Part shown: positions 1-64,000 of the stretch, piece after piece
Layout: each line of letters opens with the position of its first letter
Numbering within the stretch: position 1 is the stretch's first letter
Source of the DNA: Ostrea edulis
Taxonomy: Eukaryota
Direction: 5' to 3'
NCBI RefSeq assembly: GCF_947568905.1
Contig: NC_079168.1
Location: 71,362,001-71,426,000 of the forward strand
Length of the DNA: 64,000 nucleotides
Translations under genes and position numbers: made by a program
The notes under the pieces: generated by a model
What the model was told of the DNA's origin: nothing
What the model saw: only the letters and a program-made list of their open reading frames with translations
The model's database searches: none

Positions 1-14127: not shown

Positions 14128-15480
14128 TAATGCTATCCATTTCACGTAATTTTTGGAATTTTTTAATTATTCTGATGTCAACCTTACGTGTATATTTTTC
14201 ACAGGTTTTGAATATAATGTCTCCAGTATGGATATGTTTGACGATTGTTACCATGGAAACGAACTCACAGACCAACATGTATGTCAAAACAGGTGGGTTT
14301 TGTTTGGTAAATTAAATATAGTGGTACCCATTTCAATCAGTTTTAGAATTTTTAAATTAGTCATACCCTTCCGTTTTTTGGTGTTTTTTTTTTACAGGTT
14401 TTAAACATGATGTCTCCAGCAAGGATATGTTTGATGATGGTTACCATGGTAACGATCTCACAGACCTATGTCAAAAATGTCTTTTTCTGATAGAATAGAC
14501 ATAATGCTATCCATTTCACTTAATTTTAGAATTTTTTAATTATTCTTATGTCAGCCATACACTTCCGGGTTCTCTACAGGTTTTAAATATGATGTCTCCA
14601 GCAAGGATATGTTTGATGATGGTTACCATGGTAACGATCTCACAGACCTATGTCAAAAATGTCTTTTTCTGATAGAATAGACATAATGCTATCCATTTCA
14701 CTTAATTTTAGAATTTTTTAATTATTCTTATGTCAGCCATACACTTCCGGGTTCTCTACAGGTTTTAAATATGATGTCTCCAGCAAGGATATGTTTGATG
14801 ATGGTTACCATGGGAACGATCTCACAGACCTATGCCAAAAATGTCATTTTCTGATAGAATAGACATAATGCTATCCATATCACTCAATTTTAGAATTTTT
14901 AAATTATTCTCATGTCAGTCATACCTTTCCATTTTTTGTTTACAGGTTTTGAACATGATGTCTCCAGCAAGGATATGTTTGATGACGGTTACCATGGAAA
15001 CGAACTCACGGACCTATGTCAAAAATGTCTTTTTCTGATAAAATAAATATAATGCTATCCATTTCATTCAATTTTAGAATTTTTTAATTATTCTGATGTC
15101 AGCCATACACTTCCGGGTTCTCTACAGGTTCTAAATATGATGTCTCCAGCAAGGATATGTTTGATGATGGTTACCATGGTAACGAACTCAAAGACCTATT
15201 TAGAAATGAATTTTTCTGTTAAATTAAAACTAATGCTAATTACTTTAATCACTTTAGGAATTTTTTCACTGCTCTGATGTCAGTTCCATACCCCTTTTTA
15301 GACAAATAGTAAATTTCAGTCAATTATAATGTCTCCAGCAAGGGTATCTTTGATGTTCGTTACCATGGAAACGAACTCACGAACCTATCTAAAAAATGTC
15401 TTTTTTCGATAAAATGAGTACAATACTATCTATTTCACTCATTTTTAGGATTTTTTAATTACTCTGATGTCAGTCCCATA
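14128..15480 (+). repeat. ~182-bp tandem repeat, about 7.5 units
   Basis: Unit starts at 14128, ~14320, 14502, 14684, 14866, 15049, 15231 and ~15420. Confidence 0.92.
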
Positions 15481-15499
15481 CATCCTTAATCTTTAATGA

Positions 15500-16640
15500 T
15501 CAGGTCTTCCGACAGTCTGTTGGAATTCCCATTGGCATAATTGTAATTTTTTATTAGATAACCTGTTTTGTGAGGAAGAATGTGTTCAAAAGCTTTCTGC
15601 ATGGCACCAAAAAAAACTTGCTGTGACCCTCAGCTCAACATTTGAATACATCCGTTTACCTGATCAGGATATAGGGCTCACGGTGGGTGTAACCGGTCGA
15701 CAGGGGATGCTAATTCCTCATAGGAACCTGATCTCACCTCTGGCGTGTCCAGAGGTCCGTGTTTGCCCAACTATCTATTTTGTACTACTGATAGGAGTTA
15801 TGAGATTGATCACTGTTCGTTATCTTCATCTTTCATCGACGACGTTTTATCTATTAACAATAGTCATTTTCACTCATATGTTGATTCGATATATCCCAGT
15901 GATCTCGAAATAAAGACACCTGTCTTCCATATCGTCTTCATATTTGTATATTTACCTGATCTCACCTCTCATGTGTCCAGGAGTCCATGTTTGTCCTACT
16001 CTTAATTTTGTATTGTTTGTTAGAATTATGAGATTGATCACTGTTCGTTATCTTCATATTTTCATTTACTGAACACAGACGTTAACGGCAATCTACCAAC
16101 TCAGTTTTATGACAAATGGAAGGATCGCATCTTCTCCATTGTCAAGATGTTTCATATCTATATACAATGCATTCCATTATCACCTGCAAATGGGATTTAT
16201 GAGTCCCAACTGATTCGATACGCAAAAACATGTTCTGCGTATAATCATTTTTAAATCGAGACAGGCTACTGGCAAATGAACTGATGTTTTAAAAAGGTTT
16301 CAAACAATTTCGTTTAAAGTCAGCAAATCACAGATTCTTTGGTCGTTGTAAAGATCTAATTTGCAATTACAATCTGTCATTGGGTCGAATGTTGGCTGAC
16401 GTTATCATACCAAATGTAAGACTGTTCTTTACATACTTATTTTGACTACGAGTTATTTCGTTTACCTGAACAATATATAGAGCTAATGGCGGGTGCGACC
16501 GGTCAAAAGAAGATGTTTACTCTTCCTAGGCACCAGATCCCACCTCTGGTGTGTTCAATTGCCCATGTTGCCCTTATCTCAATTTAGAATTCTTTATGGC
16601 ATGTTCGAGATTGATAAATCTTCGATATCTTCACTTTTCA
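15500..16640 (+). mobile_element. Degenerate PLE RT interrupted by copies of its own 3' module
   Basis: RT segments at 15520-15652, 15837-15920 and 16075-16430 alternate with 3' modules at 15653-15836, ~15952-16065 and 16435-16630. Confidence 0.82.
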
Positions 16641-17249
16641 ATAGAAATTTTATTTCAAATGTAGGACATCCTTACATTTTGATAGAATTTGATTATTTCG
16701 GTGCACAGATCGTCTGTTTGTAAACATCAATACAAGACTTATTACAAGTAATTTTAGTTTCCTTCCCATCATAACCGACTGTGGTTTGTACATTGTTTAC
16801 ATTAGATTTATTATTTGCACCATGTCACTTATAGGCCTATGTACACAAGCTGCTTACAGTAGACTCCTTGTTGCGTAAGAATAATTTAGAGCCAGACTAG
16901 GCAAATGCTACCTTCCATGAAGAAAACGGATAATTTATGGGGACACATGTGAGTCATTAAGCTAAATATAATACACCTGCATATCCATGACATGACAGCG
17001 TTTGCTGGTAATTTCTCTGCTAATTTTTTTTCCCGCGTTCACATCTTTTTTCCGGCAACTGTCTGCTGTAACAATGTTACTTCTTCGATCGATTGTTACG
17101 TTATTCTAAGCATGTCACGAAGGACCCTTTTCGCTTGACGCAACTGTTTTATTCAGTTTAGGAGTGTGAGTTATACAGAAACTGTTCAATCAAATATTTC
17201 CTTGCGTGTATCACAAGAAATGACTATAAGCTGGTTGTTATTATTTTCT

Positions 17250-17871
17250 TTAATTTGGATGATGGTATTGGTCACTGTACTGACCAATCTCTCCGTGATC
17301 ATCAACCACATCGTCATCCCTGTCTGCACTCTCGCTGTAGGGATCCAAAGCCGATGATGTTTCTTTTAGAGGCTTTTCCTTGAGACTTTGTGGTGTTTCA
17401 TGTCGTGTGTCATAAGGCTGACCTTTCGTAAAATCTGATACAATGTTATTTGCCTGCAAATTCAAAAAGATACATGTACTAGTACTCATCGGTTTCTCAC
17501 CATTAAATTATTGCATAGAAAGCTCTTTTCTATCCAAATCCATTAGCGAAATAAGTGATACTATGCACATGCAACACATGCTGACTGTTCACGTACCCAA
17601 ATATAAAAAGTACCGCATCCGGCGCTGGTTGCGTGCGCCATATCCTCGTTATACGGTTTCAAAATATGTGCCGCCATGTTGATAGAGTTTTCCTCGATGT
17701 TTACCTTATCAAATTTCCTAACCAGGGTTATCAGAGCCTTTTTCCCAGATCTCCACATCAAATACTGAATATCCATCCAATCCTTCAATACACACAATAA
17801 ATTCTAAACTTACCTGTAGATACCACATTCAGAAAAAAGATATGTACACTGTTTTTTATTTTATATATATA

Positions 17872-17916
<45 letters not shown>

Positions 17917-18072
17917 AAATTGTGTTTTTAAAAAAAAATCACAGTGTCCGGTATAAAATATTAAAAGAAATAGAATAAACAGTACACAAAGTTAAAAATT
18001 TAACGCCTGAGGATTATAAAATGAAAGCGCTTGCGTTAAATTTTTAACTTTGTGTACTGTTTATTCTATTTC

Positions 18073-18126
<54 letters not shown>

Positions 18127-18386
18127 TAATGAAAATCAGAATGACACATTCCATAAAAGCAATAATTTACTGCAGCGCTTTCGTCATATCTACATGATTC
18201 ATCAGGCAGTTCAAATATACAAAAATTGTTTAGTAACGTCTTTGTTGTGACGTCAATTAAACGAGTCCTTTATGACATAAAAAACGTTAACCGGTAGCGT
18301 TTGGTAATTGTCTACAATTCCGACATATTTTGTAAATAGATGCGAAATTGTTACAGTAGTCCATTTATTCAAATAATAATTTTTAC

Positions 18387-18462
<76 letters not shown>

Positions 18463-21400
18463 CCTCCAACATTTCCTGCCTCTCTCCTAATAACGTGAAG
18501 GTGGCTTTCATTACGTCGTGTACGATTGGTTTCGGTGATTTGTAGTTACGTAGCTCCGAGATGGTGACTTGATTCATTTCCAGAATTCCGTGTGCGTACT
18601 TCTTCGTCTTTCTTAGATCTGCCAACACATCTTCTGCTTTTTGGATGAGCGATTGCAGCTTGTTTTGGAATTTAGAAGACTTTGCATCATAGATACTGTT
18701 CTCCAATGCAGAGAGGTTCCTTCTGTTGACACTGTCTCTTAGTTCTACCACATCAAATTACCACTTACATAATGCAACGAAAAATACATTAAGCTGCCTA
18801 GCTCTACCTTTATTTTCCGTGCAAATCTTACAGTAAGAGGAAATGTTTATGCGCCCTAATATATGTCTTAGTATGCCTTCGCCATGAAATACGGATATTT
18901 ACTCGTACATGCAGTCAATAAGACGTTTTGTGAAACGCTATGTAGCCTAGTCTTATCATCATGAACATGTTTGTGTTTTTGTGTCCTAACATAACAATTG
19001 ACCTTGTCTATATATGTTTCATAAAATTCATGACCTTGACCAAAGCCGGGATAATTACTACACCCTAATGAAAACGTGTTTAGTTCGTTTCAAACTTTAA
19101 ATATTTCACAAGGTGTGATAAACACTAATACTGTTATAGATATCCCAGTGCACGCAATGACTAAACTGCTTTGATCTTGCTAACTTTAATGCACGGGAGT
19201 ATATTTAAAAGCCTAAAATAAAATTAAAATACATAATGTATTTTGTAAGGGACGATAAATACCGTTCATGAATACAATCTTTATATGGTGCATGTACAAT
19301 TCACGACTGTTCAAGGCGATCGGCAGATCCCCCATTGGTTGTGGTAATGATAAATTGAAATACAATGTACACTTGTTGAAACGAAAATAATTACTTTCAT
19401 CACGCAGGTACAAATATGCCACATTATGACCCTTCGGATCAAACTAACTGTAAATCGTGAAATTATGACCCGGCAGACTAAACTGAAACTGTAAATCGTG
19501 ATCCCGTTGAATAAACTGAAAGTAGCAATTAAATCGCGGAATTACGATCCCGTGGTCAAACTTATGCCTGCAGTATATGCATTGCCAATCAACGAATACT
19601 TGTAAAGAAATAAATTTTAAAAACCAGCAAAACGGAAGTAAGTAGGCAATCATTATCTCTCTCTCCATATTCTCAGTTTATTACTCAACAAACCTTTCGA
19701 TAGCTGAAAGTATTGAATTTTATCTTGAGCTCTTTTTATCTCCCCTTTGTCGTCCAAGTCAAACTGTGCAAACTTATTTATGGCTCGCTGAATAACAACC
19801 GGATCTTTTGATTGTAGAGAACCCTGTAGTTGAACCCTGGCTCTCTTCTCTAAAGCTGTCTGTCAAAAAATCATCAATAGTTTTATCTACATATATAATT
19901 GTGTGCATTTAAGTTGGTGGTAAGAAAACAATACCACAAAATGCGGTTAAGACATAATTACCCAAAATATGAATATAAAAAGAAGTAAAATGTTAATATG
20001 GTTCGATTGAGAAAAAATACCTCGTAACTTCGTTGTTTTCTTCCTCCTTCTTTCGCTTCTAGTAAATAATTACAGACATTTTGAAATTCCTTGTCTTCCT
20101 TTCCCTTTGTCTTTATCTGTAGACCATACTCCCCTTTTTGTGAAATTGCTAGTATGATACAAAGCTGATTTCCAACTATCCGCTGTGAAACAAAACTCCT
20201 TAGCTGCTGACTATCCATGGCATGGTGAACTAGTCTACTTTGTACTTGCATCGTTTTCGTCATTGTAAATTTTATTTCCGTTTCTCTTTTACTGTGGAAA
20301 CCAATAACACTGTCGAGATGTGTTTCAGGCTTCAATCCGGCGAGATCAGTTATAAGATTTGGACCAAAACCGACATCCGGATTGCACGGGAAAGGTTTGA
20401 TGTCGTGCCTCGCGTTTTTGCATACAAGCTTGAATGAACACACCCAAGACATATCGTCCCCTTTCAAAATTCCATGAATGTCAATTTTATAAATCCCTGG
20501 ACATGGAAACCGAACACTGAACAACACTTTACCATTCTGGTGTAGCACAGCGACATACTTATCCAACTGGCTTTCGGAGGAAATCGGTGCATCTGACTCC
20601 TCGTCATTATAGAAGAGTTCATATGTTAACATGATGTCATCAATGATGGAGCTTTTCATGGAAATATTACACATTCCGTCCTCAGAATTCAGAACACATT
20701 TTGGTGTACTCAAAATTTTCATTTTATATTCAAAAAAGGAAGGTCTGCAGTAGGGCATCTCTAGAAACTCCTCCTTTGAAATAGGGTTTCTCATAAGCTG
20801 CCACTCGGAGTTGTCAGGGAAACACCGGTAAACGAACTCCTCCGGGTCAGGTAGAAAGTAATAGTCATTAAGTATACTCACGCTCTCTCCAGTGGAGGCT
20901 GGCATCTTCTCACGAACACCCTCACCTTCATATATAGACAGGTCCATTATGTAGGTACATACAAGATTTAACACTCTATGCTTGAAAAATATCAACAGCT
21001 TAAAGCTTACCAAAGAAAATGTACATAAGAATCATAACAAGAGGCCCATGGGCAGCATCGCTCATCTGAGTCACCTTGGCCCATATTTCCCTACATATAT
21101 GCTAGGAGTGAAAGATACATCGCGATGCAGCCGAATCGCGATGTAGTGGTCTCGATTCGATGTTTGATTTATTTCGGGTCTGTTTCGGTTCGATACGGTT
21201 CTAAAACTATAGCACACAGGGTTTTTAATAACACGGCTTCTGATTGGCCAATGGACTTGAAGATTGCCCAATCAACGTACAAGTAGACTTTATTGTATCA
21301 AAATGGACATAGTGGCGTTGAAAAATGCACCTCCAATGTATAAATCGTGGGTATGTCGACACTTCGGATTTAGAACAAGTGATAAAACTGTGGCAACGTG

Positions 21401-23955
21401 TCAAATATGTTTGAAAGATGTAGCCGTGAAAACGAGACGTACTACGAATCTCACATCAGATTTGCAAAGGAAGCATGACATTCATGGATCAAAACTTACT
21501 AAAGTTACTTTTCCAACGTGACGGTAACAAGCGGAACTGACGATGAGCGTCGAGAATCCCAAAAAAGCTGGTACGAGTAAAGATGCTAATTCTCAGAAAA
21601 CGCAGAGATCGGCAAGTAGACAATTGCGTCTTACAGGTGTTTTCAGAGGAAACTTCGGGAAAGATCACCCCCGGGCACAGGCGATTACCAAGGTCATCGG
21701 ATATTTCATTGCCAGTGACATGCGGCCGTATTCTGTGGTTCAAAAGGAAAGTTTCAAACATTTAGTAAGTACTCTTTGAAGAATTTGGTACATGCTAATG
21801 CATCTAATTGAAAATCATCGAATCCAGACTAAAGTATCGAAAATCGAATCGAGAAGGTACTGTATCGTTTCACCCCTAATATATGTATGTAAAACTTTGA
21901 TCCCTATTGTGACCCCAACTTACTCCCGGGGGACATGATTTTTTGCAAACTTGAATCTGCACTATGTCAGGAAGCTTTAATGTAAATATAAACTTTTATG
22001 GTCCAGTGGTTCTGAGAAGAAGTTTTTGATGATTTTCCTTAAATATTTGTATGCAAACATTTGATCCCCTATTTGTGGCCCCATTCTACTCCCAGGGGCC
22101 ATGATTTTACAAACTTGAATCTGCACAATGTCAAGAAGCTTTCATGTAAATCTACTTTCCTGGCCCAGTGGTTCTTGAGAACAAGATTTTTAAAGATTTC
22201 CCTATTTATTTGTATGTAAAACTTTGATCCCCTATTATGGCCCCATCCCCCCCCAGGGGCATGATTTAACAAACTAGAATCTCCACTATGTCAGGAAGTT
22301 TTCATGTAAATTTCAGCTCTTTGGGTCTAATGGTTCTTGCGAAGAAACATTTTTAATGACCCTCACCCTATTTTTGTGATTATCTCCCCTTTGAAAGAGA
22401 CATGGCTCTTCATTTGAAAACACTTGAAAACCCTAAACCCAAGAATGCTTTTTGCAAAGTTTGGTTGAAATTGGTCCAGTGGTTCTAGAGGAGAAGTCGA
22501 AAATGTAGAAAGTTTACAGACAAACAGACATACGAAGGACAGCAGGCTATCAGAAAAGCTCAGTTGAGCTTTCAGCTCAGATGAGCTAATAAAGTCGACA
22601 CAATGTTTAATTAAGATAGATGACCTTTTGCCTCCACAAGAGTCCATTTTCCTGAGTTGTGTCCCACCACTACACGGCATGCCCATAGCGGAAATACAAA
22701 ACGCCAGCCGCCATTGATGTAAACAGCATTCCACATGTTGCGGAGGTTTCCTAGTTCTTTTTGACCGACATCATACCCTGCGCTCTTGGCGAAACCCTGA
22801 ATAATTGTGCAAGGGATCTTTGCCGCTCTGAAATTGGAATTAAGCAACATTGATATTCAAACTCAATTAACGATACACTAGGTATAAACCAGTGCAGTGA
22901 AGGAACCATGGGGTGGAAGAATATGGATACAAAGCGCACGAAAATCTAGAATAACACGATAACGATACAACAATCGAGGTTCTTACCGACAAAGCAGGGT
23001 AAAGAGTGTGGTGTATGAGGATTTTCCCTGTTGCATGCGTCTAAGAATTTCCATCGGTGAATTCAGTATAACATCTGTTGGAAATTTCATATCTCGGACA
23101 TTTTGTCCGACGACCCAGGAGAAAATTGCACGGACCTGCTGGACGTCACGTGTCATTCCTTTAGTAAGTAATTCGGCCAGATCTTCGAATGTGGTGGCAT
23201 CTTCCAAATTAACCTTTTTTGCTCTTTTGTCACCCTCTGCAATGTCAGCAGTTCTTAAAATGTCCGACTTTCTGTTGACTGCCGGTTTAGGTGGAGGGTA
23301 TCCATCTTCAGTTTCAGAAATGTTAATCTGATATAGACATACATAATTCTAATACTACATGTACTATAAACTTGACAATGTACTGTACACGGGAAATTTT
23401 CAGCCCGCATTATTTTCGCGCAAATTCATAGCTCAATATTGAATTAAAACGTCGGTTGTTTACTGTTTGCTTCTTTCTATCTAGATTTGAATTTATAATC
23501 GCCAATTCCTGATATATTTGAAATGAGGGAAAGTAAAACGGGGTTGAAATTTACCGCATATACCAAAATAATATTGAGTACTCTGGATTAACAACCTGTT
23601 GATATATTTGTTCTGCGGACGTCTGTAGATGTATTGTAATGATAGTAGTAAGTCTATAACTGTATCTGTGCGAACTGTAGGCATATTATGATTATTTCCT
23701 ATATTCTATAATTTTTAGAAGGATTTACGGGAGTTGCACCGCCTTTGGTTGAATATTTAGTTTTACAAATATGGTAATTTTTGCCACTTTGTGGTATTTA
23801 ACTCCCTTTGGGGACGTAAGAGGTACAAACTTGGGCTACAACCCCTCCCCCTGAAATTTTATAGTTTTTTATGCTAATGTTGTGATAACTACATGTATGA
23901 CTGTTAAAACTCTAATTCTGCTTACCTTCATTTGATCTATGAATTCAAATGTCAT
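17250..23955 (-). CDS. KY/hillarin-like protein, paralog 2 (~771 aa); first coding exon tentative
   Basis: Exons 23955-23926 (MTFEFIDQMK, tentative), 23327-22987, 22827-22625, 20925-20021, 19859-19694, 18744-18464, 17782-17597 and 17453-17250 (stop). All are GT-AG and in phase, totalling 2316 nt. Motifs GYPPPKP, VRAIFSWV, WNAVYINGGW, LNDYYFLPDPEEFVY. Confidence 0.88.
18000..18039 (+). ncRNA. Hammerhead-like motif forming the loop of a 49-bp hairpin
   Basis: TTAACGC-CTGAGGA-ttataaaat-GAAA-GCGCT-T-GCGTTAA; stem II is weak. Confidence 0.55.
18169..18210 (-). ncRNA. Degenerate hammerhead (cleavage nucleotide missing)
   Basis: Minus strand reads ACTGC-CTGATGA-ATCATG-taga-TATGAC-GAAA-GCGCT-GCAGT. 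Confidence 0.55.
18387..18456. repeat. Compound (CT)n(TA)n microsatellite just inside a paralog 2 intron; other (TA)n tracts at 17861-17893, 18078-18124, 33948-33988, 34502-34536, 35601-35625, 38095-38112 and 49367-49384
   Basis: Read directly. Confidence 0.95.
21036..22593. mobile_element. Helentron-associated non-autonomous element (HINE-like) with ~166-bp internal tandem repeats, in a paralog 2 intron
   Basis: Ends aacaagaggcccatggg...ctca.ctgag and cagaaaagctca.ttgagctttcagctcag.tgagctaa. (CAGA)-like tract near 22517. About 3 repeat units at 21887-22340. Confidence 0.72.
21103..21878 (+). mobile_element. Internally deleted hAT transposon with BED zinc-finger remnant
   Basis: Imperfect TIRs taggagtgaaagatac / gtatcgtttcacccctA; 8-bp TSD atatatgc / atatatgt. 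The ORFs contain WVCRHF..CQIC..TTNLTSDLQRKH and IGYFIASDMRPYSVV. Confidence 0.85.
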
Positions 23956-25168
23956 TTTGATTAGAAACAATTTGTATTTTGTTATTTTCTTCTAAGAGCG
24001 TGGCCTCCAAAAAAGTAGAAACTCTAACTGTAGTACAACATTACAATATAATACGTATAAAATGAATCTCCATCTTCCGGTTGAGACTGGATGGTGATTT
24101 TATGAACAATGTGCTAGATACTGTGCACAAATGCATTTTGGAAAAAAAAAAAAGAATGATTTGGAAACTAATATGGATTTGGTTGTGCTCCTTGAATTAT
24201 GTACATGTATAAAAATGTCCGGGTTTCACTCATATTGGCGACAATTACATGTAATTTTATTGTGCATTCTATCTCCTGTACCACAGGAGCTAAGCCCGTT
24301 TGGGGCCGAACTCTGTGATACCATAAATGTAGATCCGGTATCACATTTGACCTTAGATTCCAGAAGATATTATTAGTGTCATGTTGATTTGTTTTGTTTG
24401 TATGGGTTTTTTCTGTTCACTAATGTATCTTTTGGATGACCGGGGTCTTTTTGGCACGATAAAGAACTCGCCATGTTGTAGTCTTGTACAAGTCAACATT
24501 TGTGGCATTTTTGACTGAACTAATTTGGAAGGGGCGTAATACAACATAGAAACAAACAAACAAACAAGAGGTCCTTTAAGGTCACATAGATGATGGTATG
24601 AAACGAAAGGTCTTGCTATAAAATATTTATACATCAAAGATCCCGAGGGCCCGAGAGTGGACTCGCACTTCATTGTCAGCGTCTTTGAGGAAGATAGTAA
24701 TCCGGGATGAAGAATTATACAGTGGTTGTAAGAAGACAACATCCGGCAAAAACTTTTTCCAAATCAATACCGGTAGCTTGAGCTAAATCTTTTGTCAATG
24801 TTACAAAGGCTAAAGCAATTGACATCTGTAAGAAACATCATTGAAACTCACTGCATTGTGAATTTCCAGTCTTTTTACGGTATTGACTCTCAACGTATAT
24901 TTAAGAGTTTATTCGGCAACTAGTCGTAAAAAGTATAATCAAAACAAAACTAGTTTTGTTCACACAATCTCAAATATACTCAGTATATATTTGATTTAGA
25001 AATATGACTGAAATGGGTTAGAAATCTTAATACTGACTTTTACAATGATACTAGTGGGCCTTCCATACTTTTACAATAAAAGCTGTTTAATCATTTCAAA
25101 CACTACAGTCATATTAATTATACTTAAAACTATACGTTTACTTAACTATAATACCCAAATTACTTTAA

Positions 25169-25803
25169 AGGGCATGGACTCGGCTGAGCTGAAAATCTTA
25201 TTTTATTAATTTTATAAATATTTATCAATATTAATATTATATTAGTTAATTATATTATTTATATATAATATTGATTAATATATTTATTAAATATTTTTAT
25301 TAATTTTATCATTTTTCCATTTTCATTGTTTTCGGTGCTTAACTAACGTATTTCTAATGGTCAACCAAAATTTGAATATCAATTTTTTTTAGTTACAAGT
25401 GAGATACATCACTCACAATTCTTTGTTATGTAAACAAGGCTCGTGCCCTGTTTTTTGTTTATAGATTGCTTGATAGAAAAATAGCATGTTTTAAAACAGA
25501 ATGAGATGTGCTAAAACACTAGAAAACTATTAAATCATGTTTAGAGTTAACTTGTAAATTGAAAATTCTGCTTTACACTAACTTTTTACTGTTATATCTA
25601 ACTTATATGTAAACAAAAACAGGACACGAGCCTTGTTTAAATAACAAAGAATTGTGAGCTCTGTATCTCCCATGTACATCGACAAACTGTCCACTCAAAT
25701 TTTTTATGACCATTAAAAAATATCTTAGTGAAGCATTTCAAAACACTCAAAATGGAAATATAAAATTTGAAATTTTTCAGATCAAATCGTGTCCATGTCC
25801 CCT
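25169..25803. mobile_element. Kolobok-like MITE
   Basis: TTAA on both sides (25165-8, 25804-7); imperfect TIRs agggcatggac / gtccatgtcccct. Confidence 0.7.
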
Positions 25804-26004
25804 TTAAGCATGTGCTGCGAGCATGCATATGTGTATCTAAACAACTAGGTCACGTGGACCATCAAAGTAACCCTTTGGCATGACGATATGCATTTTCATA
25901 CAAACTTCATACATATCTAAATTAGTGTTTACTTATACCATAGGACTACAACGTCCACAAAGAGATGCAAAACAGGCTTGTACAACCTAGTTGAACCGTT
26001 GGTT

Positions 26005-26119
26005 GTTTTATTGTTTAACGTCCTACTCGAGAATGTTTCACTCACATGGAGATGTCATCAATGGAGGACGTCATCATTGCTGGTGAAGGGCTGTAAATTT
26101 AGACCTATGGTCGGCGCTT
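26005..26119 (-). mobile_element. SINE 3' part running into an assembly gap
   Basis: Reverse complement of the SINE tail (gtttaacgtcc..ctcgagaat...ggaga.gtca). Confidence 0.7.
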
Positions 26120-29006
26120 NNNNNNNNNNNNNNNNNNNNNNNNNNNNNNNNNNNNNNNNNNNNNNNNNNNNNNNNNNNNNNNNNNNNNNNNNNNNNNNNN
26201 NNNNNNNNNNNNNNNNNNNNNNNNNNNNNNNNNNNNNNNNNNNNNNNNNNNNNNNNNNNNNNNNNNNNNNNNNNNNNNNNNNNNNNNNNNNNNNNNNNNN
26301 NNNNNNNNNNNNNNNNNNNAAGGGTCTAAGTAAATCTTGTGTTTCATTCCATAGACCAAAAACCATTGGAAGATACACTGTACATATCATAGGAGACGTG
26401 GACCATGTCAATTATCGCAAGAATTATTCAGTCTTTAATTATACCGTATTTAGTTAGTACATTTTTATAAATAGAACGCCGGGGTTTAAATCCTTTGAGA
26501 TATTACACGGGTTCGAAGCTGGAAAGTTGTTACTAATATAATGGTGAAATAGACAGACGTTTATTGGTAGATTCAATCTGATTTTCCGACAACAAAGAAT
26601 AAAATTGAATCAAAGAGAAGTCGATGTATATCAAAAACCAGGCCTTTGTCATAAGGCAAAATACACGGTATTCATAAATGATACATTGTTATGCAGATCT
26701 GGTATGAACACCATCCAAATGAAAGCGTGTTGTCCAATCAATAAGTGGATTTCTCTAATATACACATTGATTTATTCTTCGTTTCGAAAGGTTTCACTCT
26801 TTGGTTACTTTTATAATATTTGAATTTATTTACTGTTTTCATTTGTGGAATACGAATGTCTGTTTCAATTTGTGTAACACATGTACACGTAAATCAATGT
26901 ACTGAAGTATATTACACGCGATATGAAAATCTAATGATATAGTCATAAAGAAATTGCTGGAATTGAAAATTTGAAATAGATTGAGAAATTCAGTTTTTTA
27001 TTAGTGTAATTTTCCCCAAATAAAATTCAAAATAAATGACGCTCACTCTTCCCGCAATGAATGATTATAAAATTAATCGATTCTACATAGCTGTAAAAAT
27101 CGCAGACAAAAGCATCAATGTCAGAACAACTCAATTTTTTAAAAAACAAAATGTAAAACTTACCTCGTAAATTGAAGTGTCGCTGATTTAATCAAGTCAG
27201 CATGCGAGTTACACTTACAACGTTACTAAGCAGCAAATGGGGCGAGCAACATCACACGTCTAGAGTTTGTTGTATTTTAACTAAACGATTAATATTGACT
27301 GTACATCGATTTCTGCCACTGTACTCTGTACAGTTTCTTTGGAGTATTTAGAAATAGTTTTAAAGTGACTTGAAAATAACGATTTTTACCAGTCGAATAA
27401 TAATGTCAGACTTAACGACTAACTTAAATGGGGGAAAAAAAAAAAAAAAAAAAAAAAACTTAAATGGGGGATTTCAAAAAATTATTTTATGAAACAGGGT
27501 CTACGTTCATGCATTTAGAAACTCACTAGTTTATCTCTCAATGACATAGGAATATATACTAATGACTAACAAAAACATATATTTTGTACAAAATCAAAAG
27601 AAACCTAATAAAACTACGTTAGGTAACCGCTTTTAGTGTATAGAAATATAAAAGGAAGAATTGTTGTCTTGCAAGATAATTATTTAATCACCAAAATCAC
27701 AAATTCATGTGCCTATTTTGAGGTTGAAAAGTGATTGGCATCATTCAATACTGTTGTTATTACTCAAATATATACATGTACTATAGAGTAATTTCGATTG
27801 AATTAAATGTTTTGTGACAAAATGACAGTTAATGCCCTTTACGAAGCTGATTCCGAGCGGGTTATTGATGAATGGAAGTAAACAACTTCATTTCGTGTAG
27901 AATGATTTATTTTCGACAATTTCATAACTCTGTACATTAACTGCAATGTGCGAGTGCATGTCTTGCGACGTAATAATGATATTGATAATGAATAAATCAT
28001 TGTGTTTTCTACAAAGAAGTTGTTCATGCATGATGTTCACGAGACACATCAAGAACAAATCTTCTGCAAAGCGAGACTTTCCCTTACAGCATGGGGATAT
28101 TACCAAAGTAATATATTGTATAACTTTTTCTTGTTTACGCGTTTTTCCTCTGTGACATTGAATTTCTACATGTATCTTTGAATACACGTAGTATGAAACC
28201 AGATCTTAATGTAAGAAGTACATCAAAATTCGGTATACAAAAGATTAAAGATTTCGGGATTTTCCTACCAGTAATATAAAACCTTGACAAGCAACGTGAC
28301 GTAATATCTATATTCTGGAAATTTGACACTGGCCGAGGCGGTTCCATTCTTCTCGACCTGCTTGCGAGTACATAGAAAGCCATCGTGCGTGCGAATGAAA
28401 TGCAGGACTGCGATATCAGTTTGTTGAAATCACTTCTTTTAAGACTTTAATGAAAAGACCAAATTAATTTACGTCGCCCTGGTCTGCCGTTAACCGGAGG
28501 TTTGTAATTCAGAGCTCATGAGACCCCCAAATTGTTTACATGAATTTGTTTCTGGTCTTGTCAACTGTGTAACAATAAAAGCGCATACTGGTATTGGAAA
28601 TTGCAAAATAGATACAATTGCCACCAAATCCCATACATTACAGGAAATATTTCTTACCAGTTTTTATTTGTATGTTAAAATGGAAGTGTGGGATCTAAAC
28701 TCCAGGTGTTTGTGTGTGTAAACTTACGTTCGTGTTTTAGTGATTGCAACTTGTGCATGACTGACGCATTACAAACGCCATTCGATGCCACTTATTAGAA
28801 ATTTCAAAACCCCGCCCAAACGCCAGTTCTGAAAAGTCGGTAAAAGCTCTTACACGGATAATAGTCCAATTTTGAATATATACATATAAAAATAACTGAG
28901 GCATAATGATAATGACTGTGTCACGTGGGGAGGATGTGAAACATAACACAGGGGAAATATAAATGTGAAAATAAAACATGAATAGACAATCTGGTTAATC
29001 CTCTGT

Positions 29007-32000
29007 TCATTTCTTTGGTTTTAGGTTCACTTCTGGTGTGGCGGGCGGATCAGGCTCCTTTATCACCTTCTGAATCTGAACACAAAAACAAGAAATATTG
29101 TCAACAAAAACCATCAAATGAATCAACCGTGAATATCCAACAACGACTTCTACAGCATATTCTTTCCGTTTTGCGAATTCTATAATGTTAAAATACATTA
29201 AGCAGGACTAACCCAGCAATAGAAGGAGGCCGCGCCAACACTCGTCTTCCGCACTTCGTTCTCTGTGATTTTCAAGAACATGTTTTTTACTTTGATTTGT
29301 ACCTTTTCAGGCACCTCAGCAAGATTAAACTTTTGGAATCTCTGAAGTAGACTTTTTTTGCCCGTTTTCCTCATCAAGCTTTGAATATACTCCCAAAACT
29401 GCAATCAAAGATGGGTTATTAATCAATGTCATAATGAATTTTTTGAAAATGCTATTCTCAAATTCGTCGGTTAAGATTTACCTGAAGATTTTCCTCTATT
29501 TCCCCTAACATAAGAAAAGTCGCAATCATGACATCGTGGACGACAACTGGTGGACTTTTATAGTTCATCAGTTCCGCTATAATAGGTTTGTTGAGATCAG
29601 GGATCGGATGCTGGAATCCGCGTAGATTACGCAACTCAGCCAGAACTTCCTCTGCTTGTTTGATCAGTGCCGTCAAGCGGTCCATATATTCCGAGCTACG
29701 CGCTATCGATATTGCTTGGACGAGACATTTATCATTCCTCCTGTTGATTGCATTCATTAAAGCTGTTTTAAGAGAAATCAGTGTATGGATAAAACATTGA
29801 AAAATATTCACAATACCACCGATATGGGCTTTAATGAGCGAAAATATCAAAATAATAGGCCTAGGTTAATCATTCTTATAAATACACAGTTAAACATTCG
29901 TGAATGCATTATGGGCCATATAATGATAAAGTGGAATTACTGTACACAGGCTGTAGAAAAAATCGGAATAGGGATTATCTTACTTTGCTTGACTTCCAGA
30001 AACTCAAGTTTAGTGCTGGCCTTGGTGTAGTCCCCGCGGTCCTCTAGTCCAGCATTCACAAACTTATCAATCGTCTCCTTCAGGCGGTCAATATCCTTCA
30101 CCGTGGTGGCATCCTTAATACCCTTCCTCAGTATCTTCTCTCTGGCATTCTGCATCATACAAACATATCGCAACAGCTCTCACTTACACATATTGGTTGT
30201 TCTTTCACCAAGCGCAACATTATTACAAGTGAAAGTCGTTAATACATGTACATTGTACGATAGAGGTCCCTCACCACTACGACTTTAAGTGTCAAGCATA
30301 AGTCAGAATTTGTAACACTTTGGGTATAAAGGGGATTTCGTCTTTATAGGAGTGAAAACCCTCAAATAGGACATACAACAATATACATGTACACGTACAC
30401 ACTAAACAATACAATCTAGATGCGATCTGAAGAACGGAGGTCTTGTGTCACAACAATCTAATTAAAATCAGATCCAAGAATACGCTCACAATCGCTACAA
30501 TATACTTACTCAGAGTATACGGAGCGGATCTAAAAAGTCTGTTTTAATTAGATCGTGTGTCACAACAGACGTTGGTAAGATAGAGAACCCCTCAGCACTA
30601 TGACTTTGGAATGCTATTACATGACCCAAAAATAGCCGTTTTGTTAAATATCATTCAGAGTTATTCAAAACTTTAAATTTTAGAGTATGAAGATTTATTT
30701 ATACCTCCCAGCCTTTCCTTTTTCTGGTCGTTGGTCTTGGATCCTCTGTGCAGATAAGATAATTGCAGATGTTGTTCATTTCTCCCGGGACGTCTTTTTG
30801 CTTACCATAGATTTTGATAAGGTAGTCGCCATGTTGAGGAATTTTACCCATAATGTCAGTCCTTCCGACATTTTTTTTGTAGTAAAATCTCCCTGCTAGT
30901 TCGTTCTCACTCAGAAGTATGTGTAAAAACTTGACTTTTACGGAAAGATATGTTTCTGTCATAAACGTCATGTGAATTTCTTGGTGTGGTTTCATCACGA
31001 TAAGTCCTGATTTGTGAGAGGGGTCCATTATTCCCGCTTTCTGAGCTTCATATGAGTATCCAAGTCCGATCCATGGCGCATCAGGAAAAGGAACACAATT
31101 TTCTCGCGGATTTTCACAAACGAGGCGATAATCCGCAATCCATGGAACGTTCTCACGATCGACATGTCCACCAAATATTGACAGTTTGTACACACCAGGA
31201 ACCGGAAATCTAACGATGAATGTCCAAACATCATCTTCAAAGTTCATGAGGACATATTTGTTTAGCGGCGTTTTATTGTCAAGGTCAACATCAGATTCGT
31301 CGCGTTTGAAAAGCAGATCATAGTTCATTTGCGTTGGGTAGTCCTCGGGCACGCGGAATGATATTTCAACTACCCCATCCTTGTCGTATAAGATGCAACT
31401 TTGTTCTGTGAGAAGCTTTAGACCTAATCGAAAATACGCTTCCTGAAAAAAGGGAATGCGAACGAACCGGTCAAGGTCGTATGGTACAGTTAGTAGTTGC
31501 CACTTTGGGTCGTCAGGCATACAAAAATAAAGGAAATCATGTGGATCGGTAAGGAAAAAGAACTCGTTGATTTTCTGTATTGTCCATCCCTCTGTGTTTT
31601 CCTCGTCGTCATCGTAGGCCGTCCACTTGTCCAATCCAGACTTCCCAATCACCGTCTGACACGCCCACAGTGGATGAATCAACCTCCAGCTGTCCTTGAC
31701 CCATACCACGTTCCACTTGGTTCTGAGGTTGGACAGTGTATCTGAGGTTCCCACTTCGTACCCAGCACTTTTGCATACTCCCTTTATTATAGCACATTTT
31801 ATTCCTGATTTTCTACAAAGGATTGTAATGCGAGGTTGAAAAATGGAGTTAAAACGTCTAATTCGTGTAGGAATTTGGAAAAAGTCCTTGAATACCAAAA
31901 CCTTTAATTGCACCTGTAATTGTAGGATATTTCAAATCATGTTCTTACCTGCAGAGTACGGCGAAAAGCGAGGCGTACGATGCACGTCCCTCCTTGATGA

Positions 32001-32856
32001 GTTTCATAAACCCTCGAGGTGTCTTGACGAGATCCTCTACAGTATATCCGTCCAAGTTCTTGTATTTGGTGGTAGTGATTGGCTGAACACAGAGCCACAT
32101 GAATAGTGCACGTACCTTCTGCATGTCTGTCCGGAATGGCAGAACGAGGTAGTCGAGAAGCTGCTGGAAGGACAAGTCAATCTTAGAAGGAACCTGTAAT
32201 AAAGGGAAAAAAACATACACTCCACAACTATATGGGTACATACACATAAACATCACTGTACTCTTTTTCAATGAATAAGATGACAGATGCGATTCATGTG
32301 GATGAATATTGTGAATGAAGTTGAAAGGTGTGATTTCAAGCAGAGGATTATAGTCCAGCCATAGAACAGTTTGGCGTTTTCCTGGAACTAAGTGGACACA
32401 TTTTGATTGGCTTGCAAAAGAGGTTGGGATCCATTGTATTAATTTTACCAAATTCGCGGAGCAATGCTGATGACAATATAGGTCTTGACGATGGGGATAA
32501 TTATGTCCCTGATACCTTTCTAACGTGCTGGTGTACATCTTTATACTTCCAGTGTTCATAAATATCATCCTTTTTCAGAGAGTTCTGTTTGGGTACGGGG
32601 TAATCCTCGTCTGACGGAAATTCGGGTACGTCTACCTATAATTCAAATTTAGTATATACGAACATTACATTAATTCAAAACTGTATATTTTCACAAGACG
32701 TCGGGTCAGTTCCTTTTTTTATTTTAATTTCAGTGCACGTGATCATTTCAAACAAGGTAATATAATACTTGCCTCTTCATCGTCAGGTTCCCGCTGATCA
32801 CCGGACTTCTGAGATTTGGATTGCCGAGATCCTTGTGCCGAGGAATTGCTACCCAT
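29007..32856 (-). CDS. KY/hillarin-like protein, paralog 3 (~752 aa)
   Basis: Exons 32856-32773 (MGSNSS..., GC donor), 32635-32516, 32193-31949, 31812-30705, 30149-29984, 29762-29482, 29398-29213 and 29075-29007. In phase, 2259 nt. The 166/281/186-nt exons equal those of paralog 2. Confidence 0.9.
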
Positions 32857-33149
32857 GGTTGTAATCTTCAAACCATAGTGAATAAGTGAGAACTTACTTT
32901 CGCGCGCCCGTTTCTTGATGTCACTCTGATAGTTTTACATTAACTGGTGTATTATTACCTGTAGCCGTGGAAAGTGTTCAAACAAAGCGTGATTTGATTA
33001 TTGGTGCAGATGATTGCATATTTTGTAGTTTTGTTCGGTGGAATACTTATGGAAAGGACATTTAAGTCAAGAACAACAACTTGTACACGTGTATTTCACG
33101 CAGGTGAGGTTTATTTATCTTCTACAAGCATTGCCAATATCCAATGGTT

Positions 33150-43347
<10,198 letters not shown>

Positions 43348-44872
43348 TGCATTAACTTGTAGCTGAAATAGCGGAGAGCAGAATTCGGACCTTATCAGAA
43401 GAAAGTGTATATTGACTCGACAGAGAGTTGAAAGATAATTACCTGCTTACGGGACAAGTTTAACAGGTGCGCGTGATTATCAATGATTATATGTTGGTCC
43501 GATGGTTTCATGCTCGTAACGAAATGTAGGACAGTGGACATGACATGAATAGCCAGACATTAGGACAATTTGTTGTTCCTCTTTGGTGTGGTGTTCCAAA
43601 TAAATAGATGTAGATTTTCTATACATGTATACCTCGAGTCAATCGATAGAACGGTGTAATGCAAGGAATTTACATACAATTATTGTACGTCTTGAATATC
43701 AAGATTATGTTTTATGCATTGACGAACTGCAGTAAATGCATTTAAAGGTTATTCAAAATATCTTATAAACAATAATGATTAAGGAATGAATGTCTGATTT
43801 CTTTGTGTTGCGCAAGTTTTATGGGAGTATAGACAGTCTTAACACTTGGAATAATTTGTTTAGCCATCTCAAAATGTTTATCATGATACAGCGTCTTTCA
43901 TTCTGACGAATAATGAATCTACTTGCATATACACATTTATATTTTTTTAAAGACAATTATTGCAAATCAGACATAAACCACAAGACGCCCTCTTGTTCTT
44001 CATCACTTAACAACACTGAATAGTCCCGGAGAGCCCATTTTATTAACAATTTATTCTGCGAATAGGCAACCTAGATTCTAACGACTATCCATACACAAAG
44101 CCGACCTTTCTTGTCAGAAGTTTCTGAAGAAATGTAACCCGACATGTACGAAGATCTACTAATTGATAATTTTTGTTGATAAAACAATTGAGAATTTAAA
44201 AACCCATTCCGTCATCCAGTACCTGGAGGTAGTGAGATTGTTGACAGTGCTGTATAAGACGGTCATACCTGTTCTGAGGCTGATAGTGGCGAGATGATCA
44301 CAAGTCACGCAAAGGGTTAGATACGGACAGGTAAGTAAATGTAAAAAAAAAAAAATGATGACAGGCATGTAAATCTATTTTTTAAAATGATGGCCATGGT
44401 TTTTCTCCCCCAAATGAATTACAACATTAATCTTTAAAATGTAGATAAAATTAGAAACGACAGAATACAGTTTTATTGTTATTTACGATCTCAAATTAAC
44501 CTTTCTCTATATATAAATTTACCGCATTTAGATGTCATTTTTCTAGCATGACAAAAATATTAGGTTCTTTTACTTTTCTTGGGATATAATAGGACATTTT
44601 CTAATAGGAAAACAGAATGCAAAATCTTGTGATCATGGGCGACTGACCGAAAAATGGTGCTACAAAACCGTCATTTCTTCGTTTAAATTAAGTTCATGAA
44701 AGGTCTAAATTAATACTGCAGGCTAAATATTTTGAATGGAAAATAATCAATTTACCAGATGTATGGATCAAAATGTCCACACATTTACAAATTTACACAT
44801 TTATTTTCCCGTTTCATCTTTTACATCAGATGAGACATCTTGCTTTAATTTTCCACAGAGAGTGAAATCAAC

Positions 44873-47800
44873 ATGCAGGAGGTAAGTACAGACCATAGCA
44901 TGTATATCGATTTTGTACTTCAATTTTGGAACCAAAAAGTAAATTACAAATTATAAAACTTGTCTTGTTTCTGTTTTCTAGGCGTCGCAAAGGAAAGTGT
45001 TTATGTGGATAGTAGTGGAATTTACATTCATGTTCGGTAAGCTGACTGTCATATTCTATTTATATTATTTATTATAATTTTTTAGATTATCTTTATGGGG
45101 AAAATACTATATATATATATCGCACATTTATAGTGTTGTAAAGTATCGAATAAGCCTGCTCATTTGATTTTTTTATTTAATGAAAAAAGTTCACATGCAA
45201 AACTGAAACCTTTTCTTTTCATAGGACCGGTTCTCTCCTTGTGTGACGTGGTGACTCAGGAGCTATCCGCCGACTCCAGCTGGCGGTCATTTACTTCAGT
45301 GGGGTACAACGAGGGGAGTGGATCCTACATTAGGTAGGCGGATCCATGAAATATCAAACAACACAAAATGACAAGTGTTTTTATACTATGCATTGGTTGT
45401 ATAAAGCGTAATTCCATTGATCATTAAAAAGATTATAGATGTTTGAAATAGATTTTGATTTTAGTGACATGGATTGTTGGTGGCGGATTGATTCGGGGGC
45501 GGATGATCTTCGTCTCTTATTATTCCTGACGTTTGACACGGCGTGTCCAGGAGATCAGATTGACATCTACGACGGTAAGGAACTAAAGAACTACCTTACA
45601 GACATTGTCGCACGTCTTACAGGTTAAAGAGAAGCCACGAAAGTTAAAAATGTACTCAAGTTATCTCTTCCTTGTTATTCGATGTGTAAAACACACTCAA
45701 ATTAAATTCAGGGTTAATAGAAGTGTTTGCATTACATAAATATCTGGTCAATATTTGACTATATCTTTGGTGAATAAATATAGAGCCCACGCTTTGCATT
45801 CCAGAAGAGGATGGGTTCTTTTTTTTTTTTTTTTTGTTGAATTTGTTTTAAAGAATTTATTTCTTCTTCTTTTTGGAATGCAGATAATTTCATCAGTCCC
45901 TGTGTAAGTTCCTATCATAATGACAAGAAAGAAAATATGATGTTTGAAATGAAATATAACATACATCTTTTAAAATTTGATATTTATTTTCAATTTTCAA
46001 AAAATAATTCTTGAAATATAGCCAATAGGGACAATTCACATTCATTGCAAAGTATCTTTAAAGGAAGTGAACATGAAAATGTGACAAAGGGTTTAGATTT
46101 GTCATTTTTGATGTATATAATGAATTCTGAAAATCACTAAGATGTAGCTTTCTTCAGTAGGGAGATATTTTATAAAGATTAACTAATCTTTTCAATCCTT
46201 GGGAGCTGCCATATTGCAAAAATATTACCTCCCTGCTGGGTTATCTCTTAGCATCTACTAGAGGGCAGCACTGATGCTGACATCAGTAGGACACAATGTG
46301 TGTATTTTTGGCACATTGTAAGCATCAACGTTAAAATGTCATCAGCAGAGAGTGAATTAGATATGGGATATCAGGTTGAAATTGTTTCTCAGAATAATGC
46401 TTCTTCACCAGCAGTTGATTTTAATGAGAGAGGAATTTTCCTTGATTGATATGCTTGTGGAAATTGTACAATGTAACTATGTACATTCAAGGGGTGTCTT
46501 TGTTGTCATGAGTTTGAATATTCTGTGTCAGTTAGATTGCATAAATATACACTTATAGTGCAGTTCTCTACACCCATATTTTAACACTGTGTGTCGAAGT
46601 CCTGTTATAATTGATACAGCTTACATTTATCCATGAATTTAATACGTATCCAGTGAAGGGTCTCAGAGGACCTGGATAACAACTTATTAAACAAATAAGA
46701 AAAACACGAAAATGAAAAATACCTTCTGTATTCACACACTCTAAAAACAATGTTTAGGTTTGGAACACTTTTTAAACGTGTTTAGGTCTAAACGTGTTTA
46801 GGATTGTGCTTATATCCTAAACGCGAAGTGTAATAAACATGTTCTACCCTAAACATGTTCAGACTGAAAACATGTTTAGATATGCAAAAATACAGTATCT
46901 AAACACAAAATAACATGCTAAACACAATCCTAAACGTCTAAACACAATCCTAAACGTCTATGCGTTTAGGTTTTGAACATGATAAGCTTAGTAACATTGT
47001 TGACATTAGTTTTACAGTCTTCATGTAGAATATTCCTGTCTTCTGTAAATGAAATTCGAAGTGCAGAAAAAATTGCATGTCAGAATTGCCATACTTCAAA
47101 CTGCTATAGTGTACCAGGCCCCGATAGTGACCATAGTGTACATCATACGCCGTATTGCAAGTATACACTGTCGAGGTCGATATCCAAAATTGATGGAACC
47201 ATTAGAAGAGCCGTCTATGGGCTTCAACCCTTTCCTGTTGGAAATGAGCAGAGTTTATAGGAGTATCCAGAAAATTTTGATCTGGAATTCCTTTTCAACT
47301 TGAACAGGTCTGGACACATACATATTGAATTTTTAAAAAAAAAAAGTGTAATTCATTGTCTCTGGTATTAGACGTGCCTTTAGTGTAAATTTAAACCAAT
47401 GCATCACTCTTATTTTGCATTGGAACAAAATTCATTTAAATCTTGTGAAAGAGAACATCAGTTGCAATTGATGCCCCCCCCCCCCTTTTTTTTTTTAAAA
47501 TTCAACATGTGACAGTGCCTGTTATGCGAAAACTAGCATACATGTATCAAAGACAAAAAAATTGCTGAAATTGTACTTGTGGGGTGATATTTAACCATGT
47601 ATAGTTTACTTCTTATATGTGCATAAGTGACTTTTAATGGTTTTGTCTTTAACATGTATCGCGGAAATGTCAACCGTGTTGTTTCGGCAATTAGAATATA
47701 GAAATAGAGTTATCGGACTTGCAATGTAATTTGAGAAGAACCGCGCAAACCCGCATTGTTCGATTTGAAACATCATGGATCCCATAGACACAGTTTGTAA

Positions 47801-50800
47801 TACAAGGGATATTCTTGCTAGATTTTGCAATGTTATTCTCCTATAATAGAAGAGAAAGCTACTATTTAAGACTCTTTAATGCTGTGGATTGAGTTTTAAA
47901 TAGAAGGTTAGCAAATCATTTTGTAATTGAGACAAAGTCAAAACCTAAATACAAGGAGAACTAAACATGTTCAAAACCTAAACACAAAAGAGGTAAACGT
48001 GTTCAAAACCTAAACACAATAAGGGTAAACATGTTTAAAACCTAAACATAATAAGGGTTAAACATGTTCTACACCTAAACATAAAAAGAATTAAACATGT
48101 TCAAAACCTAAACACAATTAGTTAGACATGTTCCAAACCTAAACACAAAGAGATTTAAACATGTTAAAAACCTAAACACATTGGATTGAACATGTTCAAA
48201 ACCTAAACACAATTAGTTAGACATGTTCCAAACCTAAACACAAAGAGATTTAAACAGTGTTAAAAACCTAAACACATTGGATTGAACATGTTCAAAACCT
48301 AAACGTAAAAAGTGTTAAACATGTTTAAAACCTAAACACAAAAAGTGTTAAACATGTTTAGATTTAGAACGCGTTCAAAACTGTACACAAGAAATGTGTT
48401 TAACTTTGTGTTTAGGATCTAAACACCATTTTTAGAGTGCATGTATTAAAATCTTAACACAACATGGCATTTGTGTGTAAACATTTCCAACACATGTGAT
48501 AGAATACAGTAACAATTCTGTTGCAGACATGCATGCTATCAAGATTTATGGCCTACAGACAGTTTATCAACTAGGTTAAACGCAGTCAGCCTCTTGGGGG
48601 GGAAAATCAGAGTAGTTTTACCCTCATTTAATTGTTGTGACATAAATTAAGGGAGCATTTCCTACAGAGCACTGCAATTATGTAGGATTTCTTTAAAAAA
48701 AACATCAGACTCTGATAGAGAATCTAAATATTAGTAAATAAGTATTTTTTAATGTCAATAAAGAATATAATTGTAAATTGAATCTCCAAAATTTATCTGT
48801 GGTCCATGTACATAAATTGTTATAAAGTATATAAGTTACATGCCTATGTTGCAATATTTTTATGACACAGTCACCTTAATATTTAAAATCTAATGAAATT
48901 AATTGATATGGAAACTTGAAACATACAGTGTACTGAGTAAGTTCAGAAGTTAGAGGAGCTGGAAATATTTTGTGGGAGTGTTTTCTTCTTTTTCTTAATG
49001 CATTGTAATTAGATTTGATTTCAATTCTTTTTGCTCCAAAACCTTATCCATCAATTGTAATATGAATCCATAAACTTTTTCTGCTGTATAACAGTGACCC
49101 AGTCAACAGCAATGTGTCTCATCTACGTCAGAGTACAGATGCATACTGGGAAATAATGGATGACCTCCATAAACCTTTAACTTAGAGTGTTCAATTGATC
49201 AAATCTCGTAATAGAAACAAGCAAATTAGATTTAGGCCACACTATTCAGTTTCAGGAGGTCTTTTAAGTTTATTATGCAACAAATATTTTTTTCATGTTC
49301 ACTTCCTTTAACTGATAAGATAACCTTGAATTTATGGGGGGGGGGAAAAATTAGAAACCATGATAATTTATATATATATATATAAAGTCAAAAAATAAAA
49401 TCCAATACTCAAACTTTTATCTATAGCGCTTTCGCCTTGCGGGCTCGTCAGTAGATGTGGCTTATTAGCTCACCGGGTTACAACCGCTTTTGTTAGATCA
49501 CACCCCAGAAGCCAATCCAGAAAAAGAGAAGAAAATGTTAAAAGAATTTCCCAAACATTGATATCACTTGTATGAGCATGTACCTTAGGTGGGGTAAAAC
49601 AGTCTAAGTAGGGTTAAATTGTTGATTTATGAAAATAAAGGTGGGTGCTCTTGATTTATGCTTACACCATCGTACTGTACGCTACAATGTACATGTAGGT
49701 GTTTGTTACACAGTGTAAATGGGTGTGGTGTATTTTCAACTTGGATGGGCAAATGGTAGTAGACGAATGGCGTATGAAGTTTTCCCTTTTATCATTTTTT
49801 TTCTTCAATTGATTTATAACTCCGGATTAGGATATAAAATATAGCAGAATGTTCACCAATGGGTGGTATATTTCTTACAGGAAATTCTGCGTCCGCTTCT
49901 GCCCTTGCGAACAACAAATGCGGAACACCAGCCTCACCTTCACACTATTCAACAACGCAGCGATACACCTATATACGCATGGTGACGGACGCCAGCGTGC
50001 AGAAAGCCGGATTCAAAATGGAGTTCCTTGCAGCCAAAGACTATTGTATGATAACTAATTTAGATAAAACATTGTGCATGTAAATAGAATATCGGTACCT
50101 CACATTCTATACTAACAACCATTATTTAGCATTACTGTGAAACATAATATTCATGAGGTAAATCTGAAGGAAAAAATTCCAATAACTCTTGTGCTATCCG
50201 TTCTCAAAACGGTTTAAAGAATGCCATTTTCAGTCCTCATCTTACTACATGTAAAACAACGTGTGTTTTTTTTTTTACGTCACTTTGTAGCTGGGACCGG
50301 ATGTACCTCCACGCAGGCTTTACCCGCAACTGACGCCATCCAGATTCTCTCAAGTCCAAATTTCCCAGGCTTATACAACAAGTACATCAAATTTTTAAAT
50401 GTTGTTGACAATATTTTGACAATTGTAATCACATTGTTTGATGCTTCTTTTTATACCATCGTTTTACAGTGCTCAGAATTGTCGATGGGTGATCACCAGC
50501 ACCTCCGGAAGTGTGGACCTAAACGTAGTGTTTTCTGATATAGAGGACGACATCCCAGGTCAATGCAGCTACGACAAATACGCCATAAACGACGGTCAGT
50601 AATACACTGCTCGAAATCACCTATTCGTTATGCTCTTGATATCGAAGATTGGTGTGCATATATTGTTTTTTGGGCTGTCCGAATTTCTCTACATCTCTTT
50701 TATAAAACTTTAACCTTGATCTTAACTTTTTAAGCCATACAAGATAGGAACTTCAAAACTTCTTAAGCTAAATGACCGAGGTCAAAGTTAGGAAAAGGTC

Positions 50801-51380
50801 AAATTTGTCAGACTGTAACCTGGCGACTATTGTGTTTCATTTTAAGAGCGTCAATAATGAACAATTTTCCAAGTTTTTTCTTGAAATCGTTTTAGGAGAC
50901 GACCGTTGTGACAATAATGTGATCAGCACCGTGTGTTCTCAGTACCCAAAGGTGGCTCCCTTCACCTTCACGTCCTCGGGGTCATCGGTCTTGATTTCAT
51001 TTGTTAGTGACAGTAGTGTAGGACGTCATGGTTTCCTTATAAAATACAAATCGAATGTGACTGAGACAACCACTACAGCACAGACGACAGAACCAACACA
51101 GACAACGTCCACCGTTCTGAAAACTATATCAAAAAGTAAGGAAAATGGGTAGTGCATTACACAACAAAGAAAAAGAAACCTAAGTATGTTCAAGGTAGGA
51201 AATTAGATATCTAAACCTTGTTTAAATATTTCAGATTCGAGCACGTGCATAGACATGGAGGTGGTGATCGGCATTGTTTTTGGATCTCTGGGTGTAGTAA
51301 TTTTTTCCTATACATTTATTGTTCTGATGATTATAAGATCTTACAATATACAACTTAAAACTGTTAAGCCAAAATTATGA
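44873..51380 (+). CDS. Type I membrane protein: signal peptide, two CUB domains, Thr-rich stalk, TM helix, short tail (~349 aa)
   Basis: Exons 44873-44881, 44982-45036, 45225-45333, 45465-45574, 49881-50045, 50291-50381, 50470-50594, 50896-51135 and 51235-51380. All GT-AG and in phase. CUB motifs DCWWRI, IYDG, TDASVQKAGF, SSPNFP, NCRWVI, SDSSVGRHGF; TM VVIGIVFGSLGVVIFSYTFIVLMII. Confidence 0.88.
46737..48439. mobile_element. Non-autonomous CACTA/EnSpm-like element in a CUB gene intron
   Basis: Termini CACTCTAAAAA / TTTTTAGAGTG, 2-bp TSD CA, and many subterminal aaacctaaacac/aaacatgtt repeats at both ends. Confidence 0.8.
49419..49456 (-). ncRNA. Minimal type I hammerhead ribozyme, canonical core
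   Basis: Minus strand reads ATCTA-CTGACGA-GCC-cgcaa-GGC-GAAA-GCGCT-A-TAGAT. Palindromic stem III AGCGCT; CUA cleavage triplet. Confidence 0.82.
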
Positions 51381-52253
51381 TGTACCACGGGATGATCTCG
51401 GTTTTCTATTGTTGTTTTTGTTCTAAATTATGAAAGGTGCTTTACATTTTCTCTACTATGACTTTTGTGAGTAATATTTGATTATGAATGTATTATGTTT
51501 TACAAGAGTTCAGTTTTTTGTTGTTTGTATAAAAATAATCCATTTACGCTGATGGTCCTTTAAATCAATGGAATGAAATGTTTATAATTGTGCGAAACAT
51601 ATCCCAAAACTACACTGTATAATCACTGATATGACACGCACAACTTCCTTGGTAATCTTGAATCCCGAGACCTACATGCACTCTCGCTACATTGTACTGG
51701 GTCTAAGCGGTTTTCCTCTATCTTGGAACCATAATCAAGTGTACCTTGTCTCTATCTAGCAGTATTTATATAAATGAAACTGTTTCCACTAAACAGATAT
51801 CTATATACTGATAAAACAACAATGACCACAAAATATTTACTGATTTTTATAATCCTCTGTATTGTCAAGCACAAGAAGTAGAATCACAGTGTTCAAACAA
51901 TAACAACTGATTTGCACCGGATGTAAAGTTAATATACAACATTTAACACACTCACTCCGCATCACCCTTTGATTTCCATCTTGTTGTTGATCACACGAAT
52001 TTAAAAAAAACGAGTGCAATTGCAAATATATTCCTGGTCTAATCCTGATTCCGTAGCGTTAACATAGGCGTACCTTGGGTTCGAATATTACCGAGGCAGG
52101 GGGTCTGGGGGGCGCAGCCCCCCAGAAGCTATCGACATTTTAACAACGTAAAAGGTGGGGTTTTTTTTACCGAGGCAGCTGACTCGGTTGCCTCAATGGA
52201 AGCTACGCCACTGGTTAACTTTCGACTTTGTGGAACCTGTGGAATATGGTTTC

Positions 52254-53535
52254 CTACACAAGAGTATTGAGATCCCTGTTGACGTCCTCGTCTTTGTTGC
52301 TATCTTCGTACGCCGGAAGTCCTCGTGAAGCACTAGACATTTCGTCATACCAGTGGTATATGTTCTGCACCATACACAATAAGCCCAGTATTGTCCCAAA
52401 GATGAGCACCACCACGGCAGTTACAGCAGGGGTCCGTTTTAAACGTAACACTACACACAACATTAAAGCTGAAAAAAATCAACTTACAAATAAGATAATG
52501 TAAAGTAGTAAACTTTATTGACCTCAGTTTGCTTTGATTGCACAATATTTATATTTGTCAGTACTAAACTTACACTTTTTAGTGTATATTTCAGGATAAA
52601 AGCACTGACCTATGAACGTGAAATTTAAACCTATATATTACCAGACAAATTATAAGTAATAAATATCTAGGTAGTTTGATTTGTTGATGAAGTATATGTG
52701 GAAGTTTTTGTTTGAATCGGCTTGCGCCATGTTTCCATTGTCTGTATATCTCCATAAAACAAACCGCCTTGTTATTTCTTCCCTAAATAAGACAGCATTG
52801 CATACAGTTTGACATACTTAAGAGAAAAACTGGAAATGAGATGAAAAAACCAACAACTGCCACCAGTCTGCTGCTGGAACATTCACGGAAATATTTCATG
52901 GCCCTGCAATACAAAGTAAATAAATAAATGCATCCAGTTATTATAACAATGACGGGACAACATTTCGAACACTCTCATGAATTACAGCACAGCACTTACC
53001 TCTCCGGACCATCGACGGTTTTAATGACTTTAGAAGCTATAAAACATTGCATAGAACACACTAACACACAGTTTGCCGACAGAATTATCACAAGAGTTGA
53101 GAAAGCTGTGAATACTTCCGTCACATCCTCATACTGACTGGCTGACGTCAGCAAACTACCGTTCCGAAATCCACTCTCAGGAACATCGCCAGTTCCAATG
53201 AGGAAAATATAAATATCCAATAGTAAGACAACGGAAGAAGATAAACACAAGATTGCCATACTTTGAATTGTCTGTGACACGTTGTTTTTGGCAATGTTTT
53301 CTGGCTGTGTTAAAAAGTTATTTTCTTTTGTTTTTTGTTCAGTCTGTATAGAGGTTTGCTTGGAAGACATTCTACTTGATGGTCTACTGACTACTTCCGG
53401 TGTTCTGCGCGTATTCAAAATTTGTTCCTTTTGTTTTTCCACAATGTCATGATTGTTCTTATTATCCTCTTTCTTTTGTATGACAACTTCCAGGAGATCT
53501 CGGTTTCTGAAACTTTCTTTGGTATAAAGCTCCAT
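52254..53535 (-). CDS. Jiraiya/TMEM221-like multi-pass membrane protein (~278 aa)
   Basis: Exons 53535-53000, 52903-52818 and 52468-52254, in phase. Several hydrophobic helices. The segment CVLVCSMQCFIASKV..GPERAMKYF...R.VAVVGFFIS resembles the Jiraiya family as recalled; not searched. Confidence 0.72.
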
Positions 53536-55565
53536 TGTAAACTGGCATCAAACACGCACCTGTCTGAAAAATAGTTCCTGTAAAAGCCGGTCCAACTGAT
53601 TTTCAAAGACAATGTTAAATAAAGATTCAATATGAGATCTATTAAAATTAATGCAGCGAAAATATATTCTGTGAATGCCTGTAGTAGGCTGATTGATTTA
53701 TCACGTGATCCGAATTAATTAGAAATTCTTTTAATCAATACCATCCTTATTAGTTATCAGTTGGTCTAAATCACGACAGTAAACCATTAACGTTGTNNNN
53801 NNNNNNNNNNNNNNNNNNNNNNNNNNNNNNNNNNNNNNNNNNNNNNNNNNNNNNNNNNNNNNNNNNNNNNNNNNNNNNNNNNNNNNNNNNNNNNNNNNNN
53901 NNNNNNNNNNNNNNNNNNNNNNNNNNNNNNNTTGATTACAGAAATCGTCAAGAAAGGAATGTCATAGGTTAACGTGTGTTTGTCTGATTGTCAGAAATGA
54001 ATATCAGAAGGTTTGTCTGATTGTCAGAAATGAATATCAGGAGAGACAGATTTGGATGTTGTGAACTTCTTAATAGTATATAGCGTATATATTGGAATCA
54101 AAACTACAAGCTCGTATTATTTGCATACTATTCATTGCAAGAAACACGGTGATCTACACAGAGACTGTTTGTGTTGTGACTTAGTGGCAGATACAAAAGA
54201 AGAAACACATTTTTTTAGCAATAAAACTCTTCTGTAAATGAAAACTTCATGGTAGCAAGATTATGTCACCGCTATTTACAAGTAAGATTTTAATATTGAA
54301 CCTGAGCTGGGATAACACACCTGAGTTCTCTGTACGTGTGATTATGATGGAATGTTCTGTTGTAGGTTTCTCTGAGACGTCTCAACGTGCACAGGTGTGC
54401 TAATACCTGGAACAAAAGTACAAAAGATCTTGCACGTTTTGCACAAACATTTCCTTATCATCGATTACCTTTTGCAGTATGCAGAGTTATCGGGAACAAT
54501 AACGCTTGTAAATTTGTAATCGCTACAGAATGCTCTATAAGCTGTATAAACTACATGTATGTAGAAAGAACTATGTATAAAGCTTAACTGGAATTTTTTT
54601 CAATACCGGCGCGCGCGCGCGCGTACACACACACACACACACACGTGTATATATTTAGCGTATATATGATAAAACAATAAATCAAAACATACAACACACG
54701 CAGCCCTGTATTACGGAGTTGGTGAAGGACTGATCTCGATGAACATGCAGTAAGCTATGCAATAAACATTAAAATTACCTTTAAAGCGTATAAGAAACAT
54801 CCACAGGTCCAACGGCCGTTCTGTATCCAATGAAAATAACCTTGTTCTGTCTAATGAAGGTAACCTTCACAGTAGGTTCAGTCTTCCAATTTTGGGTAAG
54901 TAATGAAGAAAATAGTTTCCTCCTTTTGAGGACCAGGTCTCGCCTTTATTTCTGCTTACTTACGCAGACTACACAAGTATTGATTGAAGCAGACGACTCT
55001 AATCGTGTTTGATGAACAGGCCAGTCACCGTATTTTTCTTGTTAAATCCTCGATCACGTTGAATTACCATCATGCATGCATAATTCTGCACTATTTACAT
55101 GCAGGAGTGAATGGAAAAGTGCTTTTAAAGATATAAACAACATTGGACTTTGCCATCTCTGACTTCCAATGGAGTCAGATCACTAAAAAGATAATATTGT
55201 AAAACCTAAATCTACCTATTCATACTCGTCGCTTCAGTTTAAGCCTCTCCAATTTCCTCCTCATTCAATTTAAATTGAAATACTGCTATTCTTGTAATGG
55301 GAGTAATTTGCCTTTTGTGATGTTCACTTAGAGTTTTACAAACCGTTGGTCTCATGAATGTTAATTGAAAATCATTTAAAATTTAAACACCCCGACGGAC
55401 GACGAAAGGCATGATTAGCATGAACTACTGCAGAATAAACAAAGTGCATATATAATATGTGAACCTTGTTGGGGCTGGTGGTCCTTATCGATGTTCGTGA
55501 AGTCATTGAGTGTAGGACTGCTGCAACAGAGCAAAGATAATTTTTTACTTGTTCGGCAAAACAAT

Positions 55566-56200
55566 ACAGGTATCCCACAAATAGGCATGAGATGTGTTAA
55601 CGTGCGGGATCTACTTACATGTAAATACAGTGTATCCCACAAATAGGCATGAGATGTGTTAACGTGCGGGATCTACTTACACATATATATACAGTGTATC
55701 CCACAAATAGGCATGAGATGTGTTAACGTGCGGGATCTACTTACACATATATATACAGTGTATCCCACAAATAGGCATGCGATGTGTTAACGTGCGGGAT
55801 CTACTTACATATATATATATACAGTGTATCCCACAAATAGGCATGCGATGTGTTAACGTGCGGGATCTACTTACATATATATATACAGTGTATCCCACAA
55901 ATAGGCATGAGATGTGTTAACGTGCGGGATCTACTTACATATATATATACAGTGTATCCCACAAATAGGCATGAGATGTGTTAACGTGCGGGATCTACTT
56001 ACATATATATATACAGTGTATCCCACAAATAGGCATGAGATGTGTTAACGTGCGGGATCTACTTACATATATATATACAGTGTATCCCACAAATAGGCAT
56101 GCGATGTGTTAACGTGCGGGATCTACTTACATGTAAATACAGTGTATCCCACAAATAGGCATGAAATGTGTTAACGTGCGGCATCTACTTATATTCAGTG
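55566..56200. repeat. ~64-bp minisatellite, 10 units, each with a variable internal (TA)n
   Basis: Unit starts at 55566, 55627, 55691, 55755, 55821, 55885, 55949, 56013, 56077 and 56139. Confidence 0.95.
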
Positions 56201-57829
56201 TATCTTTATAACAATTATATATAATTTTAGTTTTTACCTATTTTAAAGGTACATGAAAACTTTCATTTTTTAAAATTTTTATTCATTTATTTTGATTTTT
56301 GATGTTTAGAATGCTTAACTAAGGTCAGCAAAATTTGAATGTCAGTTGTCAAGGAACATGGAAGATACAGAAGTAACAAGGCTTGTGACATGTTTTTGTT
56401 TATATAGGTTAAATGAACTAGTAAAAGGTTCGTTTAAAGCAGTTTTTTTTTTCAATTTATCAGCGAATTCAAAACACAATTAAATATTTTCTAGTGTTTG
56501 GCACATCTCATTGTGTTTTAAACACGCATTTTTCTATTAAACAGTCAAATGTCAGGAGCGGATCCAAGAATTGCGGTTACAGGGGCGCCACTTTATGAGG
56601 CAGGGGGTCTAGGGCGAAACCCTGGTGGGGGCCCAGGGGGCAAAGCCCCCGGAAACTCCTGGATTTTACAGATTTCATAGGGCTTGAAATATGTCTCCTA
56701 TTTAGTCATTTGTACTATTTTCTATCATTTTTAACAAGGTGAAATTAATAAAATGACGCAAATATTAAGGGTTTGGGGGAAAAAATTAAATTTTCCCAAT
56801 AAAGTAATTCAAGAAATCAAAAGATTTTGTCCTTTATTTCTCCGAGAGTGGAAGAAATTATTGCTTCTTTTATCGTTTAGTACATTTTTCTGAACAAGAT
56901 ACCACGATTTACCTTAAATTTGAAAATTTTATGAGAGGGGGGGGGGGGGGGGCGGTTGCGCCCCCTTAAGGTATTCAATGTACATGTATAATGACCATAT
57001 TTCATATCTAATAAATGGATGGTGGAATATTTGTAATCATGGTATCAATTTGAAGGGTTCATCAAATGAAAATAATCCACCATAGGAATTTTCAAAATTT
57101 TGTTTACTGCTTGATTTATCTCACCTAGAATTTAACATTAAAGTATATGGGGGGAAAGCATGTTTTATTACAATATTTTAAAAACAAGTTATATTATCAT
57201 ACTAATCTCTTGGTAGAAAGTTGCATACACTTTCTTTTTATGAAAATATGAAATAAAATTAATCAATGACCACACACATTTTTAGAAAATTGGGTTTTTC
57301 TTATTTTTACAAAGGGCAAACGACTCTTCCAAAAAGTCTTAAGTGCAAAAAGGTCAGCTTCTAATCATTTACCAGTCATGTGAATTTCATCTGCTTCACT
57401 TTCATCATTATTTAAAAATAAACTTTTAAGTTGATCTAAATCCTTCAAAATTGTTCATTTTCCTTTCATTATACATGGAATACCTTAAACCCGCCACTGA
57501 ATGTAAACAAAAACATGGTACGAGTCTTGTTTACTTAACAAAGAATTGCGAGTTCTGTATCTCACTTATAACTCAACAACTGATGGTTGACCATTAGAAA
57601 TACTTTAGTTAAGAATTGTAAACAATAAAAATGGAAAAATAAAATTTGAAACTTTTCAGCTGAAATGGTGTCCATAGCGAGCCCAGCCCGTGTCATGGCC
57701 GCCTCAAACCTAAGACGTTAACATAGGTAGTGATTGCTCCTTCACCAAGAGATCGGCATTTAGAAGCTGGTGACGTCTCAATATGAGTGAAAAAAATCTA
57801 TTTAGTCGTAATCAGATGAAGACGATATA

Positions 57830-60800
57830 ATTATGACGGTGACAACAGTTTTACTGAGCACAGCCATTTCCACTTATCAAAAAGAGGAAGACAATAAACG
57901 TTTGGACATGTCAGTGGATATTCAGGAAAACCGTGCTAGGAGAACATAATGCACTTTTGCAAGAGTTAAGATTCGAAGACTCCAATGCCTTTCGAAACTT
58001 CAAGTGCGTGGACTGCATCGTTACCAAAAAAAAAGTGAAGATAACGAACAATGATCAATCTCTTAACTCCTATATGGAATACAAAAGTAAGAGTTTAGCA
58101 AACACGGACCCTAGCATATACCAGAGGTGGGATCAGGTGCCTATGAGGAGTAAGCATCCACTGTTGACAAGTCACCCCAGCCGTGAGCCCCATATTTTGA
58201 TCAGGTACAGCATTTGACCCAGTGGCATGTTGTATTGGCAAACTAGATCGTTATAACGACCATATAATTTGCAACATGCTGACTTTAGACGAGACTGTTG
58301 AACCCCCTGTAACATCAACTTGTTTGTCATTAGTCTGCCTCAATCTAAACACTGATCATACGCAGAACATGCTCTTGTGTATCGAATCAGTTGAGAGACA
58401 TAAACACCATATGCTGGTGATAATGGAATATTTCTACATAAATATTGAAAGCTGATGATAAAGAAGCTAAAGTCATGCCGTTTGTGATAAAGTTGAGTTG
58501 TTAGTTTGCCGCTAGCATCTGCCTTCAATAAAATATCTCAATACAAAGCAGACGTGAAATACTTTGTGGTGTCTTTTATTTCGAGTTCACTAAATACGGT
58601 GCCAATCATGGTCCCACTGGGGGCTGGGCATGAATATAACAAGCATGAATTGTTAAACATACATGAAGACAAAATATACGTTATAGCAAAATGTACAAGA
58701 AATACAAATACGGAAATGTTCACCCGGACAGACGATGTAGAGAATTATATTTGAGATGATACTGGTTATTGAACAAGTATACTGAGATGTGTCTACAGAA
58801 AATATCAAAGAACGGTGCTGTGGGATATGCACCTTTCAGCTGTTCCAAACTGTCTGGACAGCACCCCTCATCATTTTAATGTAGATCAACAATTCAACAC
58901 AACAATAAATTAAAGTGAAGGACATTGTTAGGTTGGAATACATGACAAATAAGCTGATGTCACAGGGGTTTCAACAGTCTGGTTTGAAGTCAACATTTCG
59001 CAAATTCTTTGGTCGTTATAATGATCTTATTTGCAAATACAACCTGTCGTTAGGTCGAATGATGTCTGACTTGTTTCAAATGCAATATGTAAGGCTGTTT
59101 TTATAATTCTGATTTAGACTTTGGGCTGAAACGATTCACCGAAATATCGATACTGTTCAATTTAAACCCTCGATTCAATGTTCGATTCATTACCTCGATT
59201 TTCTGTTCGATACATTTATTACTAACTGATTCAGTAAAATACATCAGGTTCGGCTTCTAATGATTATTTTTACCTGCATGAGGGACAAAATAGCGTCAAA
59301 TAACGTTCAGACTATTGTTTGCCTTGAGTCTTACGAAAATAATAATGAACTGTATCAGTTTAAACTTAACTACAGAGCCAACATGCATCTTAACGTTTGG
59401 CAATTTGGAAACATTTTGCTTTTAGAATTATTAATGTGAATCTTGGAAATTAAATTTTTCTTTAATGTTGTTATTGGTTTCTTCTGTAAATTGTATCGTA
59501 TTGGAAGTATTGAATCATGGCGTATCGTATCGTGAAGGGGGCGTATCGTTTCAGTCGTACATGATGATGAGGAGGATTATTATTAGACTACGGATTGTTT
59601 TGATTACCTGATCAAGATGGAGGACTCGCGGTGGATGTGACCGGTCAATAGAGGATGCTTACTTCTATAGGTACCCGATCCCACCTTTAATGTGTCCATG
59701 GATCCGTGTTTGCTCTACTCTTAATTTTGTATTCTATATGAGATTGATAAGATTGTCACTGTTCATGAAAATTAACTACAAAAGGTAGGAGAATATAGAT
59801 TGTCTGTCAACAAGATACATCAAGGGACGAGACTCTAGGAACTGCGTATGCACTCATATAAAAGATAACTTTCCTCCTCATGAAAAGTGAAGATAACGAA
59901 CAGTTATCAATCTCATAAATGCCATAAGCAATACAAATTGATAGTTGGGCAAACACTGACCCCTGGACACACTAGCGGTGGGATCAGGTACCTAGGAGCA
60001 GTAAGCATCCCCTGTCGACCGGTCACACCCGCCGTGAGCCCTATATCTCGATCACGTAAACGGAATAATCTGTAGTCAAAATAAGTGTGCCACGAACGGT
60101 CTAACAATCAGTATGAAACAAGTCAGACAGCATTTGATCCAATGACAGGTTATATTGGCAAGCTAGATCGTTATAAAGACCATAGAATTTGCGAAATGCT
60201 GACTTTAAACGAGACTGTTGAAACACCTTTACGATCAACTTGTTTGTTAGTAGCTTACCTCGATTTAAAACTTGACCATACGCAGAACAAGCTCTTGGGT
60301 ATCGAATCAGTCAAGAGATATAAACAACATATGCAGGTGATAATGGAATATTGCTATATAAATATAGGAAGATGACGATGGGGAAACTGAAATCATCCCG
60401 TTTGTCATACAGTTGATTTGTTAGTTTGCCGTTAATATCTACTTCAAATAAAATATCTAAGTATGAAGCAGAAGTTGACGACTAAGTGGTGTCTTTTATT
60501 TCGAACTCGCAGGGATATATCGAATAGACATATGAATGACAGTTATTATTGTTAATATAAAGACGAAGATAACGAACAGTGATCAATCTCATAACTCCTA
60601 TAAGCAATACATAACAGAGAGTTGGGCAAACACGGACCCCTGGATATACCAGAGGTGGAATCAGGTGCCTAGGGGGAGTAAGCATCCCCTGTCGACTGGT
60701 CACACTCGCCGTGAGTCCTATATCTTGATCAGACAAACAGAGTTATCCTTATTAAATGAACATCAGTGTGCCAAGGACGGTATGAAACAAGTCAGACAGC

Positions 60801-61215
60801 ATTTAACCCAATGATACACGTAGGTTGTATTGACGAACTAGATCTTTATGACGACCATAGAATATGCGAAATGCTGATTTTAAACGAGACCGTTGAAATA
60901 TATTTTCTAAACCAATGGGCAGTGACCCATACCAAGAGAATCGTTTTAATGTATTCAAAAACTACGTGAGAAGAAGAAATCTCTTGCTGTGGTCTTCAAT
61001 GTGACATTGAAATAGATCAATGACGTTTTATTTATCAACAATGATAACTTTCATTCATATGTCCATTCAATATATCCCTGTGAAATCGAAATAAAAGACA
61101 CCACAAAGTCGTCAATTTCTTCTTCATACTTAGATATTTTATTGATGTGTCCAGGGACCAGTGTTTGCCATACTCTTAATTTTGTATTCTTTATAGAAGT
61201 TATCAAAGACTGTTC
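57830..61215. mobile_element. Cluster of nested fragments of the same PLE family in both orientations
   Basis: RT thumb segments at 58230-58600 (-), 58920-59100 (+), 60090-60540 (-), 60740-60900 (-) and 61020-61145 (+). The conserved 3' module (gtgaagataacgaacagtgatcaatctc...cccctgtcgaccggtcac) is at 58035-58205, 59590-59765, 59885-60060 and 60565-60735. Confidence 0.85.
59121..59559. mobile_element. hAT-type MITE inserted into a PLE 3' region
   Basis: Ends ttgggctgaaacgat / atcgtttcagtcgta with (cgata/tatcg) subterminal repeats. The host PLE sequence resumes at ~59582. Confidence 0.6.
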
Positions 61216-62057
61216 GTTATCTTCACTTTTTCATAGTAATATAAAAAATCGGGTCACGATCGAGATGCTATATGTTAAATAGGAATATTTAAGAAAATAT
61301 TGTGAAATCTATCCCGCAATGAAAAGGCTTGTAATTTGTCAAATTAGCATACAAGTTCGCACCTAAATTGGCATTTTATGAAGATTCGCGTTTGTTCAAA
61401 CCATTGAACATGGAAGTAGAAAAAATGCTCAAGAAGTTTCTTGTTCTTGGAATATAATGCAGGAGTCACGGTTATAGTGGCAGCATTTATAGGTGATAAG
61501 AACTCGGTGAGCGTTCAAACTTGTTTGCATTCCAATTTAATGTGTTGATATGGTAGTGGTCATTGATAATTAGCCACCAATCTTGGAATCCATCTTTTGA
61601 TTAAATGGATGTAAAAGATACCCATGCATTACAAACTAAGAGTTATTCCCCTTTGTGCAGTAATGCCGTGAATTGATAACAATTTTCCACCATTTAACTC
61701 ATAACAATTGATTGATTACATTTGAAAACACTGTGTGCGTGCAATATTTGAGGTAAACATAAGAGCTGATCTATAGAAACTCAAGAGTATACAATATCAT
61801 ATATCAAAATATACTCCTGTAGTTTACTTGAATAAATAATACTACGTAGAACTATAATTAAAAGGATACATAAAAACATGACAAACTGATATTGAAATTC
61901 TTGAGTTTAAAACAAATTTCTTTATATGTCTTCTTAAACAAAGGTATGTGATCCTCGACTTCAAATGGAGAAAGTGAAACTAAGTAACCAATGGGGAAAA
62001 GTCATACAATTCTCGAAAGTACATGCGTACTGAAAATTAAATATATATTGTAACGTT

Positions 62058-62115
62058 AGCGGTCATCCAGCCAAGTGCTAATCACACTCGCGGTTGCTTA
62101 ACTTGCGTGATCAAG
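62058..62115 (-). pseudogene. 5S rRNA-derived fragment
   Basis: The minus strand gatcacgcaagttaagcaaccgcgagtgtgattagcacttggctggatgaccgc matches the internal promoter region (box A, IE, box C) of metazoan 5S as recalled, with many substitutions. The ends are degenerate. Confidence 0.62.
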
Positions 62116-62789
62116 ATAGATACTATACCACATCACCAGAAAAGCTAGCTCACTAGCGTGGCGGTATAAGTTCCCTCTTACACTGTCCGCTACAATATTT
62201 TGTTTCACAACTAACAGGGTTGTGTATATATAATGGCGATGTATAATCACTAATGCAACGTAAACTATTTGATTTCATCACAGATGAACTCCTTTCACCC
62301 TCGGACATCTTTGTTGGTCTTATTTGTATCATGAACTCCGTGAGTCTTCTTCACATGATCGGCAAGAAAACAATGGCGTCGGTTCGTTTTAGAATCGCGT
62401 TCATCGACTGTGAATATAGGAATAAGGAGCTACCCGACTAAATTCATTATGCTTCATCATGTGTAAAATGGTAATTAGATATGGACAGATCCAAGAATTG
62501 CTGGAAAATTATATGTAGCTATATAATACAGTATGCTAATAAGGCAGTCATGTAGTCAGCATTCAGATCATTTCGGAAAGAAAGTGAGTAAAAAGACAGA
62601 CTATTTTAAAACTATTTTATGTATATTTCTCTAACTATATTATTTATATCCATATTTGATAGAGTTTTTCGTTTCATCTTATCTGTATTAGATTCTAGCA
62701 TAAAATTGGAGCATATGTTCAATGCGCATTTAAGAACCAATGACATGCGTTTAAAAGTGTCGAAAACATAATAACCACCGTGATGTCAT

Positions 62790-63765
62790 TCAACTTCAAG
62801 TTTTAAAGAAAGATAGAGAAGTTTAGCATAAATCATACAAACGGGAAATTTTATAATTTTCAATCCACTGACTTTGACAAAAAAATTGACATCAAAATCT
62901 TTATGAAAGGTATCATACCTTCGTAGTCTTTGGTGATCAGGTCTGATGGAATTCCCATGGGCATGAATTGTGCTCCTTTGTAGCTGACCTGTTTTCATAT
63001 TCTTATGAAGCGAAGTTTATACAAAACTTCTACATCAGAAGAAAAAACCTCTTGTTATCGCTTTAAATCCGACATTTAGATATATTGAAGACGTTTTATC
63101 TATTAACAATAATCATTTTCATTCAGATGTCGATTCGATATATCCTTGTGAACTCGGGGTAAAAGATACCAAAGACGCTTCGTATTTAAATATTTTATTT
63201 AAAATGGATATTAACGGCAAACTAACAACTCAACTTTACAACAACTGGGATGATTTCGGCTTCTCCATCGTCAATTTCCCATATTTATGTATTGATATTC
63301 CATTATCACCTGCATATGGTGTTTATATTTCTCAACTGATTCGATACGCAAGAGCATGTTCTGCGTATGATAGGTTTTTAAATTGAGGCGGGCTACTGAC
63401 AAACAAGCTGATGCGACAGGGGTTTCAACGGTCTCGTTTAAAGTCAGCATTTCGCAAATTCTATGGTCTTTATAACGATCTAGCTTGCTGATACAACCTG
63501 TCTTTGGGTCAAATGCTGTCTGACGTGTTTCATACCGATTGTTAAGCCGTTCTTTACACACTTATTTTGACTACGGATTACTCCGTTTACTTGATCAAGA
63601 TATAGGGCTCATGGCGGATGTGGCAGGTCGATAGGGGATGCTTATTCATCTTAGGCACCTGATCCCACCTTTGGTATATCCGGGGATCCGTGTTTGTCCA
63701 ACTCTAAATTGTATTCCTTATAGATATTATGAGATTGATCACTGTTCGTTATCTTCACCTTTTAA
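62790..63765 (+). mobile_element. Penelope-like retroelement (probably Naiad-type) 3' fragment: RT core and thumb plus 3' terminal module
   Basis: GIPMG.NCAPL..DLF, TFRYIEDVLSINNN, DINGKLTTQLY...FSIVNFP...IPLSPAYGVYISQLIRYARACS. No endonuclease follows the RT. Stops and frameshifts are present. Confidence 0.85.
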
Positions 63766-64000
63766 TGATACTATAACCAGTATTCCATGATAAAGTGTCG
63801 AATGAAATATTTATACAATCACGTTTTGTTTTTGTAAACAGTTCATTCTATGTTCTGGTGTTCAATATTTTCATTTTTATGATATAAATTACTACCGGTA
63901 TTACATATGTATTTTCATACTATGATATAACTTTTATTTATGTTGTAGTAAGATAGATATTTTATCCTTGATCTTATGTAAGGTAGAAAACTTTCTTAAA

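Follow-up and report, generated by a model that had tools for sequence, protein, structure and literature searches.

Dynein heavy chains contact microtubules through a small microtubule-binding domain (MTBD), in which helices H1–H6 lie between the stalk helices CC1 and CC2 and whose affinity is controlled by way of the stalk from a distance of 15 nm. To our knowledge, this domain has been treated as peculiar to dynein heavy chains. Proteins of the KY / hillarin / Cyk3 type are characterised by Ig-like_KY domains (PF23265) and by a transglutaminase-like region that precedes them; the hillarin-type proteins of Drosophila and C. elegans carry a LIM domain, and we know of neither a helical linker nor an MTBD-like module in vertebrate KY. 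The mollusc genes described here share the KY-type domains and, probably, the transglutaminase-like region with these proteins and add, at the C-terminus, a helical linker followed by an MTBD-like module. No LIM domain was found in Pfam scans of the homologues P0003, P0004 and P0008 and of seven long relatives, and the label 'hillarin-like' that these proteins bear is an automatic name.

The window, by which we mean the whole 64,000-nucleotide stretch of Ostrea edulis DNA that was analysed, contains parts of three paralogous genes, and the module is best seen in paralog 2, where it occupies the last three exons on the minus strand. Exon A (18464..18744) encodes the leading helices, a CC1-like stalk helix and H1–H2, covering positions 1–93 of a family HMM at 121.6 bits; exon B (17597..17782) encodes H3–H6 up to the conserved Trp that starts CC2, covering positions 94–158 at 71.5 bits; and the last exon (17250..17453), an open frame, completes the CC2-like part with a short stretch and then runs through a low-complexity, acidic tail to its stop codon. 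In the predicted structure of a homologue the module is a six-helix bundle, H1–H6, held between antiparallel CC1-like and CC2-like helices.

The helix order CC1, H1–H6, CC2 is common to this module and to the dynein MTBD (PF12777 'MT', ~100–210; structures 3err, 5ayh, 3wuq, 6rzb, 6kio/6kjn/6kjo, 6rza and 8i3j), and several motifs occupy the same places in both: a Glu in H1, a Pro after H1, an L-G pair ending H2, a Trp starting H3, and the S..G..W of H6/CC2. Unlike dynein, however, the module has no AAA+ ring, linker or long stalk, only about three heptads of the stalk being kept, and its CC2-like helix ends ∼20 residues after H6, beyond which come a tail modelled with low confidence and then the stop codon. 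It also lacks the axonemal-type flap and the basic contacts of H6, and is longer than dynein by 3–4 residues in the H2–H3 interval and by three behind H3. Since the upstream exons are KY-like rather than AAA+ and the CC2-like helix is short, the protein is not a dynein; it shares the domain only.

Sequence relationship to dynein heavy chains

The family HMM is a profile of 16 mollusc homologues, later widened to 53 sequences. Exons A and B stand out clearly against it, the next six-frame piece in the 64 kb scoring 6 bits. When the 16-sequence profile was compared with the PDB, 33 of its 35 matches were to dynein (best E 4.4e-7); with the 53-sequence profile the best 60 of 65 matches were all to dynein heavy chains, always at the MTBD, with a best E of 2e-10, so that widening the profile raised the dynein signal by three orders of magnitude. 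Pfam PF12777 in turn matches five of the 16 members, always around profile positions 100–210. One of these matches, on a Pecten C-terminal fragment, lies above the gathering cut-off (25.1 bits against 24), while the same protein at full length scores 21.8 bits. Such sub-cut-off scores in full-length proteins may explain why the domain has gone unremarked.

Single sequences carry much less of this signal. A phmmer search of the PDB with one homologue gave marginal dynein matches only (E 0.08), and the window's single exons, which are too short alone, gave no dynein signal in Pfam scans or in phmmer searches of the PDB; only the family profile connects the window's exons with dynein. We conclude that the domain encoded by the last three exons of paralog 2 is almost certainly a true homologue of the dynein heavy-chain MTBD.

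Tubulin-contacting positions and a proposed mode of binding

The tubulin-contacting residues of the yeast MTBD were taken from PMC7042235, in which the glutamate E3122 pairs with R402 of α-tubulin. These positions were mapped on the yeast MTBD, and residues were counted over 53 family members. The E3122 position is Glu in 53 of 53 members, in a family that has only six invariant columns. At the R3124 position K or R is found in 57% and His in a further 30%, with Arg in paralog 2. The R3159 and R3201 positions are basic in 34% and 6% respectively, but the adjoining residue is basic in 83% and 70%. Lys or Arg is seen in 9% at the K3117 position, in 21% at R3152 and in none (0%) at K3204. Where dynein has basic residues in H6, the family has a motif of small residues that hardly varies, S-A-G-A-(A/G)-T-F, and in paralog 2 itself the equivalents of R3159, R3201 and K3204 are W, A and A. 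In paralog 2 the module has a core with a net charge of 0 and an acidic tail, features that do not favour contact with the acidic microtubule surface; the homologue P0003, by comparison, has a basic tail. Across the family the core net charge ranges from −8 to +11.

Judged on these sequence comparisons, microtubule binding would be the function of the module with about an even probability. The most likely partner would be the microtubule lattice, contacted through H1, H3 and H6 as in dynein. The short CC2-like helix would permit no sliding of the stalk registry, making ATP-driven switching impossible, and the module would then act as a static binding head, one that is not switched by ATP, through which the KY scaffold would be tethered to microtubules. 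Taken whole, the explanation that a dynein-MTBD homologue on a KY scaffold serves as a static microtubule tether appears to us somewhat better than an even proposition. A natural head with three heptads of stalk, mounted on unrelated scaffolds and membrane anchors, would show how the head behaves at fixed registry, and the module would offer a way into the function of the KY/hillarin-type proteins, which are poorly understood.

The most serious alternative is repurposing: the module, although derived from the dynein MTBD, would no longer bind microtubules but some different partner, for instance the KY domain itself, a membrane protein or another filament system. Half of the dynein salt-bridge positions are not conserved, the H6 basic residues have given way to the small-residue motif, and core charge is as variable as noted above, being neutral in paralog 2 with an acidic tail, all of which fit a change of partner. 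Yet the one acidic residue with which dynein contacts tubulin is among the few invariant columns, of the five basic contact positions three have a basic residue on or beside them, and the conserved H6 residues align with the S..G..W core of dynein and so look structural rather than like a new surface. We regard repurposing as a real possibility, though one clearly short of even.

Predicted fold and common descent

An AlphaFold2 model of residues 470–648 of P0003, a 43%-identical homologue and not the window's own protein, has a pLDDT of 87.8 and a pTM of 0.80. Structural alignment with VIA-align superposes this model on residues 3282–3404 of mouse dynein with a Z of 17.1 and an rmsd of 2.1 Å over 120 residues, and on 5ayh, 3err and 3wuq with Z of 17.1, 17.0 and 16.2 (rmsd 2.0–2.2 Å). 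Over the solved MTBDs as a whole Z ranges from 12 to 17, with an rmsd of 2.0–2.7 Å over ∼120 residues, whereas unrelated folds reach Z 4.7 at most. The best 50 Foldseek matches are dynein stalk/MTBD entries with a single exception, the radial spoke entry 7jtk_C. The identity between the model and dynein in the structural alignments is 14–21%.

Both lines of evidence, the profile matches in the PDB (down to E 2e-10) and the homologue model, agree with the original prediction that a dynein-type MTBD is encoded here. That prediction had also named no known description of the domain in KY/hillarin/Cyk3-like proteins, and in the literature we found no published description of an MTBD-like domain in KY/hillarin-type proteins; automatic 'dynein stalk' names are, however, already borne by a few mollusc fragments in the databases.

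Convergence, in which a small bundle of helices carried on a hairpin came to resemble the MTBD without common descent, is very improbable. Helical bundles often give middling scores, and a bundle on a helical hairpin is also present in the Chlamydomonas radial spoke (7jtk_C, Z 11.7) and the Toxoplasma intraconoidal microtubule (9ya2_L, Z 9.6), two chains that the family profile does not pick up by sequence and whose Z values lie within the range reached by the bundle arrangement alone; the low identity to dynein would also suit such an origin. Sequence profiles, however, match dynein heavy chains at the MTBD without any use of structure, and do so more strongly when widened; PF12777 matches family members in return; and the Z of 17 greatly exceeds that of unrelated folds. 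The terms MTBD and 'microtubule-binding domain' are absent from the Toxoplasma conoid paper, in which dynein appears in the reference list only. A Dpy-30/GAF cluster from green algae was present in the Atlas structural list.

Gene structure and the wider family

All parts of paralog 2 lie on the minus strand. The KY part is connected to the module by an in-frame helical linker exon (19694..19859) that has RNA joints on both sides and is 42% identical to residues 511–575 of P0008. Preceding this, a large exon (20021..21013) encodes the KY-type Ig-like domains, with PF23265 Ig-like_KY matching 19958–21013 at E 4.7e-47 and also matching in paralogs 1 and 3; its 3′ end at 20021 is set by the RNA joint 19859/20021, and its 5′ coordinate is provisional. 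The transglutaminase-like region is split between 22986..23330 and 22620..22826, both with approximate boundaries, which were located by tblastn with residues 30–144 (37% identity) and 145–213 of P0008; the split exons align with P0008 residues 30–213 at 37% identity. The first piece scanned alone reaches only E 0.061 against PF01841 and the second alone scores nothing, while P0008 itself matches PF01841 at 30.1 bits and P0004 is also matched. When the alignment with P0008 is read by eye for the Cys-His-Asp catalytic triad, which would mark an active enzyme rather than a scaffold, the Cys and His positions of paralog 2 look substituted. No first exon was found upstream of 22986..23330, and nothing convincing was seen for an MG-type first exon between 23330 and 29200, a stretch that includes a 200-base N gap (26120–26319).

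Between 21013 and the stop at 17250, paralog 2 consists of five in-frame exons with canonical GT..AG junctions and no intervening stop. The joints 17452/17596 (last exon to exon B), 18744/19694 (exon A to linker) and 19859/20021 (linker to KY exon) are seen in spliced RNA contigs from runs X1 and X2, each with CT..AC ends, equivalent to GT..AG on the minus strand; the contigs are from organism A, a close relative 95–99% alike, and not from the window's own species. The A–B joint (18464/17782) is absent from the joints listed for these two runs, but ahead of exon B both contigs continue for a further 39–46 letters, which fall outside the adjacent intron. The family-profile positions continue gap-free across the A–B junction. 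A repeat mask spans 18382–18471, at the 18464 edge of exon A.

The module exons are thus spliced to KY-like exons, in a protein that has no motor and is made up otherwise of Ig-like_KY and transglutaminase-like parts, and the predicted fusion of the module to a transglutaminase-like fold is supported. The peptide originally quoted for the module is encoded exactly by the spliced minus-strand exons; its final ANNIV falls in the third exon, 17250–17453, and so just outside the interval 17597–18744 to which it had been assigned. Mis-joined fragments of a dynein gene were considered and ruled out, the upstream exons being KY-like and spliced to the module.

Comparison with the organism A transcripts gives six synonymous and two conservative replacement differences for exons A and B together, and 20 synonymous against 11 replacement differences for all exons compared, an excess that points to purifying selection on the gene. 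The best identity between the window's protein and the family proteins retrieved is 44%. It is extremely unlikely that the module lies outside the KY-like transcript or belongs to a decaying pseudogene, for although the RNA is from a relative, the A–B joint is absent from those listed, the first exon was not found and an N gap lies upstream, the contigs from X1 and X2 both link the KY exon, the linker and exon A by splicing, the reading frame and splice sites are intact over five exons, synonymous changes predominate, and the same KY-plus-module architecture is found in annotated proteins of more than 10 mollusc species.

A survey of homologues found the domain in 1536 cluster representatives, from molluscs, annelids, brachiopods, hemichordates, echinoderms and amphioxus. 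As judged from profile matches, this is a large invertebrate family with a motor-less dynein-MTBD-like module, many of whose members are unstudied proteins. The small relatives with predicted lipid or transmembrane anchors share the module (matching the family profile at E 1e-25 to 1e-57), usually at the C-terminus and cytoplasmic by predicted topology. Some lack the KY part, starting instead with MGCxxS and having a linker of low complexity; in others a CARD is added, or a signal peptide and a transmembrane helix stand ahead of the module, as in the Saccoglossus EGF-repeat protein P0086. Of the 171 family proteins that start with M, 58 begin MG and 55 fit a myristoylation-type pattern, these N-termini being sequence motifs and the modification predicted. 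Under a strict hydropathy scan no more than 13 of the 162 family proteins have a transmembrane helix, so the membrane-tethered reading rests mainly on the lipidation-type N-termini.

Because many relatives start MG(C)xxS or carry the module after a transmembrane helix, the family may link membranes to microtubules. If so, a new family of candidate microtubule–membrane linkers would exist in each of the animal groups named above. More tentatively, and with a probability that we place a little under even, the dynein MTBD may have been copied out early in animal evolution to become a mobile, motor-less domain on KY scaffolds, lipid-anchored proteins and receptor tails, which would constitute a new static class of microtubule-associated proteins.

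The neighbouring copies in the window are also on the minus strand. Paralog 3 has a module exon A at 29482..29772 (85.3 bits with the family HMM, 46% identity to paralog 2) and an exon B at 29201..29404 (68.9 bits), an open frame piece with approximate splice sites that starts at the same profile position as exon B of paralog 2. Paralog 1 is represented by a linker exon at 500..655, found by tblastn and 38% identical to the paralog 2 linker; its module exons would fall beyond the window start. Both paralogs 1 and 3 have candidate first exons with an MG(C)xxS lipidation-type start. Named relatives elsewhere include Ostrea edulis LOC125649579 (P0036) and the amphioxus KY+CARD proteins P0051 and P0065.

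Relationship to the dynein microtubule-binding domain

The C-terminal module of paralog 2 is genuinely related to the dynein microtubule-binding domain (MTBD) and lies in a non-motor KY-type protein. The inference runs from the window to a protein family and from the family to dynein, not by direct match; single window exons, each too short alone, found no match in Pfam or the PDB. A search with the 404-residue ORF of paralog 3 gave annotated homologues, among them a C. gigas protein (P0003, XP_011455438.1) and a Pecten protein (P0004), both of which include the spliced module, and a search restricted to the module gave 15 mollusc proteins. A C-terminal Pecten fragment matches the dynein stalk profile PF12777 with 25.1 bits (cut-off 24) over profile positions 100–210 of 344, the MTBD part; the full-length Pecten protein, at 21.8 bits, falls under the cut-off.

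When a 16-sequence module alignment (A1) was compared with all PDB sequences, 33 of 35 matches were dynein heavy chains at the MTBD (best E 4.4e-7). For a widened version with 53 diverse members (A2) the best E is 2e-10, and all 60 rows listed are dynein heavy chains, comprising cytoplasmic dynein-1 and -2 and inner- and outer-arm axonemal dyneins. Window exons A and B score 121.6 and 71.5 bits against the A1 profile; the next-ranked six-frame piece across the 64 kb has 6 bits. The original prediction of a dynein-type MTBD in a non-motor protein is thus supported, through a family profile that matches dynein MTBDs and ties in the window exons, and through the splicing of these exons to KY exons.

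Structure prediction with AlphaFold2 used A1, whose first row, P0003 residues 470–648, is 43% identical to the module of the window. In the P0003 model (pLDDT 87.8, pTM 0.80), a pair of short helices leads into a CC1-like helix of 25 residues and six short helices, and a helix of ∼20 residues and a disordered tail close the chain. The best 50 Foldseek matches in the PDB are dynein stalk or MTBD entries throughout, except for radial spoke chain 7jtk_C. VIA-align superposes the model on 5ayh with Z 17.1 (mouse residues 3282–3404; rmsd 2.1 Å over 120 residues), on 3err with Z 17.0 and on 3wuq with Z 16.2; axonemal and yeast MTBDs follow at Z 12.6 to 15.1, after which Z drops to 4.7. Between the MTBDs and this background lie two non-dynein chains, 7jtk_C (Z 11.7) and 9ya2_L (Z 9.6). 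The dynein-like fold expected from the sequence is therefore found in the model of this homologue.

An MTBD-like bundle also occurs in proteins of other kinds: 7jtk_C is from the Chlamydomonas radial spoke and 9ya2_L from Toxoplasma intraconoidal microtubules, and kinetoplastid proteins of 515–1058 residues (AFDB C9ZMJ3, A0A7G2C2B9) carry it too; two of the latter bear the automatic names 'antigenic protein' and 'Microtubule-binding stalk of dynein motor'.

Gene structure, splicing and constraint

Five successive minus-strand exons of paralog 2 read in a single open frame with canonical GT..AG junctions throughout, as judged from the DNA and its translation. The first, 20021–21013, is part of a large exon with KY-type Ig-like domains (PF23265, E 4.7e-47); it is followed by a linker exon (19694–19859), module exons A (18464–18744) and B (17597–17782), and a terminal exon C with the stop codon (17250–17453). 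Exons A and B with codons 1–5 of exon C encode exactly the peptide quoted in the original prediction. Further upstream, 22620–23330 (minus strand) can be aligned to the part of scallop and pearl-oyster homologues that is transglutaminase-like. In this alignment, judged by eye, the catalytic Cys and His seem to be missing at the expected motif positions, which would make it a scaffold rather than an enzyme.

Transcript contigs came from two RNA runs (X1 and X2) of a closely related organism and are 95–99% alike to the window. They omit 17453–17596, 18745–19693 and 19860–20020, with ends CT..AC that correspond to GT..AG on the minus strand, and thus connect the module exons through the linker exon to the KY exon, as the predicted fusion demands. 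The A–B joint is missing among these because of a microsatellite mask over 18382–18471. It is supported by 39–46 extra letters upstream of exon B in both contigs that have no match to the adjoining intron, by family-profile positions that cross the junction without a gap, and by annotated homologues that continue across it.

The module is conserved and under constraint as well as spliced. Between the window and these transcripts there are 20 synonymous changes versus 11 replacements overall, and in exons A and B six versus two, both conservative (I>F, V>I); judged from this substitution pattern, the gene is under purifying selection.

Several repeats lie in and around these exons. The A–B intron holds a perfect 49-nt inverted repeat (17958–18006 and 18033–18081, 26 nt apart), set between long (TA)n runs; depth at 17904–18037 is elevated in all four runs, up to 52x versus ∼5x on exons, and the repeat looks like a multicopy MITE-type hairpin element. 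The masked 18382–18471 comprises (CT)n and (TA)n microsatellites directly past the exon A donor site. Contig depth is ∼500–2300x in all four runs at 20986–21100, where the ORF of the large KY exon has its upstream edge; this stretch is probably a high-copy repeat.

Tandem paralogs and the wider family

Three tandem paralogs of the KY-type gene lie in the window. In paralog 3, module exons A (29482–29772) and B (29201–29404), both on the minus strand, are split at the same profile position as in paralog 2; paralog 1 leaves the window start beyond its linker exon (500–655, minus strand). Candidate first exons with myristoylation/palmitoylation-type motifs are present on the minus strand upstream of paralog 1 (MGCGGS..., 4528–4653, start 4653), where the N-terminus is similar to those of homologues, and upstream of paralog 3 (MGSNSS..., 32746–32856, start 32856). 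For paralog 2, no first exon was found upstream of the transglutaminase-like region, and none convincing of MG type between 23330 and 29200; it might lie in the N run at 26120–26319, between paralogs 2 and 3. Other N runs are at 7842–7984 and 53797–53931. Two plus-strand ORFs, one between KY paralogs (6890–7733) and one past paralog 3 (35916–36986), resemble Tc1/mariner-type transposases in translation.

Of 1.84 billion cluster representatives searched with the profile, 1536 match at E≤1e-3, of which 614 reach E≤1e-10 and 97 reach E≤1e-30; scaling from PDB scores, true dyneins should account for a few of the weakest. The named members belong to bivalves, gastropods, the annelid Owenia, the brachiopod Lingula, the hemichordate Saccoglossus, the sea cucumber Apostichopus and amphioxus. 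Among the architectures are KY-type proteins in which the Ig-like repeats number two to eight, amphioxus KY proteins that also have a CARD domain, a 1437-residue KY-type protein of the pearl oyster Pinctada imbricata (P0021) with three tandem modules (555.6 bits over the full sequence), a Saccoglossus protein in which EGF repeats and a TM helix precede the module, and many small module proteins with no other known domain. Of the 171 family proteins with an initial M, 58 begin with MG; 55 have a myristoylation-type N-terminal pattern, 31 of them with an additional Cys among residues 1–5. These MG(C) N-termini are putative lipidation-type motifs. AlphaFold DB clusters show the same fold in many invertebrates' proteins (TM by query 0.65–0.95 in the first twelve rows).

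The domain had been thought undescribed in KY/hillarin proteins. A literature search found no paper linking these proteins with a dynein-type MTBD, and to that extent the claim stands; automatic annotation already touches the family, through a few fragment names (a 199-residue scallop protein in AlphaFold DB is called 'Cytoplasmic dynein 2 heavy chain 1') and through PF12777, carried by a minority, 25–34%, of the ESM Atlas neighbours, which are mollusc fragments. What is new is a known domain in a motor-less context, in a family with no description of its own in the literature searched.

Contact residues and proposed function

We suggest that the module would serve as a static head for binding, with the microtubule lattice as its most likely partner, and would tether the KY scaffold to it; many relatives may tether a membrane in this way. 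The AAA+ ring and long stalk of dynein are absent from paralog 2, and the CC2-like helix stops ∼20 residues past helix H6, leaving nothing to drive a registry shift of the kind by which dynein sets its affinity. The main alternative is an MTBD-derived head repurposed for another partner.

Residues of the yeast dynein MTBD that contact tubulin are E3122, which pairs with α-tubulin R402, R3124, K3117, R3152, R3159, R3201 and K3204 (PMC7042235). We mapped these positions through HMMER alignments and counted them in the 53 members of A2. The E3122 position is Glu in 53 of 53 members, paralog 2 included, and that of R3124 is K/R in 57% and His in a further 30% (Arg in paralog 2). K/R frequencies are 9% at K3117 (Gln in paralog 2), 21% at R3152 (Met), 34% at R3159 (Trp; the next residue, Arg in paralog 2, is K/R in 83%), 6% at R3201 (Ala; previous residue 70%) and 0% at K3204 (Ala). 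With the contact residues partly kept and the charge of core and tail differing, microtubule binding by a static head is plausible and may vary between paralogs: the paralog 2 module has a core of net charge 0 and an acidic tail, basic positions are more retained in paralog 3, and the tail of P0003 is strongly basic.

What the first reader, a model, noticed from the sequence alone, without database searches (positions are those of the whole stretch)
29213..29762. Independent paralog keeps the same MTBD-like module
Seen: paralog 3 encodes DLNKPIIAELMNYKSPPVVVHDVMIATFLMLGEIEENLQFWEYIQSLMRKTGKKSLLQRFQKFNLAEVPEKVQIKVKNMFLKITENEVRKTSVGAASFYCWIQKV, in exons of the same size (281 and 186 nt) as paralog 2. 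The L.K..I.E+.+..SPP.VV..V start and S.GAAS...W end resemble axonemal dynein MTBDs as recalled. The two paralogs diverge elsewhere but conserve these positions, which argues for a selected folded domain.
Basis: partly seen in the sequence, partly recalled or inferred. Interest (0 to 1): 0.7.

Follow-up and report, generated by a model that had tools for sequence, protein, structure and literature searches.

The report
Motor-less dynein microtubule-binding domain, third paralog
The last exons of this mollusc scaffold-type (KY/hillarin-like) gene encode a real, selectively maintained relative of the small domain that dynein motors use to grip microtubules. It has no motor and no stalk, and the same scan had already found this family in neighbouring genes.

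Summary
On the minus strand, exons 29762-29482 (281 nt) and 29398-29213 (186 nt), plus a 69-nt terminal exon at 29075-29007, encode exactly the quoted peptide. Paralog 2 has exons of identical size and phase.

- A profile of 47 family members hits only dynein heavy chains in the PDB, all at their microtubule-binding domain (MTBD). The best E-value is 4.7e-11.
- Eight copies in this genome keep open frames, the same intron positions and nearly invariant core residues, although synonymous sites are saturated (pS 0.74-0.97, pN 0.18-0.49). That indicates purifying selection; a numerical dN/dS cannot be computed.

The host protein is KY/hillarin-like (transglutaminase-like core plus Ig-like_KY domains). 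There is no second stalk helix (CC2) and no AAA+ motor.

The family occurs in molluscs, annelids, a brachiopod and amphioxus, and I found no paper on it. It is not specifically "axonemal".

Paralog 3 is the most dynein-like copy at the tubulin-contact positions (K65, K111, R150/K151) and has a core pI of about 9.1-9.3. Microtubule binding is inferred, not shown.

The scan had already reported this family twice in this genome (s1-301749, s1-281873), so this finding is a confirming replicate.

The parts
29482..29762 (-). Exon A (281 nt) of paralog 3. It encodes a three-helix, CC1-like segment followed by helices H1 and H2 of the MTBD-like domain; it ends in the H2-H3 loop, just before the invariant Trp.
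   Evidence: Translation and AG/GT sites; family profile and DSSP of the model; collinear with P0005 residues 565-661.
29213..29398 (-). Exon B (186 nt) of paralog 3. It encodes helices H3 to H6 of the MTBD-like domain and ends exactly after the invariant W162.
   Evidence: A contig of run X1 covers 29213-29362 and stops at the exon edge. All eight genomic copies end this exon at the same Trp followed by GT.
29007..29075 (-). Terminal exon (69 nt including the stop codon). It encodes the end of H6 and a short Pro/Lys-rich tail. No CC2 follows.
   Evidence: In-frame join with an AG acceptor. The model shows H6 running to residue 167, then a low-confidence tail. Family members end about 10-40 residues after the Trp. 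This join is not shown by reads.
29984..30149 (-). Helical linker exon (166 nt) between the Ig-like KY region and the module.
   Evidence: A run X1 contig joins 30705 to 30149, skipping 555 nt with GT..AG ends on the minus strand. In-frame model.
30705..31812 (-). Large exon (1108 nt) holding the C-terminal half of the transglutaminase-like core and the Ig-like_KY domains.
   Evidence: PF23265 Ig-like_KY at E 2e-40; splice sites.
31949..32193 (-). Exon (245 nt) holding the N-terminal half of the transglutaminase-like core. About 65 residues of N-terminus further upstream were not located.
   Evidence: The joined core passes the Pfam PF01841 cut-off (25.8 bits against 23). Collinear with P0005 residues 67-141.
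18464..18744 (-). Paralog 2 exon A (281 nt), the counterpart of 29762-29482.
17597..17782 (-). Paralog 2 exon B (186 nt), the counterpart of 29398-29213.
485..2882 (-). Paralog 1: KY-like exons only. Its module exons lie just left of the window, at G000:C5:71359818-71360418.
   Evidence: tblastn; own-genome search.

Best explanation
Paralog 3 is a six-exon (or longer) minus-strand gene for a KY/hillarin-like protein: a transglutaminase-like core, Ig-like_KY domains and a helical linker. Its last about 110 folded residues are a true homologue of the dynein heavy-chain microtubule-binding domain (MTBD). This much is shown: the six-helix H1-H6 domain is present, it is under purifying selection, and it belongs to a family of at least 500 sequence clusters in which the module sits mostly at the C-terminus of KY-like proteins. 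The module has no CC2 helix, so it cannot form an antiparallel stalk, and it has no AAA+ ring. The helix that corresponds to CC1 is instead preceded by two short helices that the model packs into a small bundle. What follows is inferred. The module most likely acts as a passive, nucleotide-independent anchor that docks the KY-like scaffold onto the microtubule lattice in the way dynein docks (H1, H3 and H6 facing tubulin), without registry-shift control. Paralog 3 is the best candidate in this cluster. It has Lys or Arg at the positions equivalent to mouse dynein K3299, R3342 and R3382 (K65, K111, K151, plus the family-conserved R150), and its core pI of about 9.1-9.3 is like that of yeast dynein MTBD. 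My confidence in the homology is about 0.97. The figure given below is for the whole statement, including microtubule anchoring.
Against: Microtubule binding was not tested, and the one complex prediction gave no verdict. The H1 Lys pair of dynein is not conserved in the family: position 65 is Gln in 70% of members. The family's median core charge is 0, and only 20 of 47 members are net positive. Paralog 2 lacks the H1 and H6 basic residues. In dynein, isolated MTBDs need a defined coiled-coil registry for high affinity, and here there is no CC2. The AF2 model is not independent of the sequence homology. The exon B to terminal exon join and the linker exon to exon A join are not shown by reads. 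RNA status of run X1 is only a guess.
Confidence: 0.6

Rival explanations
1. It is a true MTBD homologue that has been re-purposed. In this tandemly expanded, fast-diverging family, some members of which carry CARD domains, the domain would bind a partner other than the microtubule lattice, for example another protein or free tubulin.
For: The surface basic positions vary between copies while the core is invariant. The family's median charge is neutral. The dynein H1 Lys pair is replaced by Gln in 70% of members. Amphioxus members combine the module with CARD or with CLCA/VWA domains. Tandem expansion of at least 7 copies resembles other expanded invertebrate gene families.
Against: K/R at positions 111 and 114 (87% each) and at 150 (74%) are conserved on the H3/H6 face that contacts tubulin in dynein. 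Paralog 3 itself is dynein-like in charge and contact residues. No alternative ligand is suggested by any result.
Confidence: 0.3
2. The exons are decaying or non-functional remnants: a pseudogene, or unexpressed duplicates that evolve neutrally.
For: No run on record as RNA holds the stretch. A numerical dN/dS could not be obtained.
Against: The 155-codon frame is open in all eight copies despite saturated synonymous change. The chance of no stop codon in 155 random codons is about 6e-4 per copy (my calculation). pN is far below pS. All splice sites are canonical. A spliced contig exists in a relative. The core residues are invariant.
Confidence: 0.03
3. The similarity is chance or compositional: generic coiled coil or helical repeat that mimics the dynein stalk.
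For: The single sequence scores below the Pfam cut-off (19.3 bits against 24). In the single-sequence PDB search the dynein hits had E-values of 0.29-0.5, and the top hits were pentatricopeptide-repeat artefacts.
Confidence: 0.01
4. It is a piece of a real dynein heavy-chain gene, or an assembly chimera.
For: None beyond the similarity itself.
Against: The PF12777 hits in this genome (the true dynein loci) are disjoint from the module loci. The upstream exons are KY-like and join in frame. The same architecture is annotated independently in many species. DNA run X2 covers the locus in two long contigs that overlap only inside a high-copy repeat at about 30450-30504, so that run shows no single unbroken contig.
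Confidence: 0.01

Closest known systems
Dynein heavy-chain microtubule-binding domain (the MTBD within Pfam PF12777; structures 3ERR, 5AYH, 6RZB, 6KIO, 8I3J)
   Same: It has the same six-helix H1-H6 globular fold and the same signature positions: Glu in H1, x-P-P after H1, L-L-G at the end of H2, Trp at the start of H3, and S-x-G/A-A...W in H6. It is preceded by a CC1-like helix. In paralog 3 there are basic residues at positions equivalent to K3299, R3342 and R3382.
   Different: There is no CC2, so no antiparallel stalk and no registry switch. There is no AAA+ ring and no linker. The domain sits at the extreme C-terminus of a non-motor protein. The module has a 3-residue longer H2-H3 loop than mouse dynein-1, plus a conserved 3-residue 'x-G-K' insertion after H3 relative to yeast dynein. 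It lacks the axonemal flap. The H1 Lys pair is not conserved across the family. The intron positions are its own; none of the sampled dynein genes of this genome has an intron before the H3 Trp.
KY (kyphoscoliosis peptidase) / hillarin / LTD-1 family of transglutaminase-like proteins
   Same: The N-terminal two thirds of the protein carry Transglut_core and Ig-like_KY (PF23265) domains. Homologues are named hillarin-like, ltd-1-like or kyphoscoliosis peptidase by NCBI and UniProt.
   Different: It carries a C-terminal helical linker plus an MTBD-like module that is not part of the described family and that database names do not mention. I did not test whether vertebrate KY, leech hillarin or nematode LTD-1 have the module.
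Earlier reports of this scan (s1-301749 on paralog 2; s1-281873 on four neighbouring genes)
   Same: Same family, same genome, same tandem cluster, same conclusion.
   Different: This report covers paralog 3. It adds the full in-frame six-exon model, the eight-copy codon analysis, the family census and the interface and charge comparison. That comparison singles out paralog 3 as the most dynein-like copy.

Membership tests
Dynein MTBD (structural domain) | Compact six-helix bundle H1-H6 | tested here: met
   [not shown]
Dynein MTBD (structural domain) | Significant sequence similarity to dynein MTBDs | tested here: met
   The profile of 47 members against the PDB gives 60 or more dynein chains and nothing else, with a best E-value of 4.7e-11.
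Pfam PF12777 (MT, dynein stalk) | Score at or above the gathering cut-off (24 bits) | tested here: not met
   19.3 bits, E 6.2e-4, profile positions 77-207 of 344. Only 3 of 55 family members reach E 1e-3 or better.
Dynein stalk | MTBD flanked by CC1 and CC2 that form an antiparallel coiled coil | tested here: not met
   The protein ends 22 residues after W162, in a Pro/Lys-rich tail of lower confidence. Family members end about 10-40 residues after the Trp.
Dynein heavy chain | AAA+ ring and linker in the same polypeptide | tested here: not met
   The upstream 500 residues are Transglut_core plus Ig-like_KY. The module loci are disjoint from the genome's PF12777 dynein loci.
Dynein MTBD (function) | Binds the alpha/beta-tubulin intradimer groove of microtubules | not testable with these tools
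   Inferred only. Basic residues are partly conserved at H3 and H6.
KY / hillarin-like proteins | Transglutaminase-like core (PF01841) | tested here: met
   25.8 bits against a cut-off of 23, E 1.3e-5, on the joined exons. The state of the catalytic triad was not assessed.
KY / hillarin-like proteins | KY-like immunoglobulin-like domain (PF23265) | tested here: met
   E 2e-40, two stretches, in the exon at 31812-30705.

The most novel reading that the evidence does not exclude
An ancestral bilaterian KY-like scaffold captured the dynein MTBD without its stalk partner or motor, creating a family of constitutive, registry-independent microtubule anchors. The family is now expanded in tandem in molluscs and amphioxus. 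Copies such as paralog 3 keep dynein-type tubulin contacts, while others have drifted to new surfaces. This would be the first natural dynein MTBD that works outside a dynein, and a natural test of how much of MTBD affinity depends on the coiled-coil registry.
Probability: 0.5. Interest if true: 0.7.

Novelty: new variant of a known kind. Interest (0 to 1): 0.55.

Why it matters
The dynein MTBD is treated as a part unique to dynein heavy chains, and its affinity is thought to be set by sliding of the two stalk helices. This family is conserved across several phyla and places the same domain on a non-motor scaffold with only one of the two flanking helices.

If it binds microtubules, three things follow:
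- It defines a new class of microtubule-associated proteins in lophotrochozoans and cephalochordates.
- It links KY/hillarin-type proteins to the microtubule cytoskeleton. Hillarin was named for its place at the axon hillock (from my own knowledge of that protein).
- It offers a natural stalk-less MTBD for biophysical comparison with dynein.

For this particular finding the added value is modest. It is a third copy of something the scan had already found, though it is the copy that looks most dynein-like at the interface.

Tried and rejected
- Single-sequence searches were inconclusive. Pfam PF12777 scored below its cut-off. In the PDB phmmer search the dynein hits had E-values of 0.29-0.5, behind designer pentatricopeptide-repeat artefacts that sum many weak repeats.
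- The word-index homologue search returned only three exon-sized fragments of 118-141 aa, because of its length window.
- Nei-Gojobori dN/dS is undefined for 23 of the 28 paralog pairs, because pS is 0.74-0.97 and therefore saturated. I report pN against pS instead.
A proxy job used Potamilus P0005 residues 594-732 with this genome's alpha- and beta-tubulin exon pieces. It gave 'no answer', with score 0.00 and the controls not run. That is neither support nor evidence against binding.
- Runs X6 and X7 cover only parts of the upstream exons and run into intron sequence, so they say nothing about transcription. No run on record as RNA holds the locus.
- Five literature searches found no paper describing a dynein-type MTBD in a non-dynein protein. 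They combined dynein MTBD with kyphoscoliosis peptidase, hillarin, non-dynein, MTBD-like and intraconoidal microtubules. The only 'MTBD-like' papers concern TTLL11, a different domain.
- I could not assign the module to a dynein class. PDB bit scores do not separate cytoplasmic from axonemal dyneins: yeast cytoplasmic dynein 45.8, DNAH6 43.3, DNAH2 42.5, mouse dynein-1 39.9, DNAH7 17.4. I did not build a tree, because this genome's dynein MTBDs are split over exons.

Full report
**What is there.** The window is eukaryotic, intron-rich DNA from an 895-Mb assembly (G000, contig C5:71362001-71426000). Translating the minus strand across the finding gives two exons with canonical AG/GT borders. 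Exon A is 29762-29482 (281 nt) and exon B is 29398-29213 (186 nt). A 69-nt terminal exon (29075-29007) supplies the last four residues of the quoted peptide, a short Pro/Lys-rich tail and the stop codon. Paralog 2 has exons of exactly 281 nt (18744-18464) and 186 nt (17782-17597) in the same phase.

**The gene around it.** Upstream on the same strand lie three more exons: a 166-nt helical linker exon (30149-29984), a 1108-nt exon (31812-30705) and a 245-nt exon (32193-31949). All six exons join in frame to give 684 residues. The large exon carries Ig-like_KY (PF23265, E 2e-40). The joined first two exons pass the Pfam cut-off for the transglutaminase-like core (PF01841, 25.8 bits against 23). 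The model is collinear with an annotated 737-residue 'kyphoscoliosis peptidase' of the mussel Potamilus (P0005). About 65 N-terminal residues were not located.

One splice is directly supported. A contig of run X1 (a close relative, about 96-97% identical; its RNA status is only a guess) joins 30705 to 30149, skipping 555 nt with GT..AG ends. A second X1 contig ends exactly at the 3' edge of exon B.

Three such genes lie in tandem in the window. These are paralog 1 at 485-2882 (its module exons are just outside the left edge), paralog 2 and paralog 3.

**Is it really a dynein MTBD?** Alone, the sequence is only suggestive. PF12777 scores 19.3 bits, below its cut-off of 24, and the dynein MTBD chains in the PDB come up at E 0.3-0.5.

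An exhaustive HMMER search found 500 representative clusters at E 1e-3 or better, 167 of them at 1e-10 or better. The match lies mostly at the C-terminus of the hit proteins. A profile of 47 of these modules (alignment A1) then hit more than 60 distinct PDB sequences. Every one is a dynein heavy chain, aligned at its microtubule-binding domain. The best are the yeast MTBD constructs at E 4.7e-11, followed by DNAH6, DNAH2 and mouse dynein-1. The same profile also finds this genome's own dynein exons at up to 30.6 bits. The Pfam dynein-stalk model finds those dynein loci but none of the module loci. The two groups are therefore related but distinct.

**Selection.** I extracted the two exons from eight copies in this genome: seven in the C5 tandem cluster at 71.326-71.392 Mb and one at C5:7.3 Mb.
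- Six copies have exactly 93+62 codons. The other two differ by one or two codons.
- All eight have the intron just before the H3 Trp, and all end exon B at the H6 Trp followed by GT.
- Synonymous differences are saturated in every pair (pS 0.74-0.97), while pN is 0.18-0.49. For the closest pair, pN is 0.18 and pS 0.93. A numerical dN/dS therefore cannot be given, but neutral evolution is excluded.
- The chance of an open 155-codon frame in random sequence is about 6e-4 per copy (my calculation), and core positions such as H58, E70, Y74, A87, L92, G93, W102, S153, G155 and W162 are identical in all eight copies.
- The X1 relative differs by 5 synonymous and 3 non-synonymous changes at the listed sites. 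The three replacements all fall in the variable H5. This sample is small.

**Mapping onto H1, H3 and H6.** Across the 47-member alignment the invariant or near-invariant columns are:
- E70 in H1, then Y74 and P77 just after it;
- M85, L92 and G93 in and just after H2;
- W102 at the start of H3, and G113 after it;
- S153 just before H6, and F159 and W162 within it.

These are the same signature positions seen in the yeast dynein alignment and in this genome's own dynein exons.

For the tubulin-facing basic residues I used the structural correspondence to mouse numbering and the HMM alignment to yeast.
- Mouse K3298 and K3299 on H1 correspond to N64 and K65.
- R3382 on H6 corresponds to K151, with the family-conserved R150 next to it.
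- R3342 on H3 corresponds to K111.

K3298, K3299 and R3382 are named as contact residues in PMC4987762 and PMC6629372. R3342 is from my memory of Redwine et al. 2012.

In the family, position 111 is Lys or Arg in 87% of members, position 114 in 87% and position 150 in 74%. Position 65, however, is Gln in 70% and position 151 is rarely basic. Paralog 3 is basic at positions 65, 110, 111, 114, 120, 150 and 151. Its core charge is +4 with pI 9.27 over residues 58-167 (+3 and 9.07 over 58-162), like yeast MTBD at +3 and 8.96. Paralog 2 has Q65, H150 and A151, a charge of -1 and pI 6.5. The family median charge is 0. The interface is thus only partly conserved, and paralog 3 is the most dynein-like copy in the cluster.

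**Distribution and what is known.** The named members I looked up come from:
- bivalves (Pinctada, Potamilus, Sinanodonta, Argopecten, Pecten, Mizuhopecten, Ylistrum);
- gastropods (Haliotis, Batillaria, Patella, Lottia);
- annelids (Owenia, Ridgeia);
- the brachiopod Lingula;
- amphioxus.

They are labelled hillarin-like, ltd-1-like, kyphoscoliosis peptidase or uncharacterised. Of 55 longer members, 38 carry Ig-like_KY, 25 Transglut_core, 3 CARD and 3 VWA_2 (2 of these also CLCA). Only 3 reach PF12777 at E 1e-3 or better. One ESM Atlas cluster of short mollusc proteins is auto-named after PF12777, so automatic annotation has touched a minority of members. Five literature searches found no paper on a dynein-type MTBD outside dynein. 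The shared architecture in protostomes and a cephalochordate implies that the fusion is old, and that paralogs 2 and 3 inherited it rather than acquiring it independently.

**Mechanism and rivals.** What is shown: homology, fold (by model), selection, host architecture, and the absence of a stalk partner and a motor. What is inferred: the module docks the KY-like scaffold on microtubules passively, in the dynein manner. The main rival is that the domain has been re-purposed for another partner. In its favour are the variable surface, the neutral family charge, and the tandem expansion with CARD-bearing relatives. I put it at about 0.3. Chance similarity, pseudogene status and a dynein-gene fragment are each effectively excluded.

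**Relation to earlier scan notes.** Two earlier reports on the same genome reached the same reading. They are s1-301749 on paralog 2 in this window and s1-281873 on four neighbouring genes. I re-derived the result independently for paralog 3 and for the family. This finding is a confirming replicate with some added detail, so I score its own interest below that of the family as a whole.

**Constraints observed.** The three N runs (7842-7984, 26120-26319, 53797-53931) were left alone. 

Noticed in passing
window 30450-30504: A roughly 50-bp element in the intron between the large KY exon and the linker exon is extremely high-copy. Summed contig depth is about 39,000 in DNA run X2, against about 35 for the flanks, and many contigs end or begin there. 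It looks like a short interspersed repeat.
   Followed up: no
window 35916-36986 (+): A 356-aa open frame has the look of a Tc1/mariner-type transposase, in a locally GC-rich stretch (GC 0.45 against about 0.35). It lies inside the region of the separate lysA finding.
   Followed up: no
window 34767-35087 (-) and 35110-35430 (+): Two identical 106-aa open frames lie in inverted orientation 22 bp apart. This is the palindrome already noted by the scan as s1-302173.
   Followed up: no
window 21264-21779 (+): Open frames inside an intron of paralog 2 contain a Cys/His pattern reminiscent of a BED-type zinc finger. It may be a transposon remnant.
   Followed up: no
window 17830-18460: The 681-nt intron between paralog 2 exons A and B is filled with (TA)n/(TATA)n and (GA)n microsatellites. 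The same intron in paralog 3 is only 83 nt.
   Followed up: partly
[not shown]
   Followed up: partly
P0004 (Pinctada imbricata KAK3098481.1, 1437 aa): This annotated protein contains three KY-plus-module units in a row, each 42-45% identical to paralog 3. It is most likely three tandem genes fused by gene prediction, which would mean the tandem array also exists in pearl oysters.
   Followed up: partly
G000 C4:92139500-92142661, C4:23389064-23421398, C1:47483284, C1:74947098, C5:43912609, C5:56653520, C4:30608846: Further dispersed matches to the module (E 2.7e-9 to 7e-4) lie outside the C5 tandem cluster and outside the true dynein loci. Their host genes were not examined.
   Followed up: no
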